Origin: Amphiscolops sp. MND2022
Taxonomy: Eukaryota
NCBI GenBank assembly: GCA_964187785.1
Contig: OZ076409.1
Coordinates: 12,216,001-12,280,000 of the forward strand
Direction of reading: 5' to 3'
Length of the DNA: 64,000 nt
Position numbers and translations under genes: made by a program. Shown piece by piece: positions 1-64,000 of this stretch (position 1 is its first letter; every line of letters starts with the position of its first letter). Below the pieces are notes generated by a model that saw nothing but the letters and a program-made list of their open reading frames with translations, did not search any database and was not told the origin of the DNA.

Positions 1-203
1 TTGACCTTCCTTATGCAATTTTTGGAATTGTTTCGGAACTTGTGTTGGTAAAAAATGTTCTCCAATTTCAACGAAACAACTAGCTATCCGGCATGCTTTT
101 CAAAACATTTTTCCTGAAAAACTTTCCTAAAAACCTTGAAATATTTTTTGTACATTTTTGATGTTTTCGAACAACTGAAACATACTTTTAATATACATAT
201 TTG

Positions 204-684
204 TTATTTTCCGCCCATATTTCATATGGGAAAGGAAAATATTTAAATCAAACGGGTTTTTTTTTTTTTACAAAATTTGCCAAGATTTTATTTATATTTA
301 AATTTAAGGGTGTTACCCATAGAATTCAACCCACATAAATTTAGCTTCGTGCGATATGTATTTGTAGAGATTTTTGAAGTTTTTTTAAAAAATGACGAAA
401 ATGACGAAAATGACCCCTTAATGACAAAATGACCCCTTAATGACAAAATGACCCCGAAAATGACAAAAATTCCCAAATTTCTCATTTTTAAACATTTTTA
501 TGCAATTTTTGCCATTTTTTGAGACACCGCGAATTAGAAAAATGGACAAGATGAATCGAAGCTTTCTTTTCTTCGAACTTCTCAGCGTTTTTATAGTGCA
601 TTAGTTATTCTTGAGCCTCAAATTTATGTAGTTGTAGAACAGTTCGGGGCGGAAAATATCCCGCTCCTCAGCGGGCGTCTTGTT
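204..684 (+). mobile_element. HINE family 2; other copies at 15479-16007(+) and 40673-41041(-), partial copies near 1790, 12136 and 20683
   Basis: subTIR TTTTCCGCCC/GGGCGGAAAA, 3' hairpin CCCGCT-CCTC-AGCGGG then TCTTGTT; internal AATGAC-based minisatellite. Confidence 0.7.
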
Positions 685-2155
685 ATAATTTTAATGGAAG
701 CCTCAAAGTTTCTGAAAAGCTAAAAACACACAAAAAAACGGATTTTTTGAATAATTTCATGCGGATTCCGTACACTTTTGGATTGTTGGCGTGGGTAGGA
801 ATATCCAGAGCTCAACAACAGAACATTCAGCCACTCAGTTTTTTTTGTATAAGAACATGATGTTTTGTCCTGGAAGGGCTGTATTTGTTTTTGCAAAATT
901 TGTAGTTTTTTGGTTTTGAGTTGCTGCAAAGTTCAGTCACAGAGATGATATTTCAACATATACATATGCTACGAGCCTAACTTATGGTTGAATTCGGTTA
1001 AGGAATCTCCAAAATTTGAGATTAAAACTGGAGCATGGTAAATCTCATTTAGGAATACGCTAAGTACCGAATTGTTTTGTTGTTGAACTAAGTGAATACC
1101 AGTACCTAACCTACCAAAGTTGTATAGTATAAGTTTATAGTCACAAAAAGTCACTAAAAACTTCGAAAATTGGAAAAATTTGATATTTTCCACTCCTTTG
1201 GGTCGTTTTGACGCGCTCTTCAAAAAAGAATCTGCACATTTAGGTTCCGAAACGCCTACTGGATACCAGATTCAATCGATGGTGAATAATTACATCATTC
1301 TAACACACAAAACAGATCAAAAATTTTACAAAAAAAATCATTCAAAAAATTGCATGAAAACGTCAAACACTTTAGGGGTATTTCTGCGTATTTTTCTACC
1401 TGCAAAACTGTCCTTTGAAACGCGTACTGCTTAGGTAGTTATTTCAACTGGAGCGTAATGAAAAAAAAAATTTGAAACAAAAAATGTCAAAAAAATAAGA
1501 ATTGTACGAGTTCAAGCAAGTATGTCCCTTGTTGAATGTTTTTAACATTCTAAGCCCCCAATACTATCAAAAATTTAACCAAAATTGCATAAAAACGCTA
1601 AAAATTGAAAGTTTGTCACTTTTGGGTTATTCTAGGATCTTTGGGAGTCAACCAAAACAGTCTAAAAATCTGTACAAATACATATCGCATGAAACTAAAT
1701 TACATCAGTTGAATCCATGGGTGTAATTATTCATCTTAGATACAAATTTGGAACATAAATTATTTTGTAAAAAAAGCGTTTGATTTAAATATTTTCCTTT
1801 CCCATATGGAATATGGGCGGAAAATAATGAAATAAAAAGCTAACTTAACTTGGTACTTTTGTTATCACACCGGAAACATGAGAGTAGAAAATAATTATGC
1901 TTCAGTTTTATGGTTTCTTGAGGAAATAGAAGCAGGAACATTTTCGTTCTTTGAAGCAAAAAATCCTTTTAAGACCAAATGCCCCCTCTGATTCTTTTGG
2001 TACAGTGAAATTGAGAATTTATTCAGCAGAGAATCCGTGACGCTTTGAAGTACTTTTACTCTTCCATTGGCAAAACGAAATCGCAAAAATGGACTTCCTT
2101 CATTCAGTTCAATAGAAAAACCCGACATTTTTTGGTTCTCGCATATTTCCAAAAC

Positions 2156-2513
2156 GGTGTCCGGACATTACGCCCAAAGCGGACATTACGCCCAAATGTA
2201 AATTACGCACAAGAAAATTACGATAATGGAATCAGCTATGCTCACATACCCCTAGTGCCCTAAATGCAGGAGCGAAGCGAAGCGGAGCGACGTGCCAATA
2301 TGGCCATGCCTCAATGTTGCTACTTGGCGAAGGGAGCGAAGCGACCGAGCCATACAACAAACATGCTAACCTCTTCAAATAATAACCTGAAAAAAATCGC
2401 TGCTATTCTCTTTGAATAGCCTAATTTCCTTGGGCGTAATTTCCGTTTGGGCGTAATTTCCTTGGGCGTAATGTCCTTGGGCGTAATGTCTTTGGGCGTT
2501 ATGTCCTAGAACC
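2156..2513. mobile_element. MULE-like MITE with repetitive TIRs
   Basis: Exact 9-bp TSD TTCCAAAAC (2147-2155 and 2514-2522); arms built of ATTACGCCCAA/TTGGGCGTAAT repeats. Confidence 0.85.
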
Positions 2514-3317
2514 TTCCAAAACACATCTGATTTCTCTATGCAAGAGTATGCTCCAAAGCTAATGGTCGAACTCTGGTTATTCAAACCCACCGAATCATTC
2601 AGTTTGTACCAAAATTGTATGAATGATGAAAAAATTGAACAAATTTGGAACCTTTTCAGAAGAAACAGCTAATGTTTTCATAAATAAGTGTCCTTAGTAG
2701 CTATTTATTTGTCGTTGAACTATGTCGATATTCATATCAACAGAAGTATTCAGAAATGCTACCAAATATGCCTGAAAAGGCTCAAAATTGGGGAAAAAAC
2801 GTTTTTAGTTCTTTTGGGATTTTTTTGAAGAAACTTCCCATTTCGTTCTTCAAATAGCTAAATATTTTGTAGTTGAACTCACTCAGTGGTTACATCCATA
2901 CTCAGCAGAAAGAATAATACCAAAGTTGCATAAAGCTCTAAATTTGAAAAAACTTCGGCATTATGACATTTATTTTGTTCAACTGTGAGGATGTTCAAAA
3001 ATTATACCAAAACTGTGCTAAAAGAGTCGAAATTTGGGTCAAATTGAAAAAAAATTGGGTCAATGTTTTTGAAAAATATCTCTTAACATTATACATCTAT
3101 GATGAAAATTCTTCATACGAATCTCGGTGTCAATTTCGCCCTACATCAGTGGTAGCTATCGTCATCATCAGTTCACTCCTAGCTTGAAACATTTGAAAAG
3201 ACTCATGTAGGAACAATTAAATTTACCAAATTAAATAAAAGCGGCTAAAGGCAACAATAGAAAACAATTTCCGGTAACAAGATATTATATACTTTACGAG
3301 GAGTAACTTGGGTCTGA

Positions 3318-6299
3318 TTACTGGTTAGCGAACATATCTGAGTCAATCAGCATCTGCATGATTCTTACTGTTGCATTTGGCGATAGAGGTACATCTGAAG
3401 GATTCACGACTGGGTCATTTGGATCAGTTGAGCGAATAATCAACGGATCTGTTGATTCATCCAAAACTGGAGTTCCAGGTCTGGATGTCTCTTCCGAGCT
3501 CTTCCTTTCCGTTCTTTCATCGAAATTGCCCCCGGCATCCTCCACTTGGAACACCTCATCATTGACAGGTCCAGGAGACGACTGGAGTCTTCGGTGGGAA
3601 CTTTCAGCAAAGTTCACAGCACTAGTAGAAGCGTAACCAGCGGGAGTGTGACCAACTTTAGTCCTATTTTCCTGCCTGTACTGCTGGAGATCCTTTTTCC
3701 GCTTAGGCTGAGTTGATTGAGAGGGTATATGGTACATGTCCGAAGGACTCTTCGGGTGCATTCTCTTCCTTTCGTGGTCATGTTCTGGGGGCTCATGTGA
3801 GGGGGCACGGCGAACCCCTTCTCGAGACGCACGACCCGGTGGTATCATGACAATCGGGGGAGGAATTCCTCCGGTTGACGATGGCTTGGAATGCGGCGGG
3901 TCCTTTCCAGGTATTATTGTTGATTTGGCAACTTTGGGTTTCGGAGCTTTATCAAAAGCTAGTAGCCCAGGTGGCGGTGAGGGTGGCTTATCGTAATCGA
4001 AATCTTCGTAGTTGAAGCCTGTCGGCGGCGGAGGCAAATTTGCAGGAAGACTCGTGATGGGAACGGCATTTCCACTATTTGAGCTCTGCCTCTTCTTATT
4101 TGCGACATCGACTTTGTAATTACTCGTAGGATCATATTCATCATCGTCGTCAATTTTTGATATCGGCCCGATGTCATCAACTAAAGCGCCACCTAATTCC
4201 ATCAATTGACCCAATTTTTCCTTGAACTTTTCACCACCAACAAGAGGTGTAATTTTGACAGGTGATGTAAAAGTTGGACTTTTGTGTCGGAAATCAGATG
4301 TAGGAGGAAGTGGTGGTCCAACTTTGGCAGGTGGAAAGTCCTGTGGATTTTTCACTTTCATAAATTCTCGTGCCGGTGGAAACTGGTGAACAGGTTTCTT
4401 GGGCTCATTCGTTCCAAAGATCCTGCGGTTTCCACTTTCTTTGGGTTTCGCAGCAGAAACACTCTCTTTCGGTTTCGGATCTTCAGAGCGAGCTCCACCG
4501 TATTCCTTGATCAGTTCTTGCTTTGACAAGGGCACCTCCTTTTGAGCCGGTTTTTTTGTCTTCGGAATTTTGAAATGTTGCACTGAGGGTCGTTTCGTAG
4601 ACAAGTTTTCTTCAGAAACGTCGACAGCTCCTTTCGGTTTCGCGTCTTTCTGAGCAACTTCAGCTTTTTGTTCAGTTTTCTTGGCGAGTTCATTGCTTTC
4701 AACTTCAAGAGGCGGAATTTTAGACCTAGGCATGTAAGAACTACTTTCCACTTTTTTGAATGTTTTTTCATACTCAGGACCAACTTTCTTCTCACTTTCA
4801 GACTTCGATTGGGGAACGCTTTTCTTAGATGATTTCACACTCTTCGAAGCTCCAGTAGAACTTGCACCTAGCCCACCACCGCCAATGTCACCAAATAAAT
4901 CATCAATGAGCTGTACTTTTGACATTTTGCTTTGTTTTGATGTCAAACCCTGTGACCCATTGGTGGTAGAACTATCTGGTTTTGCAGATTTTTCATTATC
5001 CGGAACTTTTGGAACCTTATCGATGGCTTTGAATTTCTTTTCCACTTCATTTTCATTAACTCGTTTCCCACTTTGAGAAGATTCGACATCTTTAGATTCC
5101 TTGGAACCTCGAGATGGCTCTTCCAATGGAAGCGTAAGTTTCTTATCTTTAGCTAATGTCTCTGGTTGACTGGAGGAATCCGAAGTTCTCCTCTGTTGAT
5201 TAGCCTCATTTTGCACCCTTCCTCTTTTTTCATCAAAAGCAGGTTGTTTGACTTCAGGTACTTTCGCTGTAAGCTTGTCCATAACAGCCGGAACTACGTT
5301 TTGTATCAAATCTGCTTTCATATTGTGTGATTCATCGTTGTCAAAATCAGGAGCGACGATTGATACTTTCCTAATTTTACTGCTGTCTTCAACTTGCTTT
5401 GGAGGAGCATCTTGTGTTTTTTCATTTGAAAAAGCTGGTACTTTCGCTGGGCCTGTGCTGATTTGTTCTAGTTTGCGTTTCTTCTTCTTTTCTACTTCCT
5501 CAACTTTATCTTTCAAAAGAAGGGAAGCCGTCGGTTTTTCAGGTTTCTTTATAGGCACAAAAAGTTCCAAAGGATCTCTACTTCCAATCGTGGCAGAGAT
5601 CTTTCCGTCACGTTGCTCATCAACAGGCCTCTCATGCGGTTTGTTTACTTTTGAAAGAACTTGACTGGTAGATTTCATTTCCTTCTCAGCTGCAACAGAC
5701 TTAATTTCTTTGGATTGAGGAGGTCGTGCAGTGGTATCGCCCACAGTCTCCAAACGGATTAACAGATCTTTGAATTTATCAGCCGAAATTTCGGATACCT
5801 TTGGTTCAGGTTGAGGCACAGGCGCTGGTTTCTTACGAATGGGCACCCGAACTACAATCGCCTCTCCTTCCGGTGATATTTTGGTTATTTCGCGGTACTG
5901 TACAACTTCTTCTACATTCTCGGAGTTTTTGTCAGAAGCTGGAACAGACTTTTCGGGCTCTTTTGCTTTTTTTTCTGAGGGCTGAAGTACTTCAAGTTTT
6001 TCATTCTGAGTTTTTAATGACTTGTCTTCTTCAACCAATTGTTCAGGTTTCTCATTTAATGCTTCTCTGGAATCAGCAAGAATTGCAACGCTCCTTACTT
6101 CGTCCTCTGGAGTGAGATCTTTTTCTGTACTCGAAGAAGACTGTTGTTCGGAAGCGTCACAAGAAAAATTAACTCTTAACTTTGTTGCCCATTTGGCGAT
6201 GAACTCTTGGGGAGACGATTTGGGCAATTTCGAAAGATTCGCCTGTGATGATTCTTCCTCAACAGGGGGTAGAGATAGCTCTGGCCCAGTATCCACGAA
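3318..6299 (-). CDS. PHF14: Large (probably terminal) exon of the PHF14-like gene, ~990 aa Lys/Glu/Ser/Pro-rich disordered region
   Basis: ~3 kb stop-free ORF without its own ATG start; TTTCAG| acceptor phase 0 matches exon 13; stop TAA at 3318-3320. Confidence 0.75.
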   Translation of the reverse strand, partial: FVDTGPELSLPPVEEESSQANLSKLPKSSPQEFIAKWATKLRVNFSCDASEQQSSSSTEKDLTPEDEVRSVAILADSREALNEKPEQLVEEDKSLKTQNEKLEVLQPSEKKAKEPEKSVPASDKNSENVEEVVQYREITKISPEGEAIVVRVPIRKKPAPVPQPEPKVSEISADKFKDLLIRLETVGDTTARPPQSKEIKSVAAEKEMKSTSQVLSKVNKPHERPVDEQRDGKISATIGSRDPLELFVPIKKPEKPTASLLLKDKVEEVEKKKKRKLEQISTGPAKVPAFSNEKTQDAPPKQVEDSSKIRKVSIVAPDFDNDESHNMKADLIQNVVPAVMDKLTAKVPEVKQPAFDEKRGRVQNEANQQRRTSDSSSQPETLAKDKKLTLPLEEPSRGSKESKDVESSQSGKRVNENEVEKKFKAIDKVPKVPDNEKSAKPDSSTTNGSQGLTSKQSKMSKVQLIDDLFGDIGGGGLGASSTGASKSVKSSKKSVPQSKSESEKKVGPEYEKTFKKVESSSYMPRSKIPPLEVESNELAKKTEQKAEVAQKDAKPKGAVDVSEENLSTKRPSVQHFKIPKTKKPAQKEVPLSKQELIKEYGGARSEDPKPKESVSAAKPKESGNRRIFGTNEPKKPVHQFPPAREFMKVKNPQDFPPAKVGPPLPPTSDFRHKSPTFTSPVKITPLVGGEKFKEKLGQLMELGGALVDDIGPISKIDDDDEYDPTSNYKVDVANKKRQSSNSGNAVPITSLPANLPPPPTGFNYEDFDYDKPPSPPPGLLAFDKAPKPKVAKSTIIPGKDPPHSKPSSTGGIPPPIVMIPPGRASREGVRRAPSHEPPEHDHERKRMHPKSPSDMYHIPSQSTQPKRKKDLQQYRQENRTKVGHTPAGYASTSAVNFAESSHRRLQSSPGPVNDEVFQVEDAGGNFDERTERKSSEETSRPGTPVLDESTDPLIIRSTDPNDPVVNPSDVPLSPNATVRIMQMLIDSDMFANQ

Positions 6300-6580
6300 C
6301 TGAAATGAAATCAATTTGGTATTTAACTTTTCAAAACCTTCAAGCCGACACGCCAATTTTTTAAATGAAAAGTCCTGCTTTTACCGACACTTTTTCGTCG
6401 GTGAATTTTGTCAAAAAAGTGCCCGACTATTACAGTGACTAGTTTTTTTTTTCGCAAGATGACAATGTACCTGAATGGTCAATTTTTTACAGACTTTTCA
6501 CAGCCAAAAATATAAAAAAAATCGCCTTCATTTTTTTACATTTTTGTGAAATTAGGAAGCTATATATGAACAAAGGGTTC

Positions 6581-7132
6581 TTTTTAGTCGGCGTTTTCGA
6601 AGAAAATCCCGACTCTTACAGTGGCTAGTTTTTTTAGTCGGCGTTTTCGAAGAAAATCCCGACTCTTGCAGTGGCTAGTTTTTTTTCGTCAGTTCAACGC
6701 GATCGGTCCACTTTTTGTGCATTAATGCACTTTTACCAACTTTTACCATATGTACTTAGTACTTCATTTTCAACGCATCCAAAGCCTCTAACATGAGATA
6801 AAAAGCCATTCCAAAGCAGAAGGGTCCACTTTTTTCGACACTATGAGACTTTCCCCCTTTTTTCGGCACTGTGAGACTGTTCAAATTTCTCATTTTTTTC
6901 CGAAATTTTTTTATTGTTCCCCCATCAATTTTGATATTTTGGAACAGAATGGATGTTCAAAAAATCCCAAAGGGTCCCCCCTTTCACATTTTTCGGCACT
7001 ATGCGACCTACCGGAAACTTTTTCTCAATTTTAAGTTTTTTGAGAGCTTTTGTCTCTAGTTGTAGAAAAAGTGGTTTTCGAGTCTTTTTGAGCCTTAGAT
7101 ATGGCGCCGACTTGGGCCGTTCCCGGCTTGTT
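6581..7132 (+). mobile_element. Non-autonomous Helentron (HINE/DINE-1-like) family 1; other copies at about 17754-18453(+), 19082-19582(-), 28163-28618(-), 34597-35061(+), plus many fragments
   Basis: 5' TTTTTAGTCGGCG subTIR, 3' GCGCCGACT subTIR followed by hairpin GCCG-TTCC-CGGC and TTGTT; T-rich insertion sites; 5' end tandemly duplicated in this copy. Confidence 0.75.
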
Positions 7133-7330
7133 TAAAATTTATTTGGCACTGCGCGACTTTTCGAAAAAAAAACAAAATTTGGTTTTTCTTTGACTTCAGA
7201 GAATAGCGATATTCCGAGCACAAAAGGCTTCCTTTGGGTATTTTTTGGGGGGAAAAGACGTTTAGGAGGAATGTGTTAGGACACTTAGATTAAAAAATTA
7301 ACGATTGCTTAACAAAATACGCGCACTTAC

Positions 7331-7826
7331 TTGCTGACTCTCGCCTTGCTCCTGCTGTACAATTTGCTCCTCTTTACTGACTTTGTCATACTTAGACGCC
7401 GATTGGTCGCCAACTTTGCGCTTTTTATCGGATCCCCCAAACCCAATGGTGTCGTCGGAGGAGTTACTCCTGGTTTTCACCCCTGGCTCCTCATAAACAA
7501 TGCTGTCAGCTTTGATACTCTCACTATCCGATGAAGAGGAACTACTAGAGGAGTGAGAACCATGATAATCTTTTTCGGCTGAAGTAGTGACTGATCCTCG
7601 CTGCTCGTCAGTAGCTGGTTGCAGGTCCTGGGTTTGCGACTGGGGTTGCTGAGTTGCATGTGGTAGCGAAATGACAACATTTGTATCAGCGCTTTCTTCT
7701 CTGGTAACCTCGTTGACAACAAAATCAGAAGATGCATGCTGCTCTACGGTCTCAAATGTATTATCCGTAGACGACGATGAAACACTGGAACTTTCGGCAT
7801 TTTCCTGTCGGGAATCTGGTTCCGTT
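7331..7826 (-). CDS. PHF14: PHF14-like exon 13 (Ser/Glu-rich low complexity)
   Basis: TTTTAG| acceptor phase 2, stop-free frame, CAA|GTAAGT donor phase 0. Confidence 0.75.
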
Positions 7827-8989
7827 CTAAAAACAAAGTTAGATAGATTTCAACTATTTCACGACTACTTTTTCTAAAATCAGTAAAACAGGCCATTGCG
7901 TGATCCATTCATTAGAGATATTGGGATCACGCGGGATAATCGCCACTCCAGCAGCGGTTGCGATTGGAAAAATATTCAGCCTCGAAATGGGTGGGCGAGG
8001 CAACGTTTCAGTTTCATTAGTTTGGTATTGGATGCATTGGTAATAATTTAACATTGGTATAGTATTGAACTAAAATCCATGTAGTGAAAAAACATTCGAT
8101 CAGATGTTAAAATATAAAAGGATCAATCATCAAGTAAGAACTAAATGTCACTCAGTGAGACACTTCTTCGGTTGTTTTTCAACGAGCTTCTATGACCAGC
8201 GACCGGTGTAACATTCCTGAAGTTCGATACGGAAAAATAGACGTAACTTCGAGAGGATGCAACGACTTCTGAAAAAGCACCCAAGCAAAATATTGGGTCA
8301 CAGGAAATTTCATCAAATGCAATTTAGACCATTGCCATTTCATCCACTGACAATTTCAACCTATTGCATTTTGAACCTACTGCAATTTCGACCAAAACTG
8401 ATCTTGACAATTTGATCCTAATTCGCCGAACTCGTTGGACAACTATTTCAGGTACTAGTTTTCATCTTTATTCATTTCTAAAAGCAAATATGCCCAATTT
8501 TACGCTAGTTTTGATACGGCTTCTTCGTGATTTAGCATAATTAGTTAGACCTGTTTGGTTCATCATTATCTATAGTAGAAATTTACCTCACACAAATCAA
8601 GATCAATTAGCCTAAATTAATTTTGTTGAAACTGTGATAGGTTGAACATGCAATAAGTTGAAATCACATATGTCGAAGCTGCAAAAGATGAAATGTCTTG
8701 ACACTCAGTACGGTTACCAGTCAAATGCGCTCCAGTCAAAAGCCACTGGTGGTTTGCTGACTCTTTTCCACCAAGTTCGTAGCTTCAATTGCATAATTAT
8801 CAGTTTTTGTTTTTAAAATGATGCAGTAACAAATTTCATTTAAAAATTTATGTATTTTGTTCACAAATTTCTAAATCAGCAAAATGGCACGTTTTCCATT
8901 GTAGGTGTGAAAATGCTACAATTGGTAAAATTATACTAAATTTTAAAAAACATTGAATTCCCTTCAAATAATATATAAAACAAAATACT

Positions 8990-11550
8990 CTATTTAAAGG
9001 GCAGTGTAGATAAAAATAGTGTTATGCATTGTCCTAATATTAATAAAATGACAAACAGATTAAAATAAAGAACAGTGTTAATTGAAACGGTAATCTCTCC
9101 AACATTTTTTCTATGTTCTGGATTTTCAAGTCCGAAAGCAATTCTTCTGTAATGATGTCTAAGGTTCATTTTCATTGAAATAAACGGGAGGTTTGGATTC
9201 AAAAGCTTCGAAGGAATTTTGTTCCAGAGTGGAAAAACTAGATTGAAAAAGCTATTTCGAAGGTAGTCACTATTAGTTTTTGTTTTGTTCATTAACGTTT
9301 CGCTCGGAAGAAGGTATTTGAAATTGGCGTTCGGTAGTTTCAGCCAGGTCTTGAATGCTGGTAACAGACTGTTTTGGTATTTTCAAAAGTATGTAACAGA
9401 CCTATATTCAAGAATTAATTTGACAGGAAAAAAATAATGTGTTTGATTTTGAGGTCACTCGAAGAGTCAAATTTGTTGCGGTTGAAACAAGCTTTCACAG
9501 CCCAACTCAGTTGTTTTTCGAGTGGGGTAATTAGATTTTGTGATATTCCATTCAACAGGATAGCTGGATGTGGTATTTAACTCAAGACTAGGGCATTCAA
9601 TAGTTTTAGACAAAATTCTTGGGGTAGAAAAAAAAATGTATAGTGTTTTAATTCCACAAGCCATTTTTTCAGAACATTTTTGATTTCTGCTTCGAAGGTA
9701 AGACTTTGATCAAAATGTAATCCCAGCTATTTCACGCATGAGGAAGGCTCTATAAGATGATCGTCAACTCGTAGTGTAAGCGTTTTCGTTAGAGGATTTA
9801 GCCTTTTTACAAAAAATTCTGAAATCCGTCTTTGTCTTATTCAGATTCAATCGGTGACATTGAAAGAAGTGAACCATTTTGAGATGTTGAGTTCTAGATG
9901 ACGACTGGCTTCTTCAATATTTTCATTAGCTATGAAAAGGAAAGTATCATCAGCATACTGGACAAGTTCACATGGTTTAATGATGGTATTTATCATACTG
10001 TTCACAAAGAGTGAAAAGCAGCGGTCCGAGGATTGTTCCTTGGGGCACACCTTGATAAAGGTGAATCCAATCAGAAGACATTTTGGAGAAATACTTTTGA
10101 GATCGGTTTTTCAAATAACTTTCTATCAAATTAATAGCACTCGTATCGGAATTGAACGACTTCAGTTTTGCTAATAGTAGGTTATGTGATATTGAGTAAA
10201 ACGCTTTTGAGAGGTCTAATAGGGCCGATGCCACCATTTTTTGTTATCAAGACTAGTCTTATTTTTTTAGTTGCATAGAGGAGAGCATCTGTTGTAGAAA
10301 ATCCACGACGAAATCCAAACTGTAATGGACTGAGATGGTGTTTCTCGAGGTAATCATCAATTTGATCTTTTATTATAACTTTTACAAAAGTTTTTGATAA
10401 CACAGAAGTTTTTGACATCGGTCTATAGTCACTTGGGTCTTCAGTGTCTCCATTCTTATAAATTGGAATAATATGTGCACGCTTTACATGACTCGGAAAT
10501 TTTTCAGCAGCTAGAAAAGCATTGATCAAAAATGTCAGTGGTTCAGCAATAATGTTTAAACAATCCTTTAAGGCCCAAGCTGGCACATCACAAGGACCCA
10601 AGGGCTTTCGGCAGTTTAACTGTTTCAAAAATGTTTTACATTTAAATAAACTTATGGGTTGGAATCTGAAAGTTTTTATATTTGTAAAATCTTGATCATC
10701 AAGGAAGTCTGCGAAGTTTTTACTATCACCTAAATAACCACCCAGCTTTGAGAATCTCTAGTTGAGTAGCTTGGCATTTTTTGGGCTCAGAAACACAATC
10801 TCCAAAAGCATTTTTCAGCGACGGAATCACAGTACAAGTTCGACGAGACTTTCTTGCTTCGCTGATAAAGTTCCATTTTTCTCCTTTCACTATTTAGATT
10901 CCCGGAATTTAGAATGTTTCGTTTATTGCGATCATTTATGTTTTCAATTAATTCTTTTTGTATATCGTGGTACTACCACGGTATACAAGAAGAATTAATT
11001 GAAAACATAAATGATCGCAATAAACGATACATTCTAATCTTCGGGTATTTGGTGTCATTTGGTTGCATTTGATCAGATAGGTTATTGTAAAAACGTTTAG
11101 TCTGAGATGAAATCCATTTTTGGTTAATAGTTATGTCACTTTTATCACTGCGTATAAACACTTTTTTATTGATCGACTTTCTGAGAGAGTTTTCCAAAAC
11201 TGTCAATAAAAAACAGAACATACCTTCAGGACAGTTCTGTGCGTAAAAATAACTCCAATCACTGGTTGCCACTAATGACTTGAAGTAGTCTTTCTGATAT
11301 GTTCGTTTATCGAACATTTCTTCCTGAACAACTTTTTTGAATGATGATTCATTCACGATATTGCTCACTTCAGATGTAGCTAGATGATCAATCGGTTCAT
11401 TTTTGATGTTCTCATTGGTGTATCGGAGACAAACGATGTAAAAGAGACAACGTCAAAATGATCTAATATGAGGTAATCAATCAAAGATCGTGATTGACCC
11501 TTTATTCTAGTCGGCTCTTTTGTATTAATCACTGTCAACCCATAAGGAAT
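8990..11550 (-). mobile_element. Decayed CR1/L2-type LINE ORF2 fragment in a PHF14 intron
   Basis: End of APE domain (PTRI..SLIDY), RT motifs PIYKNG..DYRPMS, QFGFRRG.ST, LDLSKAF, GVPQGTILGPLLF, QYADDT; C-terminal SFFN...LWN. Confidence 0.9.
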
Positions 11551-12034
11551 GCCTTAATTCCATTAGTTCCAGGCAAAAATAACTCAGCCATGGAGAAGCA
11601 TTTCTGATAGAGGCGCTTCTGACTGTATAAATGGGCGCTTGTGTCTGTACAAACTTAGAATAGGATATTTCAGGAATTATCAACTTGAAGGCGTCCTACT
11701 TAAGGCGTAGAAGTTTCAAAATCTGAAAATTCTCGTCATGTGCGCTAGACAAATGAAAATTCTACACATTTCCGACCTAAATGATGGTATTCATGAAGTG
11801 TGATAATGAAAAAGCACCATACAGTTTGAGATTGTTAGCATCAATTGAGGAAAATCCTCATTCAAAATCGAACACCACTTTTCTCAAATGTGTCAAAAAG
11901 TTTAAAACCAAATTTCAGAAAAAAAGAGAAGTTAATAAAAGAAAATACCCAACATTTAAGGGAACAGTGAGACGAAATTAGAAACCAGTAAGGTTACAAA
12001 TCCAACTTGCCAAAAACTGTTGTTTGCTACTGAC

Positions 12035-12085
12035 CCGGGAAATTCATCTGTAGTGCTACTACCACTACTACAGCTCGAGACGCTG
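12035..12085 (-). CDS. PHF14: Possible symmetric 51-nt exon 12 (SVSSCSSGSSTTDEFP)
   Basis: TCACAG| acceptor, GG|GTCAGT donor, phase 2-2; frame is also kept if it is skipped, so it is optional. Confidence 0.45.
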
Positions 12086-12472
12086 CTGTGAATGACAAAA
12101 ACTTCAATGATAAAAAACATCTTAATTTTTTTAAACAACAAGACTCCACTGAGCACCGGGATTTTTCCCGTCCGGAAGTTTTCAAGCTACAACATATTTT
12201 CAAGGCTGGTACAATAAAAATAACTGTACAAAACCTACATAGAATAAGAAAAAATGAATTAAAAACACCATTTCTGGAACCTCAAAAAGTCTCCATAAAT
12301 CTCGGATAAGTGCATATTTTTCAATGAATTCTGTGGACGAAACTATATTTGGAGTATGAAGTTAAACTATGGCAACATTTGTAAAAAAAACATTGGTTGA
12401 GAGATTGGTTTTCCTTTCCCATATATAAAAAAGGAGAGTAATGCAATGATTTTTCATCAATATCTTCCTCAC

Positions 12473-13498
12473 CTTTTAGCAAATTCCTCACTCGGAGCTG
12501 GAGAGACATCCTGTAGAACATTTTTTGTGATCTGTTGAAAACGAGATTCTTCACTGTCTTTCATTTTTGTACCCAATTCTGCTGTTTCTCCACATATTTT
12601 ATCGTGAGGTGTAATTTGTTCGTCTTTCGTAGAAAGTCCACGATCGACGCTTGCTTCAACGTTTGTTTGCACAGCTTCGAGTGAAACTTTTTCTGAGACT
12701 GGTTTCGGCAACACAGTCGTTGTGTCTTCTGCTTCACTTGCTTTGAGATAAGGTTGCGACAACCTTTTAGTCTGAGAAGCAGCAAGCTCTTCATTTCTAA
12801 CAGGAACTTCCTTTGTAAGTGGAACCTGTGATTTGCGTTGAGTTTCATACTTAGTTGTATCATCTACTTTTTCATGACGAACAGTTTCTCCGCTCTTCTT
12901 AGGCACAGAGATTCCACTATCAATTTCTTCGCTTGAATGCGACACAGTTTTCTTCTCTTCGAAACTTGGCGAAGGTTTCTTGTCTATTTGTGTGGTTTCA
13001 GATCCCGGAGACGCCGATTTCGCTTCTTCGACCCGTTTGGTCGGAACATCTGCTTCAGTATCGGAACATTCAAACTCGAAAACGCGTAGAGCCTGTTTTG
13101 TAGGAGCAAAAGGAGGAGGCTTTCTGGTAACGATTTGGGGAGGTTTCTTGACAACCACCTCATCCGATTTCCGTCTTTCAGGCATCGCCAAACCTAATGT
13201 CAAATCGGGAACACTTTTCTCAGGTTCAACGGGTGCCTTCTTTTCCACTTTTACATCACTTCCAGTTGGTTTTAGCTCAACTTCCGGGAAAGTTTCTCTT
13301 TTGGGAGCTTCTTTATCTTTGCTCTTGTCTTTCTCTGTAGTATCTTTTTCCTTGTCTTTGTCCTGGTTTTCTTTTTCCTTATCTTTCTCTTTGTCGCTTT
13401 CTTCTCTTCCGTAGACAACAGTTTTCTTTCTTCTTCTCGGCAGATTATCCTCAAAAACTTCCACTTTTGTGGTATCTGGACAGCAAAGCCTGCATTGC
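12473..13498 (-). CDS. PHF14: PHF14-like exon 11 (end of PHD, then Lys/Glu-rich low complexity)
   Basis: TTTTAG|G completes TGG (W-QCRLC); long open frame; AG|GTGAGG donor. Confidence 0.85.
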
Positions 13499-13742
13499 CT
13501 AAAACAAAAAAAAAACATCGAACCGAAAGTGCTTAAAAACATTCAAAGCTAAAAAACTCAGTAAAGAAACTTGACATATAAAAAAGTTACTAGTCAATCG
13601 ACAATTGAACTTGGATGAATACTTGCAATAGGGTCATCATTAAATCATTTCGGGGGTCAATTAAATCATTGAGGGGGGGTCATCATAAAATCAACCAAGA
13701 TCTCTTTGTCAGCTTGGTTCAAACTCTACTCGAAAAACCAAC

Positions 13743-14280
13743 CATAGCCACTTTTCTCCCTTTTTGGGCACCCGACTCAACGGCGGATCGAGACAGTTGA
13801 TGTGGAAGTGTTGCTTGCAAGAGTCGCACTGTATCAAAAGGTGCTGATTGTTTCTAAGCTTACAGATCTCGCATTTGTTCAACACGATGAACAGATTATC
13901 CTCATCTTTAGTTTTATCCGCTGATTTCTCACTCACGGCACCCGCGGATGCTTCTTTAGAGTGAGGACCCCCGTCTTCTGTTTCTTCTTTGGGTTTCACA
14001 GCGGAGCTCTTTTTGGCAGTGGGCTGTTTGCTGATTAGATCCAGGGTAGCAGTACACGTGATGGGTAGTGAGTATTCCAGGTTTGTTAGACCTCGAAGGT
14101 GTGACGTAGCGTCAATCATCTGATTCACTCGTTTGTCAATTACTTTCTGCATGTTGTCCACGATGTAAGTGATTTTGCGCAATTTCTTCTCCAGAAGTGC
14201 CAAGTCTTCCTTCAGTTGTTTGTTGCATCGCACGTTTTTCACGATTGAACTTTGCAGCTCTTTAAATCGTCTCTCGCGAT
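13743..14280 (-). CDS. PHF14: PHF14-like exon 10 (coiled coil and PHD finger)
   Basis: CEICKLRNNQHLLIQCDSCKQHFHINCLDPPLSRVPKK; phase 1 acceptor, phase 2 donor; finger completed by WQCRLC in the next exon. Confidence 0.9.
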
Positions 14281-15165
14281 CTGCAGAAGAAGATAGCCGT
14301 TGCCTATGCTTATATTTTCAAAGATTGAAACAATTTCCAAAACCAACTTGATGAAAGGATTGATGCAATTAAAGGTTTCGACGTCACCGTATTTAACTGA
14401 TTAAATCGATAACTACAAAATCGCACAATCGAGTTTTCTTCAATATATTTTTTCCAAGAATGTTTTTATCCGGCGCATTTTGTAGAAAAATGTACCTGAC
14501 TGTTACAATGACGCCACCAGTAGTTAGGATCGGAGCTTCCCAAGCAGGTGACCGTCGTGTCAAAGGGTTCCCCTTTGGGTTTTTCGGAACTGTGGGACTT
14601 TTGTTCAAGAAAATTTAATTTCACAAAAGGGTCCCCTTCAATTTCCCCCATGCTTAAACTTTTAAAAAGACGCTTTTTCAAGCCTAAAGATTTCCATTTT
14701 TGGATTTTTTCGCAATGTGCGACTTTTGGGAAAACTTTTCAAGACAAATATTTTTGATGTTTTCATTACGAGAAAAGTATTTCTGAGGCCGCAGGTCGCC
14801 CCTTCGGATATTTTACCATTCTGAAAGTTACAAAATTTCTAAACGCCATCCTGAGCATTTCAAAGAGACTATGAGCTTTTTGAGCCTTAAACGGGGCGCC
14901 GACTTTGGACGTTCCCGTCTTGATAGATATAACTACTACATCGAAGTAGAATGAGAGATGTCAGGATTTTTTTCAATTTGAACATATTGAATGTCGCTGA
15001 TAAGAACTTTTTTTTAAAAAAAAATCGTTAATTTATTTGCTACCCGGCGTTGTTTCCCTAAATTGTCAAAAAAAACAGTGAAAAATCTTAATTTTTGGCA
15101 CTGAACTCCAAATATATTAATAACATTTTAATAGAATTAAAATAAGATGATGAACAATGACGCAC

Positions 15166-15421
15166 CTTGAAAGTAAGCGACAAAATTGACGTTGAATGCA
15201 GGCTGTATGTGCCACTTGTTGGTGATGTTGACCGTGAATTCAGTTGGCACCCCGTCGCACAGTTTGCCGAGCACTTCGGCTTTTTTGGTCAGCTGCTTCG
15301 CGAGCGCAGGGCGAGTTGACATCAGCCGCGGAACGGGAGTGTCGGGATACCAGGCCTCCACCAACTTCCTCGACTCCAGATACTTCACACTCTCTTTCTC
15401 GAAGCACCTTTCAACCTTACC
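15166..15421 (-). CDS. PHF14: PHF14-like exon 9
   Basis: AWYPDTPVPRLMST...KKAEVLG...KWHIQPAFNVNFVAYF resembles the PHF14 linker; G|GTGCGT donor. Confidence 0.85.
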
Positions 15422-16711
15422 CTGCAACATTTACGGAATCCCAGCTTCTCATGTACAGACAAACACATATTATCAATATTATTTTCCGCCCACATATAAT
15501 GGGGGAGGAAAATCATAATCCGTGTTGCGTTTCTTTCCAAATCCTGCCAAATCTCCATCGTGACGATCTTCATCCACTTGACTATTTCACATCTACTAGT
15601 ATACGAAGAAAATTGCGTTTTACTAATAAACGAAGTAAATTGCGTTATTATATACGAAGTAAATTGCGTTTTACTGAGGAAGCCAAAATTCGAAAATATT
15701 GCGCTATTTCCGAATTTTTGAGGTTATATCCGAACTATATTGCATTTTAATAAGGAGGAGCGGAGGTTCGAGAAATTCGATCCCATTTGTACCAGCACGC
15801 TATGAACGAACGTTTGAGGTTATATTCGAAGTGAATTGTGTTTCACTAAAGAGGAAGCGTAGGTTCGAAAATATTGCGCAATATCCGAATTTTGACGTTA
15901 TATCCGAAGTAAATTGCGTTTTGCCATGGAGGTAAATTTTCGATTAGGCGTCTATTGTTAGTCAATTGAAGGCGGAAAATATCCCGGTGCATAGCGGGCA
16001 TCTTGTTATATTCTCAATTATGACGAAATGAAAAAGCAGGTTTTTTGAAGCTCTACGTGCTTTTGTATGCTGATGAAACCCTACTTTATAGTGAAACTGC
16101 TAAGGATATGCAAACAACGCTAGATTGATCAATCTTCAAGTTGCTGTTTGTACGCCCTTGGGCAACAAAAAATAATTCAATTCTTCATTCATTGTTCATT
16201 ATGATTTTTTGAAAATTAAAAAGACCGCGCGTACCGAAACCGGGATTTGGTGTAGAGAGATTTTGTGTCCACATTATAAGGAGGTCGTGTCAGCGAAAAA
16301 AGTTTGGGTGTCAGTACGCTGCAATTATTAGCAGGCTGTCAGTACTTATTTTTAATATTATTAGGAATTCACAGAATAGTGATACTCAATCTACTTTATT
16401 ACCATTCAGAACTTGAAAATACAACACAGTAGAAAATACATGACACAATTGGTATGATTTAACAAGTAATCTGAAGGAATCACTCCCAAACAAAAGTCCC
16501 TTAATGGCAGTAAGTTTGAAATAAAGTTCCAGAGATGAAGTTTTTTGGACGTTTTCACAACTACAGATTCCTGATTGAAAAAAAAACAGCAAATCTGCTA
16601 ATTTTCACAATTCCGAGCAAAAATCAAGAGATAGTAAATGAATCAATTTGCTAGTTCAGCGTTATTTTTAACGAAAGGCTAAAAAAAACTTATAACTGAA
16701 TAAATGGTCAT

Positions 16712-17110
16712 TAGAGCCTGGACCAGTTAACCGATTAATCGGTTATTATACATTAACCGGTTAAAAAAGTTCAATTGGTTGACGGAAAAAGTTGCGGAAA
16801 GTCGGAATTGAACGCCGCAGACTACAAGGAATAATACCCTTTGCACCGGTTAAATGTGATATTAGTTTTCTACATTTCGAGACAGGAAATACCAGTCCTG
16901 TTTCACAACGAGTTTTCAACTTTTTTGGACATGTTTGCATTTGAGAACCATACAACCATTTCTGAATTCGATAGGTAGTTGGAGTTAATAAGATACAATT
17001 CATCGCAATTCAACACGAATCAAAGTTTTTGGTAATTGAGATATCGGTTAACCGATTAATTTCAAGGATTAATCTGTTCAGAGAAAAAATCTCGACTGGT
17101 TTAGGCTCTA
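16712..17110. mobile_element. hAT-like MITE (older)
   Basis: TAGAGCCT...AGGCTCTA termini; 8-bp flanks ATGGTCAT/TTGGACAT (6 of 8 identical). Confidence 0.65.
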
Positions 17111-17317
17111 TTGGACATGAAATAAATATTGATTGTGGCAATGAAAGCCAATAAACCATCAATCGCTTTTAAACCTAGCGTCTTTCCCGAAAAAAACTGT
17201 TCATCAGTTGTGGCGAAGCCAACTCTTTAATCGGACTTATTTTCGAAAAATTACAACTCAACAACCACGGTTACCATGTCATAATGGATGTTAGTACGGC
17301 CAGAGCCGCATGTGCGG

Positions 17318-17680
17318 TAGAGGTGCACCGGACAGGAAAATTTCCGTCCGGCCGGACATGACTGATTGAAGCCGGATACCGGCCGGACCGAACATTATCC
17401 TCAAATGTAAGCGATGAAGGGCTGTTTTCAGAATTGGGCAACGAGGATTACGAAAAACGAAGCAGGCTTTTACCACAAAGCGGTGAAAAATATTTTCCCT
17501 CCGCTATAATTTGATGGATTTTGATTCACAGTCACCAATTCAATTTTTCGAGGCAAATTCACTTTTTCTCAGTTAGATATTCCGATTATTTAAGATTATT
17601 AGTTTAAGATAATATCCGGCCGGACATTGTAAAAAGTCCGGCCGGATACCGGACCGGAATTGTTGTCCGGTACACCTCTA
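17318..17680. mobile_element. hAT-like MITE
   Basis: TIR TAGAGGTG(C/T)ACCGGACA; exact 8-bp TSD ATGTGCGG; inserted in a HINE family 4 terminal hairpin. Confidence 0.88.
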
Positions 17681-20011
17681 ATGTGCGGTAAAGGAGTCGC
17701 AAACGGATTAAAATATTGAATAACAAATTACGTACTTTATTGTCAATTCGTCATTTTTAGTCGGCGTTTTCGAAGAAAAAGCACGACTCTTACAGTGGCT
17801 AGTTTTTTTTCGTCAGTTCAACGCGATCGGTCCACTTTTTCATTACAGTGCATAGGCAAGCTATTTTGCTGCTTGTCGTGGAATCCGGGACACGAAAATT
17901 CCGCTGCTTGTCCGTGGAATGCTTGTTTGTGGAATCCGGGACATATGACGTAATTTGCCAATTTTGCACAGTTAAAGGTATGGTCGTGGAATCCGAGGTA
18001 TTGAAAGCACCAAGTTGCGCTTTGAGCAAATTAAGCTTGCCTATGCACTCTAATGTTTGTTCGTTTGTTCAACTTCTTGGCCGAGAGGTTAAGCCGGATT
18101 TTCTGGGGTCTGAGAAACAGGAGAGCGTGGATTCGAGCCTCGCACTAAACCACAAATTTTTTATGCTTCCAAAAGTAGGGGGAGACCAAAGGCGGTTTTT
18201 TTCGGCACTATACATTTTTCCGAAAATTTTTGAATTCTATCAAAGGGTACCTTGAATTTTTTGGAAGTTTTCGGTTTGTAAAAAAAACGTTTAATAAGCC
18301 TAAAGGGTCTCTTTTTGGGTTTTTCGGCAATATGCGACTTTTTTACCAAATACTTTTTTTTGAAAAAAAAATTCCAATGTTTTTCCAATTGTTGTTCCTT
18401 GAAGATTTTTGAGCCTTAGATATGAAGCCGACTTGGGTCGTTTCCGGCTTGTTTGGACTAAATTTGGCTACGTTTCTCAGACTCCAGTCCTACGATTTTG
18501 ATGTCATTGCGCACGCATGAGCACCTTTGGGTGTAGAATCAGTGTGCTAAAGTTTATTTTAAAAATCGTTCGTGTGGACAGTTTTCGAAGAACTGAAAAT
18601 TTCTTTGAAAGGTCAGGAGAAAGGTACGAGTGCATGAGTAGCAGTGTATTGTACACGATATACGATTATACGAAAATTATACGAAATCCACAATTTGTTA
18701 TACGAACTACACATTATACGAAGATGCCATTATTACACGAGTTATATGAAGAGTCTCTTTTCAGCCATTTTGCGTCGACTTTCTCATAACGGGCTAAAGT
18801 CTTTGGAAATTATGAATAAATAAATAAATTTTTATAAATCATAAAATAGGCCCCTCCGGGGCACATTACTATTTCTGCTTTAATCTTTCATTAATATTAC
18901 TACACTGCTTTGTTTTAAAACCAAGATGATTTTGTTTTTAATAACAAAGGTATAATTCAGTGTTTCTTTAATAATAGAATCATATCTGGAATACCAATAC
19001 AGTGTTTAATCATTATTTAGCGCACAATTAATCACTGTACAAGTTTACAACGCCTTTAATTCTTCTCGGACTAAAGAAAATACAAGCCGGGAACGGTCCA
19101 AGTCGGCTCAAAAATAGCAAAAGGACTTCAAAGTGTCAAAGTATTCTCTTCTAAAGCACCCGCACGAGATAAAATTGAAAAAAAAATCGAATTTTTTTGA
19201 AGTCTCCGGTAAGTCGCATAGCCGAAAAATGTAAAAAGGGGGACCCTTTGGGATTTTTTGAACGTCCATTCTGTTGCAAAATATCAAAAAAAAATTGAAG
19301 CGAGGACCCTTTGGAGACATTAAAAAAATTTGCGAAAAAAACTCTCACAAAGCAGAAGTTACATGCACAAAAAAATTGGTCAAGGGTGAGACTTGAACCC
19401 ACGTCCTTCTGCTTGGCAGACATCAAAAACTATCCTAACTAACCTCTATGCTAAGTGGCAGTAGAAGTTACAAGTGTGGCAGTTAGTGGACGCAGCGTAT
19501 AAAGCTTATGAAATCTATCACTTCGTTGGTCTTAAAAAAGTCACTACTATAGTCTGCGTTTTTCTACGAAAAGCGCCGACTAATAACTACTAAGCGTTGA
19601 CGAAGTTTCGCATTCGCATTTGAATGCAGGCGAAGCTCTCTGAGAACGAATAATTAACACTCATTCGCTTCATCTCAAGTAGACATCTCAAGTAGACAAC
19701 AAAAAAAGTACACATCTTGAGATTTCAATAATATTCCTGCTATTGCAGAAATAATAAAAATGGTAAAAGGCTAAAATCCTAAAACGGATACGGTGGGCTA
19801 TTACAATCCTTTTTTTGAAGCAAATAACACTAGGAAAGCGATTCAAAAATTGTGCCCCATGCCTCTATACGATATAAGAGGCCAATTATACGAAATACAA
19901 TATACGAAAACTTCGATTATAGGTTATACGAGGAACTCAATATACGACAATACACTGATGAGTAGTCGAAAATTTCTTTTCCGATTCCCAAAAAAACTCA
20001 GAAATACGAAC

Positions 20012-20173
20012 TGTCATAGTCGATTCGAAGCTTGAAACTTGTTTCTGCAACAAATTGTAGGTCCTCTGTCGCTGTTTCACAGTGTCTGGGTCTGAGTGCA
20101 ATTTGCAGTACGAAAAGAAGTTGAAGGAAAGAGACGGACTCTCAGCTGCCAAATCTCCCGTTTTGCCACCTTC
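20012..20173 (-). CDS. PHF14: PHF14-like exon 8 (FFSYCKLH, end of ePHD)
   Basis: Pyrimidine tract plus CCAG| acceptor; FFSYCKLHSD resembles PHF14 FFAYCKQHAD; exact donor uncertain. Confidence 0.75.
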
Positions 20174-20254
20174 CTGGACAAGAAGAAGAGACGTTGCGGG
20201 ATCGTTCAAAACCTTCAGTCAATTCAGTTAATCACCAAAACGCGGAATACAAAC

Positions 20255-20294
20255 CCGTAATTCTGCCTCTGCTAAGAAACCCATTTTCTGACCA
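20255..20294 (-). CDS. PHF14: PHF14-like micro-exon 7 (40 nt, CGQKMGFLAEAELR)
   Basis: TTTCAG| acceptor, CGG|GTTTGT donor; aligns to PHF14 CAQKEGLLSEA; phases fit on both sides. Confidence 0.8.
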
Positions 20295-20378
20295 CTGAAA
20301 CAAATATAAAACAATATTTCCCCAAATGAAAAAATATTAGTTGTTGAAAGACAAACAGTTCGAAAAGCGATAAGTTAC

Positions 20379-20548
20379 CAAGAAGCGTGGTAGTAAGTCT
20401 TGCACAAGCCAGCGTCGCACTGCAAAGCAATTCCAGACCTAGCGAATCTGGTGTCGTCACAAAATGCGCAAATCTTGGCACCCCAAAACTGAGAGGGAAC
20501 CAACTGCAGACACGCATTCTCTAGGCGCTCCAATTCACCATATGATAC
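20379..20548 (-). CDS. PHF14: PHF14-like exon 6 (ePHD)
   Basis: Manual translation VSYGELERLE...GAKICAFCDDTRFARSGIALQCDAGLCKTYYHASC matches the PHF14 CxxC..RFARTG..CDAGMC..FHVTC pattern. Confidence 0.9.
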
Positions 20549-21827
20549 CTAGTAAGGTTTAAAAATGGGTAAATCGATATTCATTCAAGAATGATGCAGA
20601 TACGCATAATATGAAATGGAAAAGATTTAAAAGACCAATCTACTTGGTCTAGAAGAACAGTAGTGGATGTTATAGTTTTAATTAACAAGACTCCCGCTGA
20701 GCACCGGGATATTTTCTGTCCAGAATTACTTTAGCGACAACATTTTTAAGGCTACAGCGTAGGCAATAAACTACGACCTTGCAGAGAAATTCGGAAGACC
20801 TTTTTCGGTCATTTCATTATAAAAACTGCATAATGTTCCAAACAAAAGTCTGCTAAGTAGCTTATTGATTTGTTCTTCAACTTTGATCTTCATGGCAACG
20901 AAAACATCTAAAAATTGAACAAAAATTGCAAAAAACAGTAAAATGTTTCGGGCCTTCGGGACATTTTTAGTCGGCGCTTTTTGTAAGACACATACCAACT
21001 GATAGATTTATAAACTTGCATCAAAGAAAAGCAGAACCACACTGGATAAAGTTTTTTTTTCATTTTGCAATGCTAGACTAGGTCAAAACGATTTTACCAA
21101 AACACTTTCGGAAATTTGAGTTTTGATGTTTTTGGTTTTGGAAATGCGTTTTTCGAAAATCCTCTCCGAAGGAAATTTTTTGGTATTTGAATTCTGTGGA
21201 ACAACCTCTATAAACTTTGGAATAAAATTGAAACATGGTAAGTTGACCAAAAACGCGGCTCAGTTGGATTTCTTTCCAACACGTGAAATGGGGACGGGAA
21301 ATTATAAATATATAAATAAGATTGTAATCTTTGCAACTTTTAGGTGACCTGATTGGAAAAACTACATCAACAAAAACGTTTGTAACAAGAGCCGCACGGA
21401 TTGAAATATTGAACAAATTACCTACTTTATTGTCATTTGGTCATTTTTGGCAATGTTTCTCAGTTCCCAGTTTTACGAAATTGAAGTCATTGCACACATA
21501 GGACCCTAATACGGCGAAGAATGGTGCAAAAAATTTCGTTCGAATCATATGGAGAGTTTTCGATTTTCTCACAAACTGTCCAAAAATGACAGTTTTTTGG
21601 TCATTTTTGGGCTAACTTTGGTTATGTTTCTCAGATCCCAGTCGTACGATTTTGACACTATGGTACACACAGGAGCACCTTTGGGTGTAGAATGATTGTG
21701 CTAAATTATATAAAAATGGTTCGTATGGACAGCTTTTGAAGAATTGAAATTTTATTTGAAAGGTCGGGAGAAAGAAAGAAGGTACGATTGCATAAGTAGT
21801 CGAAAAAAACTCGGAAAGTTTACTGAC

Positions 21828-22169
21828 GGGGTGAATATACAGGCCACAGATGACGTGTATCCAATTGTTGTCGTCTGTCTGCCTGTAGATGCCCCCCACA
21901 CTGGGACACAGCTCGCAGTCGGGGGGAGAGGAGAGGCCAGCGAGACACACGGCACAGAACCAGGGCTCGGTCTCGCTGCCATCGCTGGACTCCGACTGGG
22001 TGTCCGTGTCCAGGCCAGAGGAGGGGTCCCCGTAGCACCCCTCGTGCACCGATACGCCACACCTGTCACACTGCACTATGTAGTCGTCTAACTCGCCTTC
22101 GGTGAGGAGACATACGGCACAGATGAGGTGGTTGGCTCGGTTCTTGTCTTGCTCTGATTGCTGACCGAA
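21828..22169 (-). CDS. PHF14: PHF14-like exon 5: PHD finger 1 and start of ePHD (PZP module)
   Basis: CAVC...CDRCGVSVHEGCYG...EPWFCAVC...CELCPSVGGIYRQTDDNNWIHVICGLY; TGCAG| acceptor, CCC|GTCAGT donor. Confidence 0.9.
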
Positions 22170-24571
22170 CTGCAAAGTAATCAAATACTCAAAAAAAATA
22201 TTGAACAAAAAAAAGTTGAACAAGACGGGAACGTCCAAAGAAAGTCGACGCTATATGTAAGGCTCGAAAAGCGCAGTTTTAAAATATGCGTAGGACGTTT
22301 TCATGAACACTTTTGCCTCCTCCTTAGTAAAGCGCAATATACTTCGGATAGAATATCAAAAATTCGGATATAGCGCTTTACTCCCGATATTACGTCAGAA
22401 ATTCGAATAGTATTGAAAAAAATATATTTGTGGGTATATATTGAGAAAACCTGATTTCAGACGAAAAATGAGAATTTTGATACAGTCTCACAGTGGCGAA
22501 AAATGTAAAAGGGGAGACCCTTTGGGCCTTTTGAAAATCCAGTTGGTTGCAAAATATCAAAAAAATGAAGCCTTCATTTTTTTTGATATTTTGCAACCAA
22601 CTGGATTTTCAAAAGGCCCAAAGGGTCTCCCCTTTTACATTTTTCGCCACTGTGAGACTGTATCAAAATTCTCATTTTTCGTCTGAAATCAGGTTTTCAA
22701 TTCACCAATACTTTGACATTTTGAATTCCTTTTGCTATTTTTGAGCCTTAGATATGGCGCCCACTTGGGCCGTTCCCGGCTTGTTATTTGATTCCATTGA
22801 TTGTGCCGCCTTTTATTGTATTTTTATATTGATTATTAATTCATCATTTTCAGTCGGCTCTTAAGACAAGTGCCCGACTATTACAGTGGCTAGTTTTTTT
22901 TCGTCAGACCACAGAGCTCACCCTGTATGTACCACTTTTTGGTACAGACTTTATTCGGTTTAGGGGCAGCGGTCACAGATTCGAGTCCCTGCTTTAACCA
23001 GAAACTTTTTCGAGCATTTGCGAAAGCGGACGAGACTAAAGGGTCCCCCTCAGGACTGGTTAAAGCAGGGACTCGAATCTGTGACCGCTGCCCCTAAACC
23101 GAATAAAGTCTGTACCAAAAAGTGGTACATACAGGGTGAGCTCTGTGGTCTGACGAAAAAAAACTCCAGAAAAAATGAAGGCGGAACCTTTACGGAAATT
23201 TTTTGTCTAAAAGAAGTCGCACTATGTCGAAATAATGAAAAAACAAATGAGAAAAAAAATTTACCGAATTTTTTTCGAAATTTTTCGAAGTCTCCGGTAA
23301 GTCTCCGGATTTTTTGAACGTCCATTCTGTTGCAAAATATCAAAAAAATTGAAGGGAGGACCCTCTGGAGACATTAAAAAAAATTGCGAAAAAAAGTCTC
23401 ACAAAGCCGAAATTACATGCACAAAAAATGGTCAAGGGTGAGACTCGAACCCAGGTCCTTCTGCTTAGCAGACATCAAAAACTATCCTAATTAACCTCTA
23501 TGCTAAGTGGCAGTAGAAGTTACAAGTGTGGCAGTTGGTGGACGCAGCTTATATAGCTTATGAAATCTGTCACTTCGTTGGTCTAAAAAAGTCGGCGCCA
23601 TATCTAAGGCTCAACAATAGCAAAAGGACTTCAAAGTGTCAAGTATTCTCTTCTACAGTACCCGCATGAGGAAAAAATTGAAAAATCGAATTTTTTTCAA
23701 AATTTTTTTTGGTCTCCCGATAAGTCGCATAGTACCGAAAAATGTAAACGGGGACCTCAAAAAAGCCTAATTAACCTCTATCTCAAGTGCCAGTAGAAGT
23801 AGTGTGGCATTTAGTGTTAGTTCAAGTCAGCTTATAAAATCTGTCACTTCGTTTGGCTTTAAAAAGACTACTATAGTCTGCGTTTTTCTACGAAAAGCGC
23901 CGACTAAAAAGTTGAAGGGGGACCCTTTGGTGAAATTTTTTTTCGAAAAAAAGTCTCACAGAGCCGAAAATACTCTAAGGGAGTACCTTTTGGCCCTTGG
24001 ACCCGTTGAGTTTCTTAGATGTAAAAATACTTCGCAAGCTTTTGGAAAAGTAAAAGTACTTCGCAAGCAAGAATTCATGACTCATGAAAATTGTAAGAAA
24101 AGCGGACCATTCAGAGTGAGATTGTAGGCTGAAAAAAACTACCCACTGTAATAAACGGGCTTTTTTTCCTTAAGGGAAAAAGCGCCGACTAAAAATACTA
24201 TGTTAACCGCGTATGTGGGAGAATTCTCCCTTGGATCCCGTCTAGAAGGGGCATTTCCAAAAGAGTATTCGTTCGGTTTGGGTGTTACTGAGGAATTTCC
24301 CTTCCTCGAGAGGTTAGAGAAAATACTCGAAAATAATTATTAAATTAACACCAACCAGACAAATTTGTACCAAAAAAGTCGCCAATGAAACGAACCCATA
24401 ACGACATTAATTGTCTACTTTTTCAAGAAAAATTCAATTAAATCCACTCATAACAAGACGGGAACGTCTAAAGTCGGCGCCATATCCAAGGCTCAACAAG
24501 CGCAAAGTTTTTAAAATTAAAGAAGGGGGACTCTTTGGGCTTTTTGAAAATCCAGTTTGTTGCAAAATATC

Positions 24572-25155
24572 AACCAGAGCCGCATATGCGGTAAAGGAGT
24601 CGGCTTAGGTCTTTTTCCTTCTGACTGGCTCCAATCCCAGTCATACCTATTTATTGGAATTGCATATATAGGACCATACTATGGTGCAGAAAATGACTGT
24701 AGAAATTTTCGGTCGAATCGATTGAACAGTTTTAGCAAAAATAAAAAAAAATCGAAAAATGACTGTTTTTTTGGCCATTTTTGGGTTAATTTAGGCTATG
24801 TTTCTCACATCCCAGCAATACGAGTTTGATGAAATTACACACAAAGGACAATCATATGGAGTAGAATAACTGTAGAAAATTTCGTTCGAATCGTATGGAC
24901 AGTTTTTGAGAAAATCGAAAAAAGTCGAAAAATTGCTGTTTTTGGGCTAATTTTGGTCATTTTTGGGCTACTTTTGGCTATGTTTCTCACATTCCAGTCA
25001 TACGATTTTGATGTCTTTGTGCACGCAGGGGCCCCTTTGGGTGTAGAATGATTGTGCAAAATTTAGTGAAAATCGTATGGACAGTTTTTGAGAAATTTGA
25101 AATTTTCATGGAAAGGTCGGGAGAAAAAAAACAACACGATTCCGACTCCTAAAAA
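24572..25155 (-). mobile_element. HINE family 4 with internal tandem repeats
   Basis: subTIR AGGAGTCGG/CCGACTCCT, terminal hairpin CCGCATATGCGG; related pieces near 17299, 18460 and 21385. Confidence 0.6.
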
Positions 25156-26755
25156 AATGAAGGAGCGACCCTTCGGAGACATTGAAAAATTTCGAAATTT
25201 TTTAAATATTTTTCCAAAAAAAACAAAAAATGAGAATTTTTAACAGTCTCATAGTGCCGAAAAATGTAAAAGGGGGCCCTTTAGGCTTTTTCAACATCCA
25301 TTCAGGTGCAAAACACCAAAAAATAGAAGGGGGACCCTTTGAAGACTTTAAAAAAGTTCGAAAAAAAGTCTCACAAAGCCGAAAAGGGGCGGGGAAAGTC
25401 TCATAGCGCCGAAAAATTGGAAGGAGGGACCCTTCTGGGTTTTGCATTTCAAGGTAGAAGCCTTTGGATGCGTTCAAAATCAAGTACTGAGTACTTTTGG
25501 TAAAAGAATCTTTCACAAAAAATGGTACATACGCGATGAGTGAAAAGTCTGACGAAAAAAAAGAAAAAAACTAGCCACTGTAATAGTCGGGCTCTTTTCA
25601 CTAGAAAAGCGCCGACTAAAAACGACAGTTTCGGTAAAACAGAACAAATTGAAACCACTGAAAAGGTAGATTACGATATTTCTCTTGAAATGAAATGATA
25701 AACATCGTAGTAATGTGATTTTCTGTGAATTAAAGATTTGTATCGTGGGCAAAATTACAAGAAATAGTTAACATCAAACAAGGACACACAAAAATATTTT
25801 TGAAAATGAAGTTAATCAACGTAAACTAGCCCTTATTTCGAATGAAACTGAACTTGAAACTTCAACTAGAAGCTCCAACCTTAGCGAATAAGATCTGAAA
25901 AAAAAATCAAATGAATCATCTACTGTGGTGACTTAGAATAGAAACCAAATAAAGCCATCTCGAAAGAAGGATCAAACTTACTTTATCCAAAGTTTGGACC
26001 AACGTGAGATCATCGTCACTGCTTTGATCTTCGTCGGAGTCATTCTAAAAAGGACAAGTTCATTATCACGCCAATTTTCATTCAAATGAAGAGCATACCA
26101 ATTTAGATGAATACCGAAGCTGCCGTTACAGCCAATTAGAAACGACTTGAAACAAAAGCAATTCAATTCCAAAATGAGTGAAGCAAATTAGACTTCAAGT
26201 GAACCTAGAGAAGAGTTAACAAACTTCCGGAAACCAATCGAAATTTTTAGTCAACTCAATCTTAACTTCAAATGAACAGAAAAACCACTTTAAATGAATT
26301 TTAGACAATGCGAACAAAGTTGCCGTTGTCGATCGAAAAAGGTTCATTCATTACTGTTTAGTTTTTCTTTCTCGCTGCCTTCTGAAATCGATTATTCGCT
26401 GCGATTGGTTCATTCAAATTGGAATTTAATTCATATGAACCGGAATTGTATTCCCTTCTTTCGCAACAAGAGTTCACTTAAAATCATCTAGTGTAACGTC
26501 AACTAGTGTAACGTCCTATCAATGCGTGTAATGTGTAAAACTTCCAAAAAAATTATTCGCGCTCTGATTGGACAAAAATCGAACTAGCAGGATCCTGCTA
26601 GTTCGTTACCGGGATGTGTATCGTAATGATATTACTTCACTCCATGTGGAATTTTAAAGCAGCACTCATTTTAAAGCGTCTCAAGATGCGACATATTTTT
26701 ATTGGTCGATTCACTTAATGTGTAAAATTGCTTCAATTAAAGTAAAACTGGTATA

Positions 26756-27410
26756 CAGTACTGTGATTAAGAAAACGTCCCCCGGGCGAATTGAGGCTCG
26801 ATTTTCTCGAAATCTGTTGAGAATTTTGAAAAACATTGGCTGAAAATTTTTTAAAAATTATCAGAAATGAAAGATTTTCATCTAGTTTACATAAGTACTT
26901 TTTAAAATTTCTGAGACAAAAATTGAAAAAGTTACGTATAGCTGATTTTGAGTAATTTTTTCCCATTTTTGATCGTTTCATCCAGTTTTTTTACAAGTTT
27001 TACGCTCAATTAACTTGATGCTCAAATCTACTGAATCTATGGATAAATTTTGATTTCAGAAATTGTCAACCGTTTTCGAAATATCATGCTCGAAAGGTAA
27101 AATTTGGTCGATTTGCATGTATTAAGATAGGACATTAACGTTTCGCGGAAAAGCGATTGTTTTTCCATTTAGAATGTTTTTGGAACAAAAAATATACTAC
27201 CAAATTCTAGACAATCTGCAGAATCCGATGAATTTAATAAAAATTTCAAAACCCTGCCAAAAACTGGGAAAATAACAGAAACGTTCTTTCTGCACCTGGG
27301 ATTTCACTCGATGCGCCAATCAACACAGAAAGTGAGAGCAAATAAGCAATTTCAATAGGTTGAGAACGATGCTCAGCGCATAGGGGGACGATTTCTTAAT
27401 CACAGTACTG
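26756..27410. mobile_element. Tc1/mariner-like MITE
   Basis: TIR CAGTACTGTGATTAAGAAA(A/T)CGTCCCCC, flanked by TA. Confidence 0.85.
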
Positions 27411-27569
27411 TATTACTTTAAAACGCAATTCCAAGCAGACCACGGTTTCAGATTTGAACAATGAATTGCTTTCACCACGTGAATTGACCTTTTGGAAGAG
27501 ACGAAATGATTTAGCCATTATGATACATTTTTAGAATTTAACCTTCAGTTTGTTTTTAATCATTCTTAC

Positions 27570-27607
27570 CTTATTTCCACCTGAATCATCACCAGAGCTG
27601 TCTTGAT
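27570..27607 (-). CDS. PHF14: PHF14-like micro-exon 4 (38 nt, DQDSSGDDSGGNK)
   Basis: TTTTAG| acceptor and AAG|GTAAG donor; converts phase 1 to phase 0, as the PHD exon requires. Confidence 0.65.
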
Positions 27608-27682
27608 CTAAAAATCGATATCAGTAAAAACTACTCGATTCAAATAAAAAGTAGGGATAATGTAAAAAGTCAGTCTAAATAC

Positions 27683-27769
27683 CTGCATCGTGATTTAAGG
27701 AAGCTCTTGCTACTTTTCTTCTTTTGCTCCGAGGCTCCTGCTCGTTATCACTTCCATCAGAATCACTCC
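27683..27769 (-). CDS. PHF14: PHF14-like exon 3 (SDSDGSDNEQEPRSKRRKVARASLNHDA)
   Basis: TTTTAG| acceptor, G|GTATTT donor, phase 1-1; open frame with NLS-like KRRK. Confidence 0.65.
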
Positions 27770-28645
27770 CTAAAACCACTAATCGGTCGATAGGGTCCTG
27801 ATATCTTACAAAATAAGCACATGCTAAAGCCGAATTTTTCCTGAAGACAATTGCAGACTTTGGTGACGTTCAAAACATGAATATCAAAGTCTACATTTTT
27901 AGAGTAATTAAAATAGGTTTCACTTCATCGAGATGTAAAAATATGTAGAAAATGCTGTTCCTTCTTCCGTGTTGATACCCACTTCTACCTCTTTCAGGAA
28001 TTCTGGTTTTACCCAAACTCTGACCCATTTTTCATCACCTTCACTGAACCCTTTCGTACCATTTAGAGCCCTTTGCCTTCTACACTATCGTACCAAAACT
28101 TCGCATAATTTTGCAAAAAAACTGTTCACAAAACCATAGCGATGTTTTCTCGGCACAACAAAAACAAGCCGAGACCGGCCCAAGTCGACGCCATATCTAA
28201 GCCTCAAAAATGGCAAAAGGACTTCAAAGTGTTAAAGTATTGGTGAATTGGGGACCCTTTGGTCAAAAAAAATTTTCGAAAAAGTCTCACAATGCCGACA
28301 AAAACTTTGTCCATTCTGACAAAAACCATTCTGTCGCAAAACTCCAAAAAATTGAAGAGGACCCTTTGGGAATTTTTTCGAAAAAAAATAGTCTCACAAT
28401 GCCAAAAAACTCAAAGGAAGGACCCTTTATTCTCGCCCGGAATTGTGTGTTACGTGGAAAAAAAAGGAAAAGCCTTTTTGGTTCACTTCCCTGGGCCAAC
28501 AGGTACAATTTAAAATTTTGTAGAACTATTTTGGTCACTTCAGGTGTATCGAAAACAACACTGACGAAAAGCCATGACTATAGTCGACTCCTTTCTCAAG
28601 AAAAGCGCCGACTAAAAACGACAGTTCAGCACCCACGCAACTGAC

Positions 28646-28849
28646 CATCGCTGTCGTCATCAGAGTCTTGGTCATTCTGCTGATCTTCGTTGTCTTCGGC
28701 CCCACTGGAATCCGACTCCACTTCCAGTTCCTCCTCTTGCACGTGGAAGTCTTCGTCGTCGTCCTCGGCATCTCCGCCCATCCGAATCATGCTCGGCAGC
28801 ACCACTGACGTCATGATTTTGGGCTGCCTCTTCCCGGCTCCACGGTTGC
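28646..28849 (-). CDS. PHF14: PHF14-like exon 2 (acidic Asp/Glu-rich region)
   Basis: TTACAG| acceptor, G|GTCAGT donor, phase 1-1; encodes ...GGDAEDDDEDFHVQEEE... Confidence 0.75.
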
Positions 28850-30208
28850 CTGTAAGAATAACCCTAATTGACCTGGGCGTTTTTGCAAATTTTCAAAAAA
28901 TCTGATTAAAATTTTAAATCATTAATACCTCCACAACTACGCGTACCAGAGAAGTGAACTACAGCGCGTTTGAAAGGTTTGATATTCAGCTTTCACTTTT
29001 ATTAGGTGAGCCTCTGTCGCCACGCGCCCCTTCCTTCAGAATTTTAGCCATTTTCTAGTATGAAAAAAACTGCGGTAGAGAATATGGGCTACACGCAAAC
29101 GGAATCAAAAGTTGACAAAAAGTAGACTGTTTAAAGTACCACTAGGTTAATAAGGGTTAAAAGTGACCAAGGTTGCAATTTAAACATGTTTTTTTTTCGC
29201 TTTATACGGTTTTTTCTTTTTTTTTCAAAGAAATGTAAAATAACTGTAGACTCGTCAAATGAAAACATAAAACACAGTCAATTTTGCTCATTTCAGTGAA
29301 TATAAACAATTTGCACCAACTTCATTAAAATTTTACCAAATGTCGTCGTTCTGTAGGGGCATTCCAATTAAAATCTGAGAGAAGGAAAAAACACTTGTCA
29401 CACAGTAATCACTCAAATCATTAAAACTAGTTGTAAAAAAAGAGAAAACATTGTTTTTTTCAGTGCTGTTTAAAACAATGCCAACCTTGAAAGTGACGCA
29501 ATCAGAATACAAGTCACACCAAAAAACAGAGTCAACCCTAAATAACTGATTTCGTTCAAACAAAACTCGGATCTTAAAAATTTTCATTTTTGACATCAGT
29601 TAGGTCTACAGTAATCAATACCGCGCAGCAAAATCATGGCGATCATCTTGAAAATGCAATATGAATTGAGAAAGTTTCAAAGGAAAACAGGTACCCGTTA
29701 CGTGACAAACATAGGAAAAACACGTGCTGATGCTTCCTAACGCTTTAGGATAGAGTACCGTAGAAATGGCAAACTTCGCAAAAAGCCAGAAGTTTTACAC
29801 CATAACTGAATAAACGTGAAAAAAAATCAAATACTTGAATTTGGCGATTCTGGTGTAAATCAAAAGGTAAGCCCTTTTGCCTCGGTCCCACGATGGTACA
29901 GGTTTTATGATGGAAATTTTTTGTGAATAAAAGTTCTTTAGTGAGAAACCTACGGGAAAATAGTCTTCTGAACATTACGTTTCCAAAAAAGTGAATTTTA
30001 GGTATATTTCCAGGTCAAAAATTGAAATGATACATAAGCAGAGAGCATTTTATAACCAAATTCAGGAAAATTTTTTAATAACCTTTTACAACCAAATTCA
30101 GAAAAAACGCAAGTTTAAATAAAAATCAATGGTTTAGATTCCAAAATTTTGACCAATTTTCTAAGAAAAAATAACAATAAGTCAATCAGTTAAAACTAAT
30201 GTACTCAC

Positions 30209-30572
30209 TGAAAATTGCCATGATTTCATCAGGCATTAAATCATTTCTTTGACTCTTTCCGTCAGTTGCAGCCACGGTAGAACCAGCTTTGGAAGAACTT
30301 TCCTTTGAAACAGAACTAGACTTGGAACTGCTTTCCTTGCCGTTAGAACTGCGACTGGTGGGGGTCTCAGTTTCCTCCTCGCCTGTTGCATCACCTGACG
30401 TCACAGTTTTTGTCCTGTTAGAGCGTCTCAAAGACCCCGAAACTTTCTCTGATTGGCTGCCTGTCGACCCAGACTGATTCTTACTTGCAGCAGTGACTAC
30501 TGCAGTTTTTTCGTGAGCTTCTTCGGCTTTCGGGACGCCGTTGCGAATTCTGGTGCTCCGTTTGGTAGCCAT
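30209..30572 (-). CDS. PHF14: PHF14-like gene, first coding exon (MATKRSTRIR..., Ser/Lys-rich)
   Basis: ATG at 30572; donor A|GTGAGT, phase 1, matches the next exon; TTTTCAG acceptor 45 nt upstream of the ATG. Confidence 0.7.
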
Positions 30573-31446
30573 TGCAGCGGCAAGACCGTTCTACATCTAG
30601 CTTACATACATTTACTTCTGAAAAAACCGACTTGATTGAAAACCACGCTTTCGAGAAAAACTTGGCATGTATAAGTGCATTTCAAAAAATCATCTTTTTT
30701 TTTTCAGTCAGCATATTTTTTCATTCAGTCAGAATAAAGTCAGCATGTTTATAATATTCGGTAATCTAAACATCTATTGAGTGGGCTGAAAAATACAATC
30801 CTGAATTTGGATGATTTTCCTCATCAAGTTCCCTTGAGACATTTTTGTACTTAATTTGTAGTAATTCAACCTAATAATCGCGTCTTTCAGCTTCTATATC
30901 CTTCAGAAAACTTGTTGGTCTCTCACACAATCGTAGCTTGGTCAGACATGGCGTAGAATAAAATCGATGGTAATTACCACATTGCAACTCGGACCGGGTT
31001 TCCAACTAAAAATATTTCGACGGCTTGAAAACTTCATATTTCAGAATTTCGACAAAAGGTTACAATAAGTGTCCCCACAGAACATATAAGCGTATCTAAC
31101 TTTTTGCTTTTCACAGCACGTGACTTGGAGCGATTAATTTTCTACGTCAGTCGATTAATTAGTCAGCCCAGTTTCACAAATTTAAAGTCAGTTGGCCGCA
31201 GAGTAATAATATTGATAATGCAGGACTCGTCTAAGAACTTAATTTCCAAAATTTTTGTCCAACTAAAACCCAAGAGGTTTTCAGGGAGAACTTTTTGATA
31301 GATGTATGCAATGGGTTTTAAAACAACTTCATTTAAAGTTTCAAGTCAGAAAGTAACTTTCACTCTTGAATCTATTTTAAAATCATCTGTTTTCCGGATA
31401 AATGATATGCTTGAAAAATGGCCAACTAAAAACATGGAATTTTTTG

Positions 31447-32461
31447 ACAGAGAGGCGAAGCCGTGCTTTGCAAACACTTGCGCAGAAGGTTGCGAACTTT
31501 TGAAGAAAACCAAATAAGCAAAATCATACGGAGAACCAAGTGTAAAATGACATTAAAATTTCATCAATTTTACAGCGCCAAAAAATACCCGTAGGGATAC
31601 GCATAAATCTCGAAAACCATTCTTCCCTGGATAATTCTTCCCACTGGAAACAGCAAAAAACCATCTCTCTCAACAGGAAACTTTTTTAAAAAAAAACCAG
31701 AAAAATAAGGAAAAAAATCGAAAAATTTTTTGAAGGTCTCCGGTAAGTCGCATAGTGCCGAAAACCTTGAGCAGTCCTTTATGCTCGCAAAACGTTTCAT
31801 TTTCAAGTAAAAATTGAGGGGGGGGGCTTCGATGAAAACAAATTAGAAAAAAGTAGCATAGAAAAAACGCCGGTCTAAAAAATTCGGATATAGCGTGCTG
31901 GGCCTCAGAAAACCTAATTTTAAGACAAAAATTATTCATTATGAAATTTTTCACAATGTCGAAAACTGTAAAAGGGCGCCTTTTGAGATTTTTTAACAAG
32001 CATTCTGTTGCAAAATTTCAAAAAAATTGAAGGGGAACCCATTGGAGTCTTTGAAAAATTTTCGAAAAAAATGAGAATTTTTAACAGTCCCATAGTGCCG
32101 AAAAATCTGAAAGAAGGGACCCTTCGGAATTTTTTAACATTCGTTCTGTTGCAAAATATCAAAACAAATTGAAGGGAGGACCCTTTGAGGATGTTAAAAA
32201 ATTTTCGAAAAGTCTTACAAAGCCGAAAAAAGGGAGGAGTCTTGTAGTGCCAAAAAAGTGAGAAACTTCTGCTTCGGAATACTTGTAAAAAAATTTCCGC
32301 ATACTCACGGGTTCGAACACGAACCCTCTGGGTTGAAAAGCAAGCATCTTACCACTAGACCACGAATGCCTGAACTATGCGACTTGCGGGCTGAAACTAG
32401 AGTTGTCGCGCGGAAAAAAACACCCGCACTTTCCCATAACACTTGCTTATCGCAAGTGTAA
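31447..32461 (-). mobile_element. HINE family 3 (~1 kb); second copy at 41047-42056
   Basis: On the minus strand: 5' TTACACTTGCGATAAGCAAGTGT, 3' CGCAAGTGT plus hairpin GC(A/G)AAGC-ACG-GCTTCGC; two colinear copies. Confidence 0.7.
32299..32369 (-). pseudogene. Degenerate tRNA-like sequence (TTC in the anticodon position) inside a HINE
   Basis: A-box TGGTCTAGTGG, B-box GTTCGAACC, intact D stem; anticodon and T stems mispaired. Confidence 0.5.
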
Positions 32462-33378
32462 TAATCCTATGCAACCATGCTTAAACGTATTAAACTAGAT
32501 TATCTTAGGCTGCTCAAACAAGTTCTAATAATTACATTCTCTGTTCATCCAAAGCCATCGTTGAAATGGCGTATCGTAGAGTTTTCGATATTACAGAGTT
32601 GGTTCCTTTGCTCTAAATTGCTCAAACATGTTTTTGCTTTTTCTGGTTATTTGAGTTTGTCTCATGTTACACGTTACTGGGCAAAAAAAATAGTTTAAGA
32701 GCCACTAGATTCGTTCAACTTAACGGTAATTTTGTTCATTATAAGTACTGGAAGAAGCTGAGAAAAGACGGAACCGTCTGAAGTGGGCGCCCGTTTAAGA
32801 CTCAAAAAGCGCAAATTTTTAAAAATATGCTCAGGGCTTTTTTAAAAAAAACAAACAAAAAAGTGTCGAAACACCCAAAGGTTTCGCACCGGGACGAATG
32901 AGTTCGCTTGTTTTCGAACCTCTACCTCATTATCTTCCGCTTTAGTAAAAGGCAACATAATTTGGATATAATGCAAAAATTCGCAGTTGACAAAAAATTA
33001 TTGGCGGATATATATTGAAAAAACTTAATTTCAGACAAAAATGAGAATTTTGAAACTGCCTCATAGTGCCGAAAATGTAAAAGGAGGACCTTTTGAAGGC
33101 ATTTAAAAATTTTCGAAAAAAAAGTCTCACAGCGCCAAAAAAATAGAAAGATGGGACCCTTTGCAATAACTTATTCGTATAGTTGAACAAACTGAGCAAA
33201 AATTTCGTCGCATTCGAGTCGGCCTTAAAGAAAAACAAAACGAGTGACTGTAATAGTTGGGCTCTTTGATTATATAAAACTGCCCACTAAGATGATATTT
33301 TCGTATTTATTACCACTACTGGGCCATGATGTTTCGACTAATAAAAACGCAAAAAAATCTCTACTCAAACTATTTTAA

Positions 33379-33895
33379 CCCTAAATGGAAGACATGGTCG
33401 AATTCGTACTACATTCGTAGTATTTGTTGGTTTCCGCAAATTTCTGAAGGCACCTTCTAACCGCATGATGAAGAAAACTCTTGAATGATATTTTCAGACG
33501 GTATTACATGGCATTGCACGCCTTTCCACAGAATATTGACTTGATGTCTCCGAAATCAAGAAAATGGGACCAAAAATAAATGAGCGCAAGTTTACCGTTT
33601 TCCCAGTTTTTGTTTGTGGCCACTTAATCCCACTGGTATCAAGATTGGGTCAAAGTGGCCCTAGCATGTTTTGAAACATGCTGAAATGCAGTGTGAGACT
33701 CGAGGCGTGCAAAGTTTTGGCGAAAAGTCCGGAGACAGTTCAAAAATTCATTAGAAAGCCCTGATTACCTTCTTGCGAACGCGCTATAAATCGCGCTATA
33801 AATTGTCAGACTTTATTAGTTCAGGAGATATTGCGGTTTAAAGTTTAAGTACCAGAATTTTGAATGGATCTGGAACTTTCCTCGTCCATTTAGGG
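33379..33895. mobile_element. piggyBac-like MITE
   Basis: TTAA|CCCTAAATGGA...TCCATTTAGGG|TTAA. Confidence 0.8.
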
Positions 33896-36128
33896 TTAAG
33901 CATAATGATTGCTCCTTTGGGGTAAGCGCCGTTGAAGGAAAATGTGAAAAAATATACCTACGAAATTGAATACTTATTCAGAAAAATCAACTTTCGGTCG
34001 TATAAACATTCAAACTCAACAGCCTGAATGATAATCCAAAAATTAGAAAATTTAGACTTAGAAAAGTATGACCATTCTCATCAAAGATTGCCAAAGATTT
34101 CTGGAATTTTGTATTTGTATCGAATAACTTTTCAAAGATCTCAATCTTACTAAAAAGATTTTTCGTTCAAAGATATTGAGTTTTTGGTTTTTTCTAAGTA
34201 AGAATTAGATGCGATTCTTTTATGTCTGATCCATGGGGATTTTTTTTGCTCTTTTTTCCTTTTTTCATTTTTTGCTTCAGAAGGTTTTTGGAGTAAATTT
34301 CTCCTGTTTGTTCCTCGGACTAAAATTCCGTGTCAATCGTTACTAGTTTCAAAAATATTGAAAGTATTTCATTACTTTTTCAAATCGAGCCCGAATGGTC
34401 CTGCCGATAACACTTTCATCGTTTAACCATCATCATAGCAGTTTTTCAAGCATAGCTATCTTTTCAGAAAATAAAAAAAAGTTTCACTTCATGCGGAAAT
34501 CCCGAGCAACGAGACTTTTTCAGAAACCTAATTTAATGGAGAAGGCGATAAAAGTGTTTCCAGGACTGTTATGAAATCGAAGTGTTTTCGAATTCATTTT
34601 TAGTCGGCGCTTTTCTAGAGAAAAGAGTAGACTATAGTCATGGCTTTTCGTCAGTGTTTTTTTACGACCACCTGAACTGACCAAAGTAGTTCTACCAAAA
34701 GTTCTACAAAATTTCAAATTCCACCTGTTGGCCCAGGGAACAGAACCAAAAAGTTTCCCGCATAACATACAATGCCGGACGAGACCAAAGGGTCCTCCCT
34801 TTCAGTTTTTTTTCAGCATTGCGACTTTTTTCGGAAAAAAAATTTCCCCAAAGGGTCCCCCTTCAATTTTTTTGGGTTTTGCGACAGACTGGGTATAGAA
34901 AAATCCCAAAGGGTCCCCCTTTCAATTTTTTTCGGCGTTGTGAGACTTTTTTCAAAAAAAATTTTTTAGTGCTGTAGAAGAGAATACTTCGAAACTTTGA
35001 TGTCCTTTTGCTTTTTTTGAGCTTTGGATATGGCGCCGACTTGGGCCGGTCCCGGCTTGTTTTTTCAAACAGGAGCCCTCTGGTACTTCAAATTTGCAAC
35101 TGACAGAAGAACAGTGTTGCCTTGATATTTATAAACACGTGAAAAAATACGAGGACTGACATTTCAATGAGTCTCGTTCATGGAACAAGGGATTCCCTTT
35201 GGACGACACACCAGCGGGAGGCAATTGGAAAAAAGTGACTTTTCAAAATTTCAAATACGCGATTGACGCCAAAATAGCATGAAAAAGTACCCCAAATAGT
35301 ACCTATGAAAAATTTCACGCCTTAGATAACCTTAGAACAAGCCAGAAAGTCGGCGCCCCGCGTAAGGCTCCAAAAATAACATTTGCAAAAATTCGTCATT
35401 CTCTGTGAAAACGTAAATTAAAACTTGAATCTAATTGATTCTAGGGAATTTTTCTATCTCGAAGGACTTGGAATGGAATCAGAGTTCAAATTTACATAGC
35501 CGTGTCGGTCTCGTCCAACTGTCTTACTAAAACTGAAAACCGCCAAAACATTCGAAAATGGCACCGAAAGCGCTTATTAAAAAGTTCAGGAAGTAGTTGC
35601 CAAGTCATGTTTTCTGTTGTCCAGAATACTCTTGCAACCCTTGTATCTAGTGTTCGCAAAAGTTTCGCTAATCCTTTCAGCTCTTCATTTTTCAAGAATT
35701 GAAAATTCAGTGAATTTTTACACCAAGAATATTTGACTCATGTAGATTTTCTGCAGACTATTCTCGTTTTCGATGCCAAAAATCTCGTTTTATGTTTGAC
35801 GCCTCAGTGGCTAACCTAAACAGACTAGAAACTCCATGTTATTTTAAAATTTGCTCAAAGTGAGAATTCTGAATGCATGTTCAGCAAAGCGTTGTTCCAC
35901 CTCTTAGAACTCGATACTCAAGGGCTAGCTTAAATGAGAAACAATCAGTATAAAAATTATTTTTTTTCAAAACGAGGTCAATATATCTCACATCCATGTA
36001 TGCGATAGCAATCTCAAATCTACAATTTGTAGTTAGAACTAAAAAGTTCACTTATAAGTCGACAGTTTTATGCAAAAAAGTGATTGACCTCTCCTTTAAT
36101 GGCAAGGTCACAGGTTAGGTCACGTCAT

Positions 36129-36380
36129 CTAGGGGTTGCGATAAGGTTTTTCGGTCCAGGGGTCAATGTTGGCAGGCAACTTCTTCATTCGTTCCCTGTA
36201 AAGTTGAGACTTGCCCTTGTACTTGGATTTGAGGTGATCTGAATGATACGTCATCTGTTGACTGATTACCAAAGCACTTGCGAAGCACATGACAAAGCCG
36301 ACGTAGCTTCGCTTTCCATACTCCTGATACTTCTTCGGGATGCTCAAAAGTTTGAGGGCGTCTCTGACATACGACGACAT
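36129..36380 (-). CDS. Small single-TM protein resembling complex I subunit NDUFB1 (MNLL)
   Basis: 83 aa; hydrophobic segment followed by KYKGKSQLYRER...DPW, similar to the F-R-x-KS-x-L-[FY]...W tail of NDUFB1; TTTTCAG acceptor 7 nt before the ATG. Confidence 0.5.
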   Translation of the reverse strand: MSSYVRDALKLLSIPKKYQEYGKRSYVGFVMCFASALVISQQMTYHSDHLKSKYKGKSQLYRERMKKLPANIDPWTEKPYRNP

Positions 36381-37596
36381 TGGGAAACTGAAAACAGGCA
36401 GGGATTATTAGAACATAGTTAATTAAAATTAATTTTTGATTAACTTTTCAATAAATCAAAAACTGTGACTCAAACTGAACCTTTCACGAAAAAAAAATTA
36501 TTTTCGCAAACACGGCAGAATCTTAGTAAGTTGAACCTTTCAAACACTAAAATTTTTCAGCAAGAAAGATCTTTCAAAATCCCAATTCCTGTGTGATTAA
36601 TCGACCAACTTTCCATCTAGTGTTTCGTAAAAGTGTTCAACAGTAGGACAACGTTGTAGGTTCAAAAACACATTCGACCACCAAAACCATGAAAAACGTG
36701 AAATAACTTTTTTGCACTAACGGTTCAACTGCTGTTATACCTGATTTTCTAGGAAAATACCTATTTTACGGACTAAATTTATTTACGCTTACTACTTTCG
36801 TAAGTTCGAAGAAAAACAGTGAATGTTTTCGCACCCTAAAACTCCACTAACGCTACCCAGAAAGTATTGAACTTCCAGAATGCTTGTCATTTTGAGCAAG
36901 CAATAAATCGAAACTAATTCCATAATATTTGTCCGTCATTTTCTTTCCAGTGTTTAAATTTTCACTTTCCGTGAAATGCTGAGTGTCATTTTCCGTTGAA
37001 GATAGCTCGAATCAAATGGACGATTTGTCATAAATAGCAAAAAGAAGTTTCATTTGCAAATTCATCATCATAAAAAGTTTCGATTTTTTAAAATTCTGGT
37101 GCTTTTAAATTGAGAACGTTTTCTTAAAGAAAATTTCTGTGAACGTTGGTCAGCAAGAAGTTTGAATCTCATGAATACTCTTTACCGCGGCTAACAGTCG
37201 AATTTTCTATTAATGTTTTAGACGTTTTCAAGTAAATCGATGATATAATTCTTGGAATCTTCAGAAATATTAATTGAAATTGATTAAAAACAGGATATCC
37301 TTCAACGCGTCACTAATTCGATCGATCTGAACGTTCATAAGTTTTGTGGAAAAACATCTTTCGAGTATAAATTTGGAAAAACAAAAATGACATGAATGCA
37401 ACATTTTTTCTCTGAAAGAGGGCTTGGTTGATACGTATACCACAGACGTTTGAAAACTCATAGTGAGACTGAAATCTTCCTTTTAGCTGTCGAAAACTGG
37501 GCACATTTGGATAAACCTGCATTGAATCAACGCAAAAAGATTTTCCAGACACTAATAAATTTTTATGATTCGAATGAAAAAAGTTCAGCCAAATTG

Positions 37597-38609
37597 CTAA
37601 GTATCCAGTTTGATGCGTTTCGGCTCTTCTCCAGTCACTGGTTGTTGTAAAATTTGCAGCAAATTGAAACTCAAACACATCATTATTTTGTTGGTGCTCA
37701 CGCCCCTGACTTGATGGAAATCAATCTTCTCACTCAACTCCTGTTCACTTGCAGTCAAGTTGAAAGCGTCTCTCACAAACTGTACTGACTCGGTCTCTGT
37801 AGTTGATTTTTGGGTAAAACAATAAAAATGTACAATAATGGAAGCTGTCATTGGTTCCAAATTTTGCAGACATTCCAAACCCGATAAAAATTTGTACGCG
37901 GTGCCCGGCAAGTTCATTGGAATATGACAACTTCCACATTGGGCGAGAAAGTCGCGGGTCAGTTTCTCAGAAGCAACAAGTTGTATGAAATCAGAGGCAT
38001 CCATGTTGAAAATATCAATGACTCCATCTGGTATTTTATTCAGCTCTACGTTTGTCTTCAACCATTCGATGGCATCTGGGTTCAAATCGTTGGCGAACAC
38101 TCTGCATTTTTTCTTTGCAGCAGGAATGGCAAAAGGTCCGATTCCACAGAATGGGTCTATCAGCACATCAGCTTCACCCAACTTGTTCACGATTCTTTGG
38201 TGCTCCCTCGATAACCGCGAATTCCAGTACACCTTGCTGAAATCCAGTTTGAACTTCACTCCGTGTTCTACCAACTCAGCAACTGTGTTGTTTTCACCGG
38301 CAATAACTTCCAAATTGAAGTTGCGGAACTCACTGGATCCTATTTCTTGCGTCTTGTTGACCACTGTTGTGATCACAGGAACTTTATCAATAACAACCTC
38401 GCCCAACAAGTGGCGGAAAGGCAAATGCTCTTCTCTCAGATTGAAATGGGCAATGTGCCCCACGATGGAAAATCCTGACAGGCTTCTGTCATCGGGCAGA
38501 ACCAAATGGCTGATTTGCTGGAATGTAAGATTTTCGTACCCAATGGAAAACTCTTTATCTTCAATTTTCAAATCACGTTGTTCCGTAAAATCCACTATAG
38601 ACTCATCAC
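37597..38609 (-). CDS. TRMT5: tRNA (guanine-37-N1) methyltransferase Trm5, exon 2
   Basis: GHIAHFNL, FRNF..EVIAG, DFSKVYWNSRL, SAM-binding DPFCGIGPFAIPAAKK, ANDLNP, MNLP; CACAG| acceptor phase 1. Confidence 0.93.
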
Positions 38610-39379
38610 CTGTGGCAAAAATTCAATGGAATGATTGTGTGAATCTTACAGCAGTTACCCATAATACAAAAAATAATTGCATTATAACGTCAATCAAACT
38701 TTGGAACATACTTTTGTATCGGGTTCTCTATTTTTTCGAATAATCGATTCATCAGCACTTCAGCGCTGTTTCAACACGATTCAAACTTTTTATCAAACAA
38801 AAACAATATCTTTGCGTCCTCTGTCTAAGGGGCTGTAGGTCTACTCGCTGTCAACCAGACATGGAGTCTTCGATTAGCGCTGTTGTCCACGAGGGAGGGC
38901 TGTCATGAACTTTGACAATCCTTCGGGTGCGAATAACCTTAGAATCAACACCTTTTTTTTGTTTTCTTTGGACATTCAATAAAATTGAGATACGATGACC
39001 TATTTTATAAATCATCCTCCACTTGCCGATGTTTTCAGAATTTGTTTTTATGGGACCGTTACTGACACTGTAAGGAGGCTCTGCAGCTTGCAGCGTTTTG
39101 ACACCTGTTCTTCTTTGCTTTTTCTTTCAATTTTTCTTTTCGGACACGCCCCCTCTGTACTATGGGCACAAACAAGCTTTTAAAAACTAACTTGTGGTTT
39201 CAATACGCGCGGTCCTTTTAGTTTTTTATTAATAGAAAGAAAAGAAACAAAAACAATATCTTTTCTCTTAATGTTCTTTTAAGAGTCAGGTTTCGTTATC
39301 GAACTTTCTTTAAAGATATGTATTTAGACCTCAGGTCAATCAACCGAAGAAATGCACATTTTGTATGAAACACACGTAC

Positions 39380-39671
39380 TTACTGAAGAAGGATCCAAAA
39401 CAATCAGCTTTTTCTTTTCACCAGCGTCCTGGACAGGTTTAAAATTGGCAACTTTGATGAAATGCTTCTTCAAAGTTCGTGAAGCTTCGCTACAAAGCGC
39501 TGAAGGTATGAATATACATGGATAAGTGAGAGTCTGTTCGAAATTTCCTTTTCTCAATTGAGCCATACCACAAAGACTGGCGAGTTTTTTGTACAAGGGT
39601 GGCAAAAAGCCATCAACTGTGGAAGCCATGTTAGCCACGAATACTTTGGCGAACGTTTTCACACTACACAT
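39380..39671 (-). CDS. TRMT5: Trm5 first coding exon
   Basis: N-terminal region ending KKLIVLDP; donor A|GTACGT gives phase 1 and joins exon 2 in frame (~434 aa); start could be the ATG at 39629. Confidence 0.7.
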
Positions 39672-39838
39672 ACAAAAACAAAGCCTGAAAAAGAATTAGC
39701 AAAATGATTTCACCCTCTAACGCTCTCTTTATCGTGAAAGGTATCGAAAAAAAATCATAAAAAATCATCGTAAAAAGCGGTGATGTAGGCTATAGAAAGT
39801 GATAATTAGGATGATAAAAGTGTTTCTCGAAAAATTCG

Positions 39839-40382
39839 ATAAGAAGTCTAAATTTCTAATCAACTCATGACGTAATAAGACAGATGTAAAAACACATGTT
39901 CCAGAGCCGCAAAGGATTTGAAATCAGTTGATCATTGAAGAGCAGAGATGTTCAAGATTATTATGTTCTTCCCATATACGCCAAAGGGCCTCAAAAAACC
40001 ACGAATTCCAAAAAAAACACATAAGAAGTCTAAATTTCTAATCAACTCATGACGTAATAAGACAGATGTAAAAACACATGTTCCAGAGCCGCAAAGGATT
40101 TGAAATCAGTTGATCATTGAAGAGCAGAGATGTTCAAGATTATTATGTTCTTCCCATATACGCCAAAGGGCCTCAAAAAACCACGAATTCCAAAAAAAAA
40201 ACACATAAGAAGTCTAAATTTCTAATCAACTCATGACGTAATAAGACAGATGTAAAAACACATGTTCCAGAGCCGCAAAGGATTTGAAATCAGTTGATCA
40301 TTGAAGAGCAGAGATGTTCAAGATTATTATGTTCTTCCCATATACGCCAAAGGGCCTCAAAAAACCACGAATTCCAAAAAAA
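39839..40382. repeat. Tandem triplication of a ~182-184 bp unit
   Basis: Units start at 39839, 40021 and 40205; identical by eye except for the poly-A length. Confidence 0.95.
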
Positions 40383-42579
40383 TTGACTCCATATTAAATT
40401 TTCGAAAAATAAATAGCAAGAGGCCAACCCCTTTCTAGAAAAAAAACAAAAACTGATGATCTTCCATATTAAATTTTCGAAAAAAATAGCAAGAGGCCAA
40501 AACTCAAAGGTAAAATGCTTTGGGTTCAAAACAGCGATTTCGGGACTGAAAACATTTTGTCACAACTTGAATCTCGAGCAACGTAAGACTAAGATTTAAT
40601 TCAAAGACTGAATTAGGGCTGATTGAATGTTTTGCAATCGACGGACTTGATCAAATGAGACATTCAGAAAGAAACAAGACGCCCGCTATGCACCGGGACA
40701 TTTTCCGCCTTCAATTGAAAGCGGAAATCGATAACTTACCGCCGCCTTGGTAAAACGCAATTTACTTCTGATAAAACGTCCAAATTCGGATATAGCGCAA
40801 TTTTTTCGAACCTCCGCTTCCTCCGTAGAAAAACACAATTAACTTCGGATATAACGACAAAAGTTCGGATATAGCGTGCTGGGACGAATGGGAACGCTTG
40901 TTTTCGAACCTCTGCCTCCTCCTCAGTAAAACGCAATATTAAATTTAAAATGGAGTAAAACATGGAGTTTTGGCAGAAAAAAAACCAACACAGATCATGA
41001 TTTTCCTCCGCCTACACAATAAATTGTGGGGCGGAAAATAACAATGACACAGAGGCGAAGCCGTGCTTCGCAAACACTTGCGAAGAAAGTTGCGAACTTT
41101 TGAAGAAACCCAAATAAGCAATATCATGCGGAGAGCTAAGGGTAAAAGGACATTGTTAAAATTTCATCAATTTTACAGCGCCAAAAAATCCCAAAGGGAT
41201 ACCCATAAATCTCGAAAACAATTCTTCTCAAACTGGAAACAACAGAAAACCCATCTTTCTCAACCGTAAACCTTTAACAAAAAACATTTCGAAATTTTTT
41301 TGATGAAGGTCTCGGGCAAGTCGCATAGTGCCGAAAACCTTGAGCAGTGCTTTATGCTCGCAAAACGTTTCGTTTCTAGTAAAAATTGAGGGGGCTTCGA
41401 TGAAAACAAATTAGAAAAAAAGTCGCATAGAAAAAACAGCGGTCTTTAAAAAAACAAAAATCGGATATAGCGTGCTGGGCCTGCGAAAACCAAATTTTAA
41501 GACAAAAATTATTCGATTTCAAAAATCTCACAATGCCAGAAACTGTAAAAGGGGGGCACTTTCAGATTTTTTTAACATCCATTCTGTTGCAAAATTTCAA
41601 AAAATTGAAGCGAGACTTGAAAAATTTTGCAAAAAAAAACAAAAAATGAGAATTTCCAACAGTCTCATAGTGCTGAAAAATCTGAAAGAAGGGACCATTT
41701 GGGATTTTTTTACATTCGTTCTGTTGCAAAATACCAAAAAAATGAAGGGAGGAATCTTTGGGTGACATGAAAAAAAAATTGCGAAAAAAAGTCACAAAGC
41801 CGAACATGCACAAAAAATTTTGGTCAAGGGCGAGACTCGAACCCAAGTCCTTCCGCTTGGCAGACCTCAAATAATCCTAATTAACCTCTATGCCAAGTGC
41901 CAGAAGTTGCGACAAGTGCTGGAAGTTGGCTAACTGCCAGAAGTTGCCACGGCCACAAATTCAGACTATGCGACTTGCGGTCTGAAACGAGAGAGTTGTC
42001 GAGCGGAAAAAAAAGCACCCGCACTTTCCCATAACACTTGCTTATCGCAAGTGTAAAGACAACAAATCAATCAAACAAAGATCTGAATCACAATTATCAA
42101 ACTCAGCAACATAAGAGAAAAGTTCCAAAACTTAGTCGCATAATAGAAAGCTCCCCAGATCCGCTGTTGAAAATGTCAATGACATTACACTTCCATCCTT
42201 TAAAAACTTCCCCTGTGGTTGAAAACGTTGACCTTCAGACTCCCAACGCCAATAGTCCCTTCGAGAAGTCTGATTTAATTGCGCATCAGTTGCTTCAACT
42301 GTTTCGAGGGTTTACGAGGTCTTCGAGACGATCTTGCAGTTTGCATCAAACCCGTCTGATTTGGTCTCTTTGTGCTACCAAGCACCGTCGATGTTTCAAG
42401 TCAAATACAAACACTTTCTGAAGTTTCCAGTAACGGCGTAATTTCTGTTGTTAGGTTTATATTAGCGAATCCGTCAGTTCGATTCAGCGCCACGATGGGC
42501 GACCCCAATAAATTGGCATCATGTCACAACTCGAGCAGAGGAGTTTCCCCCTCAGATATCAGTCCGAGTTAATTCATAA

Positions 42580-43410
42580 TTCAAAAAATATATAACCCGT
42601 TCAAGTTTCTGTAGTTGGTTATTGTACAGTCACAATGTGTACGCCATGTACAGGTTGTATGTTCTTGGTAGCTTCGACCTGATACTTCCCAGAGCCAATT
42701 CAGCAGGCGATGTTTCAAGCCCGGAAAGCATCTGTTGTTGACCGAGGGTGGACACAGGTTAGCTAATCTAGCAGTTCGAAACCAGAAAGTTTCGCACCTC
42801 TTGTTCCAGGGTCTTTCGCACTGACAATATTGAAAGGTACAGACTGCGTTGAGTAGTGTTGAGAGTGTCAAAAATGTTCAGTTGAGTCGGCATCATAAAA
42901 ACTGTTCAGGGCTTTAGAGAAGGTGATCAAATCTAAATTGATTTGTATACCAATCTGTCCAGGGAACCACACGTATACAAAAGTATGATCCTTCCATTTT
43001 TAACCTACCCATCTCCCTTAGATCTGATTGTGGAATGCTCGAATCAGTACAGAAAAGACTTTTCCGCTGGATCTATCGTAATCTTGATTATCGGCAAAGA
43101 ATGCTATTGATGTTATCGTTGAATGTTATCATTCCTTGCCGATAATCAAGATTACGAAAGATCCAGCGGAAAAGCCTTTTCTGTACTGATTCGAGCATTC
43201 CACAATCAGATCTAAGGGAGATGGGTAGGTTAAAAATGGAAGGATCATACTTTTGTATACGTGTGGTTCCCTGGACAGATTGGTGGTAATAATAAGTCCA
43301 AGGTCTTCAAGTTCAATTTTTTTCTGAGACTTTATCACTGAAGCATATTTGGGGAGCAGTTGTTCTTCCGAAAGACATAGTAACCAGTGTTGGCTGATTT
43401 GAATCAATTG
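42580..43410 (-). mobile_element. 3' fragment of a CR1/L2-type LINE containing an inverted duplication
   Basis: DLGLIITTNLS, YKSMILPFLTY, FWFRTARLAN post-RT motifs. Confidence 0.6.
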
Positions 43411-43809
43411 AATTGAATCAACAGTAAAAATCCGATATAAATCAAGATTTAAATCAAAGCCTTTTTGTTGATTTATTTCTAGAGTTTATTTCTATTTGTA
43501 TATAATGAAGGAAATTGATATTTTAGATTTTTGAAAATTTTGTAATCGCCTAGGAGGCGAAAAATCAGCAAAGCTGGTTTTCGTTCTGAAAACCCTGAAC
43601 ATGTCCCGATGATTTTGAAGTAATATATTATGCTTTCTGAGTGTATCATCTGAAGTATGAAAGATTGTGTAGTAAAAATGTTTTCAAACTGACACGTGAT
43701 TTTGATTCAAACAAAAAAATCCGATTTAAATAAAAAAATCCAATATTTTTTGATTTTTTAAAATAAAAATCCGATTTTTTCCAACACTGATAGTAACAAA
43801 TCTGTAGTA

Positions 43810-44464
43810 CAGTGGTGTGAAGAAAGAATGCGACTTAGCTTCTCAAAAAGGCTTACTTTGCAGTCTCATATCTCCAGAACTATTCGAAATGGTTCAATTT
43901 GGTAAAAACAAAAGTTTCTTGAATTTTTACCATGAATACAATGATTTTTGCTCGAATTTTCAACCATCATTGTTACCGAAGTTAGAAACATGTGATTTTG
44001 GGAGGAAAAAATTCAAAATTGCTAATTTTTGAGAAAATATCAGTGATCCAATAAATATTTTTCGCCTTGCAGATACACTCAAATCTCTCGAAAACGAAGA
44101 TGAAATTTGATTTTGGATATATTTGGAAAAAGAATATTGGTGAGTTTTACCAAGTGTCAGTGTGAAATTCCTATCTTAATACATGTATTTCCAATTTTAC
44201 TGAACGAAAAAGTGCTCCCATTTTTGTTTTCTTGGCGATTTCCACAAACAAATACTATCATGGGATTGAAAAAAATCATAGAATTTTTTTGGTATAATTT
44301 TCATTTTAAATACTGACGGTAAAATATTGAAATTACTGATTTTTGCGAGCGATCGAGGCTCGTTAAACCAATGAGATTTGAGAAGCGAGGCTTTGTGAAC
44401 CAATCAGATTTGAGAATTCTTTGCATTCTGATCAACTAAGTCGCATTCTTTCTTCACACAACTG
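43810..44464. mobile_element. Tc1/mariner-like MITE
   Basis: TIR CAGT(G/T)GTGTGAAGAAAGAATGCGACTTAG, flanked by TA. Confidence 0.85.
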
Positions 44465-45321
44465 TATAGTAGTATCTGTGTTGAATGAGCTGCGATTATA
44501 CAGTTCACAGGTGTAAAACAAATACGAAACTTGGTTGCATAATAAGTTCCACAGACTCACTGTTAAAAATGTCAACCACAATACTCATTTTTTTAAAAAA
44601 AAGTGAACCACCAGTGAAAAAGGTAAAATGTACAGAGTTGGAAAAAAATGTGGAAACAAGTCGCACATTGTCGAAAACCCCTAAATGGCCCTCTAAACTC
44701 GCAAAACGCTTCGTTTCTACTAAAAATCAAGAGCCATTCGGTCAAACCTTTTCAGACAAAAAGTGTCTTTCAAAGGTTCTCTTTGAAAAAAATTCAAAGG
44801 ATTTCCTCTACATTTCGGAGCATAAAAAATGGACTACAACCCACATACACGGAAAGCCACTCACCACGGTGAAAAATCCGCATTAACCGCTGCAAAATGG
44901 AAAGTAATTTCCACCAACACTTCTAATATCTTTGGCAGAATCTGGAGAGGAAAGGTTACAATGACAAATGTCCTTTTGCAATTGAGTGCAAACTGGACGA
45001 GTAGACAGAAAAGCCAATAGAAATTTTGAACTTTTCATATGGGGAACCTTGACTGTTCATTGGATGTTTGTCCAGTAAGAGTGTCAGAAGATATTGTTCC
45101 AGTTCCTAACTTGACTGCTATGACTCGGGCATAGAGAAAAAACTATATTAATTGAGAATTTATAAATATTCTACCAAATCTTATGAAAGTGGTTAATAAA
45201 TTTCTAACTATTTTCGAGCACATAAATTTTGTAGGAAAGGGATCAAAAATATGGACGAAATATAAATTCACAGCAATGCAATCAATACATACAAAAAATC
45301 AGCAAAAGTACTGAAATTAAA

Positions 45322-46500
45322 TTATAAGTCTAAATTTGATCCTATTCGATCCGTGAATGCAGATAGATTATCAAGCACGGACATATCACCTTCTACTGTT
45401 ACTCTACCTCGAAGATACAGGCTCGTCCCAGACACGTTCCCACGAACAAGATCAATTAGATCTTCCAGGGTAATTGTGACCTTCACATCGCATTCGAAAG
45501 GTTTGAAGGAATCATCTGCTTCTACGAACGAAACGGGTTTCCTTTTGCAATTTAGAAAGTATTCACGTGCCGTTTGAGAACCGTTAGTTTCATTTGGTTG
45601 CAGAACAACGAAATGATATGAACATCCAACTGAGTCCACCAAAGAATCGTCCAATGATTCAAGTATTTTCGCGTGGAATTTCTCGGTCACACTCTGAGGG
45701 CTATGTCCAACAATTTCACCGTAATTGCCTTCAGCCAAAAACGTCGTGGCTGCTGAAACAAGTCCCTGTATGCCACCCATTTGGCTCATTATTGATCCTA
45801 ATTTTTCTTGGACATCTTCCACTGCGGTGGGCGGTTGACTCAACTCAGTAATATGTGATAATTCAACATCGTATATCTCAAGACCCCATTCGAGGACAGC
45901 GTCGCTGAGCTCGCGTTTCAACAGAGCATTTGTATCATTTCGATTGCGCCTCAGTTGCTCCATTGAATATTTGTTGACTCCGTGGTACATTACAGCTTGT
46001 CCTAGAGTACGAATAGTGTGGTTAGGGTCTTGAAGGGACAATGTAGCTGTGACGGGGTCTTTCACGGAATACATTACAGTAGCGCCAACAGATATCGACC
46101 CACCTCCATTCATCGATATAAGCATTGGAGGAATGTGAAATGCTTTGACACGAAGATCGACTTTCGTTATTTTGTCAACGAACGGTAATATAAAAACCAA
46201 ACCAGGACCTTTCATGTTCCGAAATCGGCCCAGTCGAAAAACCAATAAGCGATCTTGATCTTGCACAAGTTTGAAAGCCAAGAGAAAAGACAACGGGGCT
46301 GTCAAAACTACAGCAAGAAAAGCTAGAGCTACTACTACATAGTGAAAAACGATACTAATCAAAGGTTGGGATGGATTTTCTTCGTCCAGATTGTTTACTA
46401 ACGACTGATAGTGGCGATTTGAATTCGGTAACTTCGGAAATTTAAATGACGACTTGTAGGAATGAGCGCTTTCGAACGAGAAAGCAGATGAGTAATCCAT
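45322..46500 (-). CDS. STOML1: Stomatin-like protein 1 (SPFH/band-7 plus C-terminal SCP2 domain; UNC-24-like)
   Basis: Membrane hairpin, VFRLGR..GPGLVFILPFVD..KVDLR, then SCP2-like CDVKVTI...LYLRGRVTVEGD; uninterrupted 392-aa ORF. Confidence 0.92.
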   Translation of the reverse strand: MDYSSAFSFESAHSYKSSFKFPKLPNSNRHYQSLVNNLDEENPSQPLISIVFHYVVVALAFLAVVLTAPLSFLLAFKLVQDQDRLLVFRLGRFRNMKGPGLVFILPFVDKITKVDLRVKAFHIPPMLISMNGGGSISVGATVMYSVKDPVTATLSLQDPNHTIRTLGQAVMYHGVNKYSMEQLRRNRNDTNALLKRELSDAVLEWGLEIYDVELSHITELSQPPTAVEDVQEKLGSIMSQMGGIQGLVSAATTFLAEGNYGEIVGHSPQSVTEKFHAKILESLDDSLVDSVGCSYHFVVLQPNETNGSQTAREYFLNCKRKPVSFVEADDSFKPFECDVKVTITLEDLIDLVRGNVSGTSLYLRGRVTVEGDMSVLDNLSAFTDRIGSNLDL

Positions 46501-46684
46501 CGTAGAAGTGGAAACTGACAGCCAATATAATAATTTACATTGTTCTGAAAAGCAAGCCTTGCAATCAGTTGAGACAAATTAGTTTTTTTATTTATGGATT
46601 TTTTAATTTATGGAAACACGCCCTTTTTAACAACGGGCCCTCTTTTAACAACGGGCTCCTTTCATATTTGTCCCAACATGAAAA

Positions 46685-48211
46685 ATGGTTTTCAGTACGC
46701 ACGGTCCTTTTTTAAAACTAAGAAAAACAAGCCGGGACCGGCCCAAGTCGACGCCATATCTAAGGCTCAAAAATAGCATTTCACTTCAAAATGTGAAAGT
46801 ATTGGTAGTAGTAGGAGAAATCCCGTTCCGGATATAAAAAAAAATTAAGCTCGTAAAATCATGAAAATTTAGCCTTTTTTCAAGGCAAATCATCAAAAAA
46901 TAGCGTTTTTTCAAAACTAAAAAATTAACAAAATAAAAATCAATGAGCAAATTTTTTAAAAATTTTGCCATGAAGCAAAAATTCACTAACCTCTATGGTG
47001 CAATGTGGGTGGGCGGAAATAGGTCGAAGGAACGGGATCGAAAATCAGTTAGTACTCAGGTCGACATACCAAATTTTTGAATGGGATCGAAACAACTCGG
47101 ATCAAAATTTTTAAAACGTAGTCAGATATGTTCACATACCCCTAGTGCCCTGAATGCAGGAGCGAAGCGACGTGCCATATGGCTATGCCTCGATGTTGCT
47201 ACTTGGCGAAGGGAGCGAAGCGACCGAGCCATACAACAAATACGATAAAATTCGACCGCATTCCATTCGATCCCTGCAATTCGATCAAAAGGTTCGACCT
47301 CTGTCCTTTCGACCAGAAAAATTCGACCTATTTACAGCTACCCGTGCAATGTGTATGGTAATGGAGAAAATTTGTGTAGCAAAAATTTTTTGGAATGAAT
47401 TACAGCAACGCTGGCTTAAAAGTGTAACATGCAAAGGCGCTTCGCATGTGCGAATCAATTCATTTTTGCAGTGAAGTGTGCTATGCAGACAAATTGACAT
47501 TTCACACTTGAGAAAGATGAAAGAAACATCAAAGCAAATTTGCCAGAATTCGTGCCAGCCTGGCAAAAATTTTGGCAAAAATATTTTTGCTGGCAAAAAT
47601 TTCGGCAAAAAATTTTCTCAGTGACAAATTTTTGGCTCTTTTTCGCAACCGTCGAAAATGAAATTGTTCTAGTTCTTGTGAATTAAACTTAATGTTGAAA
47701 CATGGGAAAACATAATTTGCTCAATATCTCAACAGGAAATCATTTTTGAGAAAAACAACAGAAACAAAAGTTGTAGATAATTAAAAGTCACACACATTGT
47801 GTAAATGCGGCTTTTCTCTAAAATAAACCCACTAATTACTAGGTCGAAACAGGTGTAAAAATTGGGTTTTTTTCCACTTTAACAAAATTGAAATCGATGA
47901 AAAGAACCTATTGGAAGCAAAACTTAGAAAAAAAATTTCAACAAAATATTTTTCTTAAATGAAATATGCAAAGCCAGCGAACTGTATTTGTCATTCAAAG
48001 AATTTGTTGACAATTTTTGCTACCTTTAACTCACAAATAAAAAATCTTTTTTCACCGATTTTTTGAAAAAGTATAATTGAAAAATTTTTAATAAACTATT
48101 TTTTCTTTAATAAGTAGAAATGGAGTATTGTAGTATTTGTGATTCAAATTTTAAGAAGTCCTTCAAATCAGATCATTTTAAATCAGTAAAACATCTTGAA
48201 AAAATAGGTCA
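46685..48211 (+). repeat. Left inverted arm (TIR) of the Polinton-like element, including a 337-bp MITE insertion
   Basis: Starts ATGGTTTTCAGTACGCACGGTCC; colinear reverse complement of 57518-58705 with scattered mismatches. Confidence 0.85.
47007..47343. mobile_element. MULE-like MITE inserted in the left Polinton arm
   Basis: Exact 9-bp TSD GTGCAATGT; TIR GGGT...AAATAGGTCGAA; empty site present in the right arm near 58378-58386. Confidence 0.9.
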
Positions 48212-51200
48212 TTATTATTGTAAAAAGTGTAATTTATATATGCCTCGAGCAGATAAAGAATCTCATCTAAATTCAAATGAACATAAAAATAAAACCGAAC
48301 AACGAAGTGTTTGTAGTAAAGATATATCTGATACAACAAGACAATTCCAAAGTGAAATTCACCTACAAAATAATTAACGGAAGCAACAAAATAACTTTAC
48401 AAATTTCGGTAATGGAGTAGAAATAATTGTGAATGAAAATACATACATTAAACTGAAAGTAAATCCAACTGAAAATCTTGAATATCGTATGAATGAATTA
48501 TTAAGTAAAAGGTACTTTCCCCGATTTAAATATCAAATAATTTATTTGGCTAAGGTTTCAAAAACAGTTAATGGAGAAGAAAATGTATTTCACAAATGGG
48601 TTAAATCAGATTTTAATTAAAATCACACAAATCATACAATTCACAACACATTAATGCAGAAATTTGATGATGAACAATTAGAAGGATCAAGTTTTGTGTT
48701 AAACGGTATTGTCAATGTTGTATTAGAAATATACAAAGTCAATGATATTCAAACTTCTTCATACATTGAGTTGCCAGAAAAGTATAGGAATAATAAATCA
48801 ATTATAAAAATAAAAAATGATGATCAATATTGTTTTCTATGGTCTATCTTGGCGTATTTATATCCCTTTGGGAATAATAAAAACATAACATCAAAATTTT
48901 CAATGCATATGAACAGACTCAACCTAGAAGGTTTAGAATTCCCTATGAAAGATAAAGACATTCCCAAGTTTGAAAAACCTAATAACTTAAACGTAAATGA
49001 TTTTGAACTCACAAATAGTGTGTTAACACCAATCCATATAAATACGAACTATGATCAACCACAAACAGATTTATTATTATATGAAAATCACTATTGTCTA
49101 ATTACAAAATTACATTGTTTAATAAATCAAGATTCACATATGAAACATGTATGTAGAAGATGTCTAAGTGCATTTAGATCAGAATCGGTTCTACTTGATC
49201 ATATGGAAAGATGTATAAAACAACAACCAACTAAAATCAGTTTCAGTTATAAAGATCATCTGAAATTTGAAGATTATCATATGAAAGTTCCTGTACCAAT
49301 AAGAGTAGATGCAGATTTTGAATGTATTAATCATCCCACTCAAAACCCCAAAGTATTATTTAAACAAAATCCAATTGCAGTAGGATTTTATGTAATTTCA
49401 CCATTTGGAAACAAGTACAAGTCATACTTTGGAATAAAATGTACCAGAGGGAAGCAATACTGTACTAAATGGTTTGTAAAGGAAAAGTTAAAATTAGAAA
49501 AAAAGCAAAAAATATTTTAAAACAAATTTAGGACAAAAAATCCCCAAGAAGAAGATCAGTTTCAACAATCTACCATATGTTGGCTTTGCGAACAACCTTT
49601 TGCCGAAGGTGCTTCGCGTACTGAAGCTAAAGTAAGAGATCATGATCACCTAACAGGAAAATACAGAGGAGCAGCCCATTCTAAATGTAATTTAAACTGT
49701 ATACAAAAGTCATCAAGTTTTGTTCCTATATTTTTCCATAACTTTTCTGGGTATGATGGTTATCTTATATTTGAAGAACTCTTAACACAAGCTCACAAAT
49801 TGGGGTATCAACCAACAATAATTCCAAAGTCAAGGGAAAATTATGTATCAATTCAAGTAGGTTGTTTAAGATTCTTAGATTCATATCGTTTTCTAAGTAG
49901 TAGTTTAGATAAATTAGTTAATAGTTTAGACAACACACCTGTAATGGATGAAAATGGATCTACAGACAAATTATTCAAGAAGAAGTTAGCTTACCCTTTT
50001 GAATATTTTACGCTTAGTAACTTCCAAGAACCACCTAATCTAACTAAAGAAGATTCTTGGTCAACATTAACACAATCTTATCCATCAGATGATGATATAA
50101 AAAGACCCCAAGAATTAATTCAGAAGTTTAAAATTAAGAACGGACCAGAATTAACTATGTTATATTTGAAAATGGATGTTCTTATGTTGGGTGATGTATT
50201 CGAAAACTTTGTTGAAAAGTCTACTCTTATGTATGGTATTAATCCATTGTACTCATACTCAGCTCCTGGTTATACATGGAAAGCTGGTTTAATGTTGACC
50301 AATAAAAAGTTAGATTATATACGTGAAAAAGAATTATAATTACTTTTAGAAAATAAAATACGTGGAGGAATTTCAAGTGTTATGGGTGATCGTCATGTAC
50401 AAAGCACCTCCGGTGTGCAATCTGATGAAAATAAACAAATCTTATATATTGATTCAAACAATTTATATGCATGGGCAATGAGTCAATATCTTCCTACTGG
50501 TAACTTTGAAAAACTACAGCTTCCAGAAAACTACTCACTAGATCAATTAGTAGAAGATTTATAACAAATACCAGACAACATTGAATATGGTTATTTTATA
50601 GAATGTGATTTTTAATAACCTGTTGAAATTAAAGAAAAAACAAAAAACTTTCCATTGTGCCCTTCTTTAAACAAAAGCAGATCCAGACTTATTCTCAAGT
50701 TTTATGAATAATGTAAATCAAACTAATTCACAAAGCAACATCAAAACTTATGTGTGATGTAACAATAAATCGAAATATATGACACATTAAAGGGTATTTA
50801 AATTTTACATCGAAATGGGTAGGAAAATAACAAAGATACATACGATTTACACCTTCCGCCAATCACTTTGGTTAGAAAAATACATTAATCATAATACTCA
50901 AAAGAGAACCCAAGCAAGAACAAACTCTGAAAAAGACCTGTATAAATTAATGAACAATGCTTTCTTTGATAAGGTTATGGAAAATGTAAGAGAAAGAACA
51001 AATTTAGAATTCATTGATCATTCTGAAACTGATCAAATAATAAAAAGAGAATCGAAGTTAAGCTTTAAAAGTATTGTAAATTTTTACTCTGAATTCAGCG
51101 TTTATAAATATGATAAAGAAAAGTCAGTCTTTGATAAACCAATTTCTTTGGGGTTCTCTGTTTCAGAACTGAGTAAATTGTTAATGTATGAATTTTATTA

Positions 51201-51777
51201 TAAGAGTTTAGAACCACATTGGCAAAATAAAGTACATTTACATTATATGGATACAGTTTCTTTCGTTCTTAGTTTTGATGCAAACCAGGAAAATTTAATT
51301 GAGTTTTTAAAACAAAATAAAAATGAAATTGATTTTAGTGAATTAGAAAAATCTCATGAATTATATAATCCTCTTAACAAGAAAGTTACAGGAAAAATGA
51401 AAATTGAAAGAAGTCCAGTTTTAGTATTAGATAGCTTCACAGCTTTAAGATCAAAATCATATTCTTTTTCATATAGTGGAATACAGAAGTCAAAACAAAA
51501 AGGAATACAAAAAGCACCCAATAGTGAAGATTACAAGAATTCATTGTTTATATCCGAAACAACAAATGCAACAAATTGTTCAATTAGAATTAATTTACAT
51601 CAATTAAAAGTACAATACCAAAACCAACTAGCTTTGAATCCTTTTGATGATAAAAGAATGCACTTAAATTCAATAAAAAGTTTACCATGGGATAAACATA
51701 CACAAAAGTGTGACTGTCCTTGTATACTTTGTATAAAATTTACTGGTTTATATTATAAAGAACTAACCGAAAAATGT
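48120..51777 (+). pseudogene. Protein-primed family B DNA polymerase (pPolB) with N-terminal zinc fingers and an endonuclease VII/HNH insert; disrupted
   Basis: CFLWSILA, ADFEC, RDHDHLTGKYRGAAHSKCN, FHNFSGYD, RFLDSYRFL, DSNNLYAWAMSQYLP, KLMNN, YMDTVS (normally DTDS), GKMKIE; multiple stops and frameshifts. Confidence 0.92.
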
Positions 51778-51977
51778 NNNNNNNNNNNNNNNNNNNNNNN
51801 NNNNNNNNNNNNNNNNNNNNNNNNNNNNNNNNNNNNNNNNNNNNNNNNNNNNNNNNNNNNNNNNNNNNNNNNNNNNNNNNNNNNNNNNNNNNNNNNNNNN
51901 NNNNNNNNNNNNNNNNNNNNNNNNNNNNNNNNNNNNNNNNNNNNNNNNNNNNNNNNNNNNNNNNNNNNNNNNNNNNN
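51778..51977. other. Assembly gap (200 N)
   Basis: Run of n characters. Confidence 1.
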
Positions 51978-52045
51978 GCTCCGCATACAACAAAGCGAAA
52001 GGTGATATTTACAATTCTTCAGTTTGTGTATTTTTTTCTTTAAAA

Positions 52046-53083
52046 ATGAATATAAAAATTCATATAGGTTTATTATGTATGTTTCTTATTATAGTTTTAT
52101 ATATTTATTGGTATTATATTAGACCTAGACATTACGAAAAATTATACCAAAAACTAAAACAATTCAAAGGATTTCCACATTCTCATTTAACTTATCAACC
52201 TGAAGAAGAACCCCAACTCAAACCAATTACAAATGCAGCAAAGCTGGCTACGCATACAAATAGTCATATGTCAATTTTTGGTACTAGTGGGTCAGGTAGG
52301 ACTAGTTTCTTGAAATATTATTTAGATCAAACTAAATCAAATATTATAGTATTCGGTAGAGATGAGACTGAGTTTAGTGATAATTATGTACCTTTGTTGC
52401 AGTTAGAAAATATTGAAATAGAGAAACTTGCTCATAGAACGATAATTTCAGACGATGCAGGTGCATATAGAAACCTTAAAACAAAAGTAGAAGATTTGTT
52501 TAGATTTGGTAGACATCATAATATACAAGATATTTATCTTGCATACTATGCAAAGGATGTTTTTCCAGTTGTAAGAGAAAATTGTTTTAAGTTATATATT
52601 AGAATAAAAATTCCAGATTGTTTCTTTGAAACCATAATACAAACTTATTCAATCAAAAAATTAAGGTGGAAACAATACCGTGATCAGTTAGAATTTGGTG
52701 TAAATGAATTTGATACTAGATCACAAAAGTATAAAATACTCAATCAAAAGTATCAAGTAGTATATGATACAACTAAACATAAATGGAGTTCTGAAGATTA
52801 TGTAAAATATGAAAATTATTTTTTTACAGGTGAAGAATATAATAGATTAAAAGTTTTTTTAGAAGAGATGTTAGATCAAACAATTGAAAAACACCTTTTA
52901 GTGTAGCTTTATATTTTGTATTTTATTGTAAACAAAATAGAATAAAAGTAATTGAATCTAAAATAGATAATTACATCGATAGAATGCAACAACCATTGAC
53001 TTCAGACCAACTTAAAGAGGAATTTAAGAAGATAATAAAATGGAACAAGCAATTAGACACAGTAAATCTAGCATTGCAAATAG
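52046..53083 (+). pseudogene. A32/FtsK-HerA-like ATPase 1 with N-terminal transmembrane helix; frameshifted near 52900
   Basis: IGLLCMFLIIVLYIYWYYI; Walker A-like GTSGSGRT, Walker B IISDD, FRFGRHHNI, VREN. Confidence 0.75.
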
Positions 53084-53211
53084 TTTAAAATAAATAAAAT
53101 TGGGTTTGATTTCTTAGTGATTTCCGCATTCACTAAGAGCTTTTTTTGTCACTAAGCAAATAGCTTACACTTAAGAAAATATGCACTTAGTGACAATTTT
53201 TTACTAATTAA

Positions 53212-54209
53212 ATGAAGTGTTTAGTTTGAGGAAAAAGTAATGAAAAATCTGTCTGCTCCGATTGTGAGAATAAAAAAAGATGTAAAGGGTGTAATATACT
53301 GAAAACAGATTTTTACAAATATAAAAATAACAAAACAGATAGTACATGTATAAAATGTTTCAATAAAAAAGTAAAATGTGAACTCTGTAATAAGGGGTTT
53401 GAGAGAATATTTATCAAAACATTTAAAAAGATGTCCTATAGAGAAGATGCATTTAAATGATAATAAAAATGTAAACAATATTCATAGTAATATTTATAAT
53501 ATTGAAAAGTATAATAATGAAAATCATAATGATGAAAGTCATAATGATAATAATATGTTCACCAGAGGCCAGCAAAGCTGTAATCGAACATTAATAGTTG
53601 GCCCATCATTTTGTGGTAAAACTCATTTGTTATTAAACAAATTACAATTATTTCTTATTTCGGTGATATGATAAAGAAAAACAAAGACACATCATTACGA
53701 CAAGTCCTGAACAAAACTCGGATACGCAAAGCGCTTTCGGTACAGAAATAGAAGACACCGAAGGCGCGTCGCGTATAAGAGTGGAAGAAGATCTAGAAGG
53801 TAGAACAATACAAGATTTTCAAAATTGTTGTGTTGTATTTGATGATATGTTGGATAGTAATCAAAAGCTAATAGATCCATTTTTTTACTAGAGGAAGACA
53901 TAATGATTTAGATGTTTATTATTTATCACAGTCATATTTTGATTTGCCTAAACGCACCATACGCAATAATAGTAATATCATAATTTTATTCCAACAAACA
54001 TTGAAAGATGTTGAACATATATACAGAGACATTGCAGGTTTTGATATGTCTTATGATTAATTTAAAAGTTTATGTAAAAAAGCTTGGAAAGATAAATACA
54101 ACTACTTAATAATAAATAGATTAGAAGATAAAAATGGCAAAAAAATATGATATGTAATGAATCTAATCCGCAATACCAGTTCTTCAATCCACAAACTGAT
54201 CCTTTTTAG
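53212..54209 (+). pseudogene. A32-like packaging ATPase 2 with Cys-rich N-terminus; disrupted
   Basis: GPSFCGKT, VVFDDML, TRGRHNDLDVYYLSQSYFDLPKRTIRNNSNIIILF across frameshifts; several CxxC pairs from the ATG at 53212. Confidence 0.85.
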
Positions 54210-55243
54210 TAAAACTGCTTATAAGGTTTTGATGTTGATTTGTTGTAATACATTGGTATTGTAATAGTTTATCTGTAATTGCTACGATTTGTTCACTAAG
54301 CTTAGGATTATCATAACCCTCCTACTTTTTCTAACACGATTATTTTCAGTTGATCTACAAGCTCATCTGGATCAGATGGAAGGAAAACCCAAATCAAAGA
54401 TTTGCTCCGGCTAGTAGCCCGTGTATTCTGATTTAATCCACTTCCCAATTGGGAGTCTCGATAAAAGATCTCTCGATAAGGGATCTCTCGATACTTATAT
54501 TGAATAATTAAATCTTTAATGACAAAATATCTCCTTGATTTTTTATCTACATATTTCAGATTATATTACATATCATTCAGAAAAGAATGAATTAGATTCT
54601 CGTTTTGAATTTCTTTGGCTGTTTGTGTATTAGCTATGAAATATGAAAGATTTGGATCATTCAAATTATATGTGTTACCATTCTGGAAAGTCATCGTTGA
54701 ACCTTTAATTAATACTTGTTGAGGATTAGTCGGGTTAATTGTAAATAAATTTGGATTACCTTCACCGAAATGGTCACGGGTTCTAAACTAAATTGACTTT
54801 TGTTTTGGTCATTAAGCAAATTAGAAACTGTCTTAACGATACTAGAATAAACTTTGTTTGAAATAATTAGGTTATTACCAAGTTGATTATTACGGTTAGT
54901 AATTTCATCGTATTCTTTAATAGATTTTTGTAATTTTTTATTAAGGATGTTACTAGACTCTCGTATTGCTTGTACAAACCCTAGGGTTTGCTGGCCAGTG
55001 GCCCGTGTTGTAGTTTCGGTAGAATCACGTAGTGCTTGTGTTTGCTTTTCAGATTCTAGCTTGGTTTGGGTTTGGCTTTGTTTCTGTAACAGGTTCAGTA
55101 CCAGGTTCGAAAACTTCTTCTATATCGTGATGAAAGTCTTGCTTCCCAAGTTTCTCTTTCAATCTTTCAGCTTTTAATAGATTTTGATTCTTGCAATTTT
55201 TTTTTAATTTTTCTAAATCATCTCGATTATGAATTGAATACAT
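54185..55243 (-). pseudogene. Uncharacterised Polinton-type protein; disrupted
   Basis: N-terminus ...LKEKLGKQDFHHDIEEVFEP; C-terminal FLPSDPDELVDQLKII..EK.GG...EQIVAITDKLL motif of a type I recall from Polinton accessory ORFs; 3' end approximate. Confidence 0.55.
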
Positions 55244-55373
55244 AATTATTTGTTAACAAAAAATGTAAGGTATCTCTGATATAGATATTGATATCTGGAA
55301 TCAAAGATTCCTTATTATTTAAATTACAGCAAAGCCAGCGAAGCTATACTGTAAATCAAAGAATTTAACCTAA

Positions 55374-55759
55374 TTATAAACCCTTCCCTTGATGAACAAA
55401 TTTTTTAATATCAGGTGCAGTTGCAGCAATAAGTTTTGGATTTTTACTTGCTGCAGTTCCAATATTTGCTGCTATTTCGAGTGCTCTTCCGGGATCATTG
55501 AGTGTTTTCTTTCCAACATTCTTGGCTGCAGAGCCCAAATGTTCAAAAAAATTACCCAATCCTTCTGCTTGAATTGTTTGATCTGATACAATTAATGATT
55601 TATTTCTTTTTCAAGATGAACACGTACCTCCTAATAGTTTTACAGGTAATCCTGTTTTTTTTTTTAATTTTGAGTAATATCTCCACGAATATTCATGGTA
55701 GCGGAATAAAGTTTTCCACCAACACAATATGAATTCTTTTTATATTTACTAAAGCTCAT
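55374..55759 (-). pseudogene. Small basic virion-type protein (Zn-knuckle-like N-terminus, amphipathic Gly/Ala-rich C-terminus)
   Basis: MSFSKYKKNSYCVGGK...GTCSS*KRNKS...AEGLGNFFEHLGSAAKNVGKK; one frameshift and a stop. Confidence 0.55.
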
Positions 55760-55815
55760 TTATTAAGAAAAAAATATTCATTTTTTTCTAAGCAAACCTG
55801 TGGTTTGTATATTTA

Positions 55816-56855
55816 TTAAATCTTGATAATTTGAATTGTAAAGGTTAATGTTTCGGAGTTGAAATCAACTGGGTTATTGTTGTTATGCTCAAGGAAAAAT
55901 TGAATACTATCTAACCTTGTTTTGTTTATGTTTTTGTAAAAAAAAATAATATTAGGTTCTTTTTAATTTTATATCCTGGAGGAGCACTAAGATTAAAACT
56001 AAATAGTATTTGTTCTCTAATCCCGTTAACAATTGAACCATCTTCACAATCACATTTGGGATGAACTTTGTCGTTGTTATCAGGACTGGTTTTTCTGATT
56101 TATGTGTTCCTGCTTGTTAGCCCTTGTTTGTAAATCCTGAAAGGGTGTTAAGTTCTGAATAAAATAAATGGGTTTTGTGGTTTTTAAAAGTGATTTCATC
56201 GATATTGTATCTGCTTCTATGTTGAATTAAAAGTCATCAAGATCAGTATTAGAACAATTTGAAGAAAGTTTTTGATTGGTGGCATTATTTATTTTGATTA
56301 ATTCAAATGCTCCTGGTGGTATTTTAATTTCAAAGCAATCAATTACACTTCCAAATCTCACAATGTTAATAATATTTGTTTTATCTTCAATGTTTTTAGT
56401 AATTTGATCAATTATTTACTTTATTTCATTATAATATTTTACAGGAAGTATGTCATCTTCAAAATTACTATCCTTTATAAACTTTCTAAATTCTTCTATA
56501 TTAGAAGTTCCTTTATTAGAGGTTTCATATAAATGTTTTATCTTTGACACAAATTCATCTGCAGCTTTATATTCTTTTAGGTCTCTTTATGTATAAGAAA
56601 GTTCAAGTTTATTATTCTTTTCAGTAATGTTATATATGGTGTTGTATACTTCTAAACTTGTTACCCCCATCGTCCATTTTTCAGGCATTTCCAATGGAAT
56701 ATCAAAGAAAAAGATACTTTTTGTTTATTCATTTTAAATTTCAAAGTTTCTTGTGGTTTGGAATGTGTATTTTCAAAAATATCCAAATTAGATTTTGCAA
56801 TACTCAACAAAAAAGATTCTTGTTTATTATAAGTTACAAAATTTGATAGATCCTT
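55816..56855 (-). pseudogene. Minor capsid (penton-like single jelly-roll) protein; disrupted
   Basis: GVTSLEVYNTIYNITEKNNK, IPPGAFEL, KCDCEDGSIVNGIREQILFSF..SAPPGYKI, IQFFLEH...PVDFNSETLTFTIQI. Confidence 0.75.
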
Positions 56856-56858
56856 TTA

Positions 56859-57065
56859 TTAAGATGAAAATTGTTTAAATCCACTTGCGGATATGTTATT
56901 TATAAATTCTTGATATTGTTTTGATAATTTTTTCTTAATCCCATTCGGAATACAGCTTTGCAGGCTTTGCATATTATTTGCAGACTTTTTCGAATGGTTT
57001 TGATTTTGATTGGGTTGTTCTGATATGATTTTATAATGAACTGAATATATACTAACTTTCTTCAT
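56859..57065 (-). CDS. Small hypothetical protein of the element (68 aa)
   Basis: ATG abuts the protease stop (TAAATG); same strand as its neighbours. Confidence 0.4.
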   Translation of the reverse strand: MKKVSIYSVHYKIISEQPNQNQNHSKKSANNMQSLQSCIPNGIKKKLSKQYQEFINNISASGFKQFSS

Positions 57066-57507
57066 TTATTTATGATAAAATGTTTGATAGTATAAATTTA
57101 AAACTGCATTTTTAAAACCTATTTTATTTGTGAGATACAACACATACAAACAATACGCTGCACAATATCTATCATTTTTCTGAATTTGATATTCTGAACA
57201 GATACCTTTTTAATGTGATTAAGTATATTAGTTGGAGGTGGGCATCCATATGAATCAAAATATTTTTGATTTTTACCGGAGGCGCTCTGCACCGAAGGAG
57301 CTTCGCTTGTAAACATAACCCAGTGTGTTCCATTTGTTGGATGTAAGTTAACTTTACCTGATGTGGTGGTAAATTGATCATCTCTCATATATACCCCGGT
57401 TGAGTTTAATTTGAGTGTGCCAAGGATTTCTTTTATTTTTACACTAGACGTTGTTCATTTTTGAATCCATATTTATCAACAAATTCTTTGAATGACAAAT
57501 AATTCGT
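57066..57507 (-). pseudogene. Adenain-like cysteine maturation protease; frameshifted, start codon ATG>ACG
   Basis: VNLHPTNGTHWV, YFDSYGCPPP, QIQKNDRYCAAYCLY (His/Asp/Gln/Cys catalytic motifs). Confidence 0.85.
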
Positions 57508-57517
57508 TTAAGAAAAT

Positions 57518-58705
57518 TGACCTGTTTTTTCGAGGCGTTTGACTGATTTAGAATGATCTGATTTGAAGGATTTTTTAAAATATGAATCACAAATACTACA
57601 ATACTCCATTTCTATTTATTAAAGAAAAAATAGTTTAATTGAAAATTTTTCAATTATATTTTTTCAAAAAATTGGTGAAAAAAGATTTTTTATTTGTGAG
57701 TTAAAGGTAGCAAAATTCATCAACAAATTCTTTGAATGACAAATACAGCTTCGCTGGCTTTGCATAATTCACTTGAGAAAAATATTTTGTTGAAATTTTT
57801 TATTGGCTTTGCTTATAATAATTTTTTTCATCAATTTCAATTTTGTTAAAATGAAAAAAAAACAATTTTCACACCTGTTTTGACACCTGGTAATTAGTGG
57901 GTTGATTGTAGAGAAAATCCGCATTTCCAAATTGCGTGTAACTTTTAATTATCTACAACTTTTGTATCTGTTGTTTTTCTCAAAAATGACTTCCTGTTGA
58001 GATATTGGGCAAATTATGTTTTCCCATGTATTAACATTAAGTATAATTCACAAGAACTAGAACAACTTCATTCTCGACAATTGCAAAAAAGAGCCAAAAA
58101 TTTGTCACAGAGCAAATTTTTTGCCAAAATTTTTGCCAGCAAAAATATTTTTGCCAAAATTTTTGGCAGGCTGGCACGAATTCTGGCAACTTTGCTTTGA
58201 TGTTTCTTTCATATTTCTCAAGTGTGAAATGTCAATTTGTATGCACTGCACACTTCACTGCAAAAATGAATTGAATTGCACATGCGAAGCGCCTTTGGCA
58301 TGTTACACTTTTAAGCCAGCGTTGCTGTAAATCATTCCAAAAAATTTTTGCTACACTAATTTTCTCTATTACCATACACATTGCACCATAGAGGTTAGTA
58401 AATTTTTTTTTGCTTCATGGCAAAATGTTTATTAAAAAATTTGCTCATCGATTTTTATATTGTTAATATTTTAGTTGTGAAAGAACGCTATTTTTTGATG
58501 ATTTGCCTTGAAAAATTGCTAAATTTTGATGATTTTACGAGCTTAAATTTTTTCATATCCGGAACGGGATTTCTCCTACTACTACCAATACTTTCACATT
58601 TTGAAGTGAAATGCTATTTTTCAGCCTTAGATATGGCGTCGACTTGGGCCGGTCCCGGCTTGTTTTTCTTAGTTTTAAAGAAGGACCGTGCGTACTGAAA
58701 ACCAT
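57518..58705 (-). repeat. Right inverted arm (TIR) of the Polinton-like element
   Basis: Ends GGACCGTGCGTACTGAAAACCAT; mirror of the left arm. Confidence 0.85.
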
Positions 58706-60099
58706 CGTGACGACACTACTTGAACAGGTTCAGGGGGTCCACAAAATCAAAGGATCGTCGGAATAATCAATGATTTTCATGATATGTGTTGGTGATACAT
58801 TAAAGACTTTGACACATTAAAACCTTTGATGCACCCCTTCTTTCACATAGACATAGGCGCAGACATTTGCTATCATATCGATCATGGCTGTGATACACGA
58901 GAGAAAAACACTATTATTGTATGGGGATGGATGAGTTCTATTATACAATAAGTGTAAATGACCTATGCAAAGCAAAATCAGAAATCAACCAAGGCGCAGG
59001 TTCACTAGAAAAGGAAATCACGCCATGTATTTGCTGCTCGGATTTTTCAATTGAATTTTTATCATTTGCTCTCCCAAATGTAACACCTCTAGCAAATCTT
59101 GCACCGCAGTTTTTTTCGGAGAAAAAAGGAAAAAATAAAATAAAAGATTTTTAGATACAGCCAGTCAGCAACCATTAAGGTCTTGATTACAATCTGAAAG
59201 CGTACATTGTTATTTTCGACATATCGAAATTGAAAGTAGCACAACGCCCATTAAACCGAAAGCCAAAGCCTTTGTTAGTTCGGTTCCTCTCTGAACATGG
59301 TTGCAATAAACAAGAAGAAGAGATCAATTAACCTTCGGGATGTGGCAGTACAAATGAGTTTCTATCATTGATTCCAGAACAAAGTAAGTAGTATAATTAG
59401 AATTGACACAGAAGGAAGGCAAGTGAGGATTGCAGGGTTATAAGAATTAATCGATGTTTGCAATAAAGCCAGCCAACGCGTTTATAACATGCTTGTTTTC
59501 GCAATTTAGCAAACCAACTAGCGTTTCGTCAAAGTTTTGATTTTGAAGCTCCTTAATGAAACTCCTTCGGTGTTCTTGGTATGAGACACAGGAAAATAAG
59601 AAATGTGAAGTATCATCGACAACTCTACAATAGGGACAAATATCGGTTTTGCTCTTTTTACTTCTGAATATTACTTCGCGTACTTCAAAATCAGTGGCAC
59701 GCTAATAAGTTCGAACCCATAAGTTCGAATTTTAATTTCGAATGGACTAAGTTCGAATTTTCCAAAAACCGGAACAAGTTCGAATCACTGTGTTCGAATT
59801 TTTAACTATGTATAAAACGTGCCACTGATATTACCACATTTCATCTAGTGCCCCACGGCCCCTTGGGGCCGCTTATGTTCCCATCTTGCTAAGCGAGGTC
59901 GAACAGGAGCAAAGACCTAGCGGGAACGGAGATCGATAGGATATGGTGCAAGCATTTTCATGATGCTGTTTCTTACTTTAAGCCCTGAGTAATTTGAGTA
60001 CATAAGAACTTGCTTTATTTCTCGTTGCCATAAGTGCCTGCAATACTCATCCACCTCCTTCTTAAAAGTACTGACTGAGGATTGTCTAACATATTGTAT

Positions 60100-60490
60100 G
60101 TATATTGCCCTAGTTTAATCGGGATCACGATTTACAATTGGAAGTTTGTGTACCAAAAATATTCTCACCATATTAATATGTTGGGGTATGATTGCTAAAT
60201 TACCTGCGTTTAGAATATCTGCACTTCTAGCAGTTGAATTGAAACAATAATACTTGATTAGTGTAGAGTAGAGAAGGAAGCCAAATATTACTTAAAACAC
60301 TAACTACGTGTTTCGATACTTGGTAGTTTCTTATCCCAAAGATAGATTTATGAACACTCCACCACATCTTGTCCAGAGATGTCAAATTTTGATGAAACCA
60401 TATAGTCATACAGTACGTTACACGTGGTTTCACATATGAATCAATATACGTACAGCGTAAAATGGATTTAATCCTTGCGTTATAAGTATA
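60100..60490 (-). mobile_element. Short decayed LINE 3' fragment
   Basis: YIDSYVKPRVTYCMTIW-like post-RT motif; boundaries approximate. Confidence 0.4.
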
Positions 60491-60979
60491 CTAGTTTCTT
60501 TCCAGAAATTAACAACCGAGGCAGAGATAATGCCTCTGAGAGATAACAACCATCGGACGGAGACACTATTTTGGAACAAGTACGTTATTGGGCGCAGAGG
60601 TGCTCAGTGCGGGACTCACAAAACTGCATTCAACGGAAGGAAACACTGCCACATTGCCAACCTGAAGTAACACGTTGCTTCGAGGAACTACGAGCTCACT
60701 TGTCTTTGTGCAAACGACATCATGATGATGGTGAGGATGAGTCCTTTCACTGCCTGCTGTGGGCATTTTAGTGTCCATAGAGGTACTCTGGCTTTGTTCT
60801 GACCGCTCTATAGTTTGTCTGATGCGCTTTTTCCGGAGCGCTTGTTCTTCTTGCAAATTCCATTCGTCTTTCTGATCCCCAGCTACTTCTGATTTGTTTT
60901 TTAATTCTGCTGCTATTTATAAACAGAATTCATACCTTTTTCTTGTAAATGTGACAAGAGGCAACTAGACTCCGAAACA

Positions 60980-61830
60980 GTTGTCGTGTGCTCCTCAGTT
61001 GTCAAAAAGAAATGTGAATGTAAAAATCTTGGAATAACGTTAGATCAACACTTGACTTTCCAAACCCAGGTCAAAAAGGTTTTAAAAAATGGCAGTTGGA
61101 ATAAAAACTATTGAATCTAAACAACACAAATTTCCCACTACAGTCTTTGTCATGCTTTTCCACGCGCTAATTGTCAGTCATTCCGAATACTCTGCGATTT
61201 TTTTCACTCAAAAATCCCCTCCTTAACTACTTTCTCTTGAGAAACAGATGAACTGGGCATTAAAATCCGCCTACTTCCGTTCGAGTTTTGAATCGTTGAG
61301 AGATCTGAGAGAGAGAAAAAAAATAATTGGAATAAAGCAACTTATCGAGTTGAAATCTCTAGTATTTCTGTTCCAATCACTCAAAAACTTTTGAAAACAG
61401 CCTTCCAGAGCACTTTCAAATTACCTACGGCGATTATTAGGTGTAACAATTGCACTAATCAGATAATATACGTGGGAAGTCATGTATCTTTCTTCAGTTC
61501 TTTCTTTCATCATTCTTCTTCGAAGTGGAACTCACTACCGTTGTACTTGAGAGACACTAGTATAAGTCTACACACATTCAAAAGTCGTCTCAGAAAGCAT
61601 CTAACTTTGGAAAGTAGTCGTTTGCCTGTCCATACATCTCATACTTGTCGATGATTTCCGCTTCACCTGGTTATCGCCCTGTAAAAATTGAAAAAATCAT
61701 TTATGCTTCAGCATAAATCAATGTATTAATGTACTTTTATTGTGTACTGGCATCAGCTATCCCTCTACAAAAATACAGTGTTTTCTCTCTATATATATAT
61801 ATACAAATATATTATATAATATATATAGCA
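60980..61830 (+). mobile_element. 5'-truncated CR1/L2-type LINE 3' end followed by a (TA)n-rich tract
   Basis: KNLGITLDQHLTF, FHALIVSH.EY, KWNSLPLYLR...FKSRLRKHL. Confidence 0.75.
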
Positions 61831-61850
61831 ATTAGCAATAATAATTCAAG

Positions 61851-64000
61851 ATGCAATTAAATGTCATCGGAGAGATCGACGCATGCAAGTGGTTCTGTGG
61901 TTGGTGTCTGGACAATGTGGATGAACGTTTTAAGTGTGTGTCTAACAATCTAGGAATGGAGAAGGACATCGAAGGTATACAAAGATTAGTAACCTCGTTT
62001 AATACCAATAAACCTTCTAATGCATTCAACGTTTCGGAAAAACCTCCCACAAATGTAAATGAAACTTGCACTGGTAATCGTAAATCTTTTGATGAACAAA
62101 CACTTTACGTTTCTGGTACAATTGATGATGATGTTCTTTTTTCTAGTGTTTTACAAAAACGGAGGCTGTATACTCATTTCCCCGGTATCAAACTGGATTT
62201 CACTTTTTCCAACAAGCTTGGGAAGATGGTACTATTGTTTAACAACAAAGACTGTTGCACTAGAGTGAAAAACAAATGGTGTTCGAATCTTCTCGGGACA
62301 GACACTAGAGGTTTTTCACCGAATGAAAGCCGATCACATAGGGGTATAATCCGAGATGTGCCGGTTGAAATTTCCACTGACGACATCAAGAATGATTTAG
62401 CTGGCGAAAAAGAGGAAGAAATTCAAGTGATCCGTTATATCAAAGGCGGAAAGGCCATACCTTTAGTGGAACTAATTTTCCAGAAAGAATGCACATTTAA
62501 CTAATATCTTCAAAATGGAATTACGGTAGAGTATATGTACTTCAAGATGGACCCAGAACGTAACACCAAACGGATTATTCAATGTTTCAACTGTCAACAA
62601 TGTGGAAGTCATGTATCCAAAACTTGTAAAACCCAATCGTGGTGTGCCATCTGTGGCTACGAGCATCCAACAAACCGTCATAAAGAATGACAAACCGTCA
62701 ATGTATGCAAGAAAAAACATGAACATACAAAAGATTTTATACCATCAAATGAAATCTATTGCGTGAATTGCGCAGGGATCACACAGCTTTTGAAAAAAAC
62801 TGCGAAATGTACCAGGAATTGTGGAAAAAGTTGAACAGAGTCAACTCGTGATGAAACAATTTCTCTTAGCCATGACTATAAACATTGCTGGACTCTCCGC
62901 TCACTCGTGTATTGCTTTGGATGAATATAAAAACGACAACAACATAAAAGTTTTACCGATCTCTTAGAGTCAAGGAAAATTTCAGGGTTTTGGGAACTAC
63001 GACATCTACCGCGCCCATTCAAACAAACTTGGTTGCTCCTGGCTCATACACAAACAATTAAATTCCTATGGAGTGAAAATAACACCCAGAAAAGGCGTTG
63101 ATTGCTGTTTTGCAGCAATCTCTATTGAAATAAGAAAACTTTTGCTGGGATCAATATACGTACATTTGGGAAACACTGAAAACATCGAAAGCGCCACAGA
63201 TGTTCTGACTGAAGTGTATACGTTAAGCAAAAATGAAAATATAACCGGACCAATTATCTTCGGGGATCGGAATTCGAGGCATCCACTATGGGGCGATACA
63301 TTAGAAAATAAATATGGTTAATTAATCGCCGACTACTGTGCCGACAATAGTGTTTTCATAATAAACCCTCACTATCCCACTTTTGTCTCAGCAAGCAAGA
63401 AAGGTAGCAGCATAATCGATTTTTGCATCACTGAACAAAAGTGCTCTGATCTGGTACGCAATGCACGAGTGATCGAAGATACCGAATTCTTCTCTGGTGC
63501 TCCAGAGCAAAGTCATTGGCCTGTTCTTTTTGATACATATATTCCTGTGAAATTTGATAATCCTAAACGGTGTGTGCTATGGCAAATTGGGAAAAAATAA
63601 GAATACAACTGGAAATCTTTATGGTGGAAAACAAGGATAGCATGATAACGGAAGCACCTACGAAAGCTCTCCTAATATTTATGGGCCTAGTGAGAGGAGT
63701 TTGTGAAAATTCGATTCCACGGTAAACACTTTGTAAATACTCCAAACCATACTGGAGCAATAAATTGACTCACTTATCGAAAAAATTGAAGTTGCACGCA
63801 AAAAATATAGACTCCAATGTAACCCGAAAAACAAGAACATTGTTGAAATGGCTAAAATCGAATTCAAGAAGAAAATGAGAAAGAATAAGATCCGTTGGAC
63901 GCAAAATGACATCATGGAAATGAATGAGGGAAACTCTAAAACATTTTTTGATATTATCCGCAAATTCAATGGTTAAATGGACTTAAATAACATAGGAGTA
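61851..64000 (+). mobile_element. Decayed LINE (I/Jockey-like): gag-like ORF1 with CCHC knuckles and 5' part of ORF2 (APE endonuclease); runs off the window
   Basis: GIIRDVPVEI, QCFNCQQCGSHVSKTC..CAICGYEH, CVNCAG; ORF2 from ~62851 with INIAGL, IFGDRNSRHPLWG, SIIDFC, SHWPV. Confidence 0.85.

Follow-up and report, generated by a model that had tools for sequence, protein, structure and literature searches.

The AT-rich genes of a Polinton in the window (the whole 64,000-nt stretch of Amphiscolops sp. MND2022 DNA that was analysed) contain short GC-rich motifs, each made of two mini-hairpins, and the question raised by this locus is whether these motifs are genuine insertions and, if so, how they have spread. 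A sequence-only reading had proposed that they are micro-mobile elements. By comparing the window with related copies in the 1.07-Gb genome, in which the units are located on nuclear chromosome-scale contigs, we found many filled and empty sites, as is the case for genuine insertions, and the motifs very likely constitute a mobile, selfish micro-insertion family specific to one Polinton lineage. As far as the literature was searched, a double mini-hairpin family is undescribed in Polintons, and to our knowledge these 16- and 19-nt units are among the smallest mobile-looking DNA elements.

A decayed Polinton and its sister copies

46685..58705, no strand assigned: decayed Polinton copy, recognized by inverted repeats, by its ends and composition, and by related genomic copies
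48120..51778, plus strand: pPolB polymerase gene, broken in the window copy by TAA codons and a frameshift near 50700

The AT-rich window element is a decayed Polinton, with a core of 26–30% GC bounded by long terminal inverted repeats (about 46685–48219 and 57510–58705), and at least 43 related copies are present in the genome. The 6-mers flanking the ends at 46685 and 58705 do not match each other. An unrelated MITE-like insertion lies inside the left inverted repeat at 47012–47344.

Polymerase and exonuclease motifs are legible in the window translation, and intact polymerase ORFs of 1,199–1,263 aa were found in copies L010, L012, L013, L017, L023 and L026. The families PF03175 and PF02945 are carried by Atlas neighbours of the polymerase, and PF03175 also by the homologues P0088, P0089 and P0091; in a Pfam scan of the Polinton copies' own polymerases, PF03175 was not reached. 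Between the exonuclease motifs lies an Endonuclease_7/HNH-like segment, with weak Endonuclease_7 matches at the same position in three copies (18–22 bits, relative to a cut-off of 23.6), and this family is present in 67% of the nearest Atlas cluster. The segment is comparable to the HNH and VSR nuclease insertions in Polinton protein-primed polymerases (Jeong et al. 2023, PMC10748475), a paper that, in the part available to us, does not mention hairpins or palindromes. A link between this nuclease and the units is speculation.

The rve integrase (PF00665) was matched by two sister copies, L047 (E = 1.4e-11) and L038 (E = 2.9e-13), and by a fragment of it in L061; there was no such match in the window copy (Pfam, 13 translations plus two further window ORFs). 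A double jelly-roll capsid protein (PF21738) was matched in L013 (E = 4e-22), and the capsid gene is present in 29 sister copies; it has no match within the window, where a run of N occupies the corresponding place at 51779–51977. The A32-like packaging ATPase matched Pox_A32 with 29.8 bits in L047 and with 19.9 bits, which is below threshold, in the window (52046–52903).

Anatomy and positions of the units

Each unit consists of two GC-rich mini-hairpins, built from the modules GC-NNN-GC, CC-NNN-GG and CAGC-NNN-GCTG, and at least three modular types can be distinguished, along with a rare fourth one. Type A is TA-Y-GCRRRGC-R-CCTYCGG-TA, which has a 16-nt core and adds 18 nt, whereas type B (TA-CAGCNNNGCTG-C-CCTCCGG-TA) and type C (TA-T-GCRARGC-CAGCNNNGCTG-TA) have 19-nt cores and add 21 nt; type D consists of two longer hairpins and has four matches in the genome. 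The motifs listed in the sequence-only reading are present where it had placed them, although its type B lumped the present types B and C and included a motif near 54986 that belongs to type D. The insert length, given there as 15–18 bp, had to be revised: the core plus one flanking dinucleotide equals exactly the 18 or 21 nt gained, and therefore the reading frame is kept. In agreement with the earlier claim, the added peptides were found in frame in the translations.

47965..47986, plus strand: type C unit of the left inverted repeat, lacking one base through deletion; mirrors 57744–57766
49442..49464, minus strand: decayed type B unit; 21-nt insertion in the polymerase gene, TA on both sides; filled in L001–L006, empty in the other 24 copies
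49601..49620, minus strand: type A unit; 18-nt insertion in the nuclease-like domain, between the CxxC and DHDH motifs; a hot spot with four different insertions among the copies
50396..50416, plus strand: type A unit; 18-nt insertion, flanks TG..TG; filled in L001, L002, L003 and L005; the 26 empty copies include L004
52233..52256, minus strand: type C-like motif within the gene for the A32-like packaging ATPase (52046–52903); no clean insertion against L033, L038 and L047
53560..53582, minus strand: type B unit; 21-nt insertion (CA..TA) in a second P-loop gene; absent from L061, present in L038 and L047
53723..53743, plus strand: type A unit with one stem mismatch, flanks TAC..TAC; comparison with L061 not clean
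53756..53775, minus strand: type A unit, strict match; 18-nt insertion, absent from L061
54389..54424, minus strand: type D; 36-nt in-frame insertion with two longer hairpins, absent from L061
54964..54996, minus strand: another type D insertion, of 33 nt, in the minus-strand gene that also holds 54389..54424
55325..55347, plus strand: type C variant in a non-coding spacer, within a 57-nt stretch missing from L061
56953..56975, plus strand: double GCTTTGC motif at a hot spot, where L054 has four tandem 18-nt units and L055 a type B unit 40 nt away
57274..57311, minus strand: two adjoining units, +36 nt in a putative protease gene, where L065 carries a single 18-nt unit and L054 none
57744..57766, minus strand: type C unit in the right inverted repeat (TA, 19-nt core, TA); filled partner of the empty paralogous segment 57486–57505
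58284..58298, plus strand: motif resembling type A, within the outer inverted repeat; its mirror copy at 47431–47445 has one mismatch

Strict matches lie at 49603–49617, 53758–53772, 57276–57290, 57292–57306, 53562–53580, 57746–57763 and 52236–52253, and degenerate copies at 47968, 49444, 50399, 53726, 55329 and 56955. Across units the stems are conserved and the loops variable; the two ends of a unit are not inverted repeats of each other, each hairpin being its own palindrome, and no solo hairpin flanked by TA was found in 302 kb of Polinton DNA.

Several modules match or nearly match the extraordinarily stable d(GCGAAGC)-type mini-hairpin (GCGAAGC, CCGAAGG and CCGGAGG, with a C-GNA-G core), but many loops (AAA, TTT, TCC and TTC) fall outside the GCGNAGC rule, and in the part of the source available to us (PMC13037366) the special stability of GNA-loop hairpins is known for only some of the loops seen here. 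By nearest-neighbour DNA folding, the units were no stabler than shuffles (z from −0.6 to +0.8). As for the lack of stop codons in every one of the six frames, half of random 21-mers with 70% GC are expected to show it.

Enrichment of the motif was upheld for the pairs and not for their halves. It was found that 9,611 nt of the element contain 12 double mini-hairpins at 10 non-overlapping places, relative to 0.08 ± 0.28 (maximum 2) in 500 dinucleotide shuffles, whereas the 37 single 7-nt mini-hairpins amount to 3.8 per kb in the element compared to 6.7 per kb outside. Restrictive patterns gave 396 (type A), 346 (type B) and 986 (type C) matches in the genome, and reversed-pattern controls gave 1, 0 and 7, respectively. 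In a comparison with host DNA, which the sequence-only reading had suggested, the window's 51.8 kb of such DNA contained no units, and every sampled locus (30 of type B and 9 of type A, or 39 out of about 1,700 matches) lies in Polinton-like DNA. Unit-encoded peptides occur in polymerases that are at least 66% identical (P0001–P0087), and 33 more distant homologues gave only three chance-like matches.

Insertion polymorphism, flanks and coding selection

An alignment of 30 genomic copies contained 20 site clusters, of which the polymerase gene holds 11, with about 17 different insertions; nearly all are represented by gaps in the majority of the other copies. At most sites only one or a few copies are filled, leaving 21–29 of the 30 empty, and there are many singletons. 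Further filled and empty pairs were found in other genes and in non-coding DNA. The pair described earlier within the window was recovered (57730–57770 filled, 57486–57505 empty). Clean increments were all 18, 21, 36, 39 or 42 nt, and the gain is a multiple of three in coding and non-coding DNA alike, including the non-coding inverted repeat; because non-coding insertions also add 21 nt, the length in multiples of three is a property of the unit itself. Tandem arrays with an 18-nt period (L062, L063 and L054) or a 21-nt period reach 8–9 units, the number of units per copy varies widely, and units also nest in the spacer of other units, a place without TA.

The flanking repeats previously noted at 53723–53743 (TAC..TAC), 50396–50416 (TGT..TGT) and 49440–49465 (TGTAC..TGTAC) are present, but the proposed 3-bp duplication is in fact 2 bp (TA) followed by a pyrimidine belonging to the unit, and agreement of a third flanking base was seen at only about 4 of some 20 type A sites. 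Of 59 site clusters, 32 have TA to their left and 39 to their right, and 11 have TG to their right; genome-wide, TA flanks 286 of 346 type B matches at both ends, and empty sites retain one TA. New copies arise adjoining TA and sometimes TG. In three of four TG-target events, the left flank is TA and the right flank TG, while the empty site has TG; therefore, the TA seems to travel with the unit rather than being a target duplicate. Units of both orientations occur in each half of the element (roughly 15:9 and 5:7, counted from the unit list), and so a strand-specific single-strand mechanism is not supported. Spread on the displaced single strand, as proposed in the sequence-only reading, is a conjecture for which neither unit orientation nor folding stability speaks. 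Presence and absence conflict with a single copy tree at several sites, for which precise loss or recombination could each account. Nothing shows present activity, since all copies are old (nearest neighbours are 90–97% identical).

The units are inherited with Polinton multiplication, and the survivors are the copies that proteins tolerate. Intact polymerase ORFs carry units (two each in L017 and L012), and the T of the TA is the third codon base in 18 of 21 coding sites, compared to 42% of available TAs (P = 5e-5). The capsid gene has no units in 29 copies. The dominance of one codon phase and the unit-free capsid gene indicate that selection filters the units, and with the frame kept and polymerase ORFs still intact, this bears out the earlier proposal that they spread under coding selection. 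Conservation at insertion sites was not significantly below that of the rest of the polymerase (P = 0.28).

How the units may have been copied

The earlier analogy with yeast mitochondrial GC clusters held for the 2-nt flanking repeat, the tandem arrays and the shuffling of modules. In the part of Wu and Hao (2015, PMC4478555) available to us, these clusters, GC42 among them, are, like the units, GC-rich hairpins in an AT-rich genome, have a 2-nt flanking repeat (AG in yeast and TA here), occur singly and in tandem arrays with merging and shuffling of modules, and are gene-less, their mechanism being unknown with nearby endonucleases suspected. The clusters described there are mitochondrial, mostly intergenic and roughly 30–60 nt long, whereas the units reside in a nuclear, integrated virus-like transposon of an animal, are mostly genic, have 16–19 nt with a gain that is a multiple of three, and differ in their motifs from the yeast M/GC42 family. 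Such clusters were reportedly treated by Weiller et al. in 1989, and the fungal mitochondrial double-hairpin elements of Paquin et al. in 2000 are said to have two adjacent hairpins, insertion polymorphism and occasional in-frame positions; they differ from the units in being mitochondrial and longer. The Rickettsia palindromic elements of Ogata et al. in 2000 are said to be selfish bacterial palindromes of about 100–150 bp that lie in frame in protein genes, are tolerated by the proteins and encode a recognisable peptide segment; in-frame genic insertion is common to both, and the Polinton units add 6–7 residues and occur in a eukaryotic genome.

Tc1/mariner-type MITEs, including those of Pandoravirus salinus (PMC4495683), resemble the units in their TA flanks, lack of autonomy and residence in a viral genome, but MITEs have transposase-binding terminal inverted repeats, are at least about 50 bp long and spread through the host genome, whereas the units have no terminal inverted repeats, measure 16–19 nt and were found only in Polinton DNA at the sampled loci. 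Dispersal as such MITEs with spanning terminal inverted repeats was rejected because unit ends are not inverted repeats and 39 of 39 sampled loci are Polinton. REP/BIME or IS200/IS605-type single-strand transposition, for which strand-specific insertion at a fixed tetra- or pentanucleotide and a neighbouring HUH tyrosine transposase would be expected, was rejected on the basis of both orientations in each half of the element and a target of only TA or TG; Pfam scans of 28 translations contained no HUH family.

It is probable that the units, taken together with how they multiply, are gene-less selfish micro-elements of one Polinton lineage copied within replicating Polinton DNA. The particular route may be a replication-coupled copy-choice, which we propose tentatively. 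The protein-primed, strand-displacing polymerase, or a repair polymerase, would quit its template at a T-purine step, copy the folded unit from another Polinton molecule and return through 1–2 nt of homology; hairpins flanked by TA would also favour precise loss by slippage. The TA..TG flanks at three of four TG targets and the nested copies in TA-free spacer are consistent with this.

True transposition, in which a nuclease or transposase cuts TA with a 2-nt stagger and joins the unit, giving a genuine TA duplication, is unlikely; its candidate agents would be a Tc1/mariner-type transposase of the host or the polymerase's own HNH/Endonuclease VII-like domain. The TA on both sides of most clean events, including the 286 of 346 type B matches, fits this explanation, as do the ends of types B and C (TA-CAG and CTG-TA), which we take to resemble Tc1/mariner termini. 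However, the family's rve integrase would be expected to give 6-bp rather than 2-bp duplications, a host transposase should scatter units genome-wide and not only in Polinton DNA (39 of 39 sampled loci), and 16–19 nt is too short for two transposase-binding inverted repeats; unlike flanks at three of four TG targets and nested copies without TA also argue against it. Published nuclease insertions in Polinton polymerases (PMC10748475, seen in part) and the Endonuclease_7 signal in three copies and in 67% of the nearest Atlas cluster count for transposition, although the match is under the Pfam threshold.

We consider it improbable that the units are useful cis-acting signals kept by positive selection, such as sites for a nuclease, the terminal protein or the packaging machinery, or protection of the displaced strand. 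Confinement to Polinton DNA at the sampled loci, the strict two-hairpin build without solo hairpins, and conserved stems with variable loops would suit such signals, but no site is conserved family-wide, close relatives differ with many singletons, copy numbers vary widely up to arrays of 8–9 units, both orientations occur, and more distant Polinton polymerases have no units. That a larger TA-targeting transposon, an earlier invader of these Polintons, left the units behind as excision footprints or as remnants of internal deletion is highly improbable: the TA flanks, the CAG/CTG-like ends and the MITE-like insertion at 47012–47344 could be so read, but footprints are short and heterogeneous, whereas the same 16- and 19-nt cores recur here at more than 50 sites, the exact 18- and 21-nt tandem periods do not fit, and no larger hairpin-bounded element was present among the insertions in 302 kb. 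That the units represent ancestral sequence which was deleted again and again, or that errors of alignment or assembly produced them, is hardly credible in spite of the conflicts with the copy tree and the precise losses that may have occurred, as most sites are empty in 21–29 of 30 copies with a single TA kept, distant homologues are without unit peptides, and the same units are spread over many chromosomes and recur in predicted proteins of other public assemblies.

Double mini-hairpin units as insertions

The GC-rich double mini-hairpin units carried by the AT-rich Polinton element of the window are insertions, and the motifs, flanking repeats and peptides that the sequence-only reading had described for them are all present in the window sequence. 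The polymerase region was aligned for 30 genomic copies, which form two groups: that of the window, 82-90% identical internally, and a younger one, 90-97% identical. Strict units fall in 20 site clusters of this alignment, of which 11, holding about 17 different insertions, are within the polymerase gene, and at nearly all clusters a clean gap is found in most other copies, so that polymorphic empty sites exist among the copies. Three positions in the polymerase illustrate this:

49444: type B unit, present in 6 copies, absent from 24
50399: type A unit, present in 4 copies, absent from 26
49603: hot spot; four distinct insertions, in different lineages

The filled/empty pair that had been noticed within the element itself was confirmed, and further pairs were found in the ATPase genes, in the putative protease gene and in the non-coding inverted repeats. 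The genes that the earlier reading called protease and ATPase 2 gave no Pfam family match (the protease and three ATPase-2 segments).

After all copies had been oriented alike, three modular types were seen, together with a rare fourth type that has longer stems and only 4 genome matches:

Type A: TA-Y-GCRRRGC-R-CCTYCGG-TA
Type B: TA-CAGCNNNGCTG-C-CCTCCGG-TA
Type C: TA-T-GCRARGC-CAGCNNNGCTG-TA
Rare fourth type: GGCY-ACT-RGCC plus CAAAYC..GRTTTG, as in-frame insertions at 54389-54424 (36 nt) and 54964-54996 (33 nt)

Across units the stems are invariant and the loops variable, and a loop and its complement (AAA/TTT, GAA/TTC, AGA/TCT) were both found in the same stem in the same orientation. Paired mini-hairpins occur 12 times in 9.6 kb, compared to 0.08 ± 0.28 expected from 500 dinucleotide shuffles, and pairs are thus enriched; single 7-nt mini-hairpins are not enriched in the element and were ruled out as the signal. 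Furthermore, no lone hairpin with TA flanks was found in 302 kb of Polinton DNA, and therefore the unit is always a pair. A stop-free design of the units was also considered, but their freedom from stop codons is accounted for by GC content. A third Polinton subfamily from the same assembly (loci L058, L059 and L041; 72-74% identical) has its own variants, e.g., TA-CA-CAGCAGAGCTG-C-CCTTCGG, and alternating A and B units that are densely clustered near the polymerase N terminus.

The clean increments in length are all 18 or 21 nt or sums of these (36, 39 and 42), and this holds in non-coding DNA also; therefore, the multiple-of-three length belongs to the unit itself and does not arise through selection alone. 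Tandem arrays with an exact 18-nt period were found at three loci (L062, with 8-9 units, L063 and L054), and arrays with an exact 21-nt period also exist. The final unit of the L063 array is a different variant from the neighbouring units, which points more to repeated insertion than to slippage. Units are also nested in the one-base spacer of other units, at loci L006/L066, L068 and L070. Locus L070 (G000 C2:71499941-71519836) contains thirteen type A matches spaced about 1,360 nt, in a 1.36-kb tandem repeat array that has Polinton-like flanks and nested units in each repeat.

The dinucleotide to the left was TA in 32 of 59 site clusters, and that to the right was TA in 39 and TG in 11, in a set that also contains artefacts at array junctions. 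Across the genome, TA is found on each side of 286 of the 346 type B matches. A 3-bp duplication had been claimed at first, but the pyrimidine that follows the left TA belongs to the unit, and the base after the left TA equals that after the right TA in just about 4 of about 20 type A sites. Because this agreement of the third base is not beyond chance, the flanking repeat is taken to be 2 bp (TA). At 3 of 4 TG targets the filled allele reads TA..TG, which suggests that the TA arrives with the unit.

The host Polinton and its decay

The window belongs to a 1.07-Gb, chromosome-scale eukaryotic assembly, in which the host element is delimited by composition and by repeats:

46685-58705: AT-rich element, 26-30% GC compared to 35-44% around it
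about 46685-48219 and 57510-58705: long inverted repeats bounding the element

Judged from its gene content this element is a Polinton, because it encodes a protein-primed family B polymerase. In its sister copies the polymerase gene is followed directly by a double jelly-roll capsid gene (PF21738, E 4e-22), and an integrase of the rve type (PF00665, E 1e-11 to 3e-13) and a packaging ATPase resembling A32 are encoded as well. The nearest ESM Atlas protein clusters are arthropod polymerases that combine PF03175 and PF02945, and the sole named homologue from the protein search is a spider protein (34% identity).

No capsid gene was found in the window's own copy. Pfam scans of its translations gave no integrase match, and its decayed ORFs gave just weak Endonuclease_7 and weak Pox_A32 matches. 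A run of 199 N lies immediately after the polymerase gene of this copy, at 51779-51977; its place is occupied in 29 of 29 sister copies by a 409-aa double jelly-roll capsid gene, which is followed in some by the rve integrase. The missing capsid in the window copy is either a deletion or an assembly gap.

The window polymerase contains eight in-frame TAA codons in the aligned frame and a frameshift near 50700. All eight in-frame stops between 48081 and 50690 are TAA, with zero TGA or TAG, a set that mimics a ciliate-type code, and genetic code table 6 opens the frame. It was found, however, that the sister copies are readable under the standard code: six have intact polymerase ORFs of 1,199-1,263 aa, and sister copies hold just 1-8 in-frame stops in the polymerase. 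Therefore, the ciliate-type code was ruled out, and the TAA codons are the result of AT-biased decay.

Only the left inverted repeat is broken by a MITE-like insertion of 330 bp at 47012-47344. This insertion lies between 10-bp direct repeats, possesses terminal inverted repeats of its own as well as internal GAGCGAAGCGAC motifs, bears no relation to the double-hairpin units, and has a further copy near 2214-2369.

Distribution of units and selection on their positions

Restrictive patterns gave 396 (type A), 346 (type B) and 986 (type C) matches in the genome, and the same patterns read backwards gave 1, 0 and 7. Polinton-like flanks were present at 30 of 30 type B and 9 of 9 type A loci fetched, a small sample of 39 unit loci with known genomic context with sparse coverage of the right half in sister copies. 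Zero units were found in the window's 51.8 kb of host DNA; the generic double hairpins there are other repeats without unit architecture. One host repeat family, at 31455 and 41055, has the perfect or near-perfect palindrome GCGAAGC-CGT-GCTTYGC, with no TA flanks and no A/B/C architecture.

Searches of public viral contigs and metagenomes gave 0, 1 (chance level) and 0 unit matches. Among 120 homologous polymerases, unit-encoded peptides gave 58 hits compared to 7 in shuffled proteins, and they occurred in polymerases at least 66% identical; the 33 more distant homologues gave only 3 chance-like hits.

It had also been proposed that the units spread while the genes were still under coding selection, and three observations bear this out. 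Copies diverge about twice as much at third codon positions, so that much of the divergence arose while the polymerase was functional. Intact ORFs contain units, two each at loci L017 and L012. Lastly, the T of the flanking TA is the third codon base in 18 of 21 distinct coding sites, in either orientation, whereas 42% of the available TAs are in that codon phase (P = 5e-5); small polar peptides are encoded in the favoured phase. No unit was found in the capsid gene in 29 copies, and under uniform insertion the chance of this absence is 0.013 (13 sites) or about 0.025 (11 clusters). Selection thus filters insertions. A preference for poorly conserved parts of the polymerase was not borne out: conservation at unit sites is not significantly lower than in the remaining polymerase (P = 0.28), which speaks against a simple view that only loops are hit.

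Possible origin of new copies and relation to known elements

The data show that the units insert at a fixed size and beside TA, that they form arrays and nest within one another, and that they are confined to Polinton DNA and filtered by selection. For the making of new copies we tentatively favour replication-coupled copy-choice on Polinton replication intermediates, in which the polymerase would leave its template, copy a unit from another Polinton molecule and return by short homology. This would account for the confinement to Polintons, for TG targets whose two flanks differ, for units nested where no TA is present and for the arrays, and it would predict precise loss through slippage. 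The presence or absence of units contradicts the copy tree for locus L004 at 50399 and locus L011 at 50326; slippage loss may lie behind this conflict, but recombination explains it equally well, and a local-similarity comparison of precise excision with recombination did not separate the two.

The main rival is that a nuclease or transposase cuts at TA, which is possible but on the unlikely side. It draws on a weak match in the polymerase, with one unit inside that domain:

49560-49700: Endonuclease_7/HNH-like segment (CxxC ... DHDH ... N), polymerase residues about 480-525, between exonuclease motifs

In three copies this segment scores slightly under the Pfam cut-off. The nearest arthropod clusters often carry the family, and PMC10748475 describes such nuclease insertions in Polinton polymerases. 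Two results speak against any single-strand, structure-driven model: no orientation bias was evident along the element, where units are mixed in orientation, and nearest-neighbour DNA folding gave the units no special stability. The exceptional stability of GCGNAGC mini-hairpins falls outside that energy model (PMC13037366).

A broader reading, which we consider unlikely, is that the units parasitize what is itself a parasite and are the smallest DNA elements so far seen to propagate themselves. Their copying would be restricted to Polinton genomes in replication and carried out by Polinton machinery. This machinery would comprise the strand-displacing protein-primed polymerase with its embedded, junction-cutting Endonuclease VII-like domain, and the size of TA plus core, 18 or 21 nt, would have been shaped for living inside genes.

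Selfish palindromes inside genes are known from Rickettsia and fungal mitochondria, and the Rickettsia palindromic elements and fungal double-hairpin elements are analogues of the units. Closest of all are the mobile GC clusters in yeast mitochondrial DNA; like the units they have flanking repeats of 2 nt, occur in tandem arrays and shuffle their modules, and endonucleases nearby are suspected for them as well (PMC4478555). The units lack features that define Tc1/mariner MITEs, namely terminal inverted repeats spanning the element and, at the 39 loci sampled, dispersal through the host genome, and they do not show the defining features of REP or IS200-type elements. Nothing on such units in Polintons or Mavericks came up in full-text literature searches. 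The notable points are the host, the size of 16-19 nt and the rich filled/empty record. That the in-gene life-style of selfish palindromes should also occur in the nuclear DNA of an animal, within a virus-like transposon, suggests that very AT-rich, fast-replicating genomes in general come to harbour such sequences, and the lower size limit for a multiplying DNA sequence is pushed down. The hundreds of Polinton copies, frozen at different times in one genome, are a ready filled/empty series from which gain and loss rates, target rules and protein tolerance are measurable, and the long-open mechanism of such elements, including the role of polymerase nuclease domains, may become testable.

The units are also sharp markers for sorting Polinton lineages, and many of the differences in length among Polinton proteins come from them. 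At 54456-54485 lies an ordinary tandem duplication of 15 nt (TCTCGATAA..) that is missing from sister locus L061; therefore, not every in-frame length change is a hairpin unit.
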